A DNA stretch of 64,000 nucleotides from Dehalococcoidia bacterium (GTDB taxonomy: Bacteria > Chloroflexota > Dehalococcoidia > DSTF01 > WHTK01). How positions within the stretch are numbered: the first letter of the stretch is position 1; each line of letters begins with the position of its first letter. The notes below the pieces were generated by a model. The model did not search any database and had not been told where the DNA came from. It worked only from the letters and a program-made list of their open reading frames with translations. The position numbers were made by a program, and so were the translations under genes. Below are positions 1 through 64,000 of the stretch, one piece after another. The stretch is taken from the NCBI GenBank assembly GCA_965225815.1, contig CBDDBP010000007.1, forward strand, positions 221,621 to 285,620, given 5' to 3'.

Positions 1-5
1 CCTGG

Positions 6-236
6 CTAGCCTTCCTCGACCAGAAGCGGACCGCCGCGGTCTAGCACGTTGCCCTTCAGGTCGATCACCGCGGGACGTTCCTCACAGTAGAAACCGTCCT
101 CGCACTTATCAAAGTAGAGCGCTTCCCGCTCTCGGTCGTAACGGATCGTCCACGTACCGACGACGGCGCTGTTCGGGCCTTCCTTCAACTGATCATCGAT
201 GATGCGGGCCAGAGCTTTTAGCTGTTCTTTTCCCAT
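6..236 (-). CDS. hypothetical small protein (76 aa)
   Basis: Intact ORF in the six-frame track with no recognisable motif. Coding status is uncertain. Confidence 0.25.
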   Translation of the reverse strand: MGKEQLKALARIIDDQLKEGPNSAVVGTWTIRYDREREALYFDKCEDGFYCEERPAVIDLKGNVLDRGGPLLVEEG

Positions 237-305
237 TAGTCGCCTTCTTTACCCATAACTTCCCATTCGCGTCGATCTTAACGCAGCGGGCTTAACGCAG
301 CAGGC

Positions 306-1178
306 CTAGCCAATCGCCTCTTTGTAGCGGCGCATCGTGTCGATGTGGTCGCGGGGGTTGGCCAGGCCGGCGCCCATCGTGCTGAAGCAGAGGTAGTCGG
401 CGCCCATCCCTTCGAACATTTCGACATCTTTGGCCCAATCCTCAGGCCCTTTGTTCGCGATGCCTGCCGAAACCTGAATCTTGAACGCTTCAGGGTCTCG
501 GCCGTTGCTCTCGACCTGCCGCTTCAGCGCCTCAATCCTGCCCGGCAGCGCCTCGATGTCGGCTGGCTCGCGGACCATCGGGAACCAGCCATTGGATATT
601 CGCGCCGCTCGTTCCAGGACGGCTTCGGAAGCGCCGCCCATGAAAATCGGAATCGGCTGCTGGACAGGCATCGGGTTGAGGCCGGCGCGGTCGATCCGAT
701 GCCATTTGCCGTCGAAGTCGACGCTAGGTTGTGTCCAGAGGCGTCGGAGCACTTCGACCTGCTCCTCGACGCGGCGGCCCCGGTTGTGGAAGTCCTCATT
801 CAATGCTTCATATTCGACGTCATTCCAGCCCAAGCCGATACCAAGGCGCAGCCGGCCTCCGCTCAATACGTCGACCTCGGCGGCCTGTTTCGCGACGAGG
901 ACCGTCTGGCGCTGGGGCAGAATGAGGACGCCAGTGACAAATTCGATTCTTGATGTGAAGGCGGCCATGTAGCCGAACATCACGAACGGCTCGTGAAACG
1001 AGTCCTTATCGGAGTATCGCGTGCCCCAATCCGGACGATTGCTAACGTGGGCGCCCAGGACGTGGTCGTAGGCAAGGATGTGGTCGAATCCAAGCTCCTC
1101 GGCAGTCTGGGCGTAATCGCGCAGGATGACGGGATCGTGGCCGATTTCGGTCTGTGGGAACGTAACGCCAATCTTCAC
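306..1178 (-). CDS. luciferase-like monooxygenase (LLM) family, probable F420-dependent oxidoreductase
   Basis: 290 aa with the TIM-barrel LLM pattern (MKIGVTFPQTE..., ...LGIGLGWNDVEYEALNEDFHNRGRRVEEQ...) typical of the TIGR03619-like F420-dependent class. Confidence 0.6.
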   Translation of the reverse strand: MKIGVTFPQTEIGHDPVILRDYAQTAEELGFDHILAYDHVLGAHVSNRPDWGTRYSDKDSFHEPFVMFGYMAAFTSRIEFVTGVLILPQRQTVLVAKQAAEVDVLSGGRLRLGIGLGWNDVEYEALNEDFHNRGRRVEEQVEVLRRLWTQPSVDFDGKWHRIDRAGLNPMPVQQPIPIFMGGASEAVLERAARISNGWFPMVREPADIEALPGRIEALKRQVESNGRDPEAFKIQVSAGIANKGPEDWAKDVEMFEGMGADYLCFSTMGAGLANPRDHIDTMRRYKEAIG

Positions 1179-1474
1179 CAGGCAGACTCCTTATAGATCA
1201 GGGACGGTTGATTCTAGAGCGTTGATCATTTGGCCTGCAGTTGGCTCTGTCAATTCAAGCTGAAACGGTGCGGTGGTCAGGAGCGTTAGGCAATCAAGAG
1301 AGGCGTTGGCCTTATCGTCAGGAAGCCGGACCGGCATGGACTCCACTATTGTCACCGTTGCAGTGCTGTTGTTTCTGGGGCTAGACCTCGGGTTCGTCGC
1401 GATCGCCTTACTCTGGCTCAGTGAGCAGCGGGTGCGCGCGGATAAGACGGACGCCCGTAATCGAGATCGGCCGA

Positions 1475-2098
1475 TCAAGTACCGCTAGCCAGAAGCTGCT
1501 CGGCGCGTTCCATATCTTCTTCAGTGTTCACATTCAAGAAAGACACGCCGTCTTTATCGAGACGTTGCCACTCGGAGGGCTCGATAAATCTGACCTTCAC
1601 CGCGTCCAGAAAGCTCGTCATCTTGTATGACTGGGCTTCGAGCTGAGCCTCTATAGCCGGGATGCAGGTGGTTGCGTAGACGGCGCAGAGGGGCTCGGGC
1701 AGGCCATTGAGCGGCACAACCGCGTCGTGGCCGGGCTGAAGGCGTCGTAGCAGGGCGATCAGAGACGGTTTCAGCAAGGGCATGTCGCAGGCAACGGCAA
1801 CGGCGCGTGCCGCTGCCATGCTCGAGAGGCCAGTGTAAACACCGCCGAGCGGGCCGGCTCCCAGAAACAAGTCCTCGACATAAGTGATTGGACGGCTGGC
1901 ATAGACGGCAGGCAGCTCCTGACCGGCAGCCTTAACGACGACGTATTCGTCGACAATGCCGTCAAGGCGGTCGAGAACCCGCTGCAGCAGGCTGCGGCCG
2001 CGTAGGAGTTCGCTCGGCTTGTCGCGGCCGAAGCGGGTGCTCTTGCCGCCGGCGAGAATGATCCCGGCGAAGTGGCCTCCAGTAGTCATTACGAGCAT
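1475..2098 (-). CDS. mobA: molybdenum cofactor guanylyltransferase MobA
   Basis: GIILAGGKSTRFGRDK nucleotide-binding N-terminus and the MobA fold pattern. The six-frame ORF extends to 2251, but the internal Met (ATG at 2098) gives the canonical N-terminus and avoids overlapping the divergent padR. Confidence 0.65.
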   Translation of the reverse strand: MLVMTTGGHFAGIILAGGKSTRFGRDKPSELLRGRSLLQRVLDRLDGIVDEYVVVKAAGQELPAVYASRPITYVEDLFLGAGPLGGVYTGLSSMAAARAVAVACDMPLLKPSLIALLRRLQPGHDAVVPLNGLPEPLCAVYATTCIPAIEAQLEAQSYKMTSFLDAVKVRFIEPSEWQRLDKDGVSFLNVNTEEDMERAEQLLASGT

Positions 2099-2130
2099 TG
2101 TCGCGTGAAGAGGTGCCTTGACGATACTCA

Positions 2131-2146
2131 ATGATTGACCAATCAT
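2131..2146. promoter_or_regulatory. perfect 7-2-7 inverted repeat ATGATTG-AC-CAATCAT in the mobA/padR divergent promoter region; candidate operator
   Basis: Read directly from the sequence. It sits 10 nt upstream of the likely padR ATG (2156). PadR-family regulators commonly autoregulate through short inverted repeats. Confidence 0.3.
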
Positions 2147-2155
2147 GATTTGGCT

Positions 2156-2716
2156 ATGCCGAGAACGAAGACCTTCCTCACGCCTTCTGAATACGCCGTG
2201 CTCGGCTTGTTGCGGCGGCGGCCGGCATACGGCTACGAATTGCAGCGCCAACTGAGCGGCGGCCAGGGCCTGGCGCGGGTTTGCCCGGTGGAGCCGGCGA
2301 TGGTTTACGCGATCTTGAAGTCGCTATCCGGCCTGGAGCTTATCGACGGGGAGTGGGACAACAGCACGTACCCGCCAAGGGCCGTTTACGCCACGACACC
2401 TGAGGGAGAAGCGACCTTCCAGCGCTGGCTGCGGCAGCCCGTGGAGCGGCTGAGGCAGGTTCGGCATGACTTCATGGTCAAGCTGTACTTCGCCCTGGAG
2501 GAGGGACCAGGGAAAGCAGCCGAGCTAATCGAGCGACAGATCGAAGCGTGTAAAGCGTACGAACGGGGCGTTGAAGCCGGCATTGGAGAGGCGGACGAGT
2601 CCAGTTTCGACGCGATCGCGCTGCAATCCAGGGTGGTGGCGGTGCGAGGGACGCTGCAGTGGCTGAGGGCCAGCCAACGCAGTTTGAAGGCGAGCGTGGG
2701 AGCGGATGGGGCGTGA
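2156..2716 (+). CDS. PadR family transcriptional regulator
   Basis: Winged-HTH PadR signature (...YAVLGLLRRRPAYGYELQRQL...). The start is taken at ATG 2156; the track's TTG at 2135 is an alternative. The TGA stop overlaps the modA ATG (TGATG at 2714-2718). Confidence 0.6.
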   Translation: MPRTKTFLTPSEYAVLGLLRRRPAYGYELQRQLSGGQGLARVCPVEPAMVYAILKSLSGLELIDGEWDNSTYPPRAVYATTPEGEATFQRWLRQPVERLRQVRHDFMVKLYFALEEGPGKAAELIERQIEACKAYERGVEAGIGEADESSFDAIALQSRVVAVRGTLQWLRASQRSLKASVGADGA

Positions 2717-3540
2717 TGGGGCGTTATGGGAAGCGCGCCACGCTGGTCCTGCTGTTAACCATTGCGGGTGTCCTCGTGGCCTGTGGCGGCGGCGACAGCC
2801 GGACAGCTGAGTCGAGCGGGCCAACCGGGAAGATCACGGTTTTCGCGGCGGCATCACTCACGGAGGCTTTCAAAGAGATCGCTACAAAGTTCGAAGCGAC
2901 GTTCCAGGGTACGAAGGTCGATTTCAACTTCGCAGGAACGCCGACGCTGCGGACGCAGCTGGAGCAGGGGGCGCGGGCTGACGTATTCGCCAGCGCCAAC
3001 CGGGAGCAGATGGCTCTGGCGCAGGCTTCCGGTGTTGTGGAACCGTCGAGCCGCACCTTCGCAAGAAACTCGCTGGTGATCATTACGCCGGTGGAGAACC
3101 GGGCGAGTGTGGAATCGGTCGAAGACCTTGGGCGCGACGGGCTGAAGCTGGTATTGGCGCTGGAAGCGGTGCCGGTAGGCGCCTACACGCATCAGGCTTT
3201 GACGGCTATGTCGGTCGAGGCTGGTTACGGGCAGGGCTTCGGCGAAGCGGTGATGAGCCACGTGGTTTCGTTGGAGAGCAACGTCAAGCAGGTCGTGGCG
3301 AAGGTCGAGCTTGGCGAGGCGGATGCAGGGATCGTCTACGGGACCGACGTTACGCAGGAGCTCGCATCAAAATTGACGAGGATTGAGATTCCTGACGGAT
3401 TCAATGTGATTGCCGAGTATCCGGCGGCGCTGGTGACTGACCGTCGCAACGACGTGGTGGCTCGTCTCTTTATTGACTTCTTGCTGACAGAGCCGGCGCA
3501 GGCGATCCTGGCCCGCCACGGCTTCTCGGGAGTGGGCTAA
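2716..3540 (+). CDS. modA: molybdate ABC transporter substrate-binding protein ModA
   Basis: Lipoprotein-type signal (LVACGG), then ITVFAAASLTEAFKEIA...ADVFASAN, typical of ModA. The start ATG overlaps the padR stop. Confidence 0.75.
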   Translation: MGRYGKRATLVLLLTIAGVLVACGGGDSRTAESSGPTGKITVFAAASLTEAFKEIATKFEATFQGTKVDFNFAGTPTLRTQLEQGARADVFASANREQMALAQASGVVEPSSRTFARNSLVIITPVENRASVESVEDLGRDGLKLVLALEAVPVGAYTHQALTAMSVEAGYGQGFGEAVMSHVVSLESNVKQVVAKVELGEADAGIVYGTDVTQELASKLTRIEIPDGFNVIAEYPAALVTDRRNDVVARLFIDFLLTEPAQAILARHGFSGVG

Positions 3541-3541
3541 C

Positions 3542-4366
3542 GTGGCCTCCCAGGCGCGAGTGAGCATCGGCTTAGACACGACGCGGGCTTTTGCTCCGCT
3601 GGCACTGCTTTTCGTGGCGTTCGTGGCGCTGCCATTGGTGGCGCTAGGTTGGCGGGCAGTCGAGAGCGGCGAACTGGCCGACAACGTGACCTCGGAACTG
3701 GTCCTGGATGCGATGCGGCTGAGCGCGATCACGAGCACGATTACGCTGGTGCTGGCGGTCCTTTTCGGCACGCCGGTGGCGTATTTGCTGGCTCGCCGCG
3801 ACTTCCCCGGCAAGACGCTGGTGGACTTGCTGGTCGATCTGCCGATCGTCCTGCCGCCGACCGTGGCGGGCGTGGCGTTGTTGGTGGCCTTTGGGCGACG
3901 AGGCGTGCTTGGCGGTGAGTTAGACGCTCTGGGGATCGAGCTGGCGTTCACGACCGCCGCCGTTGTGATGGCGCAGCTCTTTGTCTCGGCCCCGTATTAC
4001 ATTCGCACCGTAAAGGCGGGATTCGAGGGAGTGAGCCCCGAGTATGAAGGCGTGGCGGCGACGCTGGGCGCGGGCCCGTTGCGCGTCTTCTGGCGCATTG
4101 TGCTGCCTCTGTCGTGGCCTTCGGTGCTGGCCGGCGCGATCTTGTGCTGGGCGCGCGCCCTGAGTGAACTGGGGGCGACGCTGGTCTTCGCCGGCAGCTT
4201 CCCGGAGCGAACCCAGACGATGCCGCTGGCGATCATCGGTGTCTTCGATTCCGGTTCGTCCGTGGATGTCGCGATCGCGCTGGCGGTGATCCTTGTGGTG
4301 GCGGCCGCGGCGATGCTTTTACTGCTGCGATTGGTGGCGCGACAGGCGACAAGGCCGGGCGTATGA
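3542..4366 (+). CDS. modB: molybdate ABC transporter permease ModB
   Basis: CysTW/ModB-type permease with the EAA-loop region (...ARALSELGATLVFAG...). GTG start sits 2 nt after the modA stop. Confidence 0.75.
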   Translation: MASQARVSIGLDTTRAFAPLALLFVAFVALPLVALGWRAVESGELADNVTSELVLDAMRLSAITSTITLVLAVLFGTPVAYLLARRDFPGKTLVDLLVDLPIVLPPTVAGVALLVAFGRRGVLGGELDALGIELAFTTAAVVMAQLFVSAPYYIRTVKAGFEGVSPEYEGVAATLGAGPLRVFWRIVLPLSWPSVLAGAILCWARALSELGATLVFAGSFPERTQTMPLAIIGVFDSGSSVDVAIALAVILVVAAAAMLLLLRLVARQATRPGV

Positions 4367-4367
4367 C

Positions 4368-5474
4368 GTGCTGACGGTCGACTTTGAGAAGCGGCTGGGC
4401 GACTTTCATCTGCGCCCGCGCTTTAATGCGGAAGATGAACTTGTCGTCCTGCTTGGCCCGTCGGGTTCCGGCAAGTCGCTGACACTACGCGCGATTGCCG
4501 GGCTCCTGGAGCCGGACGGCGGACGTATCGAGCTGCCATCCGGGCCGGTCTTTGATTCAGGGACGGGCCTGGATCTGCCGCCCCAAGCACGCAGCGTCGG
4601 TTACGTGGTGCAGGACCTGGCGTTGTTCCCACACCTGAGCGTGGCGGAGAACATTGCCTTCGGTCTTCATCGCTGGCCAAAGGCGGAGCAGCAGGCGCGT
4701 GTGCGGGAGCTGGTGGAGTTGCTCGGACTGGGCGGCATGGAGGGACGCCTACCCCGCGAGACCTCCGGCGGACAGCAGCAGCGAGTCGCGCTGGGGCGCG
4801 CGCTGGCGGCCCGGCCGCGCGTCTTGCTGCTGGACGAACCGTTCAGCGCCCTGGACGCTCCGATCCGGAATGCGTTGCGGCGTGAGGTGACACGGCTGAG
4901 GCGACAGCTGGGATTGCTGGCGCTATTCGTAACGCACGATCTACAAGAGGCGTACGCGCTGGCCGACCGCATTGCGATCTACGACGATGGCGCGGTCCTA
5001 CAAAGCGGACCGCGGGCTGAAGTCTTCCGGGACCCGGCGTCGATCCGCGTGGCTGAGCTTCTGGACGCGCGAAACATTTTCAAGGGTCGCGTCGTCTCAA
5101 AGACGGAGGCCTATACGGAAGTCGAGACGCCGTGGTTCGGAGTAAGGGCGCGTCCGGAGGCGAGGTTGGCATTGAACGCGCGCGCGGCCGTTAGTGTACG
5201 GCCAGAGCACGTCATCCTGCTACGCCGTGATAGGCCGCATACAAACCAGCTGGACACGACGCTGGATGTGGAGTTAATCGACGAAGTGCCGACAGGAAAT
5301 AACCACCGGCTCTACCTGAAGGTCATAGGGTCCGACAATGATCTGTGTGTCGTTGAAGCCGACGTGCCGGCGCACCCCTATCAGGTGATGGGTGTGGCGT
5401 CGAGGAGGGATTGGCGTGTGGCGTTAACTCTCGATGAAACCGTCGCAATCCCAATGGAGTACGAATTAACATAG
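4368..5474 (+). CDS. modC: molybdate ABC transporter ATP-binding protein ModC (with C-terminal TOBE-like domain)
   Basis: Walker A GPSGSGKS, signature LSGGQQQRVALGRAL, Walker B LLLDEPFSALD, and a C-terminal extension of about 130 aa. GTG start at 4368 sits just after the modB TGA. The track ORF begins upstream, in-frame, at 4293. Confidence 0.75.
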   Translation: MLTVDFEKRLGDFHLRPRFNAEDELVVLLGPSGSGKSLTLRAIAGLLEPDGGRIELPSGPVFDSGTGLDLPPQARSVGYVVQDLALFPHLSVAENIAFGLHRWPKAEQQARVRELVELLGLGGMEGRLPRETSGGQQQRVALGRALAARPRVLLLDEPFSALDAPIRNALRREVTRLRRQLGLLALFVTHDLQEAYALADRIAIYDDGAVLQSGPRAEVFRDPASIRVAELLDARNIFKGRVVSKTEAYTEVETPWFGVRARPEARLALNARAAVSVRPEHVILLRRDRPHTNQLDTTLDVELIDEVPTGNNHRLYLKVIGSDNDLCVVEADVPAHPYQVMGVASRRDWRVALTLDETVAIPMEYELT

Positions 5475-6496
5475 TGAATGTGTCTCCCGTAGGGCGTACC
5501 CAGCATCTCTTCCTGACAGCGCTTGCCGTCGGGATGCTGGCGTTGGCCTGTGGAGGAGACGACGCCACGCAATCGGGCGGCGGCGATAGCTCGACGACGA
5601 CGGAGCTCAGAGTCACCGACCCTCCCGAGGCCGCGATCGATCTAGATATGAGCCTCGACACGAAGTTTTACGAGGTCGAAGGTACGACAACCGAGTCGAT
5701 TTTCAACCACATCGAGCGCAACGGACCGACAGACGGCGATGGCAAGCGCGGCAGCGGCCTGACGTCTGTCGTGTGGGGCTATGAGTGGCAGGGCGGTTCA
5801 GAGGCCGGCGCCTGCACGATTCGTAGCATGACGATCAAGGCGGAGATGGTCGTGACGCTGCCCCAGCACGTCGAGGCCGAATCGTTGCCGATCGATATAG
5901 AGGATGACTGGCAAGCCTATGCCGACAGCGTGGAAGTGCACGAGCAAACGCACGTCGACATCTACGAAGATGGCGCGAAGACGATTCGAGAACGGATGCT
6001 GGTCATTGGCTCGATGTCAGACTGCGACGACCTCGAGGACGAAATCGACCGTGTCTGGGCCGAGGAGCAAGACGAGATCAACGGCTTGCAGGCAGAGTTC
6101 CACGAGCTGGAGTTCGATCGGCTGGCGCAGCAGAGAGCGCCGATAGCGGCGCAGATCGAGACGAATCGGGCGGAAATCAATTCGCTCCAGGTCCAGATCA
6201 GCGTGTTAGACGATGAGATTGCCGATCTCCGCACAGACATTGACGTTCTGATAATCCAGATAAACGACGTCGATGAGGAGATCAAGGCGGTCAACGCGTC
6301 GAACGAGTCTCAGTTGGACAAGCAGGCAAAGCTCATCGTGCTAATTCAGCAGCGCAACGCGCTACAGGCGCGGCACAACGAGGCGGTTGATGAGCACAAT
6401 GACGCGCTGGCCGAGCGACAGCCGCTGGTGTCGAGGCGCAATCAGCTGGTCGACGAGACGAACACACTGGTCGACGAGTTCAACTGGACGCGCTAG
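5474..6496 (+). CDS. lipoprotein with DUF922-like HExxH (predicted Zn-peptidase) domain and long C-terminal coiled coil
   Basis: Lipobox LALACGG, an HEQTH motif (HExxH) in the N-terminal half, and a C-terminal ~150 aa heptad-rich Leu/Ile/Gln/Asp region. GTG start overlaps the modC TAG stop. Confidence 0.45.
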   Translation: MNVSPVGRTQHLFLTALAVGMLALACGGDDATQSGGGDSSTTTELRVTDPPEAAIDLDMSLDTKFYEVEGTTTESIFNHIERNGPTDGDGKRGSGLTSVVWGYEWQGGSEAGACTIRSMTIKAEMVVTLPQHVEAESLPIDIEDDWQAYADSVEVHEQTHVDIYEDGAKTIRERMLVIGSMSDCDDLEDEIDRVWAEEQDEINGLQAEFHELEFDRLAQQRAPIAAQIETNRAEINSLQVQISVLDDEIADLRTDIDVLIIQINDVDEEIKAVNASNESQLDKQAKLIVLIQQRNALQARHNEAVDEHNDALAERQPLVSRRNQLVDETNTLVDEFNWTR

Positions 6497-6687
6497 GCGT
6501 CCGGCGGCGGTTGCTGCGGTATATAGAACTCGGCCATTGTCCAGATAAAGCCGGCGCCTACGGCACATGCACCGATTAGCAGGCCCGCAGAGGAGACAAG
6601 ATCCGGCAGGACTAGCAGCGTGAGGCTGCTAATGAGGATCAGGACGCCTCCAGCGAGGCTGAGTCGTAGGCCGCGTGACTCGAACAT
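6493..6687 (-). CDS. small hydrophobic protein (64 aa), hypothetical
   Basis: Two predicted TM helices. No homology recognised. Confidence 0.25.
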   Translation of the reverse strand: MFESRGLRLSLAGGVLILISSLTLLVLPDLVSSAGLLIGACAVGAGFIWTMAEFYIPQQPPPDA

Positions 6688-6730
6688 GACGAAGTCAGGT
6701 TAGCACGGGACCAAATCTGGCCCGGCCGGC

Positions 6731-7404
6731 TCAGTTCAGGCTGAAGGGCGGGTACTTGTCGGTAAAAGCGGCGAGATAGGCGATGACGCGGGCAGTCCAC
6801 CTTTGATAGCCGACCACGAAAGTGTGCAAGCCGGCCGGGAAGGAGCCCGTGAACAGGATCGCGATCTGGGCGATGAAGACCAAAAGCAGTGCAATGATCC
6901 CGATGACATAAAGGATGGCTAGGTGAGCAACCAACTCCATATTTGAATCGCCAGGATGAACTTGATCGGGAAGAACGGCAGGTTTAACCATCGATTCGGG
7001 TGCTCGGGATAGTCGACCTGCATTTGAAGGGGTCGATTAGGTCTCTGATCCAAGTCCATCGGTGGATAGTCGTCAAATAGGTTAAGCAGATAGGCGTTCT
7101 GATTCATGTACCAACGGAGTGCACCGACCTCGAGCTTGAAGAGCCCGCGTGGATGTCGTCCCGTGAAGAGAATTCCCCACAACGAAACGAATACAGCCAG
7201 AACTGCTGTGTATTGGAGATACGCGAGTACGATTAGGTGAGGAACTAGAAGAAGCAGACGTATAAATGTTCCTAGTAGGAGAGGGAGGCCCAATATCCGC
7301 GACTGTCGGGGTTCGCGCTGGATGTCCAGTCGCAAGGGATACGTCGAGGGCGAGTCACTGCCCACGGATTCTGTCGTCATGATCGTCTTCCCCATTACTT
7401 GCAA
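6731..7404 (-). pseudogene. DUF4389-family membrane protein with two tandem DUF4389 repeats, interrupted by a frameshift near 6935-6960
   Basis: Two overlapping ORFs (6919..7404 and 6731..6991) each contain the DUF4389 hallmark ...LFTG(R/S)xPxGLxxFxVGxxRWxxxxxAYLxxxxDxYPP.... The helix preceding repeat 2 is split between frames (FILAIQ | ELVAHLAILY), consistent with a 1-nt indel in the caaata region. Confidence 0.45.
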
Positions 7405-7508
7405 GCCAGTTAACTGCTAACGGGAATATGCGTCTGAGGGCCAGCCCACACGGTTGTCAAGGAGCAATGGTCAGATCGGGGACTGGTCGTTTTGATAGGC
7501 AGGGAGCG

Positions 7509-7707
7509 TCAGGCGAGTTCGAATCGTGGTGGCCGGGAGCTTTGAAGCCGGGGGTGCCCGGACCCCACTGAAGGGGCAGAGGGGTTTTCTTAAGGCCGAA
7601 GTATCAGGCGAGCTCGAATCGCGCGGGTTCTAGCCAAGGCTTTGAAGCCGGGGGTGCCCCGGACCTCACTGAAGGGGCAGACAAGGGGTTTTCTTTAGGT
7701 CGAAGTA
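7509..7707. repeat. tandem direct repeats (~95 and ~104 bp). Each copy begins with a copy of the last ~25 nt, including the stop codon, of the adjacent MBL gene
   Basis: R1 runs 7509-7603, R2 7604-7707, and the gene terminus starts at 7708. The shared opening is tcaggcgag(t/c)tcgaatcg.... Each unit contains the 42-nt element gctttgaagccgggggtgccc(c)ggacc(c/t)cactgaaggggcag. Confidence 0.7.
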
Positions 7708-8679
7708 TCAGGCGAGTTCGAATCGCGGTGGCTCGATCCACTCGCCGGTTGGGGGATTCTCCTGGAGGAAGACGGCGCGGCGACGGTCCTGCTCGCGGTA
7801 TTCATCGGCCTGGCTCAGAACGGCCTCGCGAGTGGCGTGCTCGGCGGCTTCCTGCGCCGTTTCGGCGTCTGTGGGCTTGTGCGGCTTACCGGCGTGGAGC
7901 TGAAGGCGCCCCTCCTTGTCCAGCTTTGTGAGGTGACTCTGGACGTTGCGGTCGGCCGTGCGCCTGAGGCGGGAGTCGATGTCGGTGTAGATACGCTCCA
8001 TGATTTGCCAGCTGGTCAGCGGCTCGTCTTTAGAGAGTTCGGTGAGGATCTGTGACTCGCGTGTCTCGCGGTGCGAGATGTACTCGTTGATCAGGGCGGC
8101 TGGATTTTCGATCAGCGGGCCGTGGCCGGGGCAGATAAGGCGGAGGTTCGGCAGGGCCCTGAGGCGTCGCAGGCTCTGCATGTAGTCGGCTAGATCGTTG
8201 ACCGCGGTTGTGCTGCCGCCAAGGATCGTATCCCCGGTAAACAGCACGCCTTCCTCCTCGAGGTAGAAGCAGAGCGAGTCTGGGCTGTGTCCAGGCGTGT
8301 GCATGACCTGGAGACGGACGCCGCCGCCGGGACTGAGCGTGCCGCCTTCGAAGAGCGGGAGGACGTGGTCGGGCAGCTTGCCTTCGAGGCGGGATGCAGT
8401 CTCGGGCGAGACGTGGGCCTCGGCGTTGAACTCCTCGCAGACCCAGCGCAGGTTCGAGGAGTGGTCGAAGTGGAAGTGAGACAGCGCGCTGAGGCCAATC
8501 TCCGCCTTTTCGGTCGCGGCGAGATAACCGCGCAGCATCCAGCGGTAGCGGTCTTCATCGGCGCCGGTGTCTATGGCTAAGACCTGGTCTCGGCCGACGA
8601 GGTAAATCGTGGTGAACTGCGGGTGCATCGGGTCCGTCTCTGGGACCTGAACGGCACGGACGCTGGGGCTGACCTGCAT
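7708..8679 (-). CDS. MBL-fold metallo-hydrolase
   Basis: HFHFDHSSN (HxHxDH) and HTPGHSPDS motifs, followed by a C-terminal ~90 aa extension. Confidence 0.65.
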   Translation of the reverse strand: MQVSPSVRAVQVPETDPMHPQFTTIYLVGRDQVLAIDTGADEDRYRWMLRGYLAATEKAEIGLSALSHFHFDHSSNLRWVCEEFNAEAHVSPETASRLEGKLPDHVLPLFEGGTLSPGGGVRLQVMHTPGHSPDSLCFYLEEEGVLFTGDTILGGSTTAVNDLADYMQSLRRLRALPNLRLICPGHGPLIENPAALINEYISHRETRESQILTELSKDEPLTSWQIMERIYTDIDSRLRRTADRNVQSHLTKLDKEGRLQLHAGKPHKPTDAETAQEAAEHATREAVLSQADEYREQDRRRAVFLQENPPTGEWIEPPRFELA

Positions 8680-8691
8680 GACGCCCTCATT

Positions 8692-8723
8692 CTACGTGGC
8701 TACGTGGCTACGTGGCGGCGTGG
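8692..8723. repeat. tandem octamer CTACGTGG x3 (+ CGGCGTGG), 13 nt upstream of the MBL start codon (within its 5' UTR/promoter)
   Basis: Read directly from the sequence. Related (C/T)GTGGGTGG motifs recur at 11157-11233. Confidence 0.5.
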
Positions 8724-8834
8724 GATGCCGGGGCGCACGGTGGCCGAGTTAACGGCGGGTATAATTGCCAAGCCCGCCGAACGGAGGTTTTATTGGACCA
8801 GAGTCCGCAAGGGTCGCAGGCGCGCTTCAAAGTG

Positions 8835-9365
8835 ATGGTGCTCGGGCTGACCGCGATTCTGGTCTTTCTCTCGGTCGTGGGGTTGTTCCTCTACCTGAAG
8901 CCGGGTGCCGATAGTCCGACGCCGGAGGATCTGCCGGTTTTCGTGGCGGGGCCGGTAGAGGTTTTCGAGATAGGGACTGCCAGCTATTTCGAGCTTGAGC
9001 ACGTTTACATCGTCCGAATGGCCGGGGGCGGATTGCTGGCGCTTTACGACCTTGGGCCGGGAAGCCAGGCAGGCGTGAAGCAGGGCGACGAGTCAGCGCT
9101 GGACTGCCGGATTCAGTTCATCGAGGACGAAAACGGCTTGAATAGCCGGGGCGACCCACCGAAGGGCTTCGAGGCGATGGTGTTTTGGGACGCATGCCTG
9201 GGTAACGGCTGGGACGCTGCCGGACGGTACCTGACAGGCCCGGCCAACGGTGATCTCGATCGCTTTCCTGTCGGAGTTGCCGACGAGGCGGTCCAGGTGG
9301 ACGTGAATAATCGACGCTGCATGAATCACATTAGTCAGGCGGCGCCTTGCATACCAACGCAGTAA
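8835..9365 (+). CDS. membrane-anchored Rieske-like domain protein lacking His ligands
   Basis: N-terminal TM helix (MVLGLTAILVFLSVVGLFLYL), then a Rieske-fold pattern with DCRIQF in place of CxH and FWDACLGNGWDAAGRYLTGPA in place of CPCHGSxFDxxGxxxxGPA. Start is taken at the internal ATG 8835. Confidence 0.4.
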   Translation: MVLGLTAILVFLSVVGLFLYLKPGADSPTPEDLPVFVAGPVEVFEIGTASYFELEHVYIVRMAGGGLLALYDLGPGSQAGVKQGDESALDCRIQFIEDENGLNSRGDPPKGFEAMVFWDACLGNGWDAAGRYLTGPANGDLDRFPVGVADEAVQVDVNNRRCMNHISQAAPCIPTQ

Positions 9366-9388
9366 ATCTGAGGTAAAATGGCAGGGTC

Positions 9389-9676
9389 ATGATGTACGGC
9401 GGCGGCACACGCGATCTGGAAGCTGAGTACACGAAAGTCCTGGACGAGGCGCTAGAGACGCTACGATGGACCCGTCAGCACTTTCACGAGCCCAAGGCGA
9501 GCGACACGCTGCGCCAACTCCAGGGGAGACTGGGTTACCTGGCTCAATCGATGAATTGGCGCTCCGACGGCACGACCTCCGAGGCGGAGCAGGCGCTCGG
9601 CGTCGCGCAGGGCAAGTCGTTCAAGGAGCAGAGCAGCATCCGCCAGATGTGGGAAGAGATGTGGTGGTCGCACTGA
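9389..9676 (+). CDS. hypothetical protein (95 aa)
   Basis: Intact ORF. No motif recognised. Confidence 0.3.
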   Translation: MMYGGGTRDLEAEYTKVLDEALETLRWTRQHFHEPKASDTLRQLQGRLGYLAQSMNWRSDGTTSEAEQALGVAQGKSFKEQSSIRQMWEEMWWSH

Positions 9677-9732
9677 CCGTCACTCAGGGTGGCTGCGGGA
9701 CGGCGTAGGCTGCCGCTGACGCCGCACTGCCC

Positions 9733-11286
9733 GTGTTAGCTAACCCCAGTCCTTACGAAGCCCTCGATCAGATCCTAGAAACGTCAGGCAGAGCGCGGTC
9801 GCCGGAAGACCGCGTTTTCATTGACGGCGCGGATCCGGTCTTGCCGACGGCGTTTCGTTTGGGGACGGCTGGCGCGGCGGCGATCGCGGCGACTGGGCTG
9901 GCGGCGGCTGATTTATGGCAGCTGCGCAGCGGCCGAAGCCAGGACGTATCGGTCAGCCTGCGTGACGCTGCAGCGGTGATACGGAGCGATCGCTTCCTGC
10001 GCCTGGACGGTGAGGCGCCGCCATCGCCGTGGTCGCCGACGGCTGGCTTCTACCGGACGCGCGACGAGCGCTGGATCCAGGTCCACAGCAACTTTCCGCA
10101 TCACCTGGACGCCGCGCTGCGGGTCCTGGGCTGCGCGGGCGACCGGGACGCGGTATCGAAGGCCGTGGCCGGGTGGCAGGCGTTCGAGCTGGAGGATGCG
10201 CTGAATGACGCCGGGATGTGCGCCGCCGTGGTGCGTAGCGAGGCCGAGTGGCGCGAGGTGCCACAGGCGGAAGTCGTGGCCGGGCTGCCGCTGTTTGAGA
10301 TCGTGAAGCTGGGCGAGAGCGCGCCGGAGCCGTTGCCACCGGGCGACCGGCCGCTGGCGGGTGTGCGCGTGCTGGACCTGACGCGGGTGATCGCCGGGCC
10401 GGTGGGCGGACGGACGCTGGCGGCGCACGGGGCGGACGTGATGCGCGTGACGGGCGACCATCTGCCAGGCTTCCCGGAAAGCCTCGACATCGACATGGGG
10501 CACGGCAAACTATCGGCGAGCCTGGACCTGCGAAGCGCCGACGAGCGCGGGCGCCTTTTGGGACTGGTCGACGAGGCGGACGTGTTCTTGCAGTCGTACC
10601 GTCCGGGATCCCTGGCGGGACGGGGACTAGCGCCGGACGCGCTGGCTTCGCGGCGGCCGGGGCTGATCTACGCGACGCTGAGTGCCTACGGGCACGTTGG
10701 GCCGTGGCGGGAGCGGCGTGGCTTCGACAGTATCGTGCAGTCGATCAGCGGCATCGTGCATGAGGAGAGCGGTGACGGGCCGCCTCGACACATGCCGGCG
10801 CAGGCGCTGGACTACGTTTCGGGGTATGTGCTGGCGTTCGGGATCATGCGTGCCCTGGCGCGGCGGGCGGAGGAAGGCGGCAGCTACCTCGTGCGGGTGT
10901 CGCTGGCGCAGACCGGGGCATGGATTCAGGGTTTGGGCCGGGTGGCGTTTTCGGAGGCAGCCGCCGCGGACGACGACGTGCCGGCGCGGCTGGTGGAGAC
11001 GGAGTCGCCGTTCGGGGTGCTGCGGCACTTGGGGCCCGTTGTACGGCTGTCGGAGAGCGCGGCGCGGTGGGCGCGGCCGAGCGTGCCTTTGGGGTCCAGC
11101 GCGGCGGAATGGCGCCTCGTTAGCATTCGACGCCGAGGCTGGAAAGCCTCGGCTAAGTGGGTGGAGACGGGGCTATGTGGGAAAAGCCTCGGCGTCGTGG
11201 GTGGAGACGGGGCTACGTGGGTGGAGATTCGTGGCGAATGGTGTCAGGGCGGACTCTGCAGAAGGTGTAGGAACTCTGCAGGTTGA
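9733..11286 (+). CDS. CoA-transferase family III (CaiB/BaiF/Frc-like) protein with non-canonical motif order and a low-confidence C-terminal tail
   Basis: The family III N-terminal glycine-rich motif (PLAGVRVLDLTRVIAGP) sits at about residue 205. A catalytic-Asp region (QALDYVSGYVLAFGIMRAL) follows at about residue 390. The first ~200 aa resemble the post-Asp helices plus the small (middle) domain. The C-terminal ~60 aa read through tandem repeats. GTG start. Confidence 0.55.
   Translation: MLANPSPYEALDQILETSGRARSPEDRVFIDGADPVLPTAFRLGTAGAAAIAATGLAAADLWQLRSGRSQDVSVSLRDAAAVIRSDRFLRLDGEAPPSPWSPTAGFYRTRDERWIQVHSNFPHHLDAALRVLGCAGDRDAVSKAVAGWQAFELEDALNDAGMCAAVVRSEAEWREVPQAEVVAGLPLFEIVKLGESAPEPLPPGDRPLAGVRVLDLTRVIAGPVGGRTLAAHGADVMRVTGDHLPGFPESLDIDMGHGKLSASLDLRSADERGRLLGLVDEADVFLQSYRPGSLAGRGLAPDALASRRPGLIYATLSAYGHVGPWRERRGFDSIVQSISGIVHEESGDGPPRHMPAQALDYVSGYVLAFGIMRALARRAEEGGSYLVRVSLAQTGAWIQGLGRVAFSEAAAADDDVPARLVETESPFGVLRHLGPVVRLSESAARWARPSVPLGSSAAEWRLVSIRRRGWKASAKWVETGLCGKSLGVVGGDGATWVEIRGEWCQGGLCRRCRNSAG
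11142..11233. repeat. two ~39-bp tandem direct repeats (aagcctcggc(t/g)(a/t)(a/c)gtgggtggagacggggcta(t/c)gtggg) plus a partial third copy, inside the 3' end of the CoA-transferase ORF
   Basis: Read directly from the sequence. Confidence 0.6.
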
Positions 11287-11294
11287 ACCTGCAG
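11276..11294. other. perfect hairpin CTGCAGG-TTGAA-CCTGCAG straddling the CoA-transferase stop codon
   Basis: Seven-bp perfect inverted repeat. The TGA stop lies in the loop. No U-tract follows. Confidence 0.5.
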
Positions 11295-11377
11295 CCTGGG
11301 TGAGGGGGCGGTGCGGCGTTCGTGCGTGACACGAATGCGTGGTTAGTTTGACGCGCTGTCGAATCCCTCACCCTCAT

Positions 11378-11399
11378 CCGCTCCCCTGGTGGGGAGCGG
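11378..11399. other. perfect 9-bp stem-loop CCGCTCCCC-TGGT-GGGGAGCGG between convergent genes
   Basis: Read directly. No flanking T/A tract. Candidate factor-dependent terminator or RNA-stability hairpin. Confidence 0.45.
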
Positions 11400-11438
11400 G
11401 GATTGCGTTAGCTCTGGTTAGCGGTCAGGGCGCTCTCT

Positions 11439-11681
11439 TTACCAGAACTTCCACCAAGGCTTCTTGGGCGCATCGCCCATCATCATGCCGTGGTCCATGG
11501 GCTGCGAATGGTCGTACTCGGCCTCGGCTTTGAGGATGGCGGCGGGGTCTTCATCGAAGTCGAGCTTGCAGCCGCGACCGCAGAAGTAATACGTGACGCC
11601 TTCGTGCTCTGAAGTACCGGCGGCCGTGGCCGGGTCGATGTCCATGTGGCAAACGGGATCGTGTGCAGTCTCTGTTGTCAT
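11439..11681 (-). CDS. YHS/TRASH-type metal-binding domain protein with His/Met-rich C-terminus
   Basis: CHMDID...YYFCGRGCK matches the YHS-domain cysteine pattern. The tail is HSQPMDHGMMMGD. Confidence 0.5.
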   Translation of the reverse strand: MTTETAHDPVCHMDIDPATAAGTSEHEGVTYYFCGRGCKLDFDEDPAAILKAEAEYDHSQPMDHGMMMGDAPKKPWWKFW

Positions 11682-11767
11682 GGGAGCCTCCTAAAGAATG
11701 CGTTTTGATCATACTGCCCCGGCCAAGGCATGCGGTTGAGAGCGGCGAATCCTAAACTTGAGCTGAC

Positions 11768-12094
11768 ATGTTGTCTTTGCCACGAAGCGGCGCCCTGCGA
11801 TACGTAATCTGGCTACTGGCTCTGGTAGCGCTGCTTTACTCCGTGGTGCCGATCACCTACGGACTCTTTGGCGCTCCGCTGGGATTTCTTGTCACTGGAT
11901 TGATCCTGTTCGCCATAGGCTTTGGTCTTATCGTCAGACTGGCCCCGGGCAAGCCGTTGCTCTGGTTGGGGGTCGTACTGGTGGTCTACGGCTTTCCGTT
12001 TCTGTTCACGGCTCTCCCGCTTGGCCTTCCGCTTGTAATCGTCGGCGGCTGGGCCTGGTACAGGTCGGCGAGAGGGAAGCCGGCGCCTGTCTAG
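11768..12094 (+). CDS. hypothetical integral membrane protein (108 aa)
   Basis: Three or four predicted TM helices. No homology recognised. Confidence 0.35.
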   Translation: MLSLPRSGALRYVIWLLALVALLYSVVPITYGLFGAPLGFLVTGLILFAIGFGLIVRLAPGKPLLWLGVVLVVYGFPFLFTALPLGLPLVIVGGWAWYRSARGKPAPV

Positions 12095-12137
12095 CTCTGT
12101 TAGGGTTTGGCCGGAACGCGATACACTGGGGCTGTTC

Positions 12138-12407
12138 ATGCCGACTTCCAAAACCAAGGCAACGTTCGAGGATCTGTACCGCCAGCTGGAGGAGAAGGTC
12201 GCTCTGCTGGAGCAGGGTGGGCTCAGCCTGGATGAATCGCTGGCAGCCTACGAGAGCGCGGTGGGGCTGGCGCAGAAGTGCCAGCAGATGCTTGACGGCG
12301 CCGAACTTCGGATCACCAAGCTGAAGGAGACCATCGCGGCGGGCGCCGAAGCCTTCGAAACCGAGGACGAAGCGCTCATCGCGGTAGACGATGAGGACGA
12401 AGCGTGA
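12138..12407 (+). CDS. xseB: exodeoxyribonuclease VII small subunit XseB
   Basis: Length and sequence typical of XseB (FEDLYRQLEEKVALLEQGGLSLDESLAAYESAVGLAQKCQQ). Confidence 0.7.
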   Translation: MPTSKTKATFEDLYRQLEEKVALLEQGGLSLDESLAAYESAVGLAQKCQQMLDGAELRITKLKETIAAGAEAFETEDEALIAVDDEDEA

Positions 12408-13117
12408 AGCTACGCGCTGATTTCCATAGCCACAGCAACTACTCTCGCGATTCGGTGATCGGGCCGGAGTCGTTCGTCGCCAACTGCGTCCGCAAGGGCG
12501 TGACGTGTATCGCCGTGACGGACCACAACGAGATCGAAGGCGCGTTCGTGATCGAGAAGCTGGCGGCGGAACGCGCGGCGGGAAAACTCAAGGTTGTCGT
12601 CGGCGAAGAGGTAAAGACGGCCGAGGGCGAGATTATCGGCTTATTTCTCAAGGAGCTCGTAGCGCGCGACATGTCGCCCGAGGACACGATCGAGGCGATT
12701 CACGAGCAGGGTGGGCTCGCGGTGATCCCGCACCCCTATGACATCTTCCGGCGCTCCGTGTTGACGGACGAGGCGATCGAGCGCGTGAAGACGAAAGTTG
12801 ACGCGATCGAAGGCTTCAATTGCCGAAACATCCTGGGCAAGCACGACCAGAAGGCGCGAGCTACTGCCGCGGAGGTGTCGAAGCCGATCACGCTAGGGAC
12901 GGATTCGCACAGTCCGTGGGAGCTAGGCGGTGCGCTGCTGGAGCTGGACGATTTCGAGACGCCGGAAGAGCTGCTGCAGTCGTTGCCCGGCGGCCGAATA
13001 ATTGGACACCGGTCGCTGCCGATGGTGCATTGGGCCAGCACCTACGCAAAGATCCGCTGGCGATTGGGCTTGAAGCCGACGTATTCGTCCCCACCGCGGG
13101 CTGCGTCCAGCCGCTAA
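12404..13117 (+). CDS. PHP-domain metal-dependent phosphoesterase
   Basis: HSHSNYSRDS ... VTDHN ... PHPYD PHP motifs. GTG start overlaps the xseB stop. Confidence 0.6.
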   Translation: MKLRADFHSHSNYSRDSVIGPESFVANCVRKGVTCIAVTDHNEIEGAFVIEKLAAERAAGKLKVVVGEEVKTAEGEIIGLFLKELVARDMSPEDTIEAIHEQGGLAVIPHPYDIFRRSVLTDEAIERVKTKVDAIEGFNCRNILGKHDQKARATAAEVSKPITLGTDSHSPWELGGALLELDDFETPEELLQSLPGGRIIGHRSLPMVHWASTYAKIRWRLGLKPTYSSPPRAASSR

Positions 13118-13124
13118 CTTCGAA

Positions 13125-13712
13125 ATGACGATACGGCTGGCAGTTCTAGTCTCGGGCTCCGGCACGACGCTACAAAACTTCCTCGACCACATTGCGGACG
13201 GGCGTCTCGATGCGAGCGTTGAGGTCGTGATCAGCAGCAATTCGACGGCCTATGCGCTGGAGCGAGCCAAGGGCGCAGGCATCGACACACATGTCGTGAG
13301 GCGCCGCGACTTCGAATCGCAGGAAGCTTACAGCGAAGCGGTGACGGCGGTGCTGAAGGGCTATGACGTCGAGCTGATCGCCGCTGCGGGCTATACACAG
13401 CGGTACGTTTTCCCGGACCGTTTCGAGGGACGCATGTTGAATACTCACGGGGCGCTGCTGCCGAAGTTCGGCGGACAGGGCATGTGGGGGCATCACGTGC
13501 ACGAAGCCGTGCTGGCGGCAGGCGAGACGGAGTCCGGCTGCACGGTCCACATCGCCGATCACGAATACGACCGCGGGCCGGTGCTGGTGCAGAAGAAGGT
13601 GCCGGTGCTGCCGGACGATACGCCGGAGATGCTGGCGGCGCGGGTCCAGGAGGCGGAGCGCGAGGCGTATCCGGAGGCGATTCGTCTGATGGCGGCGAAG
13701 CTCGGGTTCTGA
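13125..13712 (+). CDS. purN: phosphoribosylglycinamide formyltransferase PurN
   Basis: LVSGSGTTLQNFLD ... formyl-transferase core with the conserved N/H/D catalytic region. Confidence 0.8.
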   Translation: MTIRLAVLVSGSGTTLQNFLDHIADGRLDASVEVVISSNSTAYALERAKGAGIDTHVVRRRDFESQEAYSEAVTAVLKGYDVELIAAAGYTQRYVFPDRFEGRMLNTHGALLPKFGGQGMWGHHVHEAVLAAGETESGCTVHIADHEYDRGPVLVQKKVPVLPDDTPEMLAARVQEAEREAYPEAIRLMAAKLGF

Positions 13713-13854
13713 TATGCCGGGCGCCAGGCAAGCTGAAGCTCAGGGGAGCCTTCGAACCAGGCGTGGCCGGACGAGAGAATTGCCCGAAAATGATAGTCTG
13801 AGGAACGATAGAAGACGTGACGGAGACTGATCGAAGAACGGGAGGAGTCAACGC

Positions 13855-15276
13855 ATGCTGAGCAAAGAAGACAACGAACTGTTGAGTCGAGTCGGTCCGG
13901 GGACGGCGATGGGCGATCTGATGCGTCAGTACTGGATCCCGGCGATCCGTTCAGACGAGCTGCCGGCCGGCGATTGCCCGCCGCTGCGGGTCAAACTGCT
14001 TGGCGAGGAGCTGATCGGCTATCGCACGACGTCCGGCAAAGTCGGCTTGATGCAGAACTCTTGCCCTCATCGGGGCGCATCGTTGTTCTTCGGCCGCAAC
14101 GAAGAGGAAGGCCTGCGCTGCGTCTACCACGGCTGGAAGTTCGACGTCACCGGCGCCTGCGTCGACATGCCGTCGGAGCCGGCGGAGTCGAATTTCAAAA
14201 GCAAGGTTCGAGCCAAGGCGTACCCGGCGTATGAGCACGGCGGCGTGATCTGGGCCTACATGGGCCCGCGCGAAGTGCCGCCGCCACTGCCGCAGATCGA
14301 GGCCTTCGTGGCGGCGGAGGGACCGCATCAGGTATCGGCGATCATGCGTCCTTGTAACTGGATGCAGGGCTGGGAAGGCGAGATGGACACGGTCCACGCG
14401 GCGTTCCTGCACTTTGGGGCGTCGAAGCCGGAGGACCAGCAGCCGGGCTCGTTCAACTTCTACCAATCGAATCAGCGCCACGCGAAGTTCAGCGTTGTCG
14501 AGACCGACTTCGGGACCTCCTACGGGGCCTACCGACCAGCCGAGGTGGACACGTACTACTGGCGCATGGCCCACATGCTGTTCCCGTTCTACGCGATGAT
14601 CCCCCAGGGCGAAATCGGCAAGGACGCGAAGATCGGCGCTTACGTGCCGATGGATGACGAGCACACGATGCACTGGGAGATTTTCCTGCGTCCCGAGGTG
14701 CTGGGCGGGCCTCAGCCTGATCGATCAGACGACCCGCGTGCCGCGGTCAAGAGCGCCAACCCGGGAGACGAGATCCAGGAGTTCGTCGACCAGCGACAGC
14801 AAGGTGGACGCGCTCCGGCCAGCGCCGGGCAGCCGACGGTTGGCAACAACCTGGGCCCGCTGCCGAACACGACCGGCTGGTACGGGCGCTTCAATCTGCC
14901 GCAGAACATGGGGAACGACTACATGATCGACCGTGAGGCTCAGCGTGCGTTGAAGAGCTTCACGGGCATCCCGGGGATACGTCAGCAGGACATGGCGGTG
15001 ACCGAGAGCATGGGGCCGATCTACAAGCGCTACAACGAGCACCTGGGCACGACGGACGCGATGATCATCCGCACCCGTCGCAAGTTGATCGCCTCGGCGA
15101 AGGCGCTACGCGATAACGGCGTGACGCCACCAGGGGTCGATAGCCCCGAGGTCTACCGTCAGCGCTCGGGCGAGTGCATCCTGCCCCGCGACGTCTTCTG
15201 GTGGGACGCGACGAAGCCGATGCGCGAGATTTTCGACGTAGCGGAGGTGCCGCCGGCGTTCGTCGCGGTGAAGTAG
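13855..15276 (+). CDS. Rieske [2Fe-2S] aromatic-ring-hydroxylating oxygenase, alpha-subunit-like
   Basis: Rieske motif CPHRGASL...CVYHGWKF, followed by a catalytic mononuclear-iron domain (about 470 aa). RBS GGAGGAG upstream. Confidence 0.7.
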   Translation: MLSKEDNELLSRVGPGTAMGDLMRQYWIPAIRSDELPAGDCPPLRVKLLGEELIGYRTTSGKVGLMQNSCPHRGASLFFGRNEEEGLRCVYHGWKFDVTGACVDMPSEPAESNFKSKVRAKAYPAYEHGGVIWAYMGPREVPPPLPQIEAFVAAEGPHQVSAIMRPCNWMQGWEGEMDTVHAAFLHFGASKPEDQQPGSFNFYQSNQRHAKFSVVETDFGTSYGAYRPAEVDTYYWRMAHMLFPFYAMIPQGEIGKDAKIGAYVPMDDEHTMHWEIFLRPEVLGGPQPDRSDDPRAAVKSANPGDEIQEFVDQRQQGGRAPASAGQPTVGNNLGPLPNTTGWYGRFNLPQNMGNDYMIDREAQRALKSFTGIPGIRQQDMAVTESMGPIYKRYNEHLGTTDAMIIRTRRKLIASAKALRDNGVTPPGVDSPEVYRQRSGECILPRDVFWWDATKPMREIFDVAEVPPAFVAVK

Positions 15277-15295
15277 ACCGACTCGTTAGCAGAGA

Positions 15296-15333
15296 AACGG
15301 CCCGTTCGATTCCGGACGGGCCGTTTGATTTGG
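15296..15333. terminator. stem-loop (AACGGCCCG...CGGGCCGTT) followed by TTTGATTTGG; likely intrinsic terminator for the convergent Rieske-oxygenase and yeaQ-like genes
   Basis: Nine-bp GC-rich stem followed by a T-rich tract on the + strand. It lies in the 57-bp gap between convergent genes. Confidence 0.5.
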
Positions 15334-15588
15334 TTAGCGGCCGACGACGGCGAGGATCAGCACGGCGCCAACGGTGGCGATGACGATCTGGCCCAGCACA
15401 TTGCTGGCAATGCCGAGGTCGAGGACGGAGAAGACGAAGCCGCTGACGATAGCGCCGACGATGCCGAGCAGGGCGTAGCTGATCAAGCCGCGTTTGCTGC
15501 GCATGATCTGGCTGGCGAGCCAGCCGGCGACGACGCCAACGACGAGCCAGATGACGATCTCTTCGATTTGGGTTTCGTTGAAGGACAT
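15334..15588 (-). CDS. GlsB/YeaQ/YmgE family stress-response membrane protein
   Basis: 84 aa, with the glycine-zipper TM pattern WLVVGVVAGWLASQIM...GIVGAIVSGFVF typical of this family. Confidence 0.6.
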   Translation of the reverse strand: MSFNETQIEEIVIWLVVGVVAGWLASQIMRSKRGLISYALLGIVGAIVSGFVFSVLDLGIASNVLGQIVIATVGAVLILAVVGR

Positions 15589-15607
15589 GCGGGGGTCTTT
15601 CTAGGGC

Positions 15608-17908
15608 TCAGTCGAGCTTTTCGAGGGGGGCGAAGGAGAGGAGGAGCTTTTTGACGCCGGACTCGCCCTTGAAGGCTACGGTGACTTCTTGATCGGCGCC
15701 GTTGGAGGTCATGGCGGCGTTGACGACGATGCCTTCGCCGAAGCGGGCGTGACGCACGTGCTCGCCGGCTGCGTAGGTGGAGGCGATGGCGCGGGGCTGC
15801 GGCTCATCGTCGGCGCCGACGCGGACGCGAGTCGGTTTGACGTTGCCGAGCATCGATGACCAGGCTTGCTGGCGAGGTCGCGACGGCCGCTGCTGGTAGG
15901 CGTGGCCGTCGCTCTGTTGCGCCTGGTGGACCAGCTCGTCGGGTAGGTTCTTGAGGAAGCGCGACGGCGGGTTGTGGCTGCTCTGGCCCATGAGGGCGCG
16001 CCGGAAGGCGCGCACGAGGTAGAGACGGTCCTTGGCGCGCGTGACGCCGACGTAGGCGAGCCGGCGTTCCTCCTCCATCTGGGCTGGGTCATCGAAGCTG
16101 CGGATGTGAGGCAGGAGACCCTCCTCCATACCGACGATGAAGACGACCGGGAACTCCAGGCCCTTGGCGGCGTGCAGCGTGATCAGCGTGACGGCATCGA
16201 TGCGTTCGTCGTATTCGTCGGCGTCCGACATCAGGGCGACGTCCTCGAGAAAGCGCAGGAGGGCGTGCTCGGGCTCGAGCTCGTCGAACTGGGCGGCGAC
16301 GTTGCGCAGCTCCATGACGTTCTCCCAGCGCTCCTCGCCGTCGACGGGGAAGGCGTCCGTGAGGTACTCGCGGTAACGCGTCTTATCTATGACAGTCGTG
16401 AGGAGCTGCGATACGGTGAGCGCCGGCGCCGCGGAAATCAGCTCGTTGAGGAGAGCCAGGAAGGCGGTCAGCGCCGTCCGGGCAGAGTTGGCGAAGGGGC
16501 TCTCGACGGCGGCCTCGTCCATTGAAGGCAGGCGTGCGGCGGAAGGTGGCGTGTCAGCTGCAGGCAGGGAGCCGGCGAGGAGCTGGAGGGCGGTATAAAC
16601 CGGCACCTCGAGGGACCTGGCCCAGCTGCGTAACTCCTGATGGGTGCGATCGCCGATGCGGCGGGGTGGGACGTTGAGGACGCGGTCGAGGCTGACGGAG
16701 TCGAAGGGATTCACAACCAGCCGCAGGTAGGCGAGCAAGTCCTTGTTCTCGCGGCGCTCGTAGAATCGGGTGCCGCCGACGAGACGGTAGGGCAGACGTT
16801 CGGCGACGAACCGTTCCTCCATTGCGCGGGACTGGGCGTTGGTGCGGTACATGACGGCGACGTCGCGGAGGTTGCGGCCGGACTCGCGGGCGAGCCGTTT
16901 GATCTCGCTGCAGACGAAACCGGCCTCTTCCTCCTGGTTGTAGGCCTCGTAGACCACGATGGGGTCGCCGGCGCCCTTTTCGGTCCAGAGCTCCTTCTGG
17001 CGGCGCTGTTTGTTGGCCGCGATGATCCTGGTGGCGCCGTCGAGGATGGTCTGCGTGCTGCGGTAGTTCTGTTCGAGGCGAATGACCGTGGCCCTGGGAT
17101 AGTCACGCTCGAAGTGGAGGATGTTGCGAATGTCGGCGGAGCGCCAGGAGTAGATTGACTGGTCGGGGTCGCCGACGACGCAGATGTTGGCGTCCGGTGG
17201 CGGCGCCAGGAGCTTGGCGAGCGAGTACTGGGCGACGTTGGTGTCCTGGAACTCGTCGACGAGGACGTGCTCGTAGCGATCGAGGTAGCGGCCGTGGACG
17301 TCTTCGTGGTCGCGCAGCAGTTCGACCGTCTTGACGAGGATGTCGTCGAAGTCGAGGGCGCCATTTTCGACCAGCATGGCCTCGTAGCGCTGATAGCAGC
17401 GGGCGACGATCTCCTCGAAGTAGGAGGCGGTCTTCAGAGCAAACCCTTCGGCCGTGATCAGTTCGCTTTTGGAGCGTGAGATGACGGAGAGGATGGCGCG
17501 GGGTGGATACTGACGCGGCTCCAGCGAATACTCAGCGCAGATGCGCTTCATGAGCGACATCTGATCCGCATCGTCGTAGATGGCGAAGCTGCGGGGTACG
17601 CCAACGGACTCGCCATCGATGCGGAGGATCCGGGCGCAGACGGCGTGGAACGTGCCGAGGGTGACGCCGCGAGCCAGCCCGCCGAGGAGGCCTTCGACGC
17701 GGTCACGGAGCTCGCGGGCCGCCTTGTTCGTGAAGGTGACGGCCATGATGCGCGCGGGCGGTACACCGACCTCGTCGATCACGTAGGCGATGCGGTGGGC
17801 GATGACGCGTGTCTTACCGCTACCGGGACCAGCCAGAATGAGCAAAGGCCCCTCGGCGTGAGTGACGGCTTCGTGCTGGGCTGGGTTAAGCCCTTCGAGT
17901 ATGGACAT
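15608..17908 (-). CDS. pcrA: ATP-dependent DNA helicase PcrA/UvrD
   Basis: NPAQHEAV...LAGPGSGKTRV (motif I), DEFQDTN (motif II), the full UvrD-family motif set, and the typical C-terminal Tudor-like tail. 766 aa. Confidence 0.85.
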   Translation of the reverse strand: MSILEGLNPAQHEAVTHAEGPLLILAGPGSGKTRVIAHRIAYVIDEVGVPPARIMAVTFTNKAARELRDRVEGLLGGLARGVTLGTFHAVCARILRIDGESVGVPRSFAIYDDADQMSLMKRICAEYSLEPRQYPPRAILSVISRSKSELITAEGFALKTASYFEEIVARCYQRYEAMLVENGALDFDDILVKTVELLRDHEDVHGRYLDRYEHVLVDEFQDTNVAQYSLAKLLAPPPDANICVVGDPDQSIYSWRSADIRNILHFERDYPRATVIRLEQNYRSTQTILDGATRIIAANKQRRQKELWTEKGAGDPIVVYEAYNQEEEAGFVCSEIKRLARESGRNLRDVAVMYRTNAQSRAMEERFVAERLPYRLVGGTRFYERRENKDLLAYLRLVVNPFDSVSLDRVLNVPPRRIGDRTHQELRSWARSLEVPVYTALQLLAGSLPAADTPPSAARLPSMDEAAVESPFANSARTALTAFLALLNELISAAPALTVSQLLTTVIDKTRYREYLTDAFPVDGEERWENVMELRNVAAQFDELEPEHALLRFLEDVALMSDADEYDERIDAVTLITLHAAKGLEFPVVFIVGMEEGLLPHIRSFDDPAQMEEERRLAYVGVTRAKDRLYLVRAFRRALMGQSSHNPPSRFLKNLPDELVHQAQQSDGHAYQQRPSRPRQQAWSSMLGNVKPTRVRVGADDEPQPRAIASTYAAGEHVRHARFGEGIVVNAAMTSNGADQEVTVAFKGESGVKKLLLSFAPLEKLD

Positions 17909-18051
17909 GGCACCTTGTGCCGGCGCGGCGTCGACGCTGCATTTCGTGAGGCAGCCCCGGGCGGCGGTGCCGGAATCGTCTGCGAACTTGTGTACTCATT
18001 TGTGCTTTGATTCTAGCAGCGTGTGGCACCGACGATCGCGAGACTTATGTA

Positions 18052-18774
18052 ATGGGGCCCGTGTTACACTTGGGCACTGAATTTGGGACGGTTTATACGG
18101 ATGTTGTCATGACAGATCTCCTCGTCGGCTGGCCAGGCGGAAGCTTGGAATCGGCATTACAGCTTCTCGCGCTGGTGCTGGTTTCGTATGCGCTTGTGCT
18201 CTGGCTGAGCGCTGTGATCTGGGCCTACCGCGACGTTCGAAGCCGGACGGACGACCAAACATCGCAGATCATCGCTGTCGTACTCGTCGCCGTTTTCAAC
18301 GTGCCGGGGCTGCTGGTCTACCTGGTTATTCGGCCGCACGGGACGATGGAAGGGCTGTTCGAACGATCGATTGAAAACGAAGCGATGCTGCATGAGTTGC
18401 AGCTCTCGGCGAACGCCTGTCAAAGCTGTAGGCGGCCGATTGAGGACGAGTTCGTTATCTGTCCCTGGTGCCGGATTATTTTGAGAGAGCCGTGTCGGAA
18501 CTGCAGCAAGGCGGTACGCACGAGCTGGTTGGCGTGCCCTTACTGCACTGCGGATCGCGTGCCACCGCGACCCCAACCGGTGGCGCAGACGCCAGGGGAT
18601 GGAAACGCTATCGTGCCGCCGCGACGTCGCCCAGAGCAGCGGCAACGGCCACCGCAGCGGCCGCGACAGGCGCCACCACAACGCGAGCCTCTGGCACAAC
18701 GAGCCGCGCCCACACCGGCTGACGGGCAGGATGAAGACGAAGAGTCACTGACGAGGCCGCAGGGCCGCAGTTAA
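18052..18774 (+). CDS. membrane protein with PLD-nuclease N-terminal (PLDc_N)-like TM domain and double zinc-ribbon, Pro-rich tail
   Basis: LVLWLSAVIWAYRDVRSR...VPGLLVYLVIRP (PLDc_N-like), then CQSCRRP...CPWCRI...CRNCSKA...CPYCTA. The start is uncertain (TTG 18007, ATG 18052, ATG 18109). Confidence 0.4.
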   Translation: MGPVLHLGTEFGTVYTDVVMTDLLVGWPGGSLESALQLLALVLVSYALVLWLSAVIWAYRDVRSRTDDQTSQIIAVVLVAVFNVPGLLVYLVIRPHGTMEGLFERSIENEAMLHELQLSANACQSCRRPIEDEFVICPWCRIILREPCRNCSKAVRTSWLACPYCTADRVPPRPQPVAQTPGDGNAIVPPRRRPEQRQRPPQRPRQAPPQREPLAQRAAPTPADGQDEDEESLTRPQGRS

Positions 18775-18812
18775 CCGCCAGCTCCCTTAGTTCTTACTTC
18801 TTCCGGACGGTT

Positions 18813-19712
18813 TCAGGCGTCGATTTTTCGCGTGAGGCTGGTGAAGTCCAGGCGTTCTTCAAGGTGCGCGTAGGCGGCATTGGCCTTGCGATCACCGCGA
18901 AAGCGAGTGGAAGACCAGGCTTCAGCGAGCGCCGCGATGGTACCCGGCGTGTCCTGATCGGAGAGCAAGATGGTGGTTGCCTCGTTGCTGGCGCGGTCGA
19001 TGACGTAGGGCGACGGCTCGCGGCCGCCGGTGATGACGAGGCATGCGGCGTTGCTCTCGATCGCGGCGAGGTGCAAGTCAGTCTTGTTGAAGGGCGCGAG
19101 GATCGCCTGGGAGGCGAAGCGCTGGAACAGGGGGGTCGCCGGGTCGGCAAATACGGGGCCGACGATCACGTCCTCGACGACCTCGCGCTCGTTCTCGCCG
19201 GCGTACAGGACGCGAGCGCCGAGAACCGCGCCGATCTCGCCGACGCTGGGCGCGGCGAGGCTCCGGTCTTCGGGCAGCAAGGCCAGCGGGCGGAGTTCGC
19301 CGTTGGTCAGAAGGCGGGCGACGTCTTCGATGGCGCCGGGATTAACGGCAACGGCGATTGAGCCAATAAGACGGTCGCCGAGGGCGGCGGCGAGGGCTTT
19401 GTCGGCGTCGGCCGGTTCGCCCCGGATCGCGACGATGGCAGGCAACTTCGCATCCGGTTCGGCGCCACTATCGAGTTCGATTACCAGGGTTTCGCTGCGG
19501 CTTGCGGCAGGCATCCGAGTCACGGGCTTCTCGGCGGCGGAAGCGAAAAGGTAGGTGGCGAAGGTCAGGGCATCTTCATCGGCCGCCTCACCTTTGCCAT
19601 GACGCACGAGGCGGACTTTTGCGCCGTTGGCGGCAAGACCGCGAGCTATCGCCACGGCGATTGTGCTCTTGCCGGCGAAGGGTTGGCTGGAGACGACCTG
19701 AAGGGCTGGCAT
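18813..19712 (-). CDS. phosphotransacetylase N-terminal-like (AAA_26 + DRTGG domain) protein without the Pta catalytic domain
   Basis: The N-terminus, QVVSSQPFAGKSTIAVAIARGLAANGAKVRLVR, resembles the BioD-like N-domain of Pta. A DRTGG-like ...ACLVITGGREPSPYVIDRAS... region follows. Only 299 aa. Confidence 0.45.
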   Translation of the reverse strand: MPALQVVSSQPFAGKSTIAVAIARGLAANGAKVRLVRHGKGEAADEDALTFATYLFASAAEKPVTRMPAASRSETLVIELDSGAEPDAKLPAIVAIRGEPADADKALAAALGDRLIGSIAVAVNPGAIEDVARLLTNGELRPLALLPEDRSLAAPSVGEIGAVLGARVLYAGENEREVVEDVIVGPVFADPATPLFQRFASQAILAPFNKTDLHLAAIESNAACLVITGGREPSPYVIDRASNEATTILLSDQDTPGTIAALAEAWSSTRFRGDRKANAAYAHLEERLDFTSLTRKIDA

Positions 19713-19765
19713 GGAGCGAAGTATAGCAATCGCGCCAATTAGGGACGACGGGTTAGGCTGGCGGC

Positions 19766-20725
19766 GTGCTGGGTGCCCTTGTTGCCCTTTTCTCCGCGCT
19801 CTCCTTCAGCCTGAGCGACGTCTCGGTACGTCGTGGGGTTTTGAAGGCGCCGGTCTCGCAAGGCGCCTTCGTCACGATCCTCCTGGGCGTGCCGCTGTTC
19901 GCAATCGCTGCACTGGTCACGGGTCAGCTGTTCGACCTGGGCGAGCTCTCGCGCAAAGGCTACGTGCTCATGGGCCTGGCGGGCATCGTGCATTACGTGA
20001 TCGGGCGTTTTTTCAACTACGCGGCGATCGGCGCGATCGGCGCGGCGCGGAGCAATCCGATTCAGTCGCTGGCACTGCCGTACAGCGTGCTGGTCGCGTA
20101 CTTGACGCTGGACGAAGGTGTATCGACGGGCATGGCGATTGGCATCGTGCTGATCCTGCTGGGTCCGGCGATCATCGTGGAGCGGCGTTCGGCAGCGGTT
20201 AAGGTAACGCCCCAGGCCGTGTCGTCCGATGCCGCGGCCTCGACTGCCGTGCCGGCACAAACCACAGGCTTCGAGCTGCGCCAGGCGGAAGGGTATTTGT
20301 TCGCATTCATCGCGGCGATCTCTTATGGATCGAGCCCGATCTTTATCCGAGCGGCGCTGGATGACGCGTCGGGTGTCTCGATCCTGGGCGGGTTTGTTTC
20401 GTACGTGGCAGCCGCGGGACTGTTATTAGCGACGCTCCTGATACCGGGAAAGCGGCAGCTGGCAGGGACGTTCAAATTGCCGGTGTTCCGGGCATTTGCT
20501 CCAGCCGGCTTCTTCGTCTTCCTGGCGCAGATGCTGCGATTCATCTCGCTGTCGCTGGCTTCGGTCGCGGTCGTGACGACGATGCTGCGCTTCGGCGGTA
20601 TTTCGACGCTGCTGCTGTCCTGGTGGTTCAACCGCAGCCTGGAGCGGATCACGTGGCGATTGGTGGCCGGGGTTCTGATGTCACTGGCGGGCGCGATCCT
20701 CATAGTGTTGACGCGTGTCGATTAG
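19766..20725 (+). CDS. EamA/DMT-superfamily transporter
   Basis: Ten predicted TM helices with the duplicated EamA pattern. GTG start. Confidence 0.6.
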   Translation: MLGALVALFSALSFSLSDVSVRRGVLKAPVSQGAFVTILLGVPLFAIAALVTGQLFDLGELSRKGYVLMGLAGIVHYVIGRFFNYAAIGAIGAARSNPIQSLALPYSVLVAYLTLDEGVSTGMAIGIVLILLGPAIIVERRSAAVKVTPQAVSSDAAASTAVPAQTTGFELRQAEGYLFAFIAAISYGSSPIFIRAALDDASGVSILGGFVSYVAAAGLLLATLLIPGKRQLAGTFKLPVFRAFAPAGFFVFLAQMLRFISLSLASVAVVTTMLRFGGISTLLLSWWFNRSLERITWRLVAGVLMSLAGAILIVLTRVD

Positions 20726-20740
20726 GCTAGGATTCGAGCG

Positions 20741-21520
20741 ATGAGTGGTTTGGACGACGCAGTCGCGGCGGCGCTGAGGACACTGGGCGAGCGGCCATCG
20801 GCGCTGGTAACGGATGTCGACGGGACGTTGAGCCGTATCGTGGCGCGGCCGGAAGACGCCACGGTCGAAGAGCTAGCGCGCCAGAGCCTGAGACGGTTGG
20901 CAGGGTGCCTAGAGCTGGTTGCGGTGATTACGGGTCGCGAAGAGAGCGTCGCGCGAGGCATGGTTGGCGTCCCGGGACTGACCTACGTCGGCAGCTACGC
21001 TTTGGACTCGACGCGGGGACTGAGGTTCGAAGCCATAGAGCCGGCGCTCGCGTTGGTCCTGCCAGGGCTGGAAGTGATGCCGTGCGTTGAACTGGAGCGC
21101 AAAGAGGTGAGCTTCGCCCTGCACTATCGAAACTGCGTCGATACGGAGCGAATCGGCGCCGAGCTCAGGGAGTTTCTGGAGCCGATCGCGCTGACAACGG
21201 GAACGCAGCTTCTCGAGGGCAAGCTCGTGATCGAAGTGGCCCCCGCAGCGCTGCCGGACAAGGGCACGGCGCTGACAGGTCTGCTGCTGGAGCACGAGAT
21301 CCGGGGCGCTGTCTTCGTGGGTGACGACCTGGCGGACGCCGCGGCGTTTCGAGAGCTGCGAAACCGGCGCGCCGAGGGCAGGGCAGCCGGCTTATGCATC
21401 GCGGTGGTGGACGAGGAAACGCCACCAGCGGTCAGGGATGCAGCCGACCTGGAGCTGCATGGCGTTGACGAAGTCGAGCGCTTCCTGGCATCGCTGGCGG
21501 AGCAGCTGATGACGGAATAG
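20741..21520 (+). CDS. otsB: trehalose-6-phosphate phosphatase OtsB (HAD-IIB)
   Basis: DVDGTL HAD motif I, with GDDLADAAAF late in the sequence. No otsA lies adjacent. Confidence 0.65.
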   Translation: MSGLDDAVAAALRTLGERPSALVTDVDGTLSRIVARPEDATVEELARQSLRRLAGCLELVAVITGREESVARGMVGVPGLTYVGSYALDSTRGLRFEAIEPALALVLPGLEVMPCVELERKEVSFALHYRNCVDTERIGAELREFLEPIALTTGTQLLEGKLVIEVAPAALPDKGTALTGLLLEHEIRGAVFVGDDLADAAAFRELRNRRAEGRAAGLCIAVVDEETPPAVRDAADLELHGVDEVERFLASLAEQLMTE

Positions 21521-21523
21521 GGT

Positions 21524-22804
21524 CTACGGGAAGAGGACGGGCTGGACGCCCTGTGACGGCTTCGAGCCATTGGTACCGACGGCTCGCCCGCCTTTAGCGC
21601 GCTTGCGGCGAGAGCCGCGTGCATCGACGCGAGCCGGGAAACCGCCGTCAGAAACCTTGATGACGAGGCCGTCGCCTGAGGTGACGTCGGCGATCGTGCT
21701 GACGACGCTGCCGCCCTTGTGGACGACGGCGTAGCCCCGGTCGAGGGTTGCCTGGGGGTCGAGCGTGACGAGCTGGGCGCGAGAGCGAATCATCGCGTCG
21801 CGATGCTCTCGCTGGGTGGCCTGTATGGCGCGCAGGACGCGGCGTTCGAGGTCGTCGAGGCGTTGACGCTGACGGTCGACATCCGTTGCGCCGCGGGCAG
21901 CGCGAGCCATAAGCGCCTCGACGCCGGAGCGCTCACGGTCGAGTTGCTCCTGCATCTTGCCGACGGTGAAGACGATGGCGCCCCGGAGCTGAGAAGCAAC
22001 CTGGTACATGTCTGGGACGACGAGCTCGGCGGCGGCAGACGGCGTCGGTGCGCGCAGGTCGGCGACGTCATCGCAGATCGTGAAGTCGGTCTCGTGGCCG
22101 ACAGCGGAGACGACCGGGATCAGCGAGCCGAAAACGGCGCGCGCGACGGGCTCCTCGTTAAAGGTCCAGAGCTCTTCAACGGAGCCACCACCGCGGGCGA
22201 CGATGATGACGTCGATATCAGGCTCGGCGTTGAGTTGTTCGATGCCGCCAACGACACCGAAGACCGCGTCCGGGCCCTGAACAGGCGTCGGCGAGAGGAC
22301 GACTTCTGAGAGCGGCCAGCGGCGTTGGATGACGTTGCAGATGTCATGGAATACGGCTCCGGCCGGCGAGGTCACCACGCCAATGCGACGGGGGAAGGCG
22401 GGCAGGGGACGCTTGCGGCTCGCGTCGAAGAGGCCTTCCTCCTGGAGGTGCTGGCGGAGGAGTTCGAACTGGGCGTGTAGCAGACCGACGCCTTCCGGCT
22501 GAACGAAGTCGACGACGACCTGAAGCTCGCCACGGGCCTCGTAAATCGTGACGCGGCCGTGGACGATGACTTGAGAACCTTGAGAGAGGTGCTCGGCGAT
22601 GCGCGGGGCGCGCAACATGGCGGAACGAAACAGGACGCCTCGGAGCTGCGCCTCCCCGTCTTTGAGGGTGAAATAGGTATGTCCAGAGGGCTGGGTGCGA
22701 GGCCCGGAGACTTCGCCGCTGATCCAGACGTCGGCCAGGACGATGTTGCTCTCGAGGAGTTCGCGAAGGTAGCCAAGAGCCTGTGAGACGGAGAGGACTT
22801 GCAT
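21524..22804 (-). CDS. xseA: exodeoxyribonuclease VII large subunit XseA
   Basis: N-terminal OB fold (VWISGEVSG...HTYFTLKD) plus the catalytic and coiled-coil regions. 426 aa. It lies about 9 kb from xseB. Confidence 0.8.
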   Translation of the reverse strand: MQVLSVSQALGYLRELLESNIVLADVWISGEVSGPRTQPSGHTYFTLKDGEAQLRGVLFRSAMLRAPRIAEHLSQGSQVIVHGRVTIYEARGELQVVVDFVQPEGVGLLHAQFELLRQHLQEEGLFDASRKRPLPAFPRRIGVVTSPAGAVFHDICNVIQRRWPLSEVVLSPTPVQGPDAVFGVVGGIEQLNAEPDIDVIIVARGGGSVEELWTFNEEPVARAVFGSLIPVVSAVGHETDFTICDDVADLRAPTPSAAAELVVPDMYQVASQLRGAIVFTVGKMQEQLDRERSGVEALMARAARGATDVDRQRQRLDDLERRVLRAIQATQREHRDAMIRSRAQLVTLDPQATLDRGYAVVHKGGSVVSTIADVTSGDGLVIKVSDGGFPARVDARGSRRKRAKGGRAVGTNGSKPSQGVQPVLFP

Positions 22805-23147
22805 GCTGGGAGTATACGGCGGGAGACGCGGGGCGGCAGATGTAGAGCGAGGGCGAATTCTATGCGTGTTTTTTACAAACGCGGGTAGACAGGTGATCAG
22901 ATCTGTGCTTATACTGCCGCTGGCTGTGGCGGGCCGAACAGCACATCGCTCGACCAGTGTGGATTAGAGTCAACTTACTTGCCCCGCCGGCTCTACTCCA
23001 CGTTCTTTCGCAGTCCTGGTCGAAATGGCTAAATGGTTCTCCTCCTCAACGGATACCCGGTCCGCCGCAGTCACCAACTAACCCCTCGGTTTCAGTCAGC
23101 GCTTGAGGCGTCAGCCAGGCTTTGCTGGTAAGTCGAGTGTTTCCGTC

Positions 23148-23762
23148 TCAGCGGCAGGCGGGTACGAATTCGGCCGTCGGCGAGTCGGTGGGGATGAAGT
23201 TGTCGAAGAGGCATTCGCCGGATGCGGTATCGAGGACGGCGTAGGAGAGCCGGCGTCCGTTTTGGAGGTCGCGAGGGTCGCCGCAGGAGCCCGGGTTGAT
23301 CACAAGCGCGCGGCCGGCAGGTTCGGCCATCTGAGTGTGGGTATGACCCAAGAGGACGTAGTCGGCTTCGATCTCGGCCAGACGTCGAAACTCGGGCGAG
23401 CCGGGGAAGACATACTGCGTGCCGGGCTCCAGGGGGCTGGCATGAGTCATGACGAGCCGCTTGCCTCCGACATCGACGTCGAGGCTGAGCGGCTGCCGAG
23501 ACATGTACTCGACGAGATCGTCGCGGACGTTTGCGGCATTTCGGGCGCGGATGCCCTGCGGGCCGAGAAAGACCGTCTCGTGGTTTCCCAGCACGTAGCG
23601 CGCGTTACTGTCGCGCAGGACCTCGATGACCTCGTTGCTGAAGCGGTACTCGAAGATCGAGTCGCCGACGCAGAGCAACTCATCGACGGCGCCCATGCGC
23701 TCGATCGCGAGCCGCAGGGCGGCAGCGTTGCAGTGAACGTCGGAGATGATGCCGAGGCGCAT
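23148..23762 (-). CDS. metallophosphoesterase (YfcE/MJ0936-like calcineurin-type phosphoesterase)
   Basis: GIISDVHCN...GDSIFEY...GNHE...GHTH motif series. Confidence 0.65.
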   Translation of the reverse strand: MRLGIISDVHCNAAALRLAIERMGAVDELLCVGDSIFEYRFSNEVIEVLRDSNARYVLGNHETVFLGPQGIRARNAANVRDDLVEYMSRQPLSLDVDVGGKRLVMTHASPLEPGTQYVFPGSPEFRRLAEIEADYVLLGHTHTQMAEPAGRALVINPGSCGDPRDLQNGRRLSYAVLDTASGECLFDNFIPTDSPTAEFVPACR

Positions 23763-23781
23763 ATCTCAGGCTAGCACGCGA

Positions 23782-25626
23782 CTACTCGACGGTGACGACT
23801 TTGGCGAGGTTGCGCGGCTGGTCGACATCGCAGCCTTTGAGCCGAGCCAGGTGATACGCGAAAAGCTGCAAAGGGATGGCCGTCACCAGCGGCTGTAGCA
23901 GCGGTGGCGCGTTGGGAACGTAAACAACGTCGCGAACGCGGTCGCGAATCGATTCATTGCCTTCCGTGGCGATGGCAATGACGATGCCGTCGCGGGCTCG
24001 GACTTCCTCGATGTTGTTGAGCATCTTGACGTAGTGCTCATCCCGCACGGCGATGGCGACGACCGGCATCTTGGCGTCGATCAGCGAGATCGGACCGTGT
24101 TTCATCTCGCCGGCGGGGTAGCCTTCGGCGTGAATGTAGGAAACCTCTTTGAGCTTAAGGGCTCCCTCCATTGCGCTGGTGTACTGGATGCCGCGGCCAA
24201 GGAAGAGGACGTTACGGGCGCGTCGATAGCGCCGGGCGAGTTTTTCAACCGCGGGCTCGGTCTTCAGCGCTTCGCCGATGATCTGGGGCGCCCGGGCAAG
24301 GTCGCTGAGGGCGGCGAGGAGATGGTCGCCGCCGAGGAAGCCGCGCTTGTGGCCGATGTAGCAGGCCAGTAGATAGAGCGCGGTCAGCGAGCCGAGATAG
24401 GTCTTGGTGGAAGCGACAGCGACTTCAGGCCCGCATTGCATGTAGACGATGCCATGGGCCAGCCGCGTGGCCTGAGAGCCCGGCGTGTTGCAGACCGTGA
24501 CGACGTGAGCGCCACGGCGCTTCGCTTCGAGCATCGCACCCAGGGTGTCGACGGATTCTCCCGACTGGCCGACGGAGACGACGAGGGTGCGCTTATCGAG
24601 CACGGGGCGGCGGTAGCGGTACTCGGAGGCGTTGTCGGCCTCGGCGGGTAAGCCGGCGAGCTGTTCGACATAGATTCGACCGACCTGGGCGGCGTGGAAG
24701 CTCGTCCCCATCCCGATGAGGACGACCCGGTCGAGGTCTGAGATCTCACGGTCACTGAGATTGAGGTCTGCGAGGTGGACGGCGGGCGGTTCGAGCTGGG
24801 CGGCATCGCGTAGCGTGTCGAGCACGGCCTCTGGCTGCTCCGCGATCTCCTTCGCCATGTAGTGGTCGTAGAGGCCTTTGCCGGCGACGTATGAGCCGAC
24901 GGGCAGCGTCTGTGGCTCTTTTTGAATCGGCTGGCCGTTGAAATCGGAATACCTTGCGCCGCTGCTGGTGACGCAGGCCATCTCGCCGTCCTCGAGAAAG
25001 ACGACGCTCTGGCTTCGATCTGCGATGGCGGGGAGGTCGCTAGCAACGAGCATCTCGTCCTTGCCGTAGCCGATAACGACGCCGCCGGCGTTGGCGACCC
25101 GCGCCGCGACAATGACGCCGGGTTCCTGCTGGTGGATCGTGAGGACGGCCGCTGCACCTTCGATCCGGCTCAGGGCCGCCGCGGTGGCGCCCGCGAGGTC
25201 GAGGCCGTTCTTGATTCCGGATTCGATGAGATGAGGAATGACCTCCGTGTCGGTCTGGGAGCGGAATTCACAGCCCTTCGATTCGAGCTCGAGTCGCAGC
25301 TCGCGGTGGTTTTCGACGATGCCGTTGTGGATGACGGCGATCTCGTTACTGCAATCGAGGTGAGGATGGGCGTTGAGTTGCGAAGCGCGGCCGTGGGTGG
25401 CCCAACGCGTGTGGCCGATCCCCGTGCCCGTGCCTTTGAGTGAGGCAGGGATCTTGTTGCGCAGGTTGACCAGCTTGCCAGCGTCCTTGGCGGTGGCCAG
25501 GGCGCCGTGGCTATCGATCACGGCGATGCCGGCGCTGTCGTAGCCGCGATATTCGAGCTGAGACAGGCCGTCGAGGACAACGGGGACGGCCTCGTCAGGG
25601 CCGACGTAGCCAACGATGCCACACAT
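23782..25626 (-). CDS. glmS: glutamine--fructose-6-phosphate aminotransferase GlmS
   Basis: N-terminal MCGIVGYVG (Ntn Cys), two SIS domains, and the C-terminal ...VTVE. 614 aa. Confidence 0.9.
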   Translation of the reverse strand: MCGIVGYVGPDEAVPVVLDGLSQLEYRGYDSAGIAVIDSHGALATAKDAGKLVNLRNKIPASLKGTGTGIGHTRWATHGRASQLNAHPHLDCSNEIAVIHNGIVENHRELRLELESKGCEFRSQTDTEVIPHLIESGIKNGLDLAGATAAALSRIEGAAAVLTIHQQEPGVIVAARVANAGGVVIGYGKDEMLVASDLPAIADRSQSVVFLEDGEMACVTSSGARYSDFNGQPIQKEPQTLPVGSYVAGKGLYDHYMAKEIAEQPEAVLDTLRDAAQLEPPAVHLADLNLSDREISDLDRVVLIGMGTSFHAAQVGRIYVEQLAGLPAEADNASEYRYRRPVLDKRTLVVSVGQSGESVDTLGAMLEAKRRGAHVVTVCNTPGSQATRLAHGIVYMQCGPEVAVASTKTYLGSLTALYLLACYIGHKRGFLGGDHLLAALSDLARAPQIIGEALKTEPAVEKLARRYRRARNVLFLGRGIQYTSAMEGALKLKEVSYIHAEGYPAGEMKHGPISLIDAKMPVVAIAVRDEHYVKMLNNIEEVRARDGIVIAIATEGNESIRDRVRDVVYVPNAPPLLQPLVTAIPLQLFAYHLARLKGCDVDQPRNLAKVVTVE

Positions 25627-25754
25627 GCGGGCCTCCGGTGCGGCGCGAGACGCGTCTTTGCGTACCTACGAATCGTAGGCAGCACGACACGCCGCGGCGA
25701 CCGCGACTATGAGGAGGAACGGAGGACTGTCTGGGGAATCGCGAAGTCTTCGCG

Positions 25755-25960
25755 ATGCACGTCGGCGCAGTTTTGTCGGGAGCTTGCGCATCCCGGTTTG
25801 TCTGCGACGTTACGACTGTGCCAGCCGAGAGGCCACCCGCCGAGTTTTTCGAAGAGCCTCTTCCTCGTCATCCGATTGGCTTTGAAAGCCCGGGGACACC
25901 CCGGACCCCGCTAAAGGGGGTTACAAAGCTGGCAAATCTTCAATCGGACCTGGCGCTTTC
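25755..25960 (-). ncRNA. glmS_ribozyme: glmS ribozyme (glucosamine-6-phosphate-activated self-cleaving ribozyme) in the glmS 5' UTR
   Basis: The minus strand reads A|GCGCCAGG..., then ...UGACGAGGAAGAGGCUCUUCGAAAAACUCGGCGGGUGGCCUCUCGGCUG...GUAACG...CAAACCGGGAUGCGCAAGCUCCCGACAAAAC. The GACGAGG-AGG-UUCGAA-UCGGCGG-UG-CCUC-CGGCUG core and the CAAACC...GACAAA P4 region match the conserved glmS ribozyme pattern. It ends about 130 nt upstream of the glmS ATG. Confidence 0.7.
25879..25929. repeat. copy of the ~45-nt dispersed element (gctttgaaagcccggggacaccccggaccccgctaaagggggttacaaagc) embedded between the ribozyme's 5' AGCGCC and the GACGAGG core
   Basis: About 80% identical to the element at 7539-7579 and 7639-7680. 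In the minus-strand transcript it can fold as GCUUUG...CAAAGC closing two GC hairpins. Confidence 0.5.
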
Positions 25961-26148
25961 AGAACGACAGTCCCTGGGTCAACCTCCCTATCGAGTTGCT
26001 GGAAGTGAATATAGCACGGGTCGAACAGACCGGTAGTCAGGTGGTTCAGGGACAGGGCGGAGGGCGCCAAAGCGCTGGATGCCGAAGGGAGGGGTATATA
26101 CGCAGCTCGAGGAAGCGTCGGGAGGCGCGGCCAGCGCGTTTGAAGACG

Positions 26149-27009
26149 TTACTTGGCGGCGGCGAGCGCTTCGAGGCGTTCAACGACCTGGTCGACGACG
26201 AAGTCCGGCGTTGAGGCGCCGGCGGTGACACCGACGCGTTCCTGATCTTTAAGCCAGTCGGGGTCGATCTCGTCGGCAGTCTCTATGTGGAACGTCTCGA
26301 CACCGCGCTCGCGGGCGACGACGGCAAGATGGCGTGTGTTGGCGCTGTCGCGGCCGCCGACGACGATCATCAGCGAGACGCTATCGGCGAGGTGCATCGT
26401 CGCGGCCTGCTGCGCCGTCGTGGCGTGGCACAGGGTGTTGAGCACCCGCAGCTCGCTGATGCGGTCCATGTTGACTTCGAGCAGCGTCTTGACGAAGGAG
26501 GCGAATCGCGCCTCCGTCTCGGTGGTCTGAGACAGGATACCGACGCGGGACGGGAAGTCAGGAGGCAGCTCAGCGACGTCGCTTTCCGCCGCGAGGCAGA
26601 GGACGTAGCCGGTAGCCCAGCCGAGGACGCCGCGAACTTCTTTGTGATTGGGGTCGCCGAAGACGACGAGGGCGAAGCCTTCCTCTGTGAGGCGCTTGGC
26701 CCACTGCTGGGAGCGAGTGACGATGGGGCAGGTGGTGTCGATGATTTCGATGCCGTTGGATTCGAGATCGCTGATGACCTGCTGGCTGACGCCATGAGCC
26801 GTGATGGCGACCGGCCGGCCCGCGACCTCGGAGACGTCCGTTACGACGTCGAGGCCTTCGTCGCGCAGCCGGTTCACGACCTGCGGGTTGTGGACGACGG
26901 AGCCGAGGCTGACCATCGGCCCGCGTTCGCGGACGGACTCCTCCATCATTTCAACGGCGCGCCGGACGCCGAAGCAGAACCCCATTTCGGTGGCGCGGAC
27001 AATTTGCAT
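26149..27009 (-). CDS. ispH: 4-hydroxy-3-methylbut-2-enyl diphosphate reductase IspH
   Basis: MGFCFGVRRA N-terminus with the three conserved Cys regions of IspH/LytB. 286 aa. Confidence 0.85.
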   Translation of the reverse strand: MQIVRATEMGFCFGVRRAVEMMEESVRERGPMVSLGSVVHNPQVVNRLRDEGLDVVTDVSEVAGRPVAITAHGVSQQVISDLESNGIEIIDTTCPIVTRSQQWAKRLTEEGFALVVFGDPNHKEVRGVLGWATGYVLCLAAESDVAELPPDFPSRVGILSQTTETEARFASFVKTLLEVNMDRISELRVLNTLCHATTAQQAATMHLADSVSLMIVVGGRDSANTRHLAVVARERGVETFHIETADEIDPDWLKDQERVGVTAGASTPDFVVDQVVERLEALAAAK

Positions 27010-27011
27010 TG

Positions 27012-27677
27012 CTAGTTCACCTGCTCCGTCACGTATTCATAGTAACCGCGATTCTGCGGCGGCAACAGCGCGGCAATGTGTTCCATGATCTGACGCGTGC
27101 CTTCGCGGGCGGCTTCGGCGTTGAGGCGCTGCGGCTTTTCGAGTTGGAAGGGCTTCCCGATGGTCAGCGTCACTTTGAGGTGCCTGTCCAGGCGAAGAAA
27201 CATTCCCGGGAGCTGAAGACGGCCGCTGCCGGTGACGGCGATGGGGAGGACCGGGACGCTGCTGCGTAGAGCGACGATGGCCGCGCCCGGCAAGGCTTCG
27301 GTCAGCTTCTCGGTCGGGCCTTCGCGCGTGCCTTCAGGGAAAATGCAGACGGCCCGGCCGAGTTTGAGGTTCTCGTTCGAAATGCGCAGGGTCGAGATGT
27401 CGGCCTCGCCGCGCCGGACCGGGAAGGACCCGAAGGCGCGGAGGAATTGCGCCAACAAGGGGATGCGAAATAGCTCGATCTTGGCCATGAAGGCGATGGG
27501 CCGGCGGATGCGGGTGCAGATGATGCCGGGATCGGCGTCGTTGAGGTGGTTCGAAGCGATGACGAGCGGTCCGTCCAGCGGCAGGTTCTCGAGTCCACGG
27601 ACTTCGATGCGGCAGTAAAGGGGGAGAAGGACGTACTTCGAGAAGAGGGTCGCCGTCGTGTAGACGAAGCGGTTCAT
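27012..27677 (-). CDS. plsC: 1-acyl-sn-glycerol-3-phosphate acyltransferase PlsC
   Basis: NHLNDADPG (HxxxxD acyltransferase motif), ...FPEGTRE, and an N-terminal TM. Confidence 0.7.
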   Translation of the reverse strand: MNRFVYTTATLFSKYVLLPLYCRIEVRGLENLPLDGPLVIASNHLNDADPGIICTRIRRPIAFMAKIELFRIPLLAQFLRAFGSFPVRRGEADISTLRISNENLKLGRAVCIFPEGTREGPTEKLTEALPGAAIVALRSSVPVLPIAVTGSGRLQLPGMFLRLDRHLKVTLTIGKPFQLEKPQRLNAEAAREGTRQIMEHIAALLPPQNRGYYEYVTEQVN

Positions 27678-27679
27678 GG

Positions 27680-28390
27680 TCAGCCGCGGGCTGCCTCACG
27701 GACGCGGTCGAGGACCTGGTCGAGGTCGAGCGCGTCGGTATCGATGATGATGGCGTCGTCGGCAGGACGTAGCGGCGAGACGTGACGCTGGCTGTCCATC
27801 TCGTCCCGGGCGAGAAGCTCGGCGAGGATCTCGGCTTCGGGGCGCTCCGCGCCGGCTTCGACCAGTTCGCGATGACGGCGGTGGGATCGGACTTCAGCGG
27901 AGGCGTCGAGGTAGACCTTGAGGGGGGCGTCCGTCAGTACGACGCTGCCGATGTCGCGGCCCAGCATGATCAGGCTGCCTTCGCGGGCGAGGGCGCGCTG
28001 CTTTTCGACCATTGCCTTGCGAACCCCCGCTATGCGCGACACGAAAGAGACGCCGCGGTCGACGTCGGGGAAGCGGAGCTCGCCTGTGATGTCCTGGCCG
28101 TTGACCTTGATCGTGGGACCACCGTCCGTCTGTGGCTGTCCGAGCTCGATGACCGCGGCTTCAGCAAGCGTGACGAGCGCGGCTTCGTCCTCGATGTCGA
28201 CATTCTGCTGGAGGGCGAGCCAGGTGAGGGCGCGATACATCATGCCGGTGTCTACGAGGCGGTAGTGGAACTCGCGGGCGAGGCTGAGCCCAACAGCGGT
28301 CTTACCGGAGGCAACGGGTCCGTCAATAGCGATAACCGGGGCGATGGTCGGCCCGCGCGGAGTGATATCTGAAGACGATCCAGCAGTCAA
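27680..28390 (-). CDS. cmk: cytidylate kinase Cmk
   Basis: IAIDGPVASGKTAV P-loop with the CMP-kinase pattern. It forms the cmk-plsC-ispH gene string. Confidence 0.8.
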   Translation of the reverse strand: MTAGSSSDITPRGPTIAPVIAIDGPVASGKTAVGLSLAREFHYRLVDTGMMYRALTWLALQQNVDIEDEAALVTLAEAAVIELGQPQTDGGPTIKVNGQDITGELRFPDVDRGVSFVSRIAGVRKAMVEKQRALAREGSLIMLGRDIGSVVLTDAPLKVYLDASAEVRSHRRHRELVEAGAERPEAEILAELLARDEMDSQRHVSPLRPADDAIIIDTDALDLDQVLDRVREAARG

Positions 28391-28438
28391 TTAGTAAGAC
28401 GATTATAGGTAGGCGCCTGGTCAACGAACAAGGCGGGC

Positions 28439-28858
28439 TCAGTCGCGTTGACGGTAGAAGGCATAAGTGCTGCCGAGGCCCGCGGCAAACAGCGCTCCGG
28501 CAATGAGCCAGACCGCAGGTACACCGTCATCCGTCGACGGCGCCTGCGTCAGAGAGGTTGGTGCGTCTTCGCCGGGTGGTGCGGTTTCGCGCCTTGCGGA
28601 CAAGACCTCCTGGACAGGCGTGGGTTCAATCCCAGGCTGGGCGTCAGGGGTCGCTGCTGCAGGAGAGAGGGCTGGTGTGGCAGCGGGGCCGACGGCTTCG
28701 TTGCTGTCGTCTCGGCGTGACGCTTCGGCCGAGAGCGCCGTGACATCGGCTGCAGCCGGCGCCGGCAGGGCAGTGTTGGTTGGAAGGGGCGTTGCCGAGG
28801 GCGTCGATGTCGGTCGTGGCGTCGAAGTTGGTTTCGGAGTTGCGGTGAGGATTGGCAT
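28439..28858 (-). CDS. Pro/Thr-rich protein with C-terminal TM anchor; probably the 3' remnant of a larger cell-surface protein gene
   Basis: PT-rich linker (TPKPTSTPRPTSTPSATPLPT...) and a C-terminal TM plus RQRD. The same frame stays open upstream to about 29162 without a start codon and encodes ...ASLRVRLSATASAPATVCLDNISLSGPPRPSPTATATLPPPPTAIATSIPAT, which looks like the end of a beta-sandwich domain. Confidence 0.3.
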   Translation of the reverse strand: MPILTATPKPTSTPRPTSTPSATPLPTNTALPAPAAADVTALSAEASRRDDSNEAVGPAATPALSPAAATPDAQPGIEPTPVQEVLSARRETAPPGEDAPTSLTQAPSTDDGVPAVWLIAGALFAAGLGSTYAFYRQRD

Positions 28859-29209
28859 AGTGGCTGGGATGGACGTTGCAATCGCGGTTGGCGGAGGCGG
28901 AAGGGTTGCAGTGGCAGTTGGGCTGGGCCGAGGCGGTCCGCTGAGGCTGATGTTGTCGAGACAGACGGTGGCGGGAGCGCTGGCCGTAGCGGATAGGCGT
29001 ACGCGGAGGCTCGCAGTCCCGGCAGGCCGGCTGGCGATCTCGGCGAAGCGGCTGTAGGTCGGACCGCTAATGACGCTCGCTGAATGGCGGCTTAGCTCGT
29101 CCCCGTCGCCGTCGAGCCAGATCAGGATAGCTTCGACCTGGAGCTGATCCTGACTGCACCTTTAGCCAGCCGGTCAGCGAATATTCGCCGCTGCCGGGTC
29201 TTCCTCGAC

Positions 29210-29623
29210 ATGGTCTTGCGTGGAGTGCCGGCCAGCTCTGTCGCCCGCCAGGACTACGTCACCGTGCCGCCGGACATGATGCTCACCGAGCTCGTCGAAG
29301 AGAACGTCCTCGCCGGATACGGCCGCTGCTTTCCCATCGTCGTTGGCGATGAGCTAATCGGCCTGGTCACGCTGCATGACGTTCGCGCCGTACAGCGCGA
29401 GAATTGGGACACGACCAGCGTCTTTCGCGTTATGACACCGTTCGTCGATCTGCGCTCTGTCACCCTCCTCGCCGACGTGCCCGCCGTCCTTTCGCTAATG
29501 GCCGCCGCCGACATCAACCAGGTGCCGCTGCTCGATGGCCGCACCCTGCTCGGCCTGATTCACCGCTCCGACGTCATTCGCTACATCCAAACCCGCCAGG
29601 AGATGCTTCCCACGGCTGCTTGA
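29210..29623 (+). CDS. CBS-pair domain protein
   Basis: Two CBS motifs (...VTVPPDMMLTELVEENVLAGYGRCFPIVVGDELIGLVTLHDV... and ...VFRVMTPFVDLRSVTLLADVPAVLSLMAAADINQVPLLDGRTLLGLIHRSDVI). An in-frame TAG lies upstream at 29093. Confidence 0.55.
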   Translation: MVLRGVPASSVARQDYVTVPPDMMLTELVEENVLAGYGRCFPIVVGDELIGLVTLHDVRAVQRENWDTTSVFRVMTPFVDLRSVTLLADVPAVLSLMAAADINQVPLLDGRTLLGLIHRSDVIRYIQTRQEMLPTAA

Positions 29624-29658
29624 GGCGCTGCGACCGATGTATAATTCTCGCCGTGGAC

Positions 29659-29958
29659 ACGGTTAAGTGCGGTCACTGTGGCGTCCGAAGAGATGTTGGC
29701 GACAACTTCTGCCGCGCCTGTGGCCATCAGTTCACGATCAACCTGCCGGCAGTTAAGAACTCAGGGCTCCCCGCCGTCAAACAAGGCGGACTGCCACCTT
29801 CCCTGATCGGCAGCGTAGCGGTCCTCGCGGTCGGCACCAGCCTCGAGTGGCTGGCCCGGCGCATGGTCGGCTCGGCCGCTCGCGCCGCCGGACGCGCCCT
29901 GGTCGGTGCGGAAGCCAAAGTCGCCACCAAGCCCGCTCATCCCAAAAAGACGACGTGA
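29659..29958 (+). CDS. small zinc-ribbon protein with one TM helix (about 99 aa)
   Basis: CGHCG...CRACGH followed by a hydrophobic helix. GTG start lies 13 nt after a TATAAT hexamer at 29641-29646. Status uncertain. Confidence 0.3.
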   Translation, partial: TVKCGHCGVRRDVGDNFCRACGHQFTINLPAVKNSGLPAVKQGGLPPSLIGSVAVLAVGTSLEWLARRMVGSAARAAGRALVGAEAKVATKPAHPKKTT

Positions 29959-30394
29959 CCATCGACGAAGTCCTCTACATCCGCAAGGTCCAACTCCGCC
30001 GTTAGACCGGACCCGACCCCGCAGCGAATAGCGCTTCCTTACTGGAGACGCCTGTGCCGTTGTGCCGCCTCGCCGTTGCGCTCGTATTCCTCCTGCTCGC
30101 GTCCCAACCGGGATCGGTTACAGCTGCGGCTCAACTACTACAGAACGGCGACTTCGAGCAGGGAAGCAGCGGATGGAGCGGCGCTGGCCGATGTCCATAG
30201 ACGGCTGTCAGATCCCTACGGCGGTAGCAGGGCTCTCGCCATCCTGTCCAGCGGGTCCGCCGTTTTCGCCCAACAGAAAGTACCGGGTCCCCTTGTTCGT
30301 AGCTTTCGGCAGAGGCGACGCGCATACGAAGATATGCCCGATGATGGAGCGACGGGCCAGATGCGTGCGCTGACGATGGATGCGGTGAAGGAAG

Positions 30395-30574
30395 AATGAC
30401 GATGCCGATCGCTACCGCGACAGTCCAGCGGCGCGCGTCGGTCCATTCGGGGTAAAACTCCTCGAGCACACCAGTGGCGAAAGTCCAGGCAAGCAGAAAC
30501 GAGAAGAAGAACCAGGTCCAGTGGACGCTAATGTTGAGGCCAAAAAGCCTGCCGACGCGGAGATTCCCGGACAA
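30395..30574 (-). pseudogene. N-terminal fragment (about 60 aa) of a site-2 protease (peptidase M50); the remainder is missing
   Basis: MSGNLRVGRLFGLNISVHWTWFFFSFLLAWTFATG...WTVAVAIGIVI matches the M50 N-terminus, where the expected HExxH would follow. No reading frame continues the M50 pattern downstream. The track ORF (30131..30574) continues as non-homologous sequence. Confidence 0.4.
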
Positions 30575-30625
30575 TGTGCCGCTCCCTGCCCCGCTAGAAA
30601 GATGGGGCTGTATATAGGATCGGCA

Positions 30626-30655
30626 AAAAGAAAGGCGGCCCTTAAGGCCGCCCTT
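30626..30655 (-). terminator. intrinsic terminator downstream of the thioredoxin-like gene (minus-strand GGCGGCC-UUAAG-GGCCGCC then UUUCUUUUUG)
   Basis: Seven-bp GC stem with a 5-nt loop, immediately followed on the minus strand by a TTTCTTTTTG tract. It lies about 20 nt after the stop at 30675. Confidence 0.6.
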
Positions 30656-30674
30656 CTTGCAAGTTAGCTAAGCG

Positions 30675-31277
30675 CTATTTCGTCGCAGCTTCGAGGAGCT
30701 CGCGAATCTCGGTCACTTCGGCGTCGCGCCAGCTAGCCCAGACGGGCCCCTGCTGGAACGCTTCGTACTGTTCCATGTACTGCTTGCGCTCTTCTTCGGA
30801 CAGGTCCTGGTTGCGCATCTTGGCCGTGATTTCGCTGAGCTGAGGCATCTCGTCACGGGCCTTCTTGGCGCGCTCGTGCCAGGTGCCGAGCTGCTCCATG
30901 TCTTTGGAGTAGAAGACAAGCGTCGGAATCGACTGGAACTCACCCTTGTAGAGGAACTCGTTCATGATGTCGAGGTTCTGGTCGCGGAAGAAGATCTTGA
31001 GGTCCAGTCCAGTGGCTTCGCAAAGCTTGCCGAGTACCGGCATACCGCGGACAACGTCGGGGCACCAGGCTTCGCCTAGAGCGAGGACGGTCGTGGGGCC
31101 GTTCGGCTTTGACATCGCCGCCTTGATCGCAGCCACATTGTCGGCGTTGGGCTGTGTTCCGTCGTAGTTGAACTGGAACTTCTCCTGGTTACGGTCGATC
31201 TGCTCTGCCCACTCCTTGTAGCTGATGCCCTGGGCGAGACGCTCAGGCGTTACGACGCTTTCTTTCTGCGCAGTCAT
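30675..31277 (-). CDS. thioredoxin-fold protein with single-Cys WCPDV motif
   Basis: LALGEAWCPDVVRGMPVL resembles a thioredoxin-like WCxxC site with the second Cys replaced by Val. About 200 aa with a C-terminal helical region. Confidence 0.45.
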   Translation of the reverse strand: MTAQKESVVTPERLAQGISYKEWAEQIDRNQEKFQFNYDGTQPNADNVAAIKAAMSKPNGPTTVLALGEAWCPDVVRGMPVLGKLCEATGLDLKIFFRDQNLDIMNEFLYKGEFQSIPTLVFYSKDMEQLGTWHERAKKARDEMPQLSEITAKMRNQDLSEEERKQYMEQYEAFQQGPVWASWRDAEVTEIRELLEAATK

Positions 31278-31365
31278 GGTTTCTCCTTGAAACGGGCTAT
31301 TTGAAGGACTTAGCTATTAAGTAGGCGCAGTATAACATCCAGTGCCGTCTGCCAAGCGGTCGAAA

Positions 31366-32205
31366 TTAGCCCTCTTTGGCCTTGGCTTCGTCCCACAAGG
31401 ACAGGAGCGATTGGCGCGACTCGCTCTTGAGGTCGAGCCCGCGATCGCGGGCAGTGGTTTCGACGGAGGAGAAGCGGCCACGGAACTTGTGGCCGGCCTC
31501 GCGTAGGGCCTGCTCGGCGTCGATTCCGAGGGATCGGGCATAATTCGCCACGTTTAGCATGAGGTCGCCGAACTCGGCGGCGGCAGACTCTGGTGTCGAA
31601 GCGGCCTCGAGCTCACGCAGCTCCTCGGCGAGCTTGATGAGGATGTCTTCGCGAGTTGGCCAGGCGAATCCAGCCTTCGCGGCGCGATGTAGCAGGGTCT
31701 GGGCATAAGACAGCGCCGGCATGGCTGGCGGCACGTTGGCAAGAGCGGAGGCATCGTCGTCTCGCTCGGTTTTCTTGATTTCGTCCCACTGGGTTACGAC
31801 CTGGCCCGCGGTTTCGAGCTCGACGTCGCCGAAGACATGAGGGTGGCGGCGGATGAGCTTCTGGGCGAGGCCGTCGAGGATGTCAGCCATCTCGAACTCG
31901 CCGGCTTCTGCCGCGATCTCGCTGTGCAGCAGGACCTGTAGGAGGAGGTCGCCGAGCTCTGCCGGCAGAGCTTCGATGGAATTGGAATCGAGGACGGCCA
32001 GCACCTCATAGGCCTCCTCGATGACGTAGGGTCTCAGGCTGGCGTGTGTCTGTTCCTGGTCCCAGGGACAACCGCCGGGGGCACGCAGGCGGGCTACGAC
32101 CTCGCGCAGTGCCTCGTAGCTACGGGTTTCGCGTTGGCTGAGCATGGCGAGCCTCTCATTAAGTCCAAACAATACATCACATAACGCGCCATAACTCGTT
32201 GACAT
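31366..32205 (-). CDS. mazG: nucleoside triphosphate pyrophosphohydrolase MazG
   Basis: Tandem MazG EExxE motifs (IEEAYEVLAVL ... EFGDLMLNVANYAR). 279 aa. Confidence 0.75.
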   Translation of the reverse strand: MSTSYGALCDVLFGLNERLAMLSQRETRSYEALREVVARLRAPGGCPWDQEQTHASLRPYVIEEAYEVLAVLDSNSIEALPAELGDLLLQVLLHSEIAAEAGEFEMADILDGLAQKLIRRHPHVFGDVELETAGQVVTQWDEIKKTERDDDASALANVPPAMPALSYAQTLLHRAAKAGFAWPTREDILIKLAEELRELEAASTPESAAAEFGDLMLNVANYARSLGIDAEQALREAGHKFRGRFSSVETTARDRGLDLKSESRQSLLSLWDEAKAKEG

Positions 32206-32282
32206 GAATCTGGCGCGAACCTACGATAACAAAGAACTGTCCGAGACGTGGCGGGCGCCTTCGGGACGAGAACGAGGCTTCC

Positions 32283-32996
32283 TTGAGCGTCTTTCGAACC
32301 GTCGCGACCCTGCTTTTTATCCTCTGCATTCCTGTAGCGCTGATCACGACGAATATCCGATTCATGGCCAACGAGTCGCGCGTGTATCGCTACGCGATCG
32401 ACGAATTCGATGCGGTGGCGACCACGGGCATCGAACGGTCCGAGCTGATCCGGGCGGGGGCAGAGATCCGGGCCTACTTCAACAACGACCAGGAAACGCT
32501 GCTGATCGAGGTCAACGAGAACGGGCGGGAGACGACTCTGTTCAACGCCCGCGAGACGATTCACATGCAAGACGTGAAGGACCGCTTTCAGCTGACGAAC
32601 CGAGTCCAGGAGTTCTCGCTGATGTACGTGTTGGCGTACATCGTCGTTGTCGTGCTGTGGGCGCGAGAGATGACGCCACGCGAGCTTGCGGTGCGAGTCG
32701 CGGCGGGCAGCGCTTTGTGCCTGGTGGCGTTGGGCGGAATCGGCGCCGTCGGCCTGGCGGGCTTCGATTCAGCCTGGGCCGACTTCCACCGTTTGATCTT
32801 CAGCAACGACTTCTGGCTGCTCAATCCCTCGACGGACCACCTCATCCAAATGTTCCCGCTGGCCTTCTGGGAGAGCATCGTGTTCCTGGTAGGAACTCTT
32901 GTGGTGGCCGAAGCGGCGCTGCTATTGCTAGGTGCAGCCCTTTACCTCGGCGCCTCCAGGCACAAGGAAGGGGCGCTGGAACTGGCGGCTGCCTGA
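32283..32996 (+). CDS. TIGR01906/DUF1461 family integral membrane protein (Lit-like)
   Basis: N-terminal TM, ...LFNARETIHMQDVKDRF..., and C-terminal TM helices, in an arrangement typical of DUF1461. TTG start in the track. Divergent from mazG. Confidence 0.45.
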   Translation: MSVFRTVATLLFILCIPVALITTNIRFMANESRVYRYAIDEFDAVATTGIERSELIRAGAEIRAYFNNDQETLLIEVNENGRETTLFNARETIHMQDVKDRFQLTNRVQEFSLMYVLAYIVVVVLWAREMTPRELAVRVAAGSALCLVALGGIGAVGLAGFDSAWADFHRLIFSNDFWLLNPSTDHLIQMFPLAFWESIVFLVGTLVVAEAALLLLGAALYLGASRHKEGALELAAA

Positions 32997-33060
32997 GCCG
33001 ATCCAGGGCCAATCAAAAGGCGGCCCCGAGGGCCGCCCTTCGTGTTTCAGGGGAAGCGGG

Positions 33061-33288
33061 CTAGCAGCAGGAGCAGCTGCCGCCGCAGCAGGCGTCGCCA
33101 CCGCCGGACATCGGCATCGTCATGGCCGGCGCCTCATCGCCACGGGCAAGCGGTGCGAAGAGGGAAAGGACGCGATTGTTTGTCGTGTGGCCGCTGGGGC
33201 AAGTCGCCGCGATGTTCATCTGGTTGACGGGCCTCAATAACTCGAACTGTTCAGCGCAGGGCGGGCAGTAGTACTCATAAAGCGGCAT
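33061..33288 (-). CDS. FmdB-family zinc-ribbon protein with Cys-rich tail
   Basis: MPLYEYYCPPCAEQFE...CPSGH (FmdB zinc ribbon) plus a C-terminal GGGDACCGGSCSCC. Confidence 0.55.
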   Translation of the reverse strand: MPLYEYYCPPCAEQFELLRPVNQMNIAATCPSGHTTNNRVLSLFAPLARGDEAPAMTMPMSGGGDACCGGSCSCC

Positions 33289-33451
33289 ATGCGTCCTCCT
33301 GACGAATTTGGGAAATCTTAGTCACCTCAATGCAACGCCGTCAACGCCCGAAGCATTTCAGTCCAGCTACGAGTGGCTGGAAGCCGGCTAGATTCTGCTA
33401 TTCTCGCGCTGTTCTATCGATAGGAGTAGCAAGTTTAAAGCGGAGGATCCG

Positions 33452-33841
33452 ATGCACGTCGCCAGCAGCAATACGCCGGACTTCCAGGTTCGCACGGGAA
33501 CGCCGATGTTCATCGGCGAGGTCCACGCTCACGGCCTGATCGACGACAAGATGACGGAGCAAACGCGAATGCTCCTGGTGAAGTTCAGCCCTGGTGGGCG
33601 AACGCGTTGGCACACACACAGCTTCGAGCAGGGATTGGTGATCACTGAGGGTCGTGGCATTGTAGCCAGCGAGTCTGAAGGCGAGCGCGTCGTTGAGGCA
33701 GGCGACGTCGTTGTCTTCGACACGGGTGAGAAGCACTGGCACGGCGCGACAAACACGACGGGGATGAGCCACATCGCGATCAACCTCGCGGGCTCGGCCG
33801 AGATCCTTGAGGACTCGGAGATCAAGACTGCGGGGTTGTAG
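33452..33841 (+). CDS. cupin-domain protein
   Basis: GGRTRWHTHSFEQGLVITEG ... GDVVVFDTGEKHWHG two-motif cupin signature. Confidence 0.55.
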   Translation: MHVASSNTPDFQVRTGTPMFIGEVHAHGLIDDKMTEQTRMLLVKFSPGGRTRWHTHSFEQGLVITEGRGIVASESEGERVVEAGDVVVFDTGEKHWHGATNTTGMSHIAINLAGSAEILEDSEIKTAGL

Positions 33842-33850
33842 ATAACAGCC

Positions 33851-34216
33851 GTGGCGGCAGATGAGGCGCGACAGGCGAGCGAGGGCGCCCCGGCGCGACT
33901 CTTCGCCGGCTCCAGCTTTGGCTACGCGTTTGTGGTTGCGGTCCTGGTGCTGGTGGTCAAGGACTTCTTTCGCAATGAGCCGGACCAGGACGCAATGTTG
34001 CTGTGGCTGTTGGTGCCGCTGATTGCCTCCTTCGGAGGCTGGATGTCGGTCATGTCAGGCCAGCCCCTGCTGCGAGGTTGGCTCTGGTTCGGCATCGTCG
34101 CGATTTTGTTTTGCTGCTGGATCGCGGTGTTTTCTTACGGACTGCTGTTCTTGCCGGTAGCGCTGCTGATGATGGTTGCGGCGGTCAGCCCATGGGATAA
34201 GCGGGTAGGCTCCTAG
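33851..34216 (+). CDS. hypothetical membrane protein (121 aa)
   Basis: Four predicted TM helices. No homology recognised. Confidence 0.3.
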   Translation: MAADEARQASEGAPARLFAGSSFGYAFVVAVLVLVVKDFFRNEPDQDAMLLWLLVPLIASFGGWMSVMSGQPLLRGWLWFGIVAILFCCWIAVFSYGLLFLPVALLMMVAAVSPWDKRVGS

Positions 34217-34220
34217 CTCC

Positions 34221-34250
34221 TTGTCCTGACGCCAGCGCCGCACCTATACT
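34221..34250 (+). promoter_or_regulatory. candidate sigma-70-type promoter (TTGTCC - 18 nt - TATACT) for the riboswitch-btuFCD transcript
   Basis: Hexamers read directly from the sequence. Spacing is 18 nt. Predicted TSS is about 34257. Confidence 0.3.
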
Positions 34251-34257
34251 GCCGTCA

Positions 34258-34478
34258 CGTCATGGGTGTCCCTCTTGCAAGCGAGGGAGTAAATGCGAAG
34301 CCGGTCAAAAATCCGGCGCTGTCCCGCAACTGTAGCCCCGAAAACGATTCGGGGGAGCCAGGCCGCCAGCCCGTGACGATGTCTCTGGAAGCCTCCGTGG
34401 AGGGGCCGAGACATCGTCTGAGCCAAGGCATAAGACGATTCGCCCCCGGCCCCATAGAGGCCGGGGTTTTGTTTTGCG
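34258..34478 (+). ncRNA. cobalamin (AdoCbl) riboswitch with intrinsic-terminator expression platform
   Basis: GCGAGGGAG...GCGAAGCCGGUCAAAAAUCCGGCGCUGUCCCGCAACUGUAGCC...GGGGGAGCCAGGCCGCCAGC contains the conserved cobalamin-riboswitch blocks (GGUxAAAAUCC, GCUGxCCCGCAACUGUA, AGCCAGG B12-box region). It is followed by the hairpin CCCCGGCC-CCAUAGA-GGCCGGGG plus UUUUGUUUU at 34444-34476. It lies upstream of a BtuF-like binding-protein gene. Confidence 0.7.
34444..34476 (+). terminator. intrinsic terminator (8-bp GC stem + TTTTGTTTT) forming the riboswitch OFF-state
   Basis: Read directly from the sequence. Confidence 0.65.
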
Positions 34479-34534
34479 CACCGGCGCGGGAACTTCCAGA
34501 GTCGATGGGTCGCCTCGAGTGGAAGGAGACTGCC

Positions 34535-35470
34535 GTGCGTTTTCGTTTTCTCGCTGTTTTGGTGCCATCGCTACTGTGGCTGGTGGCGGCGTGTTCGAAC
34601 GATTCGGAACCAGAGCCGACGGTTGCGTCGCAATCGACTCAAGCCGCTCCGGCGGCGACTTCTGAGGCGAACGAGCCCAGATCATTCACCGGCAGCGACG
34701 GGGTAACGGTTGTTCTGGACGAGGCACCGCAGCGCATCGTTTCGCTGGCAACACACGCGACTGAGATCTTTTGTGCTCTCGGCGTAGGGGAGCGTCTGGT
34801 GGCGGTCGACCGGTACGCTAATTGCTCGGACGGAGGAGGCGAAAAGCCGGAGGTCGACTCTTTCCAACCCAGCGTCGAAGCGATCGTCGCCTATGACCCG
34901 GACTTCGTTTACGCCTGGTATGACCCGGGCGACCTGGCGCGATCATTGCGCGACGTGGGCATCACCGTATTCCTGCTCGACACGCCCGTGGACCTTGAAG
35001 GGCTTTTCGACAACATCCGTCTGATTGGCGAAATGACGGATCGAGAAGACGGAGCCGAGGCGCTTGTGGCGGAGTTGGAGGCGGACCGCGACGCCGTCGT
35101 AGCGAGCATCGCTGACATTGAGACGGGGCCACGGATCTATCACGAATCCGACGCGGCGTTGTACACGGCGCGCAGCGACACGTTCGTCGGCGAACTCTAC
35201 GTTCTGCTTAAGGCGCAAAACATCGCTGACGGGGCCGACAGCCAGTATCCGCAGCTCTCCTCCGAGGCCGTGGTTGCATCCGACCCGGAGGTGATCATCC
35301 TGGCGGACTTCGCCGACCCGGCAGAGGTGGCGGCACGGCCGGGATGGGCTGCGATCAGCGCAGTGCTGAACGATCAGATTTGCGAGATTAATCCCGATCT
35401 GACCGACCGGCCGGGGCCGAACATCATGCAGGGCCTGCGGGCGCTGCGCGATTGCCTTTACCCGGACTGA
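34535..35470 (+). CDS. ABC transporter periplasmic substrate-binding protein, BtuF/FecB (TroA-like cluster) family; probable cobalamin/corrinoid binding
   Basis: GTG start preceded by the AAGGAG SD. Lipoprotein signal (LLWLVAACSND). ...RIVSLATHATEIFCALG...AYDPD... is typical of class III SBPs. The cobalamin riboswitch lies upstream. Confidence 0.7.
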   Translation: MRFRFLAVLVPSLLWLVAACSNDSEPEPTVASQSTQAAPAATSEANEPRSFTGSDGVTVVLDEAPQRIVSLATHATEIFCALGVGERLVAVDRYANCSDGGGEKPEVDSFQPSVEAIVAYDPDFVYAWYDPGDLARSLRDVGITVFLLDTPVDLEGLFDNIRLIGEMTDREDGAEALVAELEADRDAVVASIADIETGPRIYHESDAALYTARSDTFVGELYVLLKAQNIADGADSQYPQLSSEAVVASDPEVIILADFADPAEVAARPGWAAISAVLNDQICEINPDLTDRPGPNIMQGLRALRDCLYPD

Positions 35471-36543
35471 TGGCTGAAGCGATTCAGGCGAGCGGGGCCA
35501 CAGGGACGAATCAAAGTCTCGCGGAACGGCTGCGCCCGGCGACGCCTGCAATTGCATTCGCGGTGTTGCTGTGTTGCTTGCTGGCCGGGATCCTGATCGG
35601 GCCGGCCGGCATCAGTCCGGGCGATACGGCTCGGGTTGTCCTGAATCACGTGGCCGGCGCGAGCTTTGATGTCCCAGGTCAGACTGACGCGATCATCTGG
35701 GAGATCAGGCTGCCACGCGTGCTGCTAGCCGCGGTGGTAGGGGGATCCCTCGCGTACAGCGGTGCTGCCTACCAGGGTGTTTTCCGAAACCCGTTGGCCG
35801 ATCCGTATCTGCTCGGGGTCGCGGCCGGGGCGGGATTGGCGGGCGCGATTGCGATCGTGCTTGACGCGCCGTTGACTCACGCCGGGCTCAGCCTGCTGCC
35901 GCTGGTTTCGTTCGGCGGCGCGATGATCGCGGTACTGCTGGCCTACAACATCGCTCAGGCCGGCGGGCAGACGCCCAACACGACGCTGATCCTCGCCGGC
36001 GTGACGCTATCGTCCATATCGGTAGCGGCGATCTCCTACATCCTGATCACCGATCAGCAGAATTCGACGGCAGTCCTGTCCTGGTTGCTCGGATCGTTCA
36101 ACGGCAGCGGCTGGCGCGATCTGCCCTACGTGCTGCCTTACGCAATTCCGGCCGGCATCGTGGTCTTCCTGCACGGACGTATGCTCGACGTGTTGCAGCT
36201 GGAGGAGAGCGAGGCTTCTTACGTCGGCCTGGACGTGCGGCGGACGAAAGCGATCATCTTGCTGGCGGCGTCCCTGGCGGCCGCAGCGGCGGTTTCGGTA
36301 GTGGGCATCATCGGCTTCGTTGGTCTGGTGTCGCCGCACGTCGTGCGGTTGCTGCTGGGGCCGGATTATCGGCGATTGTTACCTGTGGTGGTGCTGGTGG
36401 GGGCGAGCTTCCTGGTGCTGGCAGACATCGGCGCTCGCTCGCTGGTCAGCCCCGGCGAGCTCCCGGTCAGCATCCTGACGTCATTCGTGGGCGCGCCGTT
36501 CTTCCTCTTCCTGCTGCGGCATCAGCGCAAGGTGTACTTCTGA
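35470..36543 (+). CDS. FecCD-family ABC permease (BtuC-like)
   Basis: About 10 TM helices with the FecCD pattern. ATG overlaps the upstream stop (ATGA). Confidence 0.75.
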   Translation: MAEAIQASGATGTNQSLAERLRPATPAIAFAVLLCCLLAGILIGPAGISPGDTARVVLNHVAGASFDVPGQTDAIIWEIRLPRVLLAAVVGGSLAYSGAAYQGVFRNPLADPYLLGVAAGAGLAGAIAIVLDAPLTHAGLSLLPLVSFGGAMIAVLLAYNIAQAGGQTPNTTLILAGVTLSSISVAAISYILITDQQNSTAVLSWLLGSFNGSGWRDLPYVLPYAIPAGIVVFLHGRMLDVLQLEESEASYVGLDVRRTKAIILLAASLAAAAAVSVVGIIGFVGLVSPHVVRLLLGPDYRRLLPVVVLVGASFLVLADIGARSLVSPGELPVSILTSFVGAPFFLFLLRHQRKVYF

Positions 36544-37337
36544 TGACTACGACTCTGGGAGGGCTCGCGATACGTGGCCTGCGCGTTTCATACGGACAAC
36601 GGGAGGTGCTGCGTGGTGTTGACCTTGACGTCACAGCCGGTGAGATCGTGGGCCTGGTGGGTCCCAACGGCGGCGGCAAGACCACGCTGCTGAAGTCGAT
36701 CACGCGGGGCGTGTCGATCGCGTCCGGCGATGTCAGTATTGGCGGCGAAGACGTGACCCAGCTGAGCCCGAGGGAAATAGCGCGCCGTGTCGCGGTGGTG
36801 TCGCAAAGCTCCACGCTGCCGGTTGGCTTCCTGGCGCGAGAGATCGTCGTCATGGGCCGTACGCCGTACCTGCGCTTCCTGGAACAAGAGGGGCCTGACG
36901 ACTACAGACATGCGGACGCGGCGCTGGCGTCGGTGGGCGCCGAAAGCCTGGCGCACCGTCGGGTGGAAGAGCTATCCGGCGGCGAGCGACAGAACGTGGT
37001 GCTGGCGCGAGCGCTGGCTCAGGAGACGCCGTTGCTATTGTTGGACGAGCCGACCGCGAACCTGGACATCGGGCATCAGGTGGTGATCGCGCGGCTGCTA
37101 CAGCGGTTAGCGCGAGAACGCGACGTTGGCGTGCTGGCGGCGCTGCATGACCTGACGCTGGCCTCGTTGTACTGCGACCGTCTGGTGCTGCTGTCCGGCG
37201 GCAGCATCATCGCGGAAGGCACGGCGGCAGAAGTGCTCAGGCGCGAGAACCTGAGGCTGGCCTACGGCGCCGATGTGGTGGTGCTGCGAACGGAGGGCCT
37301 ACCGGGCCCGATCGTGCTGCCGCTAGAGCCGGACTAG
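36543..37337 (+). CDS. ABC transporter ATP-binding protein (BtuD/FecE-like)
   Basis: Walker A GPNGGGKTTLL, signature LSGGERQNVVLARAL, Walker B LLLDEPTANLD. Confidence 0.8.
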   Translation: MTTTLGGLAIRGLRVSYGQREVLRGVDLDVTAGEIVGLVGPNGGGKTTLLKSITRGVSIASGDVSIGGEDVTQLSPREIARRVAVVSQSSTLPVGFLAREIVVMGRTPYLRFLEQEGPDDYRHADAALASVGAESLAHRRVEELSGGERQNVVLARALAQETPLLLLDEPTANLDIGHQVVIARLLQRLARERDVGVLAALHDLTLASLYCDRLVLLSGGSIIAEGTAAEVLRRENLRLAYGADVVVLRTEGLPGPIVLPLEPD

Positions 37338-37711
37338 ACGCCGCCTCGCCGCCCTCGGAGTTTTGAGTAGAGCTTGGTTTGGAAGCTGGTGGTTGAGTAT
37401 TCGGCCTCAGTTGATTCCAGCGTGACGACGGAGTCGGGCAGGTCGCGACCTTCGACGTTGAGAATGGCCTTGACGTCGCGACCGTAGATACCGCGACGGA
37501 ACCACTGAAACTTGGCCTGACCCTCGGCGTTTGTCTCACGCATCAGGTCCTTGGCGTTGTGCGATGGCTGCAAGCTGCCGTCGCCCTCGATGCTGATTGA
37601 GACGTCTTTTCCGGGGAGGATTTGGCCGGCCGCGTCTCGTAAGGTCAGTAGGTAGTCGAACCGGGCCTTGGGCTCCTGGGCCTCGATGAAGATTTCAGCG
37701 CTGGCGCTCAA
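37334..37711 (-). CDS. hypothetical protein, possibly a bacterial Ig-like (Big_1-like) domain
   Basis: 125 aa. The pattern ...ISIEGDG...TNAEGQAKF...VKAILNVEG... suggests an Ig-like beta-sandwich. No signal peptide. Confidence 0.3.
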   Translation of the reverse strand: MSASAEIFIEAQEPKARFDYLLTLRDAAGQILPGKDVSISIEGDGSLQPSHNAKDLMRETNAEGQAKFQWFRRGIYGRDVKAILNVEGRDLPDSVVTLESTEAEYSTTSFQTKLYSKLRGRRGGV

Positions 37712-37770
37712 TTTTGCTTCTCCTGTGTGATTTCTCTGCCGTATTTTACGACGAGCAAGCGTATCGCGAT

Positions 37771-38145
37771 TCAGATCGGCTCGGGTGGCGGTGATTCGTC
37801 CGTCCCGGTATCGCCGAGGCGACGCCGGATCTCGTCTTCGATTTCGCGCATCTGCTCCGGCGTGATGCCGAGCTTCTGCATTGTGTCCTGCAGCAGGCGC
37901 TGCACTTCTTCCATGTCATGTTGAATCAGAGCGTCGGCAAGCTCCATCTGGGTTTCGACGGCGACGAAGGCGTCGCGACGCTCTGCCTGACTCTGCGTCG
38001 ATAGAATAGTCGACATAAGACGAGCAAAGAGGTTGCTGGTCCTCGCGATGCGGATGCGGTCCTGGGGGTCGTCGGGAAAATCACCCGTAATGGCGACTTC
38101 GAGGCCGGTCCGCTTATCCGTGGCGACGTATTGCTCAGGAGCCAT
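37771..38145 (-). CDS. hypothetical protein (124 aa)
   Basis: Intact ORF with an acidic C-terminus. No homology recognised. Confidence 0.3.
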   Translation of the reverse strand: MAPEQYVATDKRTGLEVAITGDFPDDPQDRIRIARTSNLFARLMSTILSTQSQAERRDAFVAVETQMELADALIQHDMEEVQRLLQDTMQKLGITPEQMREIEDEIRRRLGDTGTDESPPPEPI

Positions 38146-38194
38146 GGACTCATTGTAACGCGAGTCGGGTTAGAGGCAGCGCTAGAATTGAGGC

Positions 38195-38872
38195 GTGAGC
38201 GAGTTGCAGTGGCAGCCAGGGGACGAAGTCCTGCTTCGCAATTCAGGCTTCTTCGTCGGCGAAGCCTGGGCAACGCCCCACGTCGTCGTGCTCGATAGCG
38301 AGGAGCTGGTCGTTTTGTACCGGCCAGAGGGCACTGCCTTCGAAAGCTGGGGCTTCCGCGAACAGCGCCTGGTTCCGCTGGGCCGGACGAAGATGGACAT
38401 GCTGCGTCTGATGTTCCCCGGCAAGGACTACGCCGTGGAGCTTTTCTTCGATACGGAGAGAGGTTTGCCGGCGTATCAGGTTTTTCGAGGTGAAGGGCGA
38501 TTTCGGGGCTGGAAGGTCAACATCGAGGCGCCCTATGAGCGATTCGATCTCGGTTTCGACACGACAGACCACTTTCTCGACATCATCGTGCGGCCGGACC
38601 GTAGCTATGCCTGGAAAGACCAGGAAGTCATGGCATCCTGGCTCGCCCGCGGGGCCTCTAGCCACGACGAAGTTGAGCGTTTCTATGCGGCGGGCCGTGA
38701 GCTAGAACCCTTAATCGAAGCCCAGCTGTCGCCGTTTGACGACGAGTGGACGAACTGGCGACCAAGCCAGGTAACGGCGAATCCATCTGTACCCAAAGGC
38801 TGGCAGGAGCTCGCGGGGATCGAGATCACGCATGGGCTCGAACGGCGCTGGGACGCCTGGTTGGGCCGCTAG
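38195..38872 (+). CDS. DUF402 (FomD/YgaC-like) family protein
   Basis: [17 protein letters not shown]...WKVNIEAP...[15 protein letters not shown]...WKDQEVM matches the DUF402 organisation. Confidence 0.45.
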
Positions 38873-40917
38873 CCGAGGGCCAACTCGAGCTGGGTCTTCA
38901 GCTCCGTGGGGTCCGTTGTAGGGGCCTGACAGACGTAGCGTTCGCAGAGATATGCGGTTGGTAGGCCTCTGAGGGCATCGCGATCGTCGAGCAGGGGTGT
39001 TGGGTTGTTGGCCTGGCCTGAGGGTCCACCGACGAGGAGCAGGTTGGGGGCATAAACGCCACGTACCGGATCCAGCAAGTCGGTGTGGGCGGCGGTAGGG
39101 CCGGGCAGGACGATGGCCAGTTCTTGAGGGGTCGAGAAGTGGAAATCGAGCGCCGCGAGCAGGCGTCCGAATGCGGTTGGCGTGTTCTCGAGATAGGGCG
39201 CAAGCGTACGGAGGCAGGTCGCGGCGCGCCGCTCGTAGTCGGCGTTGTCGGTGAGCAGGGCGAGTTTCAGCAGCACGTCGACGGCGACTGAGGTGCCGGA
39301 AGGCGTGGCGTTGTCGAAAAAGTCGCGCGGGCGGGTGATCAGGGTTTCGTGGTCGCGGCCGGTGTCGAAGAAGCCTTCGACCTCGTCGTCCCAGAAGAGG
39401 TCGATCATCTCGTCCGAGAGCTGAACGGCGGCGCTTAGATAGCGGCCATCAAACGTGGCGGCGTGCGTGGCGATGAGACCGTCGATGAGGTTTGAGTAGT
39501 CCTCAAGGTAGCCGTTGAGCCGGGCGACGCCGTCTTTCCAGGTGCGCAGCAGCCGAGCTTTGGGTCGCATTTCTTTCAGTAGGAAGTCGGCGTTCGCAGT
39601 CGCGGCGTCGCGGTAGGGTTTGGCGTCGAAAGCGACGGCGGCTTCGGCGAAGGCGCGGAGCATGAGTCCGTTCCAGGCCGTGAGGACCTTCTCGTCACGG
39701 CCTGGATGGATTCGCTGCTCCCTGGCCGCGTACAAGCTGGCTTTCGCCGCGTCCAGCTTCGCTTCGAATTCCTCTGAGGTCAGGGCGTTTTCCGCCGCAA
39801 AGGTTTCCGGCGGTTTGCGGACGTGAAGGATGTTGCTGTCCTCGAAGTTCCCGCCCTGGCTTGCCCCGTAGAAGGCCCCAATTACGGATGCTTCATCGCC
39901 GAGGACGGCTTCTAATTCGGCGACGGTCCAGACGAAGAACTTGCCTTCCTCGCCCTCGGAGTCGGCGTCCTGGGTGGAATAGAAACCGCCCGAGGCGTCC
40001 GTCATCTCGCGCAGTACGTAGTCGAGGATCTCCTGCGTGATCTGGCGATAGAAGGGCTCGCCGGTGAGCTTCCAGGCGTCGAGGTACAGGCGGGCGAGCA
40101 AGGCGTTGTCGTAGAGCATCTTCTCGAAGTGCGGGACAAGCCAGACGGCATCGGTGGAGTAGCGGTGGAAGCCACCGCCGACCTGGTCGTACATGCCGCC
40201 CTGGGCCATGGCCCGCAGCGTCTTATGAATCGCTTCCAGCGCGGCCGGCGATTGAGATTGGCGCTGCCGGCGTAGGAGGAAGTCGAGCGTCATGGCCTGG
40301 GGAAACTTCGGCGCGCTGCCGAAGCCACCGAAATCGCTGTCGTGAGCGCCGAGAATCGCCTCCACGGCCTGGTCGAGGAGAGGCGGCGTGAGGAGGGTAT
40401 CGCTGGACTGAAGGCGAGCGGGCGAAGCGATGGCCTGGACCAGCTGAGCGCCCGCGTTGATGACGTCCTGGCGCTTCGATTTGTAAGCATCAGCGACCGC
40501 TTCGAGAAGGCGCGGGAATCCCGGCATTCCCTGTCGGTCGGCGGGCGGGAAATAGGTGCCACCGTAGAAAGGGGTCGCTTCCGGGGTGAGGAAGACGGTC
40601 ATTGGCCAGCCGCCGCGGCCGGTGAGCGACTGCACGGCTTGCATGTAGATGCTATCGACGTCTGGGCGCTCTTCACGGTCGACCTTGATGTTGATGAAGA
40701 GGCGATTCATCTGCTCGGCGATGGTGGCGTCCTCAAACGACTCGTGGGCCATAACGTGGCACCAATGGCAGGCGGAGTAGCCGACCGAGAGCAGGATGGG
40801 CTTGTCGGCTTCGCGGGCAGCCGCGAAGGCTTCGTCGCCCCAGGCGTACCAGTCGACCGGGTTGTCTTTGTGCTGGAGGAGGTAGGGGCTGGTTTCGTTG
40901 GCCAGACGGTTAGGCAT
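38869..40917 (-). CDS. thioredoxin-domain protein YyaL/DUF255 fused to an alpha/alpha-toroid domain
   Basis: [20 protein letters not shown] (DUF255 thioredoxin-like) followed by a six-hairpin glycosidase-like region. Start is taken at the internal ATG 40917; the track starts at 40962. Confidence 0.7.
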
Positions 40918-41102
40918 AGAACCAGTGTAGCCCTTGCAAAGCAGCGCCTTCAGCCAACCCAAAGCACATTTGATACGCTATATCCTCACCACGCATATAA
41001 CGCCCTGACGATCAACGTCACGAAACACTCCTGACATGATGCGGTCAGTACGTGTGTTCTATACTGGCAATCTGCGTGAAGTCAGCGCCGAAGGACAAGG
41101 CA

Positions 41103-42083
41103 TTGCAAGCGATCGAAGTCGAACAACTCCGGAAGGAATACGAAGGCGGGATTATCGCCGTAGCTGGCATCGACCTGGAGGTTGAGGCGGGGCAAGTGTT
41201 CGCGTTCCTTGGCCCGAACGGCGCTGGGAAGACGACGACGGTGCGGATGCTCACGACACTGCTACGGCCGACCTCAGGCCGGGCGATGGTGGCGGGCCTC
41301 GACGTCTACCGGCAACAGCACGAGATTCGCCGGTCGATTGGGGTTGCGTTGCAGGAAGCCGGCCTGGATGGCCTGGCGACCGGCCGTGAGTTGCTGGAGC
41401 TGCAAGGCAAACTGTGCGGACTGACCTCGAACGATTCGCGACGGCGCGCCGCGGAGATGCTGGAGCTGGTCGGGCTTGTGGACGCCGCGGAGCGCCAGGT
41501 CAAGACGTATTCGGGAGGCATGAAGCGACGCCTCGACCTCGCCAGCGCGTTGGTCCACGAACCTCGCATCTTGTTCCTGGATGAACCGACCGAAGGCCTT
41601 GACCCGGCCAGCCGGCAGTCCGTGTGGCAGGAAGTGCAGCGCTTAAACAAGCAGATGGGAATGACCGTCTTTTTGACGACGCATTACCTGGAGGAGGCGG
41701 ACCGCCTCGCGGACCAGCTGGCGATCATCGACCACGGCAGCATCGTGGCGCGGGGAACGCCAACCGAGCTGAAGGCCTCGATTGGCGCCGACGTCGTCAC
41801 GGTGACGTTCCACGACTCGGGCGCGGAGGTCGCGAAGCCACTGCTGGCCGAGATGCCAGGCCTGCGCGAGATGCGGCCGGAGGTGAACAGCGTGACGCTG
41901 TTCGTCGACAACGGGACGCAGGCCGTGGCGCAGGTGATCCGGATCCTGGACGGGGCGTCGGTTGAGGTGGCGCAGGTGGCCGTGGCGCATCCGAGCCTGG
42001 ACGAGGTGTTCTTGAAGGCAACCGGCTCGAGGCTCGAGGGCGCCGCGTCGGCCAAGGAGGCGAATGACGATGGCACTGGCTGA
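41103..42083 (+). CDS. ABC transporter ATP-binding protein (DrrA-like, ABC-2 exporter ATPase)
   Basis: Walker A GPNGAGKTTT, signature YSGGMKRRLDLASAL, Walker B LFLDEPTEGLD. Start is ambiguous (TTG 41103 after the AAGGA SD; GTG 41076; track 41052). Confidence 0.7.
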   Translation: MQAIEVEQLRKEYEGGIIAVAGIDLEVEAGQVFAFLGPNGAGKTTTVRMLTTLLRPTSGRAMVAGLDVYRQQHEIRRSIGVALQEAGLDGLATGRELLELQGKLCGLTSNDSRRRAAEMLELVGLVDAAERQVKTYSGGMKRRLDLASALVHEPRILFLDEPTEGLDPASRQSVWQEVQRLNKQMGMTVFLTTHYLEEADRLADQLAIIDHGSIVARGTPTELKASIGADVVTVTFHDSGAEVAKPLLAEMPGLREMRPEVNSVTLFVDNGTQAVAQVIRILDGASVEVAQVAVAHPSLDEVFLKATGSRLEGAASAKEANDDGTG

Positions 42084-42882
42084 GACGACGATGACGGGCG
42101 AGGCGACTCTGCCGGCGTGGAACTCCGTACGTCAAACGCTGCGGGCGACGATGCTGCTGGGCGGCCGCGAAATTCGGTTGGCGCTGCGCACGCCGATGTA
42201 TCTGCTGCCGAACCTGATCGTCCCGATCTTTTTCTACTTCATCATGTTGGGTTCGCTGGAGGACTTTGCGAATTCGGCCGGACTGGCGAACTGGGAGGGC
42301 TTCCTGCTGCCGATGTCGCTGATCTTCGCGGTTCAAGGCGGCAGCGCGGGGCTGAACATGGTGGCCGACATCGAGAGCGGCTACTTCGACAAGCTGTTGC
42401 TGACGCCGGCCAACCGGATGTCGCTGTTAATCGGCGCGATGATGGCCGACTTCTTCCGAGTCATGGCTCAGGCGGTGATCGTCTTGTTGGTCGCCGTGGC
42501 GGCAGGGCTGCACTTTGAGACCGGTGTTCTCGGCGCCATCGTGATGGTGATCCTGGCGAGCTTCTTCGGTCTCGCGTACTCGGGAATTGGCTTCACCATG
42601 GCGCTGCGGACCGGTAACGCGCAGGCAACCCAGAGCATGTGGTTCCTGTTCATGCCGTTCATGTTCCTGACGACGATGTTCGCTCCGAAAGAAGCACTCT
42701 CCGGCTGGTTGAGCACAGCGGCAACGGTTAACCCGATGACTTAAGTACTCCAGGGCCTGCGGTCGCTCTCTCTGGAGGGCTGGAACGCCGGTGACCTGGC
42801 GGTATCTGTCTTGACGATCGCGGTGTGGGCGACTCTCAGCATCAGCGCCGCATTCCTTGCACTCAGGGGTCGGGTGCGTTAA
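42064..42882 (+). pseudogene. ABC-2 type transporter permease interrupted by an in-frame TAA (42742-42744) at the conserved Tyr of the NP(L/M)TY motif
   Basis: The translation reads ...AATVNPMT*VLQGLRSLSLEGWNAGDLAVSVLTIAVWATLSISAAFLALRGRVR*. The downstream 46 codons stay in the same frame and encode the expected last TM helix. This could also be a sequencing error. Confidence 0.55.
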
Positions 42883-42894
42883 ACAGAAAAGCGC

Positions 42895-43407
42895 ATGGCT
42901 AACAGCACCAACACGAGCGATGGCGCGGTCCAAGAGGTCGCGGACGGGTACGAATTGCGCTTCGAGCGCGTCTACGACTCCGCGATCGAGGACGTCTGGG
43001 AGCTACTAACCGACTCGGATGGGGTTGAGAAGTGGCTCGGCGTCGCCGACGTGGAGCTTCGAGTCGGCGGGCGTTATCGATTGCTCGAGGTCGGCGGACA
43101 GGGCATCGCCGGGGTGATTTTGACGCTGGAGACGCCGAATCTGCTCGAATACACGTGGAATTCGGCCCAGTGGACCGGTGGCACGGTGCGCTTTGAGTTG
43201 ATCGAGACGGACGACGGGACGCGGCTCGTGTTTACACACATTCATCCGGCGAAGAGTTGGGAGCTATTCCGCTACAAGTCGCTGGCGGGTTGGCACACGC
43301 TGCTCGATCTGCTCGAACTGGCGGTCCAGGGCCGACCGGAGTCGTGGCATATGGGGCGCTGGCAGACGCATTACGATCGCTACCTTTCGGCGGGTGGGCT
43401 GGACTAG
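42895..43407 (+). CDS. SRPBCC-superfamily protein (AHSA1/activator-of-Hsp90-ATPase-like)
   Basis: ...VYDSAIEDVWELLTDSDGVEKWLG... matches the AHSA1/polyketide-cyclase-like family. Confidence 0.55.
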   Translation: MANSTNTSDGAVQEVADGYELRFERVYDSAIEDVWELLTDSDGVEKWLGVADVELRVGGRYRLLEVGGQGIAGVILTLETPNLLEYTWNSAQWTGGTVRFELIETDDGTRLVFTHIHPAKSWELFRYKSLAGWHTLLDLLELAVQGRPESWHMGRWQTHYDRYLSAGGLD

Positions 43408-43461
43408 TTCGTCTCGGTTGACACACCTAAGCCGAATCTGTAATGTTTTCCGCTGGCACCC

Positions 43462-43475
43462 CCTGTGACCACAGG
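43462..43475. promoter_or_regulatory. perfect dyad CCTGTG-AC-CACAGG about 180 nt upstream of rpsL; candidate operator/promoter element of the str operon
   Basis: Read directly. A second GTGACCAC lies 20 nt downstream. Confidence 0.25.
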
Positions 43476-43651
43476 TGTTAGGTCGTTTGACCTGAATGTG
43501 ACCACGGTCGATCGCTCTCCCGCCTTAAGTGGAGACTCCGCCGAGGAGAGGTCGACTAGCTCAGTAATAGGGCAACCGGCCTATGCGCTTGCCTACGGGC
43601 AGACGATGGGTGTGGTCAAAGGGAGCTTGAAAGAAGAAAGGGAGCACGGGC

Positions 43652-44065
43652 TTGCCAACGATTAATCAGCTGGTGTCCAAGGGCCGTAAAGTCCCGACTC
43701 GCAAGACCAAGGCGCCCGCTCTGCGCTGGCGCTACAACGCGCTGCACAACACAACGCAGTGGACAAAGGGTTCGCCGCAGAAGCGTGGTGTTTGCGTGCA
43801 GGTGCGCACGATGACTCCCAAGAAGCCGAATTCGGCTTTGCGCAAAATCGCGCGAGTCCGCCTGACCAACGGCATGGAAGTCACGGCCTACATTCCCGGC
43901 GAAGGCCACAGCCTGCAGGAGCACTCCGTGGTGCTGATCCGTGGCGGTCGCGTCAAGGATCTTCCCGGCGTTCGCTATCACATCATCCGCGGTGCGCTCG
44001 ACGCGTCGGGTGTGGCTAGTCGTCGCCGCGGTCGCAGCAAGTACGGCGCCAGGAAGGACACGTAG
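43652..44065 (+). CDS. rpsL: 30S ribosomal protein S12
   Basis: [12 protein letters not shown]...KKPNSALRK...; TTG start, 8 nt after AAGGGAG. Confidence 0.9.
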
Positions 44066-44067
44066 TC

Positions 44068-44538
44068 ATGGCACGACGTGGCAAGGCGGCACGACGCGAG
44101 ATCCCGGCGGACGGCAAATACAGCTCCAAAATGCTCCAGATGTTTATCAACAAGGTCATGCTGGACGGCAAAAAGAGCACCGCTGAGCGCATTGTTTACC
44201 AGGCGCTTGGGACGATGGAGGAGCAGAGCGGACGTCCGGCGATCGACGTGTTCGACCAGGCGCTTCGCAACGCGACCCCGGCTGTCGAAGTGAAACCTCG
44301 CCGCGTCGGTGGCGCCACATACCAGGTACCGGTCGACATTCGAGCCGAGCGCCGTGTCTCCCTGGCAATGCGCTGGCTGGTCCGATCGGCGCGAGCCCGC
44401 CGTGGCCGTTCGATGGCCGAAAAGCTGGCGGGTGAACTAATGGACGCATCATCCGGTCAGGGCGCTACCGTAAAGCGCCGCGAAGATACACATCGTATGG
44501 CGGAAGCGAACCGCGCTTTCGTGCACTACCGCTGGTAA
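44068..44538 (+). CDS. rpsG: 30S ribosomal protein S7
   Basis: Canonical S7 sequence. 156 aa. Confidence 0.9.
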   Translation: MARRGKAARREIPADGKYSSKMLQMFINKVMLDGKKSTAERIVYQALGTMEEQSGRPAIDVFDQALRNATPAVEVKPRRVGGATYQVPVDIRAERRVSLAMRWLVRSARARRGRSMAEKLAGELMDASSGQGATVKRREDTHRMAEANRAFVHYRW

Positions 44539-44544
44539 TTAGCT

Positions 44545-46626
44545 ATGCCCCGTCCTTCCAACATCGAGAACGTTCGCAACATCGGCATCATCGCGCACAT
44601 TGACGCCGGTAAGACCACCGTGACCGAGCGCGTGCTTTATTACACGGGCCGAACCTACAAGATCGGCGAAGTCCACGAGGGCACCGCCGTGATGGACTGG
44701 ATGGCCCAGGAACGCGAACGCGGCATCACGATCACGGCTGCCGCGACGACCGCGGAATGGAAGGGCCACCAAATCAACATCATCGACACGCCCGGCCACG
44801 TCGACTTCACAGTCGAGGTGGAGCGCAGCTTGCGCGTACTGGACGGCGGCGTCGTGGTGTTCGATGCGGTTGCAGGCGTGGAGCCACAGTCGGAAACGGT
44901 GTGGCGTCAGGCCGACCGATACAACGTGCCGCGTATCTGCTTCGTCAACAAAATGGACCGCACGGGCGCCGATTTCTGGCGCACCGTCGACATGATCGCC
45001 GAACGCCTGGACGCACGGCCGGTGCCAATCCAGATCCCATGGGGAGTGGAAGCCGACTTTACCGGCATGATCGACCTGGTCGAGCAGAAAGCGCTTTACT
45101 TCACCGGCGAGCGGGACGATCCGCCAGAGGTGCGCGACATACCGCCCGAGATGCAGGAAGCTTACGAGCGCGCTCGTGACCGCCTGCTCGAAAAAGTGGG
45201 CGAGTGTGACGAACAGCTGATGATCTCGTACATCGAAGGCCACGAGGTGACGGCGCCGGAATTGAAGAAAGCGCTGCGGCGTGCGACGTTGGAAGGTCAG
45301 ATCACACCTGTCCTCTGCGGGACGGCGCTACGCAACAAAGGCACGCGCTTGCTGCTCGACGCGGTCATCGACTACCTGCCCTCACCGATCGACGTGCCGC
45401 CCGTTTTAGGCACGGACCCAAAGACCGGCGAGCCTGAGAAGCGCACGACCGACGCGGACGAGCCGCTGAGCGCCCTGGTGTTCAAGATCGTCACGGACCA
45501 GTACATCGGTCGTCTGGCCTACCTGCGGCTCTATTCTGGCAGGGCAACCAGCGGTATGCAGGTGCTGAACACGAGCCGCGACCACACGGAGCGCTTTGGC
45601 CGCCTGGTGCGGATGCACGCGAACAAGCAAGAAGAAGTCACCGAGGTCTTCGCCGGCGACATCGTCGCGGCGGTGGGCCTGAAGAACACGCTGACCGGCG
45701 ATACGCTGTCCGACCCTTCGAAGCCGATGCTGCTGGAGCCGATCAAGTTCCCGGAGCCGGTGATCTCAATCGCCATCGAGCCGAAGTCAAAGAGCGATGA
45801 GGACAAGATGGGCGAGGCTTTGACGAAGCTGGCAGATGAGGACCCGACGTTCCGGATTCACTACGAGGAAGAAACGGGACAGACGCTGATTTCCGGCATG
45901 GGCGAGCTCCACCTCGAAGTGCTGGTCGACCGCATGCTGCGCGAGTTCAGCGTTAACGCGAACGTAGGTCGCCCGCAGGTGGCTTACCGCGAGGCGCTGA
46001 CGCGAGGCACCGTCGCCGAGGGCCGCCACGTGCGGCAGACAGGTGGTCACGGCCAGTACGGTGTCGTGAAGCTGGACGTCGAGCCGGGAGAACGTGGGTC
46101 AGGCTTCATATTCGTGAACAAGGTCGTCGGCGGTTCGGTACCGCGTGAGTTTGTCGGGCCGACAGAAGATGGCGTGAAATCCGCGATGGAAAGCGGTCCG
46201 GTGGGCGGCTATCCGGTTGTCGACGTCAAAGTAACGCTGATCGACGGCTCGACTCACCCGGTCGACTCATCGGAGATGGCGTTCCGCATGGCCGGCATCG
46301 AAGGTATGCGCAAGGCAATGAACCAGGCCGATCCGGTGCTGCTGGAGCCGGTCATGAAGGGCGAAGTCCGTGTCCCGGAGCAATTTTTCGGAGATGTCCT
46401 GGGTGACATCAACGCTCGTCGCGGACACGTCATTGATGTCGAGTCGTTCGGGACGTTGCAGATCATTCGCTGCCAGATTCCTCTGGCGGAGACGTTCGGC
46501 TACACTACGGAACTGCGCTCGATGACGCAGGGGCGGGCGACTCACACCATAGAATTCGATCAGTACGAGGTCGTACCGGCGCACATCGCTGAGAAGCTTG
46601 GTGCGCGTACCAAGGTACACCGCTAG
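44545..46626 (+). CDS. fusA: elongation factor G
   Basis: [13 protein letters not shown]1 motif, DTPGHVDF, and the full five-domain EF-G. 693 aa. Confidence 0.95.
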
Positions 46627-46669
46627 ATAGCCGCCCGAAAGGTGCGGAAGAGAAAGTAACCGAGCAAGC

Positions 46670-46978
46670 ATGCCACGACAGAAGATCAGGATCAGGCTCA
46701 AGGCTTTCGACCACCGCATACTCGATCAGTCTGCAGAGCAGATTGTGGAAGCGGCAGAGCGTACCGGAGTTACGGTTGCCGGGCCGGTGCCGCTGCCAAC
46801 CGAGATACAGAAGTTCACCGTGAACAAGTCCCCGTTTGTGGACAAGGACTCGCGTGAGCAGTTCGAGATCAGGACGCACAAGCGCCTGATCGACATTTTG
46901 GAACCGTCTTCCCGAACCGTAGACACGCTGATGCGCCTGCAGTTGCCGGCCGGCGTGGACATCGAGATCAAGCTGTAA
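46670..46978 (+). CDS. rpsJ: 30S ribosomal protein S10
   Basis: Canonical S10. 102 aa. It directly follows fusA, with no tuf between them. Confidence 0.95.
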
Positions 46979-46980
46979 CG

Positions 46981-47853
46981 ATGGCGAACGCGATTTTTGG
47001 CCGTAAAGTTGGAATGACGCAGGTGTTCTCCGCCGGTGGCGAGGCACGTGGCGTCACTGTGGTTGAGGCTGGCCCTTGCACGGTGGTGCAGATCAAGACG
47101 CAGGAGCGCGACGGTTACGACGCGATCCAGCTGGGCTACGGCGAGCGCAAGCGAGTCACCGCCCCGATGAAAGGCCACATGAAGCAGTTGGGGCAGTTCC
47201 GCTACCTGCGGGAGGTACGCGTGGACGACCCGAATGAGTACACCGTGGGCCAAACCCTGGGCGTGTCGTTGTTCGAAGAGGGCGAAATCGTTGACGTCGT
47301 GGGAAAGTCGAAGGGCAAAGGCTTTGCCGGCGTCGTGAAGCGATACCATTTCCACGGCGGTCCGAAGACGCATGGCCAGTCCGACCGCCACCGCGCACCG
47401 GGCTCGATTGGCGCCGGCACTTCGCCGGGCCGGGTTCGCAAGGGCTTGCACATGGGGGGCCACATGGGCGACGACCGCGTCACGGTGAAGAACCTGCGTG
47501 TCTTCGATACAGACGAAGCGCGCAATGTACTGCTTATCGAAGGTGCTGTTCCCGGCGCGAAGAACGGCCTGCTGCGAATCCGCAAGACAGGCAGGCTCAG
47601 CAACCAGCCCAAGCTGGAGCGCCCCGCGCTACCGGTTGTCGAGGACGAAGAAGTGCCGGCCGCGGCAGAAGAGGCGGCTGAAGACACCGAAGCGCCCGTG
47701 GTCGCGGCTGAGGAAGCTCCAGTGGCGGAGGCTGAAGAGGCTCCCGAAGCCACGAGTGAGGCAGCGCCAGAGACAGAAGCAGCGACTGAAGCGGTGGCCG
47801 AAGAGGAACCCGCCGCCGAGGCCGCGGAAGAGTCAGAAGAGAAGCCGGAATGA
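46981..47853 (+). CDS. rplC: 50S ribosomal protein L3 with ~80-aa Ala/Glu/Pro-rich C-terminal extension
   Basis: Canonical L3 core, followed by ...[33 protein letters not shown]...EESEEKPE. Confidence 0.9.
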
Positions 47854-48524
47854 AACTGACGGTGTACGACATCAGCGGCAAAGAAGTCGACAGCTTGGAA
47901 GCGGACGACCTCGTCTTCGGACTGACGCCGCATCACGCCTCGATGCGTCAGGCGCTTCTGGCGCAGCTGGCCAACCGTCGCGCCGGCAGCGCGAATACGA
48001 AGACTCGAGGCGAGGTGCGCGGTTCGACTCGCAAGATCCGGCGTCAGAAGGGCATCGGCGCCTCGCGCCAGGGAGCGATTCGGGCGCCGCACCACCGCCA
48101 CGGTGGTATCTCCTTCGGGCCGAAGCCGCGCTCATTCAAGCAGGCGTTGCCGAAGCGTGTGCGCCGGCTGGCGATCCGTTCGGCGATCTCGTCAAAGGCA
48201 CAAGACGGAGAGCTCAAGGTCGTACGCGGTCTGGGCCTGGACTCGCCGAAGACGCGCGCCGTGAAAGACATGCTCGCAAGCCTGGAGATAACGCGCTCCG
48301 TGTTGCTGGTCACGGCGACTTCCGATCGGAACATCTTGCTCAGCGCCAGGAACTTGCCGAAGACGCGGGCGCTGGCGGCGGACTACCTCAACGTTGGGGA
48401 CCTGATGACCGCACGATCCCTGGTGATGACGGAAGACGCAGTACGCCGTGCCGAAGCGCTATGGGGCGGCGAACGCGCCAGCAAGCGCATCGCAGCGGTG
48501 CCGGAGGCGGCGACACATGGATAA
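47850..48524 (+). CDS. rplD: 50S ribosomal protein L4
   Basis: Canonical L4. ATG overlaps the L3 stop. Confidence 0.9.
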   Translation: MKLTVYDISGKEVDSLEADDLVFGLTPHHASMRQALLAQLANRRAGSANTKTRGEVRGSTRKIRRQKGIGASRQGAIRAPHHRHGGISFGPKPRSFKQALPKRVRRLAIRSAISSKAQDGELKVVRGLGLDSPKTRAVKDMLASLEITRSVLLVTATSDRNILLSARNLPKTRALAADYLNVGDLMTARSLVMTEDAVRRAEALWGGERASKRIAAVPEAATHG

Positions 48525-48822
48525 ATCAATAAACCCGTATGTCGTGATTCGACGGCCGCTGGTGACTGAGAAGAGCACCGCGCTGGCGGGCGCGAACAAG
48601 TACGTCTTCGAAGTGGACTATCGCGCCAACAAGCCACAGATCAAAGAAGCTGTCGAGAAGGCATTCGACGTCACGGTGACCGCCGTCAACGTGCTGATTA
48701 TGAAGGGCAAGACCCGCGGCGGCCGTCGATTCGGGCGCCGCACGACTACGGCGTCGGACTGGAAGAAAGCGATCGTTACGCTGTCAGCGGACGACCACAT
48801 AGAACTGTTCGAGGGAGTGTAA
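48517..48822 (+). CDS. rplW: 50S ribosomal protein L23
   Basis: [20 protein letters not shown]...; internal ATG at 48517 overlaps the L4 stop. The track ORF starts upstream at 48448. Confidence 0.85.
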
Positions 48823-48823
48823 G

Positions 48824-49651
48824 GTGCCGGTAAAACAGTACAAACCAACCTCCCCCGGAGTGCGCGGGGCCAGCGGCTACACCTTCAGCGAAATCACGAC
48901 GAAGAAGCCGGAGAAGTCGCTGACCGTCTCCAAGAAGCGGATGGCGGGACGTAACAACCAGGGCAAGATCACCGTGAGGCATCGCGGTGGCGGCGCTCGG
49001 CGCAAGCTACGAATCATTGATTTCAAGCGCAACAAGACTGGCGTGCCCGGAAAGGTCGCTTCGATTGAGTACGACCCCAACCGAACGGCTCGCATCGCGC
49101 TGATTCATTACCGCGATGGCGAAAAGCGCTACATCCTGGCGCCGACCGGATTGCAAGTCGGTGCGATGGTACAGGCAGGCCCGACAGCAGAGATTCGTAT
49201 TGGCAACGCGTTGCCTTTGCGCAGCATGCCGTCAGGCACCGTGGTTCACAACATCGAGCTGATCGTCGGCCGCGGCGGCCAGATCGTGCGCAGCGCCGGC
49301 GGTTCAGCGCAGCTCATGGCGAAAGAGGACAAGTACGCCCTGCTTCGTCTTCCGTCAGGGGAGATGAGGCGGGTCCCGGCCGATTGCATGGCGACGGTTG
49401 GGCAGGTTAGCAACCCGGAACACCAGCTGATAAAGCTGGGCAAAGCGGGCCGCATCCGTCACAAGGGTCGCCGGCCGCAGGTTCGCGGCTCCGCGATGAA
49501 CCCCGTCGACCACCCGCACGGCGGTGGTGAGGGCAAGTCGCCGATCGGCCACCCGGGGCCCAAGACGCCATGGGGCAAGCCGACTTTGGGTTACCGGACA
49601 CGAGGCAAGAAGCAGAGCGACCGGCTAATTGTCCGGCGACGCTACAAGTAG
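48824..49651 (+). CDS. rplB: 50S ribosomal protein L2
   Basis: Canonical L2 (...HPHGGGEGK...). GTG start. Confidence 0.95.
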
Positions 49652-49663
49652 GAGATATAGCGA

Positions 49664-49954
49664 GTGTCGCGATCTACCAAGAAGGGCCCGTTCATCGATG
49701 CGAAGCTACTCAAGAAGGTTGAGGCGCTGCAACGTACCGGTGCGCGCACGGTAATTCGGACCTGGTCGCGGGCATCGACGATTATGCCGGAGATGGTTGG
49801 CGTGACGATCGCAGTACATGATGGACGCCGACACGTACCGGTATTCATCACGGAAAACATGGTGGGTCACCGCCTGGGCGAATTCGCCATGACTCGAACG
49901 TTCCGCGGCCACGCGGGCCGTTCCGAGCGGACTACGCAGGTTCGGAGGAATTAG
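49664..49954 (+). CDS. rpsS: 30S ribosomal protein S19
   Basis: [11 protein letters not shown].... GTG start. Confidence 0.9.
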
Positions 49955-50289
49955 TGGAAGTCCAAGCGACCGCCTCCAATCTGCGAATTTCGCCGCGCAA
50001 GGTGCGCTTGCTCCTGGAGCCAATCAAGGGTCGCCGGGTGGACGAGGCCGTCGCGATTTTGCGCAACGCGCCGATGCCAGTGGCACGAAAGGTAGAGAAG
50101 ATCGTGCGTTCGGCAGCAGCGAACGCGGAGAACAACTACCAGCTCTCACCGGACGATCTGCGCGTGAAGGCCGCCTGGGCCAATGAGGGCACGCGATTGA
50201 AGCGCTTTCGGGCCGGCGCTCGAGGGCGCCCCAAGCCGTGGGTGCGACGCTTCGCGCACGTGACGATAGTCGTAGAAGACAGGGCATAA
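49954..50289 (+). CDS. rplV: 50S ribosomal protein L22
   Basis: Canonical L22. GTG overlaps the S19 stop. Confidence 0.9.
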   Translation: MEVQATASNLRISPRKVRLLLEPIKGRRVDEAVAILRNAPMPVARKVEKIVRSAAANAENNYQLSPDDLRVKAAWANEGTRLKRFRAGARGRPKPWVRRFAHVTIVVEDRA

Positions 50290-50292
50290 AGT

Positions 50293-51379
50293 ATGGGTCA
50301 CAAGACGCATCCGATCGGCTTCCGCCTGGGAATCCTGTATCCGTGGCAGAGCAAGTGGTACGCCGACAAAAACTACACAGAGCTGCTGCACGAGGACCTG
50401 GGCCTGCGCAAGATGATCCTGGCGCGCCTGTCCGATGCGGCGGTATCTCGGGTTGAGCTGGAACGCAACGCGAACCAGGTCATCGTCACGATTCATACGG
50501 CAAAGCCCGGCATCGTCATCGGCCGAGGTGGTCAGAAGGTCGATGAGCTTCGCGGCGACCTCGAGAAGAAGACGGGCCGCAGGATCCGGGTGAATATCGT
50601 CGAGATCCGCCAGCCGGAACTCGACGCCTACCTGGTAGCGCGCAGCGTCGCAGACCAGCTGGAACGCCGGGTGGCTTTCCGCCGGGCAATGAAGCAGGCG
50701 GTGACTCGGACGATGCAGCGTGGCGCGCGCGGCGTGAAAATAACGGTCGGCGGACGCCTTGGTGGTTCTGAGATGTCGCGTCGCGAGACGGAAAAAGACG
50801 GCCGTGTGCCGCTGCATACGCTGCGAGCAGATGTTGACTTTGGCCAGGCCGAAGCGGCGACGACATTCGGCCGAATCGGCGTGAAGGCGTGGATCTACCG
50901 CGGCGACATCATGCCTGAGCCGAGTGCGGCACGCCCCGGCGAAGAAGAGACAAGCCTGCCTCCGACGCCGGTCACCCCTGTTGCGCGGCGGCGGCACCGG
51001 TTGCCCCCGCCGCACCTGTGGCCGAGGCGGCACCGGTTGCCCCCGCCGCACCTGTGGCCGAGGCGGCACCGGTTGCCCCCGCCGCACCTGTGGCCGAGGC
51101 GGCACCGGTTGCCCCCGCCGCACCTGTGGCCGAGGCGGCACCGGTTGCCCCCGCCGCACCTGTGGCCGAGGCGGCACCGGTTGCCCCCGCCGCACCTGTG
51201 GCCAGGCGGCACCGGTTGCCCCTGCAGCACCTGTAGCTGAGGCGGCTCCAGCCGCACCCGCCGCACCTGTAGCCGAGGCACCGAGCCCGCCGGCAGCAGA
51301 AGCGCCGCTCGCAGCACCAGAGACTACGGCGGCCGAGCCAGCGGCGTCGGAAGAAACGCCAGGAAGCGGGGAGGCCTAG
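50293..51379 (+). CDS. rpsC: 30S ribosomal protein S3 with Ala/Pro/Val/Glu-rich tandem-repeat C-terminal tail; the tail frame is interrupted twice in this sequence
   Basis: The canonical S3 KH/C-terminal domains run in frame 1 to about 50985. The plausible tail ([12 protein letters not shown] repeats ... GEA*) lies in frame 0 across the repeats and frame 2 after a 1-nt deletion in copy 6. It ends 3 nt before rplP. The uninterrupted frame 1 would encode [12 protein letters not shown] x6 and then a TAG at 51238. Confidence 0.75.
50992..51278 (+). repeat. 36-nt tandem repeat (cggcaccggttgcccccgccgcacctgtggccgagg): 5 identical copies, a sixth with a 1-nt deletion, then 2 diverged copies, inside rpsC
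   Basis: Read directly. Substitutions in copies 7 and 8 are synonymous only in the Ala/Pro frame. Confidence 0.8.
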
Positions 51380-51382
51380 CCG

Positions 51383-51808
51383 ATGCTGCAGCCAAAACGC
51401 GTCAAGTATCGCAAGCACCATCGCGGGCACCGCCGAGGCATGGCGAACTCCGGCAACGTGCTGTCGTTCGGCGACATCGGGTTGCAATCGACGAGTGCCG
51501 CGTGGGTCGACAGTCGGCAGATTGAGGCGGCACGCCGTGCGATTACGCACCACCTGCGCCGCGGTGGAAAAGTCTGGATTCGGATCTTCCCGGACAAGCC
51601 CGTGACGAAGAAGCCGGCCGAAGTCCGCATGGGTTCCGGTAAGGGACCTGTCGATCGCTGGGTGGCCGTGGTGCGGCCGGGCCGCATGTTGTTCGAAATC
51701 GCCGGTGTGCGCGAAGACGTGGCGAAGGAAGCACTGCGCCTGGCGTCGCACAAACTGCCGTGTTCGACACGGGTGCAGGAGAAGATCCTCGAGGGTGTGT
51801 CCTCATGA
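51383..51808 (+). CDS. rplP: 50S ribosomal protein L16
   Basis: Canonical L16. 141 aa. Confidence 0.9.
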
Positions 51809-52029
51809 CACGGAAGAATGACGCCTTCGATGAGCTGACCGCGATGGACGCGACGCGCCTCAGCAAGGAGCTGGACGACACGTACCGTCAGCTCTTTACG
51901 CTGCGGCTGCAGGTGGCAACCCGTCAGCTTCAGGATGTGAAGGAAATTGGCAAGGTGAGGAAGAAGATCGCACGCATCAAGACGCTACAACGTCAACGCG
52001 AGCTTGCGACTTTAGGAGTTAGCGAGTGA
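51805..52029 (+). CDS. rpmC: 50S ribosomal protein L29
   Basis: [23 protein letters not shown]...; ATG overlaps the L16 stop (ATGA). The track ORF starts upstream at 51760. Confidence 0.85.
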
Positions 52030-52634
52030 GCGAGAGTACGCGAGGGCGTCGCAAGAGCCTGATAGGAACTGTTGTCAGCGTCAAGATGGAAAAGACGGCT
52101 GTCGTGTCGGTAGAGCGCCGTTATCCGCATCAGCTCTATCACAAGATCATCCGATCGACGAAGCGCTACAAGGCGCACGATCCGCTCAACGCAGCGGTCC
52201 TGGGTGACACGGTCCGCATCGTGGAGACGCGTCCGATTTCGAAAGAGAAGCGATGGCGCATCTCCGAGACGATGACGCGCGGCAACGTGGCCGACATCGC
52301 GCCGCGTGAGATCGGCGTGCCCGAAGAAGGTCTGTATCATCCGGAGCGCCCAGACCCGGCGCCGGCGGCTGTAGCAGAAGCCGCGGTTGAGGCGGAGACC
52401 CCGGAGGCGGCAACCGAAGCGGCGTCTGCGGAAGAAACGTCACCAGCGGCTGAAGCACAGGCTGCAGTTGAGGCGGAGACCCCGGAGGTGACAACCGAGG
52501 TGGCGTCCGTTGCGGATGAGGCTCCGGTCGCTGAGCCGGAAGCGGCTCCGGCCGCTGAGCCGGAGGCGACACCAGCCGCTGAGGTCGGAGAGACGACTGG
52601 GGAAGAGCCGGCAGAGGGCGGCGAAAAGGAATGA
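52026..52634 (+). CDS. rpsQ: 30S ribosomal protein S17 with ~110-aa Ala/Glu/Pro-rich C-terminal extension
   Basis: Canonical S17 OB-fold core, then ...[22 protein letters not shown]...[12 protein letters not shown] overlaps the L29 stop. Confidence 0.85.
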
Positions 52635-52999
52635 TCCAGAAATTCAGCCGTCTCAAGGTTGCGGACAACTCGGGCGCGCGCGAAATCATGTGCATCCAGG
52701 TGCTCGGCGGGACGCGCCGTCGCTACGCCAGCGTGGGCGACACGATCGTGGCGTCCGTCAAGCTGGCGCAGCCGAATGCCGCGGTGAAAAAGGGCGAAGT
52801 TGTGAGAGCGGTGGTTGTCAGGACGGCGAAAGGCTATGGCCGGCCGGATGGCTCTTACATTCAGTTCGACGAAAATGCCGCCGTGGTGCTGTCCGACACA
52901 CAGAACCCGCGAGGCACCCGCATTTTCGGGCCCGTGGCTCGCGAGCTGCGAGAGCGCAACTACATGAAAATCGTCTCGCTGGCGCCGGAGGTCATCTAA
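52631..52999 (+). CDS. rplN: 50S ribosomal protein L14
   Basis: [17 protein letters not shown].... 122 aa. Confidence 0.9.
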
Positions 53000-53322
53000 T
53001 GAGTGGCATTCGGCGCAATGACAACGTCCAGGTCAATACAGGTAAGGACCGCGGCAAGCAAGGCCAGGTTCGGGAAGTGATCAAGAAGAGTAACCGAGTG
53101 GTGGTTGACGGCATCAACATGATGAAGAAGCATCAGCGTCCGTCACAGCAGGCCGGCGTCCCTGTGCCCGGTTCGGTAGTGACCCGCGAGGCGCCGCTAC
53201 ACATGTCGAATGTCATGGTGGTGTGTTCGGAGTGCAATCAGGCGACGCGTACGGGACGCCGACTGCGACCGGATGGCGTCAAGGTGCGGGTTTGTAAGCG
53301 GTGTGGAGCCGACATTGACTAA
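52999..53322 (+). CDS. rplX: 50S ribosomal protein L24 (KOW) with C-terminal Cys4 zinc-ribbon-like motif
   Basis: [24 protein letters not shown]... KOW core, then VVCSECNQ...VCKRCG. ATG overlaps the L14 stop. The track ORF begins far upstream at 52510. Confidence 0.85.
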
Positions 53323-53881
53323 CAGCGTCGCAACCCGAGTCCAAGACCTCTATAAGGAGCAGGTGTACCCGACGCTTCAGCGTGAGTTCAATTACACCAA
53401 CGTCATGGAAGTACCGAAGCTCACGAAGATCATGCTGAACATCGGCCTGGGTGAGGCGCGTGAGAACGCGAAAGCGCTCGATACCGCTTCAGCAGACCTG
53501 TCAACGATCACGGGGCAGAAGCCGGTGATCACGCGATCGAAGAAGTCGATCGCCAACTTCCGATTGCGCGAAGGCATGCCAATCGGCGTCGTGGTTACTC
53601 TGCGCGGCAGGCGCATGTATGAGTTCTTCGATCGACTGGTGAACGCCGCTTTGCCACGTATCCGTGACTTTCGGGGCTGCTCATCGAAGGCCTTCGACGG
53701 CCGGGGCAACTACAGCCTTGGCGTCAGGGAGCAGCTGATCTTTCCGGAGATCGATTACGACCAGATCGACCGCATCCGCGGTATGCAGATCAACATCGGC
53801 ACTTCGGCTCGCAACGATGAAGAAGGCAAACGCTTACTCGAGCTGCTTGGTATGCCATTCGACAAGCCCGAGGGGAGATAG
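53303..53881 (+). CDS. rplE: 50S ribosomal protein L5
   Basis: ...[37 protein letters not shown].... GTG 53303 or TTG 53315. The track ORF starts at 53210. Confidence 0.85.
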
Positions 53882-53883
53882 CC

Positions 53884-54069
53884 GTGGCCAAGATATCGAT
53901 GATCGTCAAAGGCAACCGGACGCCGAAGTATCCGGTCCAAAAGCGCAGCCGCTGCAGGTTGTGCGGCAGGCCGCGTGGTTATATGCGCAAGTTCGCGCTG
54001 TGTCGCATCTGCTTCCGCAAGCTGGCGCTTGAGGGTCAGATTCCCGGCGTGACGAAGTCGAGCTGGTAG
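53884..54069 (+). CDS. rpsZ: 30S ribosomal protein S14 type Z (zinc-binding)
   Basis: 61 aa with CRLCGRP...CRICFR Cys4. Confidence 0.85.
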
Positions 54070-54081
54070 GGGGCAATTCGC

Positions 54082-54480
54082 GTGACGATGACTGATCCCA
54101 TCGCTGACATGCTGACGCGCATCCGAAACGGAGTTTCGGCGAAGCATGACAACGTACAAATGCCGACTTCCAAGATCAAAGTGGCCATTGCCAAGGTGCT
54201 CAAGGAGGAGGGCTTCATCCGAGATTTCCAGGTCTCGGAAGAGGTGCCGCGTTCGATGTTGAAGATCGACCTGAGCTACACGGGCCGCAAGGACCCGGTG
54301 CTTTCTGGCATCAAGCGGGTCAGCAAGCCAGGCCTGCGTGTTTACGTCCAGAAGCGCGAAATACCGCGCGTGCTGGGCGGCCTGGGTGTGGCGATTCTTT
54401 CGACTCCAGAAGGGGTCATGACCGGCCAGCATGCCCGTCAAAAGGCAATCGGTGGCGAGATTCTTTGCTATGTGTGGTAA
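54082..54480 (+). CDS. rpsH: 30S ribosomal protein S8
   Basis: [15 protein letters not shown].... GTG 54082 or ATG 54088. Confidence 0.9.
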
Positions 54481-54483
54481 ACG

Positions 54484-55023
54484 ATGTCACGAATAGGTAG
54501 GGCGCCGATCCCAGTACCGTCCTCGGTGAAAGTCGAGATCGAGGGTCGCCATATTAGCGTCACGGGCCCAAAGGGCACGCTGGAGCGCGAAGTGGTGCCA
54601 GAAGTCAGGTTGCACCAGGAAGACGGTCAGTTGCTGGTGACGCGACCGAACGACCAGCCACGAGAGCGGGCCATGCACGGCCTGACGCGCGCCCTGCTGT
54701 CAAACATGGTCGTTGGTGTTTCGGACGGGTTTAGCAAGACGCTGGAACTGGTTGGCGTCGGCTATCGGGCGCAGATGCAGGGTTCCGATCTGGTCCTGGC
54801 GCTGGGCTTTTCACATCCTGTAAAGGTTGCAGCGCCGGAGGGCATTTCTTTTGTAGTCGAGGGTCCTCGCGTGACGGTCTCGGGTATCGACCGTCAGGTC
54901 GTCGGGCAAGTCGCCGCGGATATTCGCAAACTGCGCCCGCCGGAGCCATATCTCGGCAAGGGTGTTCGATATCAGGGTGAATACGTCCGCCGCAAGGCGG
55001 GTAAGTCAGGCAAGGGCCGGTAG
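54484..55023 (+). CDS. rplF: 50S ribosomal protein L6
   Basis: Canonical L6. 179 aa. Confidence 0.9.
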
Positions 55024-55025
55024 GA

Positions 55026-55394
55026 ATGAAGAAGAGCGCAACAAATCGCGCCGCCCGGATCAGGCGTCATGTACGCGTCCGGCGTCGTGTCGAAGGCACC
55101 GGCGAGAAGCCGCGACTCTGCGTATTTCGCAGCCTGTCGCACATCTACGCTCAGGTTATCGATGACGTCGCCCGGGTGACGATTGTCTCGGCATCAGACG
55201 TGGAGAAAGACGTCGCCACCAATGCGGGCGACAAGAAGAAGTCGGACGTGGCGACGCTGGTCGGGACCCTGGTCGCAGAGCGCGCCAAAGAAAAGGGAGT
55301 GACGAAGGTGGTCTTCGACCGCGGGGGCTATCCCTTCCATGGCCGGATCAAGGCGTTGGCGGAAGCGGCGCGGGCCGGCGGACTGAACTTCTAA
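55026..55394 (+). CDS. rplR: 50S ribosomal protein L18
   Basis: Canonical L18. 122 aa. Confidence 0.9.
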
Positions 55395-55407
55395 AGAGGA
55401 ATCACGA

Positions 55408-55920
55408 ATGGTACTGGCTTCAGAACGAATCGATACGTCCGGCCTCGATCTTCAAGAGAAGGTCGTGTTCATCAACCGCGTGGCGAAGGTGGTGAAGGGC
55501 GGACGTCGCTTTAGCTTCACAGCCGTTGTGGTTGTGGGCGATCACCTGGGACACGTGGGAGCCGGGATGGGCAAGGCGAATGAAGTGCCGGATGCGATCC
55601 GCAAAGGCGCCTTCATCGCTCGCAAGAACCTGATCAAAGTACCGCTGACAGACACAGCGACTCTGCCCCACACAGTGACTACCAAGTTCAAAGCGGCGCA
55701 GGTGCTGATGAAGCCCGCGGCTCCCGGAACCGGCTTGATCGCCGGTGGTGGGGTGCGTTCCGTCCTCGAAATGGCGGGCGTCAAAGACGTGTTGGCGAAG
55801 TCGCTGGGCAGCTCCAACGTGATGAACGTGGTCCAAGCAACGATTAACGGCCTGATGGAGCTGCGGGACCCGAAGCAGCAGCGCGAACGGCGCCTGGCCG
55901 CGTCTGGCGCCAGAGGTTAG
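55408..55920 (+). CDS. rpsE: 30S ribosomal protein S5
   Basis: Canonical S5 (...[18 protein letters not shown]...). 170 aa. Confidence 0.9.
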
Positions 55921-56111
55921 TGATGGCCCGACTCAAGATAACGCTGACGAAGAGTCCAATCAGCCAAAAGAAGAACCAACAGTTGACGGTGAGATCGCTT
56001 GGCCTGCGGCGCGTGCGGCAGAGTGTTACGGTGGAAGACACACGTAGCAACCGAGGCATGATTCTCACAGTCCGCCACCTGGTTGAAGTGGAAGAAGAGG
56101 GGGAGGCGTAG
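55920..56111 (+). CDS. rpmD: 50S ribosomal protein L30
   Basis: ARLKITLTKSPI.... 63 aa. Confidence 0.8.
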   Translation: MMARLKITLTKSPISQKKNQQLTVRSLGLRRVRQSVTVEDTRSNRGMILTVRHLVEVEEEGEA

Positions 56112-56812
56112 TGCGGCCGAACGATCTCACCCCGGTCCCCGGGTCCATCCACAAGAAGAAGCGAATCGGCCGAGGCAACTCCAGCGGTCATGGCACCTAC
56201 GCGACGCGTGGCCTAAAGGGTCAGAAATCACGTTCCGGCCGTGACCTGCGTATTGGCTTCGAGGGTGGCCAGAACCCACTGGTACGTTCGCTTTCGCGCA
56301 AGCGTGGCTTTAAGAACCGCTTCCGAATCGATTACGAGGCCGTCAATGTAGGCGATCTGGCAATACTCCCAGCGGGCGACGTCACAAGCGAGAGCCTGAG
56401 GACGGCCGGCATCGTCAAGTCGGCCCGAAAGCCAGTCAAGATCCTCGGCGACGGCGAAATCAGCGTGGCCTTGAACATCGAGGTCGAAAAGATATCTGCC
56501 AGCGCGAAGACGAAGATTGAGAACGCGGGCGGCACGGCGACCATGCTGGTGCCGCCGAAAGAGAAGAAGCTACGTTACGCGGGCGACAGCCAAGGCGCGC
56601 GCGACGACGATGAGGACACCGAGGCGCCGGCCGCGAGCCAGCCGATTGCTGAAGTTCCGGCCGCGGATGCGTCTGCTGAGGCACCCGCCACCGAAGCAGA
56701 GGCAGAGGCGAAGCCGGCGAGACGCGCACGCGCACCGCGTAAGGCCACACCTGCCCCCGAAACTGAGAGTGAAAGTAGTGAAGAAGGCGGCGAGGGCGGT
56801 TCGGAGGCTTAA
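56111..56812 (+). CDS. rplO: 50S ribosomal protein L15 with ~90-aa acidic Ala/Glu/Pro-rich C-terminal extension
   Basis: MRPNDLTPVPGS...KKRIGRGNSSGHGTY... core, then ...DDDEDTEAPAASQPIAEVPAADASAEAPATEAEAEAKP...SEEGGEGGSEA. GTG start. Confidence 0.85.
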   Translation: MRPNDLTPVPGSIHKKKRIGRGNSSGHGTYATRGLKGQKSRSGRDLRIGFEGGQNPLVRSLSRKRGFKNRFRIDYEAVNVGDLAILPAGDVTSESLRTAGIVKSARKPVKILGDGEISVALNIEVEKISASAKTKIENAGGTATMLVPPKEKKLRYAGDSQGARDDDEDTEAPAASQPIAEVPAADASAEAPATEAEAEAKPARRARAPRKATPAPETESESSEEGGEGGSEA

Positions 56813-56814
56813 AC

Positions 56815-58164
56815 ATGGCTCTCGCGGGCGGTAGAACCCAACAGCCGTCTAGACCGCGCCTCCTGCAGGCGATGATCGACTCCTGGAACCAGGAGGACGT
56901 CAGGGCGAAGCTTCTCTTTGTTTTCGCGATGTTGGTGGTCTTCCGGTTCGTCGCGCATATCCCGATTCCCGGTGTGAACCCGGCTCTGCTGGACGAGGCG
57001 TTCGAATCAGACTCGAGCACTGCGGCGTTTCTGGGCACGCTGAATATCTTCAGTGGCGGTGCTCTGCGTCAGCTAAGCGTCGCCGCGCTGGGTGTTTACC
57101 CGTATATCACAGCATCGATCATCATGAACATCATGACGCCGATGGTGCCGAGCTTGCAGGCGCTGTCGCGCGAGGGCGAGCAAGGGCGTAATCGGATTCA
57201 GCTCTACACGCACTGGATGGCGGTGCCGCTGGCGATTGTCCAAGGCTACAGCCAGCTATTGATCCTGGAGCAGGCCGGCGCCGTCAGCAACATCGGCTTC
57301 ACCGGTCCGGAGGCGCTTCCGACTTTCGCGGCGGTGATGTCGATGGCGGCTGGAACAATGTTCCTGGTCTGGCTGGGGGAGTTGATTACGGAGAAAGGCA
57401 TCGGCAACGGTATCTCACTGATCATCTTCGGTGGAATCGTGGCCGGAGTCCCCACACTGCTGCCGACAATCTTTGACTCGAGTATCTCTTTCTTCGGTAT
57501 CTTTCTGCTGGCGCTCATCGTTCTGGTGGCGGTTTCGTCGATCGTTTTCTTCCAGGAGGCGCAGCGGCGCATACCAGTGCAGTACTCTCGGACGCAGTTC
57601 CGTGGTGGCCGCCAGTATCGACAACAGGGGTCGACGCATATCCCGCTGCGTATCCTCTCAGCCGGAATGATCCCGATCATCTTCGCCTACTCGATCATGC
57701 TGGTGCCGTCGTTCATGGGTGAGACGTTGGCGACATCGAGCGGCGGATTCGGCAACGACGTGGGCAACATTCTGACGAACGTCTTCGGACAGCAGAACCT
57801 GCCGTATTACCTGGTCGTCTTCCTGTTTGTAGTCATGTTTACGTACTTCTACACGTTGGTGACGTACGCCCAGCAGAACCTGGCGGAGAACCTGCAAAAA
57901 CAGGGCGGCTTTGTGCCCGGTATCAGGCCCGGCAAGCCGACCAACGACTACATCACCCGCGTCCTGGTTCGAATTACCGCCGCCGGGGCGATTTTCCTGG
58001 GCATCATCGCCGTAATGCCGTTCTTCGTCACGGCACTAACCAACGTGCAGGCTTTAACGATCACCGGTACGGGCTTGCTGATCGTGGTCGGCGTCGTACT
58101 AGATACGATGAAGCAACTGGAGGCGCAGCTTATGATGCGCAACTACTCCGGGTTCATCAGGTGA
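56815..58164 (+). CDS. secY: preprotein translocase subunit SecY
   Basis: Ten TM helices with SecY signature regions. 449 aa. Confidence 0.9.
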   Translation: MALAGGRTQQPSRPRLLQAMIDSWNQEDVRAKLLFVFAMLVVFRFVAHIPIPGVNPALLDEAFESDSSTAAFLGTLNIFSGGALRQLSVAALGVYPYITASIIMNIMTPMVPSLQALSREGEQGRNRIQLYTHWMAVPLAIVQGYSQLLILEQAGAVSNIGFTGPEALPTFAAVMSMAAGTMFLVWLGELITEKGIGNGISLIIFGGIVAGVPTLLPTIFDSSISFFGIFLLALIVLVAVSSIVFFQEAQRRIPVQYSRTQFRGGRQYRQQGSTHIPLRILSAGMIPIIFAYSIMLVPSFMGETLATSSGGFGNDVGNILTNVFGQQNLPYYLVVFLFVVMFTYFYTLVTYAQQNLAENLQKQGGFVPGIRPGKPTNDYITRVLVRITAAGAIFLGIIAVMPFFVTALTNVQALTITGTGLLIVVGVVLDTMKQLEAQLMMRNYSGFIR

Positions 58165-58230
58165 GCCCTCTAAAACGCGAGGCGCCAAAGCCGGCACCAA
58201 AGGGATACAGATGAAAGCGGACGGGGCTCC

Positions 58231-58866
58231 ATGATCCTCATCCTCCTTGGTATGCCCGGGACCGGGAAAGGTACCCAAGCGAAGCTATTAGCGGAGGGGC
58301 GCGGCTGGCTGCACCTTTCGACCGGTGACATGCTACGCGATAACGTGACGCAAGGGTCCGAGCTCGGCCAGAAGGCCAAGCAGTATATAGACGCGGGCCA
58401 CCTGGTGCCCGACGATCTCATGATCAAAATGCTGTTGGAACGCATCGAGAGCCCGGATGTGGAAGCAGGACTGATCCTGGACGGCTTCCCGCGTACTCTG
58501 CGCCAGGCAGTTGCCCTGGATGAGGCGCTTGAGCGCTCCGGCAAAGTGGTAGATAGCGCGGTGAACCTGGCGACGACGGACGAGGAGCTGGTGCGACGGC
58601 TGAGCAGCCGCTGGCTGTGCCGGAACTGTGGAAAGATCACCAACAGCAGGCTGGAGAAGTGCGCCAATTGCGGCAGCGATCGGCTATTTCAGCGAGAGGA
58701 CGACGAGCCGGAAAAAGTCAGGACCCGCCTGGAGACGATGAAGCCGCCCGCCGAAATGCTGACGCATTACCGGACGGCGGGCAAGCTGCGAGAGGTGGAC
58801 GCGCTGCAGCCGATTGAGCGCGTGATGGCCGACATCCTGCTCGCGCTGGACGGGGTCACGGCGTGA
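58231..58866 (+). CDS. adk: adenylate kinase (zinc-binding lid: CRNCG...CANCG)
   Basis: GMPGTGKGTQA P-loop, and an LID domain with four Cys. Confidence 0.9.
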   Translation: MILILLGMPGTGKGTQAKLLAEGRGWLHLSTGDMLRDNVTQGSELGQKAKQYIDAGHLVPDDLMIKMLLERIESPDVEAGLILDGFPRTLRQAVALDEALERSGKVVDSAVNLATTDEELVRRLSSRWLCRNCGKITNSRLEKCANCGSDRLFQREDDEPEKVRTRLETMKPPAEMLTHYRTAGKLREVDALQPIERVMADILLALDGVTA

Positions 58867-59615
58867 TAACGATAAAGTCTGAGCAAGAAGTGGAGATCAT
58901 GCGCGAAGCCGGCAGAGTTGTCGGCGAGACGCTGCAAATCCTCAAGAGCGCGGTCAAGCCCGGGTTGGTCGTCAAAGAGCTGGATAAACTCGTCCGCAAA
59001 GAGTATGCGAAGCGCGGCGTGATCCCGACCTTCCTCGGCTATGCCCAGCCGCCGTATCCGGCCACCGTTTGTGTCTCGGTCAACGAGGAGTTGGTGCACG
59101 GAATCCCCGGCAGCCGGGTGATCGAGGCGGGCGACATCGTCAGCATCGACCTGGGCGCCACGTATAAGGGTTTCGTGGGAGACAGCGCGTTGACGTTTGG
59201 TGTCGGCGAAATCTCCGAGGAAGCGCAGCGATTGATCGAGGTCACGGAAGAGTCCCTCTGGCAGGGAATTCGCGTGGCGCGCGCCGGCGCAAGGCTGGGT
59301 GTCATTTCGAACACGATCGGTGAATATATCGAAAGCCAGGGCTTCGGGGTGGTCCGCGAATTCGTGGGGCACGGCGTTGGGCGCGAGATGCACGAGGAGC
59401 CGCAGGTGCCGAACTTCGGCCCAGCCGAAAGGGGGCCGATCCTGCGCAAGGGCATGGTACTGGCGCTGGAGCCGATGGTTACTGTCGGCGACTGGCACAC
59501 GAAGAAGCACGATGACGGGTGGACGATAAGCACGCTGGACGACGGCTTGTGCGCCCACTTCGAGCACACAATTGCGATTACAGACGGAGAAGCGCAGGTT
59601 TTAACGCTTCCGTAA
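58863..59615 (+). CDS. map: type I methionine aminopeptidase
   Basis: Canonical MetAP1 metal ligands (D...D...H...E...E pattern). 250 aa. GTG overlaps the adk stop. Confidence 0.9.
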   Translation: MITIKSEQEVEIMREAGRVVGETLQILKSAVKPGLVVKELDKLVRKEYAKRGVIPTFLGYAQPPYPATVCVSVNEELVHGIPGSRVIEAGDIVSIDLGATYKGFVGDSALTFGVGEISEEAQRLIEVTEESLWQGIRVARAGARLGVISNTIGEYIESQGFGVVREFVGHGVGREMHEEPQVPNFGPAERGPILRKGMVLALEPMVTVGDWHTKKHDDGWTISTLDDGLCAHFEHTIAITDGEAQVLTLP

Positions 59616-59649
59616 GCGGGTTGGCTGCCTCCTAATCGGGTTATGGGGC

Positions 59650-59680
59650 TTGCTTCAACCCGATAGTAGGAAGGTACAAT
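59650..59680 (+). promoter_or_regulatory. AT-rich island with candidate promoter (TTGCTT - 19 nt - TACAAT) upstream of infA
   Basis: Local AT-richness is unusual for this window. Hexamers read directly from the sequence. The spacing is slightly long. Confidence 0.25.
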
Positions 59681-59716
59681 AGAAGGAAATTTCTATAGGC
59701 GTCTGAAAGGAGCCGA

Positions 59717-59741
59717 TTGATCCTTTCCCAAGAAGGATCAA
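59717..59741 (+). promoter_or_regulatory. perfect 9-bp inverted repeat TTGATCCTT-tcccaag-AAGGATCAA; the right arm contains the infA Shine-Dalgarno (AAGGA) 5 nt from the ATG
   Basis: Read directly. The hairpin would sequester the RBS. Confidence 0.45.
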
Positions 59742-59742
59742 T

Positions 59743-59961
59743 ATGCCAAAAAAGGAATCAATCGAAGTTGAAGGGGTGGTAAAAGATCCACTTCCAAATG
59801 CCATGTTCGGCGTTGAACTGGCAAATGGCCATCGGGTCTTAGCGCACCTCTCCGGAAAGATGCGGATCAACTACATCCGTATTACCCCTGGTGACAGAGT
59901 CCTGGTGGAGTTATCCCCCTACGACCTGACCCGGGGTCGAATCACGTACCGGCTGCGCTAG
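59743..59961 (+). CDS. infA: translation initiation factor IF-1
   Basis: Canonical IF-1 S1-like fold sequence. 72 aa. Confidence 0.9.
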
Positions 59962-59984
59962 GCCGGAATCAAAGGAACGAAGCG

Positions 59985-60098
59985 ATGAAGGTAAGAGCCT
60001 CGGTCAAGCCGCGCTGCGAGAAGTGCAAGATCATCCGCCGTCATGGTGTGGTTCGTGTGATCTGCGAAAACAAGCGCCACAAGCAGCGCCAGGGCTAG
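59985..60098 (+). CDS. rpmJ: 50S ribosomal protein L36
   Basis: [37 protein letters not shown] (37 aa, zinc ribbon). It is below the track's length cutoff, so I called it by eye. Confidence 0.75.
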
Positions 60099-60113
60099 TA
60101 GGAGACAGGCAGG

Positions 60114-60497
60114 ATGGCACGTATCGCGGGTGTGGACATACCCAACGAAAAGCGCGTCGACATTTCTTTGCGCTACATCTTTGGCATTGGCGCGACAAGC
60201 GCATCGAAGATCTGCGAGTCGACCGGTATCGCACCGGAGACTAAGACTCGAGACCTGACGGACGCAGAGCTCTCGCGAGTACGCGAGATGCTGGAGAAGG
60301 AGTTCACAGTCGAGGGTGATCTCCGCCGCGACACGCGCCAGAACATCCAGCGCCTGATCGAGATCAATTGCTATCGAGGCATCCGCCACCGCCGCGGACT
60401 GCCGGTAAGAGGTCAACGAACCAAGACGAACGCCCGCACGAAGCGTGGCACCCGCCGAACCGTGGCTGGCAAACGCAAGACCGCGGCGAAGAAGTAG
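60114..60497 (+). CDS. rpsM: 30S ribosomal protein S13
   Basis: [15 protein letters not shown].... 127 aa. Confidence 0.9.
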
Positions 60498-60513
60498 TAA
60501 AGGAAACTAAAGA

Positions 60514-60906
60514 ATGGTCCAGAGGCGAAGTCAGCGGACGCGCCGCCGGGAACGCAAGTCTGTCCCGCGCGGGAAGGTGTTCATTAAATCGACCTTCAAT
60601 AACACGATCATCACGCTGACCGACCCGAACGGGAATGTGCTGAGTTGGGGCAGCGCAGGCACGGCGAACTTCAAGGGCTCACGCAAGAGCACGCCGTTTG
60701 CTGCGCAACTGGCGGCAGAAGGCGCCGCAAGGCGGGCTATGGACCACGGCCTGCGTCAGGTCGAGGTGCTGGTCAAGGGACCGGGTAGCGGCCGTGAGGC
60801 CGCGATCCGTGCACTTCAGGCTGTAGGCCTCAACGTGACGAGCATTCGCGACGTTACCCCGATACCACACAACGGTTGCCGCGCTCCCAAGCGGCGCCGC
60901 GTCTAG
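60514..60906 (+). CDS. rpsK: 30S ribosomal protein S11
   Basis: Canonical S11. 130 aa. Confidence 0.9.
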
Positions 60907-60921
60907 GAACAAGGACAAAGC

Positions 60922-61548
60922 ATGGCTCGTTACACAGGTGCAGTTTGCCGTCTTTGCCGTCGCTACGGCGAGAAGCTCTTCTTGAAGGGCGATCGCTGCT
61001 TCGGCCCGAAGTGCGCGTTCACCAAACGTCCTACACCACCCGGTCCCGCTAGCCAGCGGCGCCGCAAGGTGTCCGACCGAGGTTTGCAGCTGCGCGAAAA
61101 GCAGCGTGCTCGCGTAGGCTATGGACTCCTGGAGCGCCAATTCCGCGGTTATTTCGACGAGGCGTTGCGCAAGACGGGCGTTACTGGCGACCTCTTGATC
61201 CGGTCACTCGAGTCTCGTCTCGACAATGTGGTCTATCGCCTCGGTTTCGCCGACTCTCGCAAGCAGGCGCGCCAGTTGGTGCGCCACGGCCATATTGGCC
61301 TGAACGATCGCAAGACGGATATCCCTTCGGCGCAAGTGAAGGTTGGCGATACGATCGGCTTCTCGCCGCGAGGCGCCAAGACGGAATACGCCAAGGTGGT
61401 GCAGGAAACGCTGCGGTCGAAGCAGCAGCCCTCGTGGCTGTCGCTGGATATGGCCGCAATGCGAGGCCGCGTCATTTCCGAACCAACGTTGGAAGGTGCG
61501 GAGGCACTCTTCGACCCCAACGTGATTGTCGAGTACTACTCGCGCTAA
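60922..61548 (+). CDS. rpsD: 30S ribosomal protein S4
   Basis: MARYTGAVCRLCRRYGEKLFLKGDRCFGPKC... (zinc-finger S4). 208 aa. Confidence 0.9.
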   Translation: MARYTGAVCRLCRRYGEKLFLKGDRCFGPKCAFTKRPTPPGPASQRRRKVSDRGLQLREKQRARVGYGLLERQFRGYFDEALRKTGVTGDLLIRSLESRLDNVVYRLGFADSRKQARQLVRHGHIGLNDRKTDIPSAQVKVGDTIGFSPRGAKTEYAKVVQETLRSKQQPSWLSLDMAAMRGRVISEPTLEGAEALFDPNVIVEYYSR

Positions 61549-61643
61549 GACTTTAGGCCTCGCCATAGCAAGTCGGGACGAGACAGGCAGGGCAACGCCC
61601 GCGGGACCTTCAGGGTGAAGGACCGATTTACCTGCCGCAGGAG

Positions 61644-62789
61644 GTGCTTTTGGTGACGATGGTTGCCTACGAAGGTGAAGAGCGACCTGAGCTTAACCTC
61701 GAGGAGGAAGAATCCGAGGAGACATTCGGTCGCATCGTAGCCGAGCCGCTGGAGGCTGGGTTTGGCGTGACGATCGGAAATGCGTTGCGCCGCACGCTCT
61801 TGAGCGCACTGCCCGGGACTGCGATTACGGCAGTCCGCATCGGAGGGGTTGAGCACGAGTTTACGACCGTCCCTCATGTGAAAGAGGACGTCATCGAGTT
61901 CTTGCTCAACGTGAAGGACATTCGCATCCGTTCGCTAACGGACCGGCCCGGCAAGATGTTTCTCGAAGCATCAGGCGATGGTGTCGTGACAGCAGGCCAA
62001 ATCGAGCAGACGGCTGACTACGAAATCGTCAACCCGGAGCTGCACCTGGCGACGCTGGAAGGTGCGCAGGCGAAGCTCTCGGTGGAGCTCACAGTTGAGC
62101 AGGGCCGCGGCTATTTGCCGGCCGGAACGAGTGAAGGTTTGCCGATCGGTGTGATCCCGGTCGATGCGATCTTCTCGCCCGTCCGCCGGGTTAACTACCG
62201 CATCGAGCACACGCGTGTCGGTCAGGTGACGAACTTCGACCGGCTTGTCCTCGAGATTTGGACCGACGGTACGATCCAAGCTAGCGACGCAGTCAGCAGG
62301 GCGGCAGAAGTGCTGGCCGATCAGTTCACGATATTCTCGCGGCTGGGCCGTCCGGAGCCGACGCTGGTCGGCCGTGGCCTGGGATCCGGATCGGCGTTGG
62401 CGCCGGACCGCTATAACACGCCTATCGAGGACTTGAACCTCTCGGTGCGAGCTTATAACTGCCTCAAGCGAAGTGGCTTGATGACGGTTGGCGCGGTGCT
62501 GGAGAAGAACGAGGACGAGCTGCTAGCGCTGCGCAACTTTGGACGAAAGTCCTACGACGAGCTTCGCGAGAAGCTGGTCAGCATGAACTTCCTGTCCGAG
62601 GAAGAGATGAATAACGCTTTCGGGACCGGGAGCAGCAGCATTGATAGTGAAAGCGCCGCGTCCACACGCACAATGGCTGGGGATGTAGACGCCGACGAAG
62701 AGCTTGGACCCGTCGCAAAGGCTCTGCTGGAGGCCCTGAAGGAATCCGGACAGGATGATCTTCTGAAGAACGATGAGGATGGCCAGTGA
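61644..62789 (+). CDS. rpoA: DNA-directed RNA polymerase subunit alpha
   Basis: N-terminal domain ...[18 protein letters not shown]..., and C-terminal alphaCTD. The start is ambiguous (GTG 61644/61653, ATG 61659) and follows the AGGAGG SD at 61638-61643. C-terminal acidic tail. Confidence 0.9.
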
Positions 62790-63139
62790 GACACAAGGTA
62801 CTAAGCCGCAGGTTTGACCGGCCGACGGCTCATCGCTTGTCGATGTTCCGCAACCTGGTCACGGACCTGCTACGCAACGAGCAGATCAAGACGACTGAGG
62901 CCAAGGCGAAGGCAATTCGCCCCCTGGCGGAGAAGATGATCACGCTGGGCAAGGACGGTACGCTGGCGGCCCGCCGTCAGGCGTTGGCCTACGTCTACGA
63001 CAAGGATGTGGTAACGAAGCTGTTCGACGATCTGTCGGAGCGCTTCGCGGATCGGCCGGGAGGATACACCCGGATAGTCAAGCTGGGGCCCCGCCTTGGC
63101 GACGGTGCTCCGCAGGTCATCCTGGAGCTTGTCAGCTAG
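62786..63139 (+). CDS. rplQ: 50S ribosomal protein L17
   Basis: [17 protein letters not shown].... GTG overlaps the rpoA stop. Confidence 0.9.
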
Positions 63140-63146
63140 TCACTCT

Positions 63147-63959
63147 GTGTCAGAAGAGACGATAAACGCGGCGGCCGCCGAAAGGGGCCGTCGCGTTGCG
63201 CTTTTGCTCGAATACGACGGTGCTCGTTTCGCCGGATCGCAGCTTCAGGCCAATGCCATCACCGTGCAGGGTGCGTTAGAGGAGGCCGTCCTCAAGACGA
63301 CTCAGGAGGCGTCGAGGGTTGCCTTTGCGGGCCGTACGGACGCCGGCGTGCATGCCCGTGGTCAGGTCGCGGCCTTCAGCACGGGGAGCAAGCTAGACAA
63401 TGACACGCTGCGGAGGGCACTTAACGCCTGGCTTCCCGAAGACGTGGCGGTGGCTGACGTCACGGACGTTGCATGGGACTTCGATCCCCGGCGAGATGCG
63501 AGGCGACGCTGGTACCGCTACGTCATCGACAATGGCGACGTGAGGCCGGCGCTCGATCGCGGCAGGTCGTGGCATGTCGTTGGGGAGATGAATGAGGAGT
63601 CTATGGCGCGGGCTGCCGCCCGGTTGATCGGGAAGCACGACTTCGCGGCCTTCGCTTCGCGCATGGAGGACGCATCAGCGAGCACGATCCGCGAACTTCA
63701 TCGATTCGATGTGGTTAGGCGTAGCTCGGCGATTTTCCTGGACGTTGAGGCGAACGCGTTCTTGCCACATCAGGTGCGAAGAATGACGGGCGCGTTGGCG
63801 GATGTTGGGCGTGGGAAGCTGTTTGAGGATGGCTTCGCCGCGCTGCTCGATCAGCCACCGGCAAGCGCCGGACCGACGGCGCCGGCCTACGGGCTCTATT
63901 TGATGCAAGTCGAGTATGAATTCCCGGTATTCAGGCTGGATTCAAGGATTACGGTCTGA
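63147..63959 (+). CDS. truA: tRNA pseudouridine(38-40) synthase TruA
   Basis: ...RVALLLEYDGARFAGSQ...GRTDAGVHARGQV (catalytic Asp). GTG start at 63147 follows the L17 stop. The track ORF starts at 63096 inside rplQ. Confidence 0.8.
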   Translation: MSEETINAAAAERGRRVALLLEYDGARFAGSQLQANAITVQGALEEAVLKTTQEASRVAFAGRTDAGVHARGQVAAFSTGSKLDNDTLRRALNAWLPEDVAVADVTDVAWDFDPRRDARRRWYRYVIDNGDVRPALDRGRSWHVVGEMNEESMARAAARLIGKHDFAAFASRMEDASASTIRELHRFDVVRRSSAIFLDVEANAFLPHQVRRMTGALADVGRGKLFEDGFAALLDQPPASAGPTAPAYGLYLMQVEYEFPVFRLDSRITV

Positions 63960-64000
63960 TAGACTCAACGTTCGTGAAAACATATACGCTTAGAGCAAAA

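Follow-up and report, generated by a model that had tools for sequence, protein, structure and literature searches.

How does a gene come to be followed by two further copies of its own last codons, each of them set beside the same short hairpin-forming sequence? The question is raised by a gene for an MBL-fold hydrolase, here the MBL gene (ORF 7708-8679, minus strand, 323 aa, with Lactamase_B and WHD_BLACT domains), in the window, by which we mean the whole 64-kb stretch of DNA that was analysed here. The gene is intact despite the insertions at its 3' end, where its stop codon reads as TCA at 7708-7710 on the plus strand (the reverse complement), and the array beyond it consists of two copies of a previously undescribed, lineage-specific extragenic hairpin repeat of soil Chloroflexota. 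The reading that we prefer, at a probability of about 0.5, is that this repeat is a non-autonomous REP/MITE-like DNA element of the replication fork, inserted with a long duplication of its target and then amplified locally. Much work has gone into the small extragenic repeats of proteobacteria; next to nothing is known of those in Chloroflexota, abundant soil bacteria that are represented chiefly by MAGs.

The array downstream of the MBL gene

Tandem Repeats Finder gives 7539-7727 as an array of period 104 (1.9 copies, matching at 91%, score 316), and a repeat search recovers the 25-nt gene end three times in register, starting at 7509, 7604 and 7708. From left to right on the plus strand the order is gene-end copy, 70-nt unit, gene-end copy, 71-nt unit and true gene end, an arrangement that bears out the two full units proposed in a first-pass annotation of this DNA (7509-7603 and 7604-7707, each starting with a copy of the MBL gene end). 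The two align over their full length with ~9% differences and three indels. The features are as follows.

7509-7533, minus strand: outer MBL gene-end copy, the last 7-8 codons plus stop, 24/25 identical to 7708-7732
7534-7603, plus strand: element copy X1, 70 nt, covariance-model match 7538-7582 at 48.6 bits
within 7534-7603, plus strand: 5' arm of X1, CGGGAGCTTTGAAG
7548-7561, plus strand: hairpin A of X1, CCGGG-GGTG-CCCGG, followed by A at 7562
7563-7576, plus strand: hairpin B of X1, CCCC-ACTGAA-GGGG
3' of hairpin B, plus strand: 27-nt tail of X1, terminating in AGGCCGAAGTA and common to loci L005, L016 and L040
7604-7636, minus strand: middle gene-end copy, first 25 nt clear with 4 mismatches to the gene, likeness reaching ~33 nt
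7637-7707, plus strand: element copy X2, 71 nt, covariance-model match 7638-7683 at 50.6 bits
7648-7662, plus strand: hairpin A of X2, CCGGGG-GTG-CCCCGG
7664-7677, plus strand: hairpin B of X2, CCTC-ACTGAA-GGGG, with one T.G pair
3' of hairpin B, plus strand: tail of X2, 30 nt
7708-7740, minus strand: genuine MBL 3' end, stop at 7708-7710, the functional member of the triplicated block

A degenerate third unit, which had been allowed for at 7405-7508, did not hold up; its local alignments to the two units are of chance quality, 216/500 and 482/500 shuffles reaching the same score, the covariance model has no match there, and the stretch contains a promoter-like region of the next gene. The repeated block is thus 7509-7732 (to 7740 for the middle gene-end copy) rather than 7405-7707, and the array lengthens the intergenic region by ~200 nt. 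That it is not a CRISPR array, as had also been stated, is confirmed because the sequence between the cores is itself repeated and in part copied from the gene, the whole ~100-nt unit recurring at 91%.

The three gene ends are unequally preserved. Measured against the copy at 7509, identity is 96% for that at 7708 and 80% for that at 7604, and the outer copy is better kept (24/25) than the middle one (21/25), whose likeness to the MBL gene extends up to gene position 7740; furthermore the sole mismatch of the outer copy (7509-7533) is synonymous in the MBL frame. Such better preservation of the outer copy is not predicted by a single unequal crossover or a single tandem duplication, and an outer gene-end copy that looks the younger calls for gene conversion or for two events.

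A dispersed family of hairpin elements

The core of the window units, CCGGG(G)-GTG-(C)CCCGG, A, CC(C/T)C-ACTGAA-GGGG, belongs to a family that was collected with an exact-stem pattern in which the loops were left free (CCGGGG N3-4 CCCGGACCYC N4 AAGGGG). This pattern finds 25 loci in GTDB contigs (one genome per species), nearly all of them in MAGs of Dehalococcoidia or Chloroflexia and up to 13 in one MAG, and 18 in JGI metagenomes, giving 43 loci overall. One match, L008 in Thermaceae, is treated as chance, being inside an 847-aa ORF and having different loops. The viral contigs of IMG/VR hold no pattern match, and a phage origin of the hairpin element was rejected on that ground. A covariance model of 46 positions, built from 26 copies, returns 88 matches at E<=1e-5 across 40 sources, and these cluster in same-strand head-to-tail arrays with periods of 54-107 nt. 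The earlier suggestion of a REP/MITE-like dispersed repeat is therefore upheld by a hairpin-forming family of 43 loci and 88 model matches, and the motif, when sought in relatives, is indeed present as a dispersed family in Dehalococcoidia and Chloroflexia MAGs. Within the 64-kb window the same model, with its filters off too, finds exactly three copies, all on the plus strand, and the array at the MBL gene is a fairly ordinary instance of the family.

The family unit is ~70 nt long with an almost invariant 30-nt core. Its consensus comprises a 13-14 nt arm (TTTGCA-TTGAAAGA), hairpin A (CCGGGG-ACA-CCCCGG), a single A, hairpin B (CCCC-GCTAAA-GGGG) and a ~27-nt tail, and may be extended to TTTGCA-TTGAAAGA-hairpin A-A-hairpin B-CGCAtGagGCGTC before the tail, which differs between subfamilies. 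The loops are conserved though the pattern left them free, being ACA, GCA or GTG in hairpin A and GCTAAA, GCTGAA or ACTGAA in hairpin B. Hairpin A carries compensatory changes from CG to UA, and a second stem variant also exists; of the checks that the first-pass annotation had suggested, covariation across copies is present in this hairpin, and structure prediction gives the array as a whole a fold no better than those of shuffles.

The window units belong to the subfamily with the ACTGAA loop, and their 70-71-nt unit, including the tail (...AGGCCGARGT), is common to L005, L016 and L040, the first two of which are located on chromosome OZ240228.1. As arm, core and tail recur in all three loci, and two 71-nt units abut directly in L005, the unit appears to be a discrete element of ~70 nt with defined ends. 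In L005 and L016 the arm of the element supplies a TGA stop. Arrays seem to turn over quickly, to judge from L018 and L035, whose flanks are 98.5-99.3% identical and whose internal array units differ. The core has no match in the literature searched, and a keyword search there on repeats of Chloroflexota and Dehalococcoidia was also empty.

The third copy in the window lies in the leader of glmS, the GlmS protein being encoded downstream at 23782-25626 on the minus strand.

25753-25968, minus strand: glmS ribozyme hosting the third copy, RF00234, full length, 79 bits vs a threshold of 37
25880-25937, plus strand: third element copy, a 58-nt insert in the apical loop of ribozyme stem P1, model match 25880-25925 at 60.3 bits, core 25890-25919

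The motif had been reported as shared with the glmS leader, and its core does recur there, at 25880-25925 within the P1 insertion. Relatives whose GlmS is 95% and 86% identical (L050-L054) have the P1 insertion too, intact in L052, partly altered in L053 and L054 and decayed in L050, and the outgroup L055 (GlmS 71%) has an ordinary short P1 without it. A recent jump, with an empty P1 site among close relatives, was rejected because the relatives at 95% and 86% are all filled, and since only the 71% outgroup lacks the insertion the P1 copy is an old one, inherited in a loop that tolerates it. Its core is almost perfect at the orthologous site across 14% GlmS divergence, a possible sign of selection or gene conversion in place of the simple decay of a selfish copy. 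An element tolerated inside a functional ribozyme stem is, furthermore, a natural test of the capacity of the glmS P1 loop for extra structure.

Orientation was compared with the local GC skew, the elements themselves being masked. The element strand is the local G-rich strand in 31 of the 33 loci of at least 2.5 kb (36/39 overall), and this bias persists among mainly sense and among mainly antisense neighbouring genes alike. In the window the skew is +0.06 to +0.14 over all 64 kb and the three copies are all on the plus strand. Relative to genes the family is mixed; amongst codirectional neighbours 5 copies are sense and 9 antisense, a further 3 lie in convergent and 6 in divergent settings, and some occupy promoter regions between divergent genes or immediately precede start codons. 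By convention such a GC skew is taken to mark the leading strand, and with the direction of replication read from it, the origin and terminus being outside the view, we infer that element orientation follows replication and not genes. The earlier observation that the motif has the same orientation to transcription at both window loci is correct as observed; a link to transcription is not upheld, as the copies follow the G-rich strand. Both loci are antisense to their host transcripts because both genes are on the minus strand and the copies follow the G-rich plus strand.

Copies of host sequence at filled and empty sites

In at least 7 independent loci besides the window, a single copy of the element stands between direct repeats, 25-48 nt long, of the local host sequence, and these flanking repeats score z = 5-30 above shuffled sequence. 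The lengths of insert and repeat, and the host sequence repeated, are as follows.

Window: inserts and repeats of 70/25 and 71/33 nt
L009: 75/28 nt, stop region of an MBL gene
L012: 78/29 nt (26 perfect), within the last codons of an unnamed ORF, the element tail supplying a new stop
L018: 68/39 nt, stop region of a Meth_synt_2 gene, with another unit carrying 62 nt
L023: 65/37 nt, ribosome-binding site and start codon
L049: 73/34 nt, perfect, ribosome-binding site and start codon of an M24 peptidase gene
L042: 60/25 nt, ribosome-binding site and start codon
L045: 93/48 nt, around one and a half units, ribosome-binding site and start codon of an HNH gene

The host repeats span the start or stop codon or lie within ~11 nt of it, L012 alone being non-spanning, and the functional copy of a gene end or start is the one contiguous with the gene body. 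Many copies in the family have no flanking repeat. Comparison of the insertion junctions at the loci with flanking repeats revealed no conserved target motif. The elements create look-alike gene ends and starts, which may mislead gene callers.

Three regularities amongst these loci rest on small numbers and were not used as evidence: repeat-to-repeat spacing is 95-107 nt in seven loci, the duplicated block begins at the stop codon in 3/4 stop-codon cases, and the gene body lies on the element's 3' side in 7/7 independent insertions with flanking repeats.

An empty counterpart of the MBL site is found in L027/L028, the closest MBL orthologue (85% aa) among those with flanking DNA. Here the stop codon is followed directly by CG... 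in a 105-nt intergenic region from which the element is absent; the sequence reads ...CTCGCCTGA|CG..., and in the window the same CG... comes after the outermost gene-end copy. In L009, with an MBL protein of 74% aa identity and kept synteny with a DUF4389 gene, the same place is filled by a member of a different subfamily. Either two insertions struck the MBL site, or recombination between the repeats precisely removed an old one in the lineage of L027. A second border, the start of the M24 peptidase gene, is occupied in both L049 and L007.

Mechanism, rival explanations and known repeats

In the preferred reading the element would spread at the DNA level at the replication fork, where it would probably exist as a single strand folded on one of the two templates. 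Entry at the 3' end of the MBL gene would duplicate the last ~25 nt of the gene in such a way that the copy beside the gene body preserves the reading frame and the stop, the spare copy being pushed outwards; the second unit would then arise locally, either because the duplicated gene ends recombined or slipped against each other or because the element inserted a second time. Precedents exist for parts of this scheme. Single-strand transposition by Y1 transposases acts on the lagging-strand template and models of REP/BIME amplification have been put forward, a rolling-circle-like reaction being proposed for array amplification in REP/BIME and in IS200/IS605 relatives (PMC3333891, PMC5027513), and the flanking repeats of MITEs are visible in young copies only (PMC10969869). 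No benefit of the element to the MBL gene has been demonstrated, and the locus is probably neutral.

The enzyme that would carry this out is harder to place. Among the Pfam matches listed for 90 flanking genes (top 25 families) no transposase, integrase or reverse transcriptase recurs beside the elements, and no Y1 transposase occurs there or among the 10 genes bracketed by elements. The flanking genes are those of ordinary metabolism and transport, with a small HNH gene at L045 as the sole nuclease seen, and a neighbouring mobilising gene was rejected on that basis for the 90 flanking and 10 bracketed genes, among the matches listed. Terminal inverted repeats are absent, in that the helix formed by a copy's own flanks equals that formed across copies and neither end of the unit is an inverted copy of the other. 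Target duplications are absent in Y1 transposition and of a short fixed length with DDE transposases, and direct repeats that vary from 25 to 48 nt fit no standard transposase. The fit to any known enzyme class fails because the duplications are long and variable, terminal inverted repeats are lacking and the target is not conserved.

It is conceivable, if doubtful, that the insertion at the fork of a folded strand of ~70 nt, in one orientation and with 25-48 nt of its target recopied, represents a mechanism not previously described for bacterial repeats. Possible routes would be insertion of an Okazaki fragment or by template switch, or an undiscovered nuclease with widely staggered cuts, and the choice of gene borders, with a spacing from repeat to repeat that is nearly constant at ~100-107 nt, would then be a consequence of the insertion machinery. 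If the long duplications do arise at insertion, they would indicate that DNA can be placed at the fork in a manner not yet described, one that, if true, would protect genes in that the start or stop region is rebuilt beside the gene body.

The explanations that compete with an inserted fork element differ in what they take the repeated unit to be. An RNA-level element, transcribed with the MBL and glmS mRNAs as a 3'-UTR stabiliser, processing site, terminator or small RNA, had been raised by the first-pass annotation and would account for a motif that has the same sense relative to the host transcript at both window loci and forms stable hairpins, one unit having a T.G pair that is tolerated on the plus strand only; passages in two sources also describe REP elements as able to act in 3' UTRs (10.64898/2026.03.23.713779; PMC3733652). 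A 3'-UTR stability role nonetheless found no backing, as orientation to genes is mixed across the family, with copies in divergent promoter regions and upstream of starts, and as mismatches, terminators and folding give no sign of it. Hairpin mismatches number 4 G.T vs 5 C.A over 81 distinct copies, about equal and thus without strand preference, and this family-wide count rejects the folded strand that wobble pairs in the two window examples had favoured (plus). The minus strand, which is the gene strand, has no U-tract terminator at 7300-7800 and the lone plus-strand match, at 7474-7488, is at chance level; a terminator or promoter function was rejected, there being no consensus sites beyond chance. 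The array folds overall no better than shuffled sequence (z 0.21 on the minus strand and 0.55 on the plus strand), and a special overall RNA fold was rejected on these z-scores near zero. Single-sequence folds had suggested a three-way junction with a covarying closing stem, which a permutation test rejected; the longest helix measures 5.27 with a copy's own flanks vs 5.25 with the flanks of different copies, and 132/300 permutations are as high. At the gathering score Rfam matches only glmS and cobalamin in the window, over 7300-7800 it gives noise only at E<=10, and canonical copies from five other loci have no match at E<=1, so that a known RNA family was rejected at gathering and permissive thresholds alike. 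A role at the mRNA level is not supported, the array probably has no role in MBL expression, and we regard an RNA-level element as very unlikely. That the array is an artefact, a repeat collapsed or expanded by the assembler, is scarcely credible. Two small indels between the window and L001 near the array do allow for consensus errors in the region, but L001, an independent Logan assembly from a different read set (99.5% identity over 5.2 kb), has the identical array, and because of this the one-off assembly duplication that had been considered possible is unlikely; the units moreover differ at ~9% of positions and by three indels, and the same architecture is seen in many unrelated assemblies.

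The remaining rivals all operate on DNA. Duplication of the 3' end of a target gene is classic behaviour for integrative elements, and the duplicated block here begins at the stop codon, which would suit an integrase-type site-specific element that repeatedly entered and left the MBL 3' end with its own gene-end copy as attachment site. The unit is, on the other hand, only ~70 nt and encodes nothing, no integrase recurs nearby (90 flanking genes, among the Pfam matches listed), and the duplicated sequences, from stop and start regions, differ at every locus and therefore no matching attachment site is carried. Because the duplicated host sequences vary by locus, a site-specific recombinase footprint is largely refuted and highly improbable; of the insertion footprint that had been proposed for the gene's 3' end, insertion itself stands, given the empty L027/L028 site, and the site-specific recombinase falls. 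A purely local origin, in which a resident hairpin stalled replication and slippage or template switching gave tandem duplications reaching 25-33 nt into the gene with no transposition, is a different matter and would fit the many periods (54, 65, 68, 71, 79 and ~100 nt), the frequent half units directly 5' of full units and the fast change of array contents between near-identical genomes. We consider it quite unlikely, since tandem duplication would leave the element outermost but the outermost member is a gene-end copy with the ancestral downstream sequence next to it, elements with a host copy on each side stand alone at L009, L012, L023 and L049, the same ~70-nt unit with its tail occurs at unrelated loci of other genomes, and L027 is entirely without the element. 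It would seem unlikely, too, that the repeat is a replication-polar signal that serves the host, its two-hairpin core bound or folded on one template strand and kept by selection, with arrays and duplications as by-products of hairpin slippage; the host protein might act in, for example, priming, restart, topology or segregation. For such a signal speak a 30-nt core that is almost invariant across MAGs, loops included, while its flanks diverge, the strong bias in orientation to GC skew, the orthologous P1 copy that retains its core at 86% GlmS identity, and the occupation of the same borders across genomes (L009 shares the MBL 3' end with the window, and L007 the M24 peptidase start with L049). 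Against it, the collecting pattern demanded an exact core and so inflates apparent conservation, many copies within arrays and in the P1 of L050 are decayed, exact-match copy number is low at 1-2 loci in each of two complete chromosomes, and the flanking host duplications and the empty L027 site are left unexplained.

The inserted fork element thus preferred joins traits that otherwise belong to separate classes, having the hairpins and replication polarity of REP and IS200/IS605 sequences and the target duplications of MITEs, far longer and variable in this case, and it fails a defining feature of each of the three types. In behaviour it comes nearest to REP/BIME sequences and single-strand IS derivatives, to judge by hairpins, polarity, arrays and stop-codon overlap. 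The REP/BIME sequences of proteobacteria, associated with RAYT, are likewise short, GC-rich, hairpin-forming extragenic repeats that are clustered, carry a conserved motif 5' of the foot of the hairpin, adjoin or overlap stop codons and show compensatory stem changes, and for them both single-stranded DNA processing at the fork and rolling-circle-like array amplification have been proposed (PMC3333891, PMC3733652). Here, however, no GTAG or CGTC tag stands at the hairpin foot, hairpin A being preceded by TTGAAAGA or TTTGAAG; there are two different hairpins and a tail where REP is a single imperfect palindrome, the arrays are head-to-tail and not inverted pairs, single copies carry long flanking host duplications, and no RAYT gene is present at the loci among the flanking-gene matches listed. 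A GCGTC does occur downstream of hairpin B in many copies, not at the hairpin foot and not in the window copies.

With prokaryotic MITEs the family has in common that it is small, non-coding, multi-copy, placed at gene borders and polymorphic between related genomes, and that flanking direct repeats derived from the target are seen in some (younger) copies only (PMC10969869). Small size, many copies and direct repeats made from the target are thus all found here, the length of the repeats being atypical, but the elements have no terminal inverted repeats or related insertion sequence, they are GC-rich where MITEs are AT-rich, their direct repeats vary from 25 to 48 nt instead of having a short fixed length, and their replication-strand bias is strong. 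The IS200/IS605-derived palindrome-associated ("peel and paste") elements have subterminal hairpins and are strand-specific, with an orientation tied to the lagging-strand template (PMC5027513, PMC6006769), and an orientation bias of that type is found here, on the G-rich strand in the 31/33 loci given above, with replication direction taken from skew. Their mechanism, however, leaves the target unduplicated and places the insert 3' of a fixed target of 4-5 nt, whereas the present elements have long duplications and no shared sequence at their left junctions.

Two further systems place repeats against gene ends. The MIRUs of mycobacteria are direct tandem intergenic units of 46-101 bp whose ends overlap the stop and start codons of the flanking genes, and they are read as small coupled ORFs within operons. 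The array resembles them in its direct tandem intergenic units with ends that overlap flanking stop or start codons, but its units are out of frame (95 and 104 nt), built on hairpins, and oriented by replication and not by operon. Integrative islands with tRNA or tmRNA attachment sites similarly leave a spare gene 3' end beyond the insert with the gene intact; they are, in contrast, kilobases long, encode an integrase and use a fixed attachment sequence, whereas the insert in the present case measures 70 nt and duplicates any sequence that its target happens to have. Finally, several copies of the element lie at contig ends, and the elements are likely break points for short-read assemblies.

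Variant and partial forms of the element

A second subfamily of the element, the ~70-nt repeat made up of a 5' arm, hairpin A, hairpin B and a tail, is found in which hairpin A reads TGGGGGC-TCY-GCCCCCA in place of CCGGGG-ACA-CCCCGG, so that the sequence of the stem is changed, yet the hairpin A fold and hairpin B are both retained. Copies of this second subfamily are found in four of the loci from other genomes and metagenomes (L numbers):

L018 1679-1725
L023 3359-3430
L035 559-606 and 1852-1898
L048 1816-1863

Half units of the element are also common and lie directly 5' of full units (L002, L003, L004, L014, L022, L024, L034, L039 and L045), each consisting of the arm, hairpin A and the start of hairpin B (TTGAAAGA-CCGGGGACACCCCGG-ACCC) and linked head-to-tail with the full unit. 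It looks as if copying had resumed past hairpin A.

Copies at the starts and stops of genes

Two loci carry the element close upstream of the start codon of an M24 peptidase gene, these genes being orthologous with 87% nucleotide identity, and two copies on chromosome OZ240228.1 give the upstream gene its stop:

L007 3990-4035, element at M24 peptidase start
L049 1237-1282, element at M24 peptidase start
L005 6380, element giving the upstream gene its stop
L016 2136, element giving the upstream gene its stop

At the M24 peptidase gene the element is in opposite orientations to the gene in the two loci; it has a perfect flanking repeat of 34 nt in L049 and none in L007, which is one of only two loci with the element on the C-rich strand. 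On OZ240228.1 the TGA stop of the upstream same-sense gene is provided by the 5' arm of the element (GTGATTGC / GTGATGAC), a likeness to REP elements, for which the same has been reported.

The spacer between the MBL and DUF4389 genes

The intergenic region between the MBL-fold hydrolase gene and the neighbouring DUF4389 gene is 172-243 nt long in the orthologous loci L029, L030 and L031, compared with 105 nt in the empty site L027. The surplus sequence in these three loci is unrelated and does not match the element model; additional DNA seems to have landed in this spacer repeatedly. Upstream of the DUF4389 gene there is a promoter-like site, conserved in five related loci:

Window 7455-7460 and 7425-7430, minus strand, TTGACA-N17-CATATT

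Compared with L001, an independent assembly of the same region that is 99.5% identical, the window has two extra stretches, 7445-7451 and 6928-6944 (L001 2941 and 3441). The former, of 7 nt, is inside the spacer of the promoter-like site and extends it to 24 nt, whilst the latter, of 17 nt, is inside the DUF4389 ORF and splits the 210-aa gene into ORFs of 161 and 86 aa. As both changes hit one gene, they represent either its pseudogenisation in the window strain or consensus errors.

Three occurrences of CTACGTGG (8692-8723) immediately precede the MBL start, in a divergent region that the MBL gene shares with the ORF at 8712(+). The related GGCTACGTGGG is found inside a 40-nt repeat present twice (11143-11227) in the 3'-terminal part of the predicted ORF 9733-11286(+). 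The motif may be bound by a regulator, or it may be one more small repeat.

The glmS ribozyme and other features of the window

Two RNA features are present:

Window 25753-25968, minus strand, glmS ribozyme with P1-loop insertion, compared with L050-L055
Window 34247-34388, plus strand, cobalamin riboswitch (RF00174, 60.6 bits)

The P1 loop of the glmS ribozyme of this clade holds a structured insertion of 55-62 nt, which is inherited in relatives with GlmS 86-95% identical and, among L050-L055, is absent from the outgroup at 71% GlmS identity. Both the window and L052 have a near-perfect core in this insertion, but that of L050, the closest relative, is decayed.

Finally, a 36-nt tandem repeat of eight copies (94% matches), with 81-nt (two copies) and 24-nt (three copies) repeats nearby, was observed at 50990-51279 and 52357-52583; as their periods are multiples of three, the repeats probably belong to the coding sequence of an Ala/Pro-rich protein.

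Follow-up and report, generated by a model that had tools for sequence, protein, structure and literature searches.

A family III CoA-transferase gene with rearranged modules and a frameshifted 3′ end in a Dehalococcoidia bacterium

The open reading frame at 9733..11286 (+) of the window, the whole 64,000-nucleotide stretch of DNA that was analyzed, is assigned from its sequence to a large uncharacterized subfamily of family III (CaiB/BaiF/Frc-type) CoA-transferases with rearranged modules. The canonical family III layout runs from a Rossmann part to the catalytic Asp and its long helix, then to a small domain and a C-terminal block. Sequence comparisons show that in the window protein a vestigial post-Asp helix and strand, which lack the Asp, come first and are followed by a small domain; a Pro-rich linker then leads to the Rossmann part, the helix with Asp360 and the C-terminal block. 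In total the layout amounts to about one and a half copies of the fold, a helix′-strand′-small domain′ unit joined to a Rossmann-helix-C block unit. The rearranged architecture is solid. A rearranged subfamily working as a single-chain pseudo-dimer is the probable explanation of the data taken as a whole, and the pseudo-dimer mechanism itself is plausible. The open reading frame as present in the window has a GTG start, 517 codons and a TGA stop. The ancestral coding region occupies 9733..11123 (+) and consists of 463 codons ending in ...AEWPPR followed by TAG, as established by ortholog alignment and by DNA alignment with L001, from a strain that is 99.76% identical; it is broken in the window by one C missing after position 11112. 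The 517-residue length and the repeat-containing tail are spurious.

Module order and conserved residues

The full open reading frame scored 188.9 bits against Pfam PF02515 (CoA_transf_3; cut-off 23.3) in two matched stretches, the better of which pairs residues 208–400 with profile positions 1–204 of 366. This is the Rossmann-type part of the large domain (residues 206–400; 10348..10932 (+)), which has the Rossmann-type large-domain fold and the CoA-binding motifs. The N-terminal motif of the family, PLAGVRVLDLTRVIAGP, begins at residue 207 and the PF02515 start maps to residue 208, which agrees with an earlier note on this DNA that had placed the motif far from the protein N-terminus. Residues 1–205 (9733..10347 (+)) form a module whose homologs in the canonical enzymes are the post-Asp helix, the strand and the small domain. 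Scanned alone against PF02515 they reached 31.4 bits (gathering score 23.3; E = 1.4e-7), and residues 39–178 corresponded to profile positions 158–322, in support of the claim that the first ~200 residues resemble the post-Asp helix and small domain. The profile segment at ~158–204, which covers the post-Asp helix and strand, occurs twice in the window protein. The order found is profile 158–322, then 1–204, then the C-terminal block, and the mapping to Pfam that the earlier note had called for returned no single colinear CoA_transf_3 domain.

Other profile comparisons gave the same assignments. A hidden Markov model built from E. coli Frc and YfdE only was matched in family members by its positions 183–214 at residues ~50–81 and by its positions 8–207 at residues ~202–393. 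In hhalign, the N-terminal profile aligned colinearly with a five-sequence canonical profile, with residues 43–184 corresponding to YfdE 171–337 (probability 85%, E = 6.5e-6). NCBIfam and PDB sequence searches assigned residues ~205–418 to the Rossmann-type N-terminal portion of family III CoA-transferases. Each half of the protein independently resembles a different part of the same family III fold. When the N-terminal module was aligned by hhalign with the C-terminal part of the same protein, the two post-Asp helices fell opposite each other, but the alignment was not significant (E = 0.29).

The 63 residues left after residue 400 in the intact form align with the canonical C-terminal GxPxKxS...PxLG block. 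This block (residues 401–460, including FGVLRHLGPVVRLSESAARWARPSVPLG; 10933..11112 (+)) directly follows the Rossmann part with no small domain between them, and the second unit goes straight from the Asp region to the C-terminal block, as had been proposed. The family pattern FG-xLRHLxPxxxLSETP..W.RP..PLG aligns with G.....G.P.K.S........P.LGEH of the canonical enzymes; an hhalign comparison of residues 396–463 with canonical enzymes was not significant. The earlier suggestion of a domain-relocated, circularly permuted-like enzyme stands in that the modules are rearranged. A strict circular permutant, in which each element is present once and the old termini are joined, was rejected because the segment from the post-Asp helix to the strand is duplicated and the C-terminal block has kept its terminal place.

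The predicted catalytic residue is Asp360, encoded by the GAC codon at 10810-10812 (+) and present in 143 of 143 family sequences. Asp360 lies at the start of the long central helix, as expected for family III, and aligns with Asp175 of Mycobacterium tuberculosis Rv3272, the residue replaced in the D175A entry PDB 5yiy. The helix containing Asp360 (residues ~358–398) is the second copy of the post-Asp helix; the duplication had been recognized before, with this copy misplaced at residues 400–440. The N-terminal copy spans residues 43–66 (9859..9930 (+)) and was defined by secondary structure in the models, the hhalign column and column counts. Thr45 occupies its catalytic-Asp column in the hhalign alignment, and the column holds T, A, E or S across the 143 sequences. 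The N-terminal helix copy is considered vestigial because this column varies while Asp360 is invariant. Asp332, Gln336, Gly364, His118 and Trp173 are, like Asp360, invariant or nearly so in the same set. The conserved polar residues of the N-terminal module are His118 and Trp173 (143/143), Gln70 and Arg168 (142), Asn120 (138), and His124 and Arg84 (137), and their conservation argues for a functional module. His118, Asn120 and His124 belong to an H-x-N-F-P-H-H motif (residues 118–124; 10084..10104 (+)) in the small-domain-like module, recognized from column counts and near-invariant among the 143 sequences, which come from several phyla. The three nearby histidines could form a subfamily-specific substrate- or metal-binding site, and the motif may shape a new substrate pocket.

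Among PDB sequences, Rv3272 matches best (5yit; E = 3.7e-32). Rv3272 (5yit and 5yx6, with the D175A form in 5yiy) is a family III CoA-transferase with the canonical colinear order and its small domain in the middle of the chain, whereas the small domain of the window protein is N-terminal, behind the vestigial helix, and none is found in the middle. Superposition on Rv3272 covers only about 248 of 463 residues. The window protein was also compared with a canonical set consisting of Frc/YfdW, YfdE, CaiB, BbsEF, SUGCT, mesaconyl-CoA transferase and α-methylacyl-CoA racemase. It has in common with them PF02515, the Rossmann-type large domain, the Asp at the start of a long helix, the small-domain fold and the C-terminal GxPxKxS..PxLG block. 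Unlike the canonical set, its modules are rearranged in a way that would not allow the interlocked ring to form. Seven NCBIfam equivalog models, for Frc, YfdE, CaiB, succinate-glutarate CoA-transferase and mesaconyl-CoA transferases, gave 19–82 bits against cut-offs of 413–750, and the best of them (82.1 bits against 522) fell well below its cut-off.

The rearranged layout is widespread. A large protein search returned >7,795 significant matches, and the best 120 are almost all 457–485 residues long and span the whole intact protein. Layout and length are shared by thousands of proteins at 45–85% identity from Chloroflexota, Alpha- and Betaproteobacteria and Methylomirabilota. A pattern scan of one genome per species detected at least 598 loci, with hosts that include Dehalococcoidia and other Chloroflexota, Bradyrhizobium, Afipia, Reyranella, Paraburkholderia, Ralstonia and Methylomirabilota, among others. 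A profile of the N-terminal module matched 3,216 clusters at 50% identity, 1,979 of them at E ≤1e-10, and the module precedes the Rossmann part in every case. Seemingly odd module positions in four of the proteins (P0133, P0196, P0211 and P0164) were traced to low-complexity or over-called N-terminal extensions of the same layout. The top 150 representatives include no intermediate architectures, and the ortholog comparison that had been suggested found none with the N-terminal 200 residues as a separate gene. Clustering of 707 flanking ORFs from 80 loci gave no cluster present in more than 10 loci and therefore no hint of the substrate. Database entries name the subfamily proteins generically as "CoA transferase," a label that hides thousands of uncharacterized enzymes of soil and marine Chloroflexota and Proteobacteria. 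The subfamily enzymes probably have their own substrate class. A literature search for permuted, rearranged or monomeric family III CoA-transferases found no paper, and sequence and structure comparisons with the PDB found no solved structure with the rearranged layout.

Structural model and proposed mechanism

AlphaFold2 modeling of the intact 463-residue form (P0001, 85-sequence alignment) gave a compact structure with pLDDT 94.7 and pTM 0.95. The defined arrangement of the N-terminal module was lost when the module was modeled alone (pTM 0.48), which is consistent with its docking on the large domain. In the models, the N-terminal module takes up a fixed arrangement only when the large domain is present.

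Family III CoA-transferases are the textbook example of a dimer whose two chains interlock as threaded rings and build their active sites jointly. The ring of each canonical subunit is closed by two linkers, and the partner chain is threaded through it. Canonical enzymes have a composite active site in an interlocked dimer, and all characterized family III enzymes are dimers with active sites completed in trans (PMC9196870). In the proposed mechanism, the N-terminal module of the window protein would be the remnant of a second subunit that has lost its catalytic Asp. It would provide as one contiguous piece what the partner chain supplies in the canonical enzymes, namely helix, strand, helix, linker and small domain, and the large domain that follows would be complete except for a small domain of its own. 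Helix 43–66 is predicted to pack on helix 358–381 as at the canonical two-fold interface, and the small domain with the near-invariant HxNFPHH motif, Arg168 and Trp173 would thereby be positioned over the Asp360 site in cis. The outcome would be a one-chain pseudo-dimer with a single active site. It would not be interlocked, since a small domain attached by one linker would leave no closed ring and make an interlock impossible. The expected chemistry is family III CoA transfer via an Asp360-bound anhydride/thioester, and a related CoA-thioester racemase, isomerase or lyase reaction may be the alternative.

DddD, the DMSP CoA-transferase/lyase, already shows that one polypeptide can contain more than one family III unit: it has two tandem CaiB domains (residues 1–416 and 439–821; PMC7174347). 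DddD is a plausible model for the ancestral state and is compared here by its published description. It keeps two complete units in ~820 residues, whereas the window protein has about one and a half units in ~463 residues, with reciprocal losses. The subfamily may have arisen when two units fused in tandem long ago, as in DddD, and the first Rossmann part and the second small domain were then lost; this tandem-fusion origin is a conjecture. The more specific proposal is that the subfamily represents a natural un-interlocking, an ancestral tandem fusion minus one Rossmann part and one small domain that became a monomeric, single-site enzyme in which the vestigial helix docks the small domain. 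The chances of this proposal being right appear evenly balanced. If it is true, the same site rebuilt from about one and a half subunits would show how evolution can resolve an entangled fold, and the enzyme would offer a simpler scaffold for CoA-transferase engineering.

Three other explanations of the architecture were weighed. The content of the protein resembles parts of two gene copies, with profile positions 158–204 present twice, and could in principle reflect a recent artefact of this genome only, an in-frame fusion by assembly chimera or stop loss of a 5′-truncated and a middle-deleted copy. This reading is refuted by the thousands of orthologs with the same layout and the same length of ~457–485 residues, and the conserved residues in the linker and both modules and the compact, high-pTM model also speak against it; its likelihood is vanishingly small. 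The fusion of truncated copies considered in the earlier note is plausible only as an ancient origin, because a recent or local event does not fit orthologs in several phyla. Identity to canonical enzymes in the N-terminal region is ~20%, a level that would allow the N-terminal 200 residues to be an accessory domain of other descent, with a regulatory or substrate-binding role for instance, that looks like a small domain by chance. The significant Pfam and hhalign matches of this region are described above, and the accessory-domain explanation is very improbable. The same rearranged subfamily might instead form a non-interlocked homodimer in which the N-terminal small domain completes the active site of the other chain in trans and the vestigial helix is a spacer, in keeping with the trans-completed sites of all characterized family III dimers (PMC9196870). 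The helix-strand-linker-small-domain unit is, however, contiguous as in the partner chain, the monomer model is compact and confident while the isolated N-terminal module is not (pTM 0.95 vs 0.48), and one tether cannot close the ring that an interlock requires. The trans homodimer is considered unlikely but deserves to be kept in mind, and the single-chain pseudo-dimer is preferred.

A frameshift accounts for the C-terminal tail

DNA alignment locates a 1-nucleotide deletion at 11112..11113 (+), where L001 and a second near-identical contig, L084, read TGGCCGCC and the window reads TGGCGCC. The codons TGG CCG CCT CGT TAG of L001 appear in the window as TGG CGC CTC GTT AGC, a change of CC to C three codons before the ancestral stop. 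The missing C puts the TAG at 11121-11123 (+), identified from the ortholog and DNA alignments, out of frame, so that the last 57 codons of the open reading frame translate intergenic DNA. Intact-frame orthologs all end in ...PLG(S/H)xxxW-P-x-R* at about 463 residues. The frameshift-derived tail (57 codons and TGA; 11113..11286 (+)) replaces the last three residues, PPR, with 57 residues read from structured, repeat-containing intergenic DNA; it is absent from all intact-frame orthologs and has no Pfam match. These alignments explain why the annotated C-terminus had been called doubtful.

The near-identical assemblies hold five versions of the CoA-transferase gene that encode 463, 368, 319, 517 and 517 residues. 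L084 has a +T frameshift (L084 3024, window 10033) and a 9-bp in-frame deletion (L084 3750, window 10758-10766), and the genes that flank it are without indels. The lesions of the sister strains are independent of one another: the +T frameshift, the 9-bp in-frame deletion, a G-run deletion and an N-terminal truncation are distributed over L084, P0002 and P0122, and the neighboring genes are intact. In the 6.4 kb shared by three assemblies, three of four indel events fall within the 1.39-kb CoA-transferase gene and none in neighboring genes. A binomial estimate for this distribution is about 0.03, which is more in line with relaxed selection than with random error and suggests that selection on the gene has relaxed in this lineage. 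Together the lesions suggest gene decay in this species or repeated assembly errors.

Two proteins of near-identical assemblies, P0123 and P0002, are likewise 517 residues long with the same tail, which would favor the tail as a genuine functional C-terminal extension. P0002 owes its 517 residues, however, to another −1 deletion (GGGG to GGG near residue 395), which enters the same frame and scrambles ~65 conserved residues, and in L001, L084 and all more distant orthologs the reading frame ends at the TAG. With no Pfam match and a position over a structured convergent intergenic region, a functional extension is highly improbable. Programmed frameshifting and a functional repeat tail were rejected on the same grounds, the frame being reached by differing lesions in the strains and absent from all orthologs. 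The alternative that the C was dropped in error from a CC run during sequencing or assembly, and that the real gene has the intact 463 codons, is much harder to set aside. The gene lengths differ across five near-identical assemblies, several lesions alter just one base within a short homopolymer run (CC to C, GGGG to GGG, T to TT), the metagenome contigs are of megabase size and suggest long-read data, and repeated homopolymer errors are possible in a gene of 71% G+C. The 9-bp in-frame deletion in L084 is atypical of a read error, and the concentration of three of four indels in one 1.39-kb gene (binomial ~0.03) also argues against error. The error reading is a serious contender, with a chance slightly below even. 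An exact-sequence look-up of the window protein, P0002, P0122 and P0123 returned no contig on record. Annotation should give the gene 463 codons or mark it as disrupted, and treat the 517-residue product as a frameshift artefact or lesion. The tail is an ordinary consequence of a frameshift, and the locus is a reminder for annotation.

Intergenic region and other features of the window

Two small hypothetical genes lie 5′ of the CoA-transferase open reading frame and a convergent YHS-domain gene (11439-11681 (−)) lies 3′ of it. The intergenic region between the CoA-transferase and YHS genes (11124-11438) folds better than shuffled sequence, with z = −3.2 on the (+) strand and −5.1 on the (−) strand, and contains a 13-bp inverted repeat, two 40-bp units and several hairpins. 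The inverted repeat is perfect (11128-11140 / 11185-11197) and includes a local hairpin, GCCGAGGCT-GGAA-AGCCTCGGC, just past the ancestral stop. The tandem repeat at 11143..11221 comprises two 40-bp units with a nested ~20-bp period and 89% matches; the repeat had been described before as two 39-bp units at 11142-11233, and its presence is confirmed with unit length and span revised. The 20-bp unit occurs nowhere else in the window. The stop codon had also been placed inside the hairpin CTGCAGG-TTGAA-CCTGCAG, and the TGA of the frameshifted open reading frame (11284-11286) is indeed in the loop of this hairpin (11276..11294). An Rfam search of 9000-12200 at E up to 1 gave no match, and a terminator scan found weak consensus sites only, no more than expected by chance. 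The intergenic region could serve as a terminator in both directions.

The 64 kb yielded no tRNA genes. Two RNA elements scored above their Rfam gathering scores, a glmS ribozyme at 25753-25968 (−) with 79 bits and a cobalamin riboswitch at 34247-34388 (+) with 60.6 bits. In the region common to the three assemblies (window 7689-14123), the only indel outside the CoA-transferase gene is in an intergenic A-run at 13174, which reads AAAA in the window and L084 and AAA in L001. Similarity to L001 ends at window position 7689 (7539 in the comparison with L084), and upstream of that breakpoint L001 (positions 1-1957) encodes a transposase of the IS1595 family, in two ORFs, and a DNA methylase of the N6/N4 type. 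Position ~7689, beside an MBL-fold gene at 7708-8679, marks a strain-variable region or an insertion boundary.

Follow-up and report, generated by a model that had tools for sequence, protein, structure and literature searches.

A glmS ribozyme of Dehalococcoidia with a probable copy of a low-copy repeat element in its apical P1 loop

The window analysed here, a 64,000-nt (64-kb) stretch of contig DNA from a Dehalococcoidia bacterium, carries a glmS ribozyme whose P1 loop is enlarged by what appears to be a copy of a short, GC-rich repeat. Taken together with the identity of the ribozyme and the homology of the insert to the repeat, the insert is best read as a neutral passenger that is probably tolerated because the base of P1 (which holds the L4 receptor in studied ribozymes) is kept and the insert projects away from the core into a solvent-exposed loop. 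No natural ribozyme other than the glmS ribozyme is known to employ a metabolite as its cofactor.

The whole window was scanned against Rfam 15 at gathering thresholds and gave two matches, one of which is to the glmS ribozyme family (Table 1). An earlier note on this DNA had placed such a ribozyme in the 5' UTR of glmS, and the scan bears this out: the match to RF00234, at 79 bits, extends over the full model, and glmS is directly downstream. The AGCGCC block and the core match cited in that note were recovered as well, since both align to the Rfam consensus. The consensus-aligned blocks in the cmscan output are AAAGCGCC, GACGAGGA, UCGGCGG and the ACAAA linkers; the core blocks (A↓GCGCC, GACGAGG, CGGCGG and ACAAA) fall on upper-case positions of the consensus and are invariant among relatives. 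Cleavage is predicted inside the AAA↓GCGCC block, a position that we take to be established for the glmS ribozyme family.

Covariation was assessed on six Dehalococcoidia ribozymes, the P1 interiors of which were trimmed before alignment because MAFFT misaligned short-P1 against long-P1 ribozymes. Their consensus fold has 43 pairs, 10 of them compensatory, in the P1 base, P2, P4 and P4.1. P4 of the window has one U-C mismatch in the cmscan alignment. The strands of P2.2 (CGCC/GGCG) and P3.1 (GCAC of the P3 loop and a 3' GUGC) are present; they are invariant and hence without covariation, and as pseudoknots they fall outside the folding model. The L4 loop (the P4.1 loop, 25787-25784) is GCAA, a GNRA tetraloop. 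Relatives whose GlmS proteins are 69-95% identical to that of the window match its ribozyme core (GACGAGG to GUGCAUCG) at 80-95% identity. Because core identity is high, compensatory changes keep every helix and the conserved blocks are intact, purifying selection appears to be acting on a working ribozyme, and the segment at 25968-25753 is confirmed, at the level of sequence, as a genuine, functional-looking glmS ribozyme upstream of glmS. By extension from the family, GlcN6P would bind a preformed core and serve as the cofactor with which the RNA cuts itself between A25957 and G25956. Destabilisation of the 3' product, which bears a 5'-OH, would then lower GlmS synthesis; in Bacillus, the 5'-OH product decays via RNase J1.

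Table 1. Features of the glmS region and of the tandem array, in window coordinates
Feature	Position	Strand	Description
glmS	23782..25626	minus	Glutamine--fructose-6-phosphate aminotransferase, 614 aa; Pfam GATase_6/7 and SIS
Shine-Dalgarno (SD) sequence of glmS	25636-25632	minus	GGAGG
Candidate extended -10 element	26008..26016	minus	TGCTATATT (TGnTATAnT); kept in 10/10 related leaders (upstream alignment)
glmS ribozyme, full length	25968..25753	minus	RF00234, 79.0 bits (GA 37), E 1.7e-16, model 1-167/167, not truncated
Predicted cleavage site	25956..25957	minus	Between A25957 (A-1) and G25956 (G+1), AAA↓GCGCC; aligned to Rfam consensus 'aAaAGCGCC'
P1 base helix, 5' strand	25941..25949	minus	GUCCGAUUG; pairs with 25878-25870
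P1 base helix, 3' strand	25870..25878	minus	CAAUCGGAU
Apical P1 insertion	25879..25940	minus	62 nt between the P1 base strands; simple hairpin here in outgroups L095 and L096
Repeat-element copy in P1 (predicted)	25875..25920	minus	CCCCCUUUAGCGGGG-UCC-GGGGUGUCCCC-GGG-CUUUCAAAGCCAA; nhmmer E 7.5e-11, model of free-standing copies only
Leader strand of leader-trailer helix	25966..25988	minus	GGGAGG 25988-25983 and GGGACUGUC 25974-25966, 5' of the cleavage site; partner 25731-25712
Trailer strand of leader-trailer helix	25712..25731	minus	GACAGUCCU 25731-25723 and CCUCCU 25717-25712, downstream of the ribozyme
Tandem array	7509..7732	minus	Two element copies (7538-7577, 7637-7678); repeat families D4, D6 and D14; nhmmer matches

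The window has a GC content of 62.6%, the named homologues of its GlmS are from Dehalococcoidia, and an identical GlmS protein is also encoded on a 3.49-Mb contig (L001). The glmS ATG at 25626 lies 126 nt past the 3' end of the ribozyme (25753), both on the minus strand. Because a simple sigma-70 scan upstream of glmS found no canonical -35/-10 pair, TGCTATATT is put forward by inference, as a candidate promoter element of glmS. In a metagenome scan with GlmS, the matches listed are distant homologues of at most 56% identity (L006-L085), and a ribozyme-like leader is present in only one of those listed (L020).

That the segment between AGCGCC and GACGAGG is enlarged had been noticed earlier, and this stands; the distance is 82 nt where about 90 had been given, and the value of about 40 given for Bacillus compares with about 31 in the Rfam consensus. 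The excess is accounted for entirely by 58 nt inserted in the apical loop of P1, as against 6 nt there in the consensus (cmscan). An insertion is also what the outgroups indicate (P1 of 31-33 nt), its place being the apical loop of P1 only and not the wider P1/P2 region first suggested. The P1 base (GUCC.../...GGAU), of 7-9 bp, is untouched by the insert and invariant in 10 relatives, with GGAU immediately 5' of GACGAGG in all 10; compensatory changes among relatives at alignment columns 21-25/39-43 of the P1 base include A-U to G-C. In B. subtilis, the L4 tetraloop docks onto a receptor in P1 (PMC11602151), and apical P1 accepts foreign hairpins and deletions in experiments (PMC3035436; PMC7125110). 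The GCUUUG/CAAAGC stem that had been proposed to close the insert is found in the centroid fold of the window and is absent from its MFE fold; the helix closing the insert is UUGAAAG/CUUUCAA in one relative (L092), and other pairings take its place in another (L002).

The insert resembles the units of a tandem array elsewhere in the window. Tandem Repeats Finder (TRF) describes this array as 7539-7727 with a period of 104, 1.9 copies and 91% matches. It is a local tandem duplication in which two element-bearing spacers of ~79 nt are interleaved with three copies of the 25-nt 3' terminus, stop codon included, of a metallo-beta-lactamase-fold gene (7708..8679; Pfam Lactamase_B). The same-strand gene downstream encodes a DUF4389 protein. 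A tRNA origin of the 25-mer, which contains TTCGAAT, was considered and rejected: ARAGORN found no tRNA, and the sequence belongs to the gene just mentioned, whose 3' end it forms. Local alignment of the P1 insert with an array unit scores 39, compared with a mean of 14.5 (sd 2.4, maximum 28) for 2000 shuffles. The best non-self matches of the insert in the 64-kb window are the two array units (39 and 38), followed by a match scoring 24, and the element has the same orientation relative to minus-strand genes in the array and in P1. By these alignment scores the likeness is real and well beyond chance, and together with the reciprocal models described below it upholds the earlier claim that the insert copies an element found twice in the array.

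Searches beyond the window indicate that the element is not confined to one genome. A strict pattern of the element, run on 185,579 species-representative genomes (none of the matches came from the genome of the window itself), gave six matches, of which three are true and all from Dehalococcoidia: one in the P1 of a glmS ribozyme (L089) and two free-standing (L086 and L088). The other three (L087, L090 and L091) lie in coding sequence and were rejected as chance matches. In these species representatives the strict pattern, which misses diverged copies, matches at most once per genome, including the complete 3.2-Mb chromosome OZ240228.1. Both free-standing copies lie after a peptidase A24 gene (Pfam) and ahead of a small ORF; in L086 there are 3-4 sub-copies with a 34-nt period, and a profile search of L088 revealed a diverged array of four 78-nt units (4214-4518) between divergent MFS and fabF genes. 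A further copy lies upstream of xseA in L094, and the orthologous site in the window (22805-22870) is empty. L092 has a related hairpin downstream of glmS.

Reciprocal profile HMMs, with ~0.5 Mb searched, connect the two settings of the element: a model built from P1 copies only finds the free-standing copies at E 4e-9 to 9e-5, and, in the other direction, the glmS P1 copy is recovered at E 7.5e-11 when free-standing copies alone enter the model. The P1 copy of the window and the free-standing copy of L086 are identical at 42/44 positions. A descriptor scan of the 64-kb window found three copies at two loci (null 0.16), and no copy opposite to the gene strand in any gene context; at five of five independent loci (glmS, DUF4389, fabF, xseA and the small ORF after peptidase A24) the element is co-directional with the downstream gene. 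No Rfam family matched the element even at E<=5, and it was absent from the viral-contig, plasmid and phage collections searched. The earlier description of a ~45-nt dispersed element is thus retained in a narrower and a wider sense: it is dispersed at low copy number (two loci in the 64-kb window and no more than one strict match per genome), and it belongs to more than one genome, the family being common to several Dehalococcoidia genomes. Our verdict is that the element represents what appears to be an undescribed low-copy repeat family of several Dehalococcoidia genomes, often arranged in short direct tandem arrays.

As RNA, the element consists of (G)CCCCUUYAGYGGGG, 2-4 nt, a hairpin, and (A/G)CUUYCAAAGCC(AA). 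The stems of the central hairpin differ between copies yet pair (CCGGGG/CCCCGG, UUUGGGGG/CCCCCAAA, AUGGAGG/CCUCCAU and CGGGGC/GCCCCG); over 12 copies this hairpin is 92.9% paired, with three pairs changed on both sides, and the first hairpin of the element shows no covariation.

The glmS leaders were compared in lineages whose GlmS ranges from 95% to 69% identity to the window's (Table 2), and all of the relatives' leaders match RF00234, at 54.5-81 bits. The element or its remains are found in apical P1 in every lineage with GlmS at least 83% identical (eight lineages), in 1 to ~3 copies. In L002 the core is 95% identical to the window's, the P1 interior is only 57% identical and neither GC hairpin of the element is intact; in L005, which is more distant than L002, the P1 interior is 87% identical. 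The P1 copy of L097 has also decayed, its ribozyme core being intact.

Table 2. Length of the P1 segment (AGCGCC to GACGAGG) in glmS leaders, with GlmS identity to the window
Lineage	GlmS identity	P1 segment	Remarks
L096	69%	31 nt	Outgroup, plain hairpin
L095	71%	33 nt	Outgroup, plain hairpin
L097	83%	68 nt	Ribozyme 70 bits
L002	95%	74 nt	Ribozyme 75.5 bits
L092	86%	77 nt	
L098	84%	78 nt	
Window	reference	82 nt	
L005/L089	86%	85 nt	
L100	85%	120 nt	Two element copies, direct tandem
L099	86%	208 nt	About three element copies, direct tandem; 184-nt insert

The simplest reading of this distribution is that there was one insertion in the ancestor of the clade. A ~45-nt GC-rich repeat, with the form CCCCUUYAGYGGGG, covarying hairpin, CUUYCAAAGCC, would have landed in the P1 loop of the ancestor of one Dehalococcoidia subclade, and would since have drifted, decayed or multiplied in tandem (from 1 to ~3 copies). 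The opposite polarity, in which the element was lost in the two outgroups and not gained in the clade, is less parsimonious because P1 is also short in the Rfam family consensus.

The suggestion that the insert was either tolerated or co-opted can be narrowed in favour of tolerance by the decay in L002, the copy number of 1 to ~3 and the differing closing stems. The passenger reading is preferred to a co-opted module because the copy in P1 has decayed in L002, the closest relative, and its interior has no fold that is kept across lineages; the contrast in L002 between a P1 interior at 57% identity and a core at 95% indicates that the insert is probably under relaxed constraint. Pure neutral drift, however, does not predict persistence in eight lineages or near-consensus copies. 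The insert of the window and that of L005 are near the consensus, with 2-3 mismatches to the free-standing copies of other genomes, which hints at selection, gene conversion or recent re-insertion.

Recruitment of the P1 insert as an RNA module (for example, a protein-binding, stability or processing signal) that would be active in other 5' UTRs as well, giving the ribozyme a second input or tuning its folding or cleavage kinetics, is accordingly worth weighing, and we consider it unlikely. It would account for the retention of the insert in 8 lineages, for copies in the window and L005 that are close to the family consensus although the genomes have diverged, and for flanks (CCCUUYAG and CUUYCA) that are conserved while the hairpin between them covaries; G-U pairs, moreover, extend the element hairpin only in the observed orientation. 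The decayed copies of L002 and L097 are nonetheless housed in ribozymes with intact cores (75.5 and 70 bits), lineages hold anything from 1 to ~3 copies and are unlike one another in the predicted closing stem and in the P1 fold as a whole, and the first hairpin is without covariation. The uniform co-directional orientation at 5/5 independent loci also speaks for recruitment, but its p value is only ~0.03 and a replication-strand bias of a DNA-level element could produce it.

The ribozyme is enclosed by a helix that pairs its leader with its trailer (GGGACUGUC/GACAGUCC and GGGAGG/CCUCCU). In an alignment of 10 sequences, 94.6% of cells in this helix are paired, compared with about 50% when the partners are slid, and a compensatory change, from A-U to G-C, is seen in the outgroups. 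When the ribozyme is masked and the leader removed, the CCUCC-rich trailer strand pairs with the SD in predicted folds. On leader removal, the SD becomes less likely to be unpaired in the window (probability 0.57 before, 0.00 after), in L005 (0.51 and 0.04) and in L100 (0.60 and 0.31), whereas L002, L092, L097 and L099 change little. Pairing of the CCUCC trailer strand with the SD after loss of the leader is speculative, and the folds are suggestive only. If true, loss of the leader would free the CCUCC strand for the SD, an expression platform acting on translation, of a kind that is not known from glmS ribozymes; the leader-trailer helix may thus point to a lineage-specific readout of cleavage. 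A fuller proposal, in which the element would be an undescribed orientation-specific RNA module kept by selection as a second input to the ribozyme and, with the leader-trailer helix, cleavage would be coupled to SD sequestration, strikes us as more doubtful than recruitment by itself.

Copying in the reverse direction, with the apical stem-loop of P1 as the source of the free-standing copies, is very improbable. In its favour, the P1 copy ranks among the sequences that best fit the family consensus; against it, P1 is short and lacks the element both in the outgroup ribozymes and in the Rfam consensus, the free-standing copies occur in several genomes and contexts and include diverged sub-families (such as the L088 array at 4214-4518), and no other ribozyme sequence accompanies them. 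Least credible is a relic ribozyme disabled by the insertion, with glmS controlled otherwise (for example, by the leader-trailer helix and SD sequestration): inserts as long as 58-184 nt might make co-transcriptional folding slower, and the conserved leader-trailer helix and CCUCC motifs might form another layer of control, but the core is 80-95% identical, every helix is kept through compensatory changes and the core blocks are intact.

The glmS ribozyme is usually described as strikingly uniform. Our verdict is that the repeat-derived P1 insertion appears to be a new structural variant of it, a claim of novelty based on a full-text literature search for the glmS ribozyme in Dehalococcoidia that returned nothing, the primary surveys of glmS diversity lying outside its reach. 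As a passenger, the insert would be a tangible example of a catalytic RNA that survived invasion by a repeat element, at the very P1-loop site that engineers use for tags, and would show how much foreign sequence the glmS ribozyme tolerates at its periphery. The clade forms a natural series with the same core, a P1 of 31 to 208 nt and 0 to ~3 repeat copies, which allows the effect of peripheral bulk on folding, cleavage rate and regulation to be asked. The repeat family, with its strong tendency to tandem amplification and uniform orientation, would also be a new feature of a poorly studied and mostly uncultured class.

The element differs from several known kinds of intergenic sequence. An intrinsic terminator was rejected: a scan of 25600-26160 found no terminator-like site at the element, and the sole such site in 7350-7800 (7474-7488, plus strand) is away from it. 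The tail after the element hairpin, (G/A)CUUUCAAAG, and the position of the L088 array between divergent genes both argue against a terminator as well. A MITE was also rejected, as the ends of the element (GCCCCUUCAG... and ...CUUUCAAAGCC) do not form terminal inverted repeats; comparison of the occupied L094 site with the empty window site at 22805-22870 shows no clean insertion with a target-site duplication. The closest resemblance is to REP/BIME sequences, in that the element is short, GC-rich, hairpin-forming, intergenic and often clustered, with a covarying stem. This assignment too was rejected, because the arrays (the 104-nt unit of the window, the 34-nt unit of L086, the 78-nt unit of L088 and the P1 arrays of L099 and L100) are direct tandem and not alternating, and copy number seems low; REP elements typically exceed 100 copies per genome (PMC2817692). 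Unlike REP/BIME sequences, the element also has conserved single-stranded flanking motifs and a uniform co-directional orientation.

With the glmS ribozymes of Bacillus subtilis, B. anthracis and Thermoanaerobacter tengcongensis, the ribozyme of the window shares its site in the 5' UTR, the core blocks, P1, P2, P2a, P3, P4, P4.1 and a GNRA L4. The studied ribozymes have Firmicute hosts and a P1 loop of ~6 nt, whereas the window is from a 62.6% GC member of the Dehalococcoidia (Chloroflexota) and its loop is 58 nt, with up to 184 nt in relatives, and apparently holds a copy of a genomic repeat. We know of no leader-trailer helix enclosing the ribozyme in the studied glmS examples. McCown, Roth and Breaker (RNA, 2011) reportedly described glmS variants of Deinococcus-Thermus with extra stems in or near the catalytic core and supporting substructures; these variants likewise tolerate added stems, whereas the addition in the window is strictly apical in P1, homologous to a repeat found elsewhere in the genome, and present in differing numbers of copies even among close relatives. 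Engineered P1 insertions set an experimental precedent for such tolerance. For crystallography, a U1A loop was reportedly inserted in P1. The ARiBo tag similarly places the lambda boxB in P1 of the glmS ribozyme (PMC3035436). These inserts are small, single, designed hairpins, in contrast to the natural, multi-hairpin inserts of 58-184 nt seen here, which appear to evolve by tandem duplication.

The glmS ribozyme of the window is flanked by a long-range helix, in which a leader strand upstream of the cleavage site pairs with a strand immediately 3' of the ribozyme. This leader-trailer helix is conserved, with 94.6% of positions paired across 10 related leaders, and the two outgroup loci (L095 and L096, GlmS approximately 70% identical) show a compensatory change from A-U to G-C. 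When the leader is omitted from masked folds, the CCUCC strand is predicted to be able to pair with the glmS Shine-Dalgarno sequence in some lineages, though not in all. A candidate promoter element lies approximately 50 nt upstream of the site of ribozyme cleavage; a scan of the glmS leader for a canonical -35/-10 pair found none.

Features of the window and of related loci
Feature	Position	Strand	Details
Extended -10-like element (TGnTATAnT)	window 26008-26016	-	TGCTATATT; kept in 10/10 related glmS leaders
Long-range helix, 5' leader strand	window 25966-25988	-	GGGAGG...GGGACUGUC; upstream of cleavage site
Long-range helix, 3' strand	window 25712-25731	-	GACAGUCCU...CCUCCU; immediately 3' of ribozyme
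Cobalamin riboswitch	window 34247-34388	+	RF00174, 60.6 bits (GA 31.5)
glmS ribozyme, L099	1039-1260		P1 insertion of 184 nt, ~3 tandem element copies; RF00234, 54.5 bits
glmS ribozyme, L100	1128-1260		P1 insertion of ~91 nt, 2 tandem element copies; RF00234, 71.1 bits
Element array, L088 (diverged sub-family)	4214-4518	-	4 units, 78-nt period

The ribozymes of L099 and L100, two related loci (GlmS 86% and 85% identical, respectively), retain their match to RF00234 despite multi-copy insertions of the ~45-nt element in P1. Over the approximately 520 nt compared upstream of glmS, the window differs by one base from L001, the public 3.49-Mb contig encoding an identical GlmS. This base (25786) lies in the L4 loop region, which reads GCGCAAGC in the window vs GCGTAAGC in L001; the loop is therefore of the GNRA type in both.

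The element is also carried by tandem arrays. At window 7509-7732, the 104-nt tandem unit duplicates the final 25 nt of an MBL-fold gene (7708..8679), stop codon included, plus the downstream spacer, and two pseudo 3' ends thus follow the real end of this gene. In the Dehalococcoidia genome L088, the array occupies the intergenic space that separates fabF from a divergently oriented MFS transporter gene, and its sub-family hairpin is UUUGGGGG-UGU-CCCCCAAA.

In the L001 gene calls, the cobalamin riboswitch is followed on the same strand by a gene for a Peripla_BP_2 (BtuF-like) substrate-binding protein and is overlapped by a 121-amino-acid gene call, in which no Pfam matches were found. Long, in-phase tandem repeats are present at window 50990-51279 and 52357-52583 (36-nt unit, 8.1 copies, 94% matches; 81-nt and 24-nt units close by), and probably encode a repetitive protein segment rich in Ala, Pro and Glu.

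Follow-up and report, generated by a model that had tools for sequence, protein, structure and literature searches.

The leader of a three-gene, B12-type uptake operon in a Dehalococcoidia-like bacterium carries a riboswitch that most likely shuts the operon off by bringing transcription to an early end. Within the window, by which we mean the whole 64,000-nucleotide stretch of DNA that was analysed, a member of the cobalamin aptamer family is followed by a terminator and by the operon, and all four helices of the proposed switch are conserved in relatives. We propose an OFF switch in which a kissing loop, the helix P13 and an antiterminator would together cause transcription of the importer genes to be terminated in the presence of a corrinoid, and we put the probability of this reading, in which binding of the ligand, the kissing loop, the switching direction and the transported substrate are predictions, at about 80%.

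By its match to RF00174, the leader element is a genuine member of the cobalamin riboswitch family, for which corrinoid binding is predicted. When the whole window was scanned with the Rfam covariance models, two matches exceeded the gathering score, one of which was RF00174 (Cobalamin, clan CL00101) at positions 34247-34388 of the forward strand, with 60.6 bits against a gathering score of 31.5 bits and E = 1.5e-12. The match was full-length, covering model positions 1-189, and in the consensus alignment the blocks GCUGU-CCCGCAACUGUA and GAGCCAGG, which take in the P3-P6 junction, L5 UCCCG and the B12-box region, had high posterior probability; these core blocks of the aptamer were also invariant across relatives. 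An earlier note on this DNA had called the element a cobalamin riboswitch on the basis of three aptamer blocks, GGTCAAAAATCC (34303-34314), GCTGTCCCGCAACTGTA (34318-34334) and GAGCCAGG (34355-34362), and had asked for a scan with RF00174, and both the blocks and the assignment were confirmed. Furthermore, in 35 of the 38 related loci scanned the aptamer immediately precedes the orthologous gene for the binding protein, and at least two of the other three loci are cut at a contig end. All 35 matches fell within the cobalamin clan, to RF00174 or, in three cases, to RF01482. The 38 loci belong mostly to Dehalococcoidia/Chloroflexota, most homologues of the binding protein are from metagenome-assembled genomes of these taxa, and a copy of the binding protein with 99% identity lies on a 2.19-Mb contig (ENA ERZ28669063). 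The counts given here and below refer to 38 loci for the aptamer, 33 leaders for the terminator, 40 leaders for L5 and L13, and 12 or 11 close relatives for the pair counts.

Judged by its predicted secondary structure, the aptamer departs from the classical class I form and is a hybrid like the Bacillus subtilis yvrC riboswitch. In the published class criteria, a P2 arm is a feature of class I and a short P6 extension is a feature of class II (PMC7367189). The large P7-P11 extension of P6 that characterizes class I (Cbl-I) was absent from the RF00174 alignment and from the folds, since its place is occupied by 11 nt in the window versus 61 model positions in that alignment and P6 closes in a plain hairpin of some 20 nt (34336-55). 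Nor does the element lack a P2 loop-stem-loop between P1 and P3, as class II (Cbl-IIa/IIb) does, with P2 being present at 34269-88. The possession of a P2 arm together with only a short P6 hairpin therefore points to a yvrC-like hybrid architecture. The 'atypical' yvrC riboswitch likewise possesses the P2 loop-stem-loop arm of class I, only a small P6 hairpin extension as in class II, and an L5-L13 kissing loop, which for the present element is proposed, and this likeness is one of architecture as described in PMC7367189 and not of sequence-level comparison. For the yvrC RNA, in vitro binding of adenosyl-, methyl- and hydroxocobalamin has been reported (PMC7367189). The P4 hairpin (34300-17) was also considered as P5/L5, with a partner in the U tract (CAAAA : UUUUG), and was ruled out because the Rfam structure line places L5 UCCCG at 34322-26.

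The aptamer lies between a promoter and a terminator (Table 1). The TTGTCC/TATACT promoter suggested in the earlier note was recovered by a consensus scan with a spacer of 18 nt, and one promoter-like site was found versus 0.1 expected in shuffles of the promoter region; transcription would start at about 34256-58, at the 5' end of P1. Among close relatives, the spacing between the -10 element (CTATACT / ATATAAT) and P1 is constant to within a few nucleotides, and a TTGTCN -35 element is seen in relatives whose included sequence reaches far enough upstream. Downstream of the aptamer, the terminator scan detected CCCCGGCC-CCATAGA-GGCCGGGG followed by TTTTGTTTTG at 34444-34476, which is the 8-bp GC hairpin with a U tract that had been described before. 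Its stem consists of 8 G-C pairs with a folding energy of -17.3 kcal/mol and was 98% paired in close relatives. A terminator-like hairpin with a U tract was present 3' of the aptamer in 29 of the 33 related leaders scanned, and the stems vary by group (CCCCGGCC/GGCCGGGG, CCCUUGCC/GGCAAGGG and CCCCUGCC/GGCAGGGG). Therefore, because the arrangement has been kept despite differing stems, the terminator-type platform proposed earlier is a conserved feature rather than a chance hairpin. [quoted passage not shown]

Table 1. Features of the riboswitch leader and of the operon downstream of it, in window coordinates.
Feature	Position	Strand	Details and basis
Sigma-70-type promoter	34221..34250	+	-35 TTGTCC 34221-26, 18-nt spacer, -10 TATACT 34245-50; consensus scan
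Cobalamin aptamer	34258..34378	+	RF00174 match with structure line; same fold in nascent-transcript MFE structures
P1	34258-67 : 34369-78	+	Rfam structure line
P2 arm	34269-88	+	6-bp hairpin UCCCUC...GAGGGA; Rfam structure line, MFE folds
P3 start	34294-96	+	
P4 hairpin	34300-17	+	Loop UCAAAAAU; Rfam structure line
P5/L5	34320-28	+	
L5 loop UCCCG, aptamer side of proposed kissing loop	34322..34326	+	Matches L5 consensus in PMC10327014; present in 37/40 related leaders
P6 and short distal hairpin	34329-62	+	Includes B12-box-like AGCCAGG
Extended P13 hairpin (hairpin 1)	34381..34412	+	GCCUY-CGNGGA-RRGGC hairpin after P1 in related leaders; cells 95-98% paired
P13 proper	34391-95 : 34402-06	+	GCCUC / GGGGC
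L13	34396-401	+	CGUGGA
P13 lower stem	34381-85 : 34408-12	+	
Antiterminator 5' strand	34402..34408	+	GGGGCCG, P13 3' half plus two nt; pairs with 34447-53 in MFE structure of transcript ending at 34458
Antiterminator 3' strand	34447-53	+	CGGCCCC, in terminator 5' arm
Hairpin 2, structured spacer capping the antiterminator	34413..34439	+	34413-19 : 34433-39, distal pairs 34422-23 : 34428-29
Intrinsic terminator (predicted)	34444..34475	+	Stem CCCCGGCC 34444-51 / GGCCGGGG 34459-66, then U tract UUUUGUUUU 34467-75
Downstream element CUUCCAGAG	34493..34501	+	Pairs with Shine-Dalgarno region UGGAAG 34520-25, or with CUCUGGAAG 34383-91
Shine-Dalgarno and start codon	34523..34537	+	AAGGAG 34523-28, GTG 34535-37; both conserved in relatives
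Substrate-binding lipoprotein	34535..35470	+	311 aa, Peripla_BP_2; lipobox VAAC (...LVAAC), Cys20
FecCD-family permease	35470..36543	+	357 aa from ATG 35470; domain match; 357-aa homologous permeases found
ABC ATPase (ABC_tran)	36543..37337	+	264 aa; domain match

The anatomy of the expression platform is better matched by a route that runs by way of a kissing loop, P13 and an antiterminator than by a simple design in which P1 competes with an antiterminator. Such a route has been described for the corrinoid riboswitch of Priestia megaterium metE, a transcriptional repressing switch whose logic was established by compensatory mutagenesis, and in which L5 has the consensus UCCCG, the kissing loop stabilises P13 and a structured region caps the antiterminator (PMC10327014). 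All of the metE-type parts are present in the window: L13 is complementary to L5, the P13 3' side can pair with the terminator 5' side as the antiterminator (34402-08 : 34447-53), and hairpin 2 (34413-39) and the terminator stem (34444-51 : 34459-66) are there as well. Between L5 UCCCG and L13 CG(U)GGA, five pairs with one bulge are possible, namely G26-C96, C25-G97, C24-G99, C23-G400 and U22-A401 with U98 bulged, where the residue numbers are the final digits of the window coordinates. Across the leaders, L13 reads CG-N-GG(G)A, in which essentially only the proposed bulge N varies. The bases of the kissing loop are near-invariant, so covariation is uninformative here, and the only hint comes from one leader (L023) in which an L5 of UCGCG occurs together with an L13 of CGCGGA. 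In the extended P13, double changes were seen in both stems when pairs were counted in relatives. In the window, the lower stem of P13 can be extended to 34375-80 : 34413-18, where it overlaps P1 and hairpin 2; this lower part of hairpin 1 forms with the upper part a perfect 11-bp helix, which could stabilise P13 even without ligand.

The antiterminator was 95% paired in 12 relatives versus 35-47% when its partner was slid; it contained one double change only, and its covariation score does not exceed that of shuffles. Hairpin 2 retains a CGUC/GACG core and the distal GC pairs in relatives. The bound-state helices were 89.5% paired in 12 close relatives, and at four pairs both bases had changed, a number attained in 0 of 500 shuffles; the relatives alignable across the expression platform are close, and this support consists mostly of conserved pairing potential and G-U-compatible changes. 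Other pairings were examined as well. The B12 box (GCCAGG) paired to the terminator 5' arm was rejected as an antiterminator for its central A-C mismatch in the window and, by eye, in most close relatives, and hairpin 2 as an anti-antiterminator chained to P1 was rejected because termination results in both states. In addition, no start codon for an upstream open reading frame was found in the P13 3' region of the window, and a GAGGAAAGGC-AUG motif is present there in distant leaders.

In the mechanism that we propose, transcription from the promoter would give a leader RNA that folds over its first ~120 nt into the cobalamin-binding aptamer. When a corrinoid is bound, L5 would kiss L13 with U98 bulged, and this kissing loop would lock P13 (34391-95 : 34402-06) and its lower stem (34381-85 : 34408-12). 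With P13 locked, hairpin 2 and the GC-rich terminator with its U tract would form, and RNA polymerase would halt at about 34470-34476, leaving the btuFCD-like importer genes untranscribed. Without ligand, P13 would not be held, and its 3' half GGGGCCG would instead pair with CGGCCCC in the terminator 5' arm, with hairpin 2 capping the antiterminator; the freed P13 5' half could in addition cover the terminator 3' arm, and transcription would read through into the genes for the binding protein, the permease and the ATPase.

The folds of nascent transcripts support such a default-ON, ligand-OFF switch. For a transcript ending at 34458, the antiterminator structure was predicted at -84.3 kcal/mol versus -78.4 kcal/mol for the P13 structure, and once the terminator 3' arm had been made, P13 together with the terminator was predicted at -93.6 kcal/mol versus -89.6 kcal/mol for the antiterminator state, in the fold of which the P13 5' half, once freed, is paired with the terminator 3' arm as well. 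A gap of ~4 kcal/mol thus leaves little to choose between the two states, which is what a switch requires, and the ligand and the kissing loop could plausibly tip the balance. The thermodynamic fold of the full leader always includes the terminator, and therefore read-through must be kinetic.

Several other explanations of the platform have to be weighed against this one. Instead of acting through a kissing loop, the ligand might stabilise P1, whose 3' strand (34375-78) would in the unbound RNA be drawn into the 11-bp stem 34375-85 : 34408-18, thereby blocking hairpin 2 and deciding the fate of the terminator. This helix is perfect, shares 4 nt with P1 and 6 nt with hairpin 2, and the full hairpin 1 folds at -24.9 kcal/mol. 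However, the terminator still forms in the presence of the full hairpin 1, and therefore the exchange yields no antitermination. Furthermore, the lower six pairs contain uncompensated mismatches, with G78-C15 unpaired in 4 of 12 relatives, and we therefore give little weight to competition for P1, which also leaves the near-invariant L13 and L5 unexplained; we consider it unlikely. The hairpin with its U tract could alternatively be a structural element and not a working terminator, or a Rho-assisted or purely translational switch could act in its place, as the interruption of the U tract and the presence downstream of a 59-nt structured spacer and a Shine-Dalgarno-sequestering hairpin might suggest, but the stability of its G-C stem and the retention of its position and U tract in most leaders despite different stems make this highly improbable.

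The direction of the switch has also to be considered. Corrinoid riboswitches that activate expression exist (PMC10327014), and if the present one were of this kind, as in Alkalihalobacillus halodurans cobT, the ligand-bound P13 would itself be the antiterminator. We see hardly any chance of this, since P13 does not overlap the terminator in the window and only the open P13 3' half pairs with the terminator 5' arm, so that closure of P13 frees the terminator; it is also physiologically unlikely that an importer would be induced by its own substrate.

The OFF switch through the kissing loop and P13 may be extended by control of translation in the same leader, which we regard as possible, at slightly less than even odds. 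Downstream of the terminator, the element CUUCCAGAG (34493-501) is over 9 bp the perfect reverse complement of CUCUGGAAG (34383-91) in the 5' half of the extended P13. With P13 closed, CUUCCAGAG would sequester UGGAAG (34520-25), and with P13 opened by the antiterminator, the freed CUCUGGAAG would capture CUUCCAGAG and release the ribosome-binding site. If this were true, B12 would also repress those transcripts that had run past the terminator. The element was complementary to the P13 5' half over 8-15 nt in 11 of 11 close relatives, within a spacer that varies elsewhere; every one of the 9 core pairs is possible in no fewer than 10 of the 11 sequences, with one double change from A-U to G-C (L062), and the helix between the element and the Shine-Dalgarno region was 89% paired. 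When only P1 and the antiterminator were enforced, the MFE structure made the long-range helix unaided, at 3.7 kcal/mol above the OFF state. Moreover, many orthologous leaders have Shine-Dalgarno-sequestering hairpins 3' of the terminator, and in three leaders (L006, L013 and L020) the downstream element is complementary instead to the P13 5' strand plus L13. On the other hand, in a scan for contiguous complementarity against shuffles, 7.5% of shuffles reach a 9-bp match in the window alone, covariation was not above that of shuffles (145/500), and pairing with the Shine-Dalgarno region alone explains part of the conservation of the element. The Shine-Dalgarno sequence would also be covered only partly, with GGAG staying free, and for the more distant leaders the scan against shuffles yielded no contiguous complementarity that was significant. 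RNAduplex applied between long leader segments gave interrupted, uninformative duplexes.

It is conceivable that one helix under the control of the kissing loop, the extended P13, uses its two halves to take two decisions in succession. Its 3' half would be the antiterminator that opposes the terminator 5' arm, and the 5' half would first cover the terminator 3' arm and then serve as an anti-anti-Shine-Dalgarno sequence against CUUCCAGAG, so that a single aptamer would gate transcription and then translation in a design conserved in this Dehalococcoidia lineage. We advance this tentatively, considering the odds to be against it.

The operon of a binding protein, a FecCD permease and an ATPase with overlapping stop and start codons, as described in the earlier note, was recovered in full: all three domains were matched, and TGATG overlaps at 35468-72 and 36541-45 join the three genes. 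The GTG start codon, which had been placed about 60 nt beyond the hairpin, lies 59 nt 3' of the U tract and 6 nt 3' of AAGGAG. It is the conserved start within a long open reading frame (34262-35470) that overlaps the aptamer. In its public annotation, the 99%-identical protein (321 aa) begins at what would here be ATG 34505, 10 codons upstream, and this start was rejected, because relatives have kept AAGGAG-N6-GTG but not that ATG. The lipobox residue Cys20 of the binding protein is at least 90% conserved.

The domain set of BtuFCD (Peripla_BP_2, FecCD and an ABC ATPase in one operon) is present, and the designation 'BtuFCD-like' given in the earlier note is thus correct at the family level. 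It does not extend to the equivalog level, as none of the three proteins reached the NCBIfam cut-offs for BtuF (64.8 bits vs 234), BtuC (283.9 vs 461 for the archaeal type; 207 vs 334) or BtuD (125 vs 281). The best NCBIfam models were those of archaeal-type BtuC and of a corrinoid ATPase, both below cut-off, and the nearest solved binding proteins among the PDB matches were a mix of iron, haem and B12 binders, BtuF structures included. Therefore, we infer the corrinoid substrate from the riboswitch and not from the proteins: the substrate of the importer is likely a corrinoid on the evidence of the conserved riboswitch only. Compared with Escherichia coli BtuFCD, the operon encodes the same combination of a Peripla_BP_2 binding protein, a FecCD permease and an ABC ATPase, but the scores are far below the equivalog cut-offs, the binding protein is a lipoprotein, and iron and haem binders score similarly or better for it. 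In E. coli, the B12 riboswitch controls btuB, at the level of translation.

It is well documented that cobalamin riboswitches occur upstream of btuF-type transporters, and the present arrangement is a textbook one, with a possible second, translational safety catch. Its closest counterpart in switching logic, the P. megaterium metE riboswitch (PMC10327014), shares with it an L5 of UCCCG that would kiss L13 and a P13 that would be stabilised by this kissing loop. In contrast to metE, where L13 is CGGGA, the present L13 reads CG-N-GGA, in which one nucleotide is proposed to bulge, P13 has a long lower stem that touches P1, and the terminator 3' arm is approximately a repeat of the P13 3' half, so that the P13 5' half can also cover it. 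Furthermore, the gene controlled is an importer and not metE, the organism is a Dehalococcoidia-like member of the Chloroflexota, and there may be an added anti-Shine-Dalgarno layer. The leader would provide a natural second example of the logic of kissing loop, P13 and antiterminator, which has so far been dissected in a riboswitch of the Bacillus group. As a secondary point, it is a candidate for combined transcriptional and translational control.

The current understanding of riboswitches is unchanged by these results. For the organism, which belongs to an uncultured Dehalococcoidia-like lineage, the riboswitch makes it likely that an importer which protein similarity alone cannot separate from iron and haem transporters carries a corrinoid and is repressed by B12. 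The association of riboswitch and importer across dozens of related metagenome-assembled genomes indicates that corrinoid scavenging has been conserved as a trait in the group, and the main value of the finding lies in the annotation of this transporter and in what it suggests of the corrinoid-scavenging lifestyle of the lineage.

The public protein that is 99% identical to the binding protein encoded in the window is 321 aa long; translation would accordingly begin at ATG 34505, within the leader of the cobalamin riboswitch. Among relatives, the arrangement AAGGAG-N6-GTG, with GTG at 34535, is kept, whereas ATG 34505 is not, and the public annotation probably places the start 10 codons too far upstream. 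A GC hairpin, GCGCACCGGCGC (34476-34487), lies immediately 3' of the U tract of the terminator. In the fold of the OFF state, the proposed ligand-bound form, this segment is predicted to pair alternatively with GCCGUGCG (34532-34539) in the start-codon region, and such a pairing could be an additional occlusion of the start codon.

Related leaders, which precede orthologous binding-protein genes and are designated by three-digit numbers, carry further elements. A number of more distant ones (L009, L014-L019, L021, L023, L025, L028-L030, and L037) have the sequence GAGGAAAGGC-AUG-GG in the 3' half of P13, the hairpin after the aptamer, together with the antiterminator strand; here a Shine-Dalgarno-like run precedes an AUG at a suitable distance. 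The AUG of L018 shares the reading frame of the binding-protein gene, with no stop codon between them. The AUG following GAGGAAAGGC could serve as the start of an upstream ORF or as an alternative start; in the window's leader, no AUG of this type is found in the region after P13. Furthermore, in L015, L016, and L017, the first terminator is followed, ahead of the Shine-Dalgarno sequence, by another strong hairpin that has its own U tract, at about +105 to +136 past the aptamer, and a similar arrangement of a second hairpin is found in L009, L014, L019, and L036. [quoted passage not shown]

L023 (about 3078-3180) is the only leader in which loop L5 reads UCGCG in place of UCCCG. The loop of its P13, L13, is CGCGGA, and the two loops can pair through four contiguous base pairs (CGCG : CGCG), which take in a C that is otherwise bulged. 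This combination is a single natural hint in favor of the kissing loop between L5 and L13.

Features of the window and of related loci
Feature	Location	Strand	Remarks
glmS ribozyme	25753-25968	-	RF00234, 79 bits vs gathering score 37
glmS, 614-aa ORF	23782-25626	-	GATase and two SIS domains
Cupin_2 protein	33452-33841		
121-aa protein	33851-34216		no Pfam or NCBIfam match
c-di-AMP (ydaO) riboswitch	L023 1703-1834	-	
c-di-AMP (ydaO) riboswitch	L030 2046-2198	-	
c-di-AMP (ydaO) riboswitch	L036 2298-2433	-	

The glmS ribozyme is located directly upstream of the glmS ORF, and it has 58 nt in the P1 loop at a place where the model has 6. In the three related loci listed, a c-di-AMP riboswitch is found on the strand opposite to the cobalamin riboswitch, some 1.2-1.5 kb upstream of it; the window gave no match to the c-di-AMP riboswitch. 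The gene pair encoding the Cupin_2 and 121-aa proteins stops 5 nt short of the -35 box of the riboswitch promoter. This pair is likewise located upstream of the riboswitch in several close relatives, and synteny is therefore conserved.
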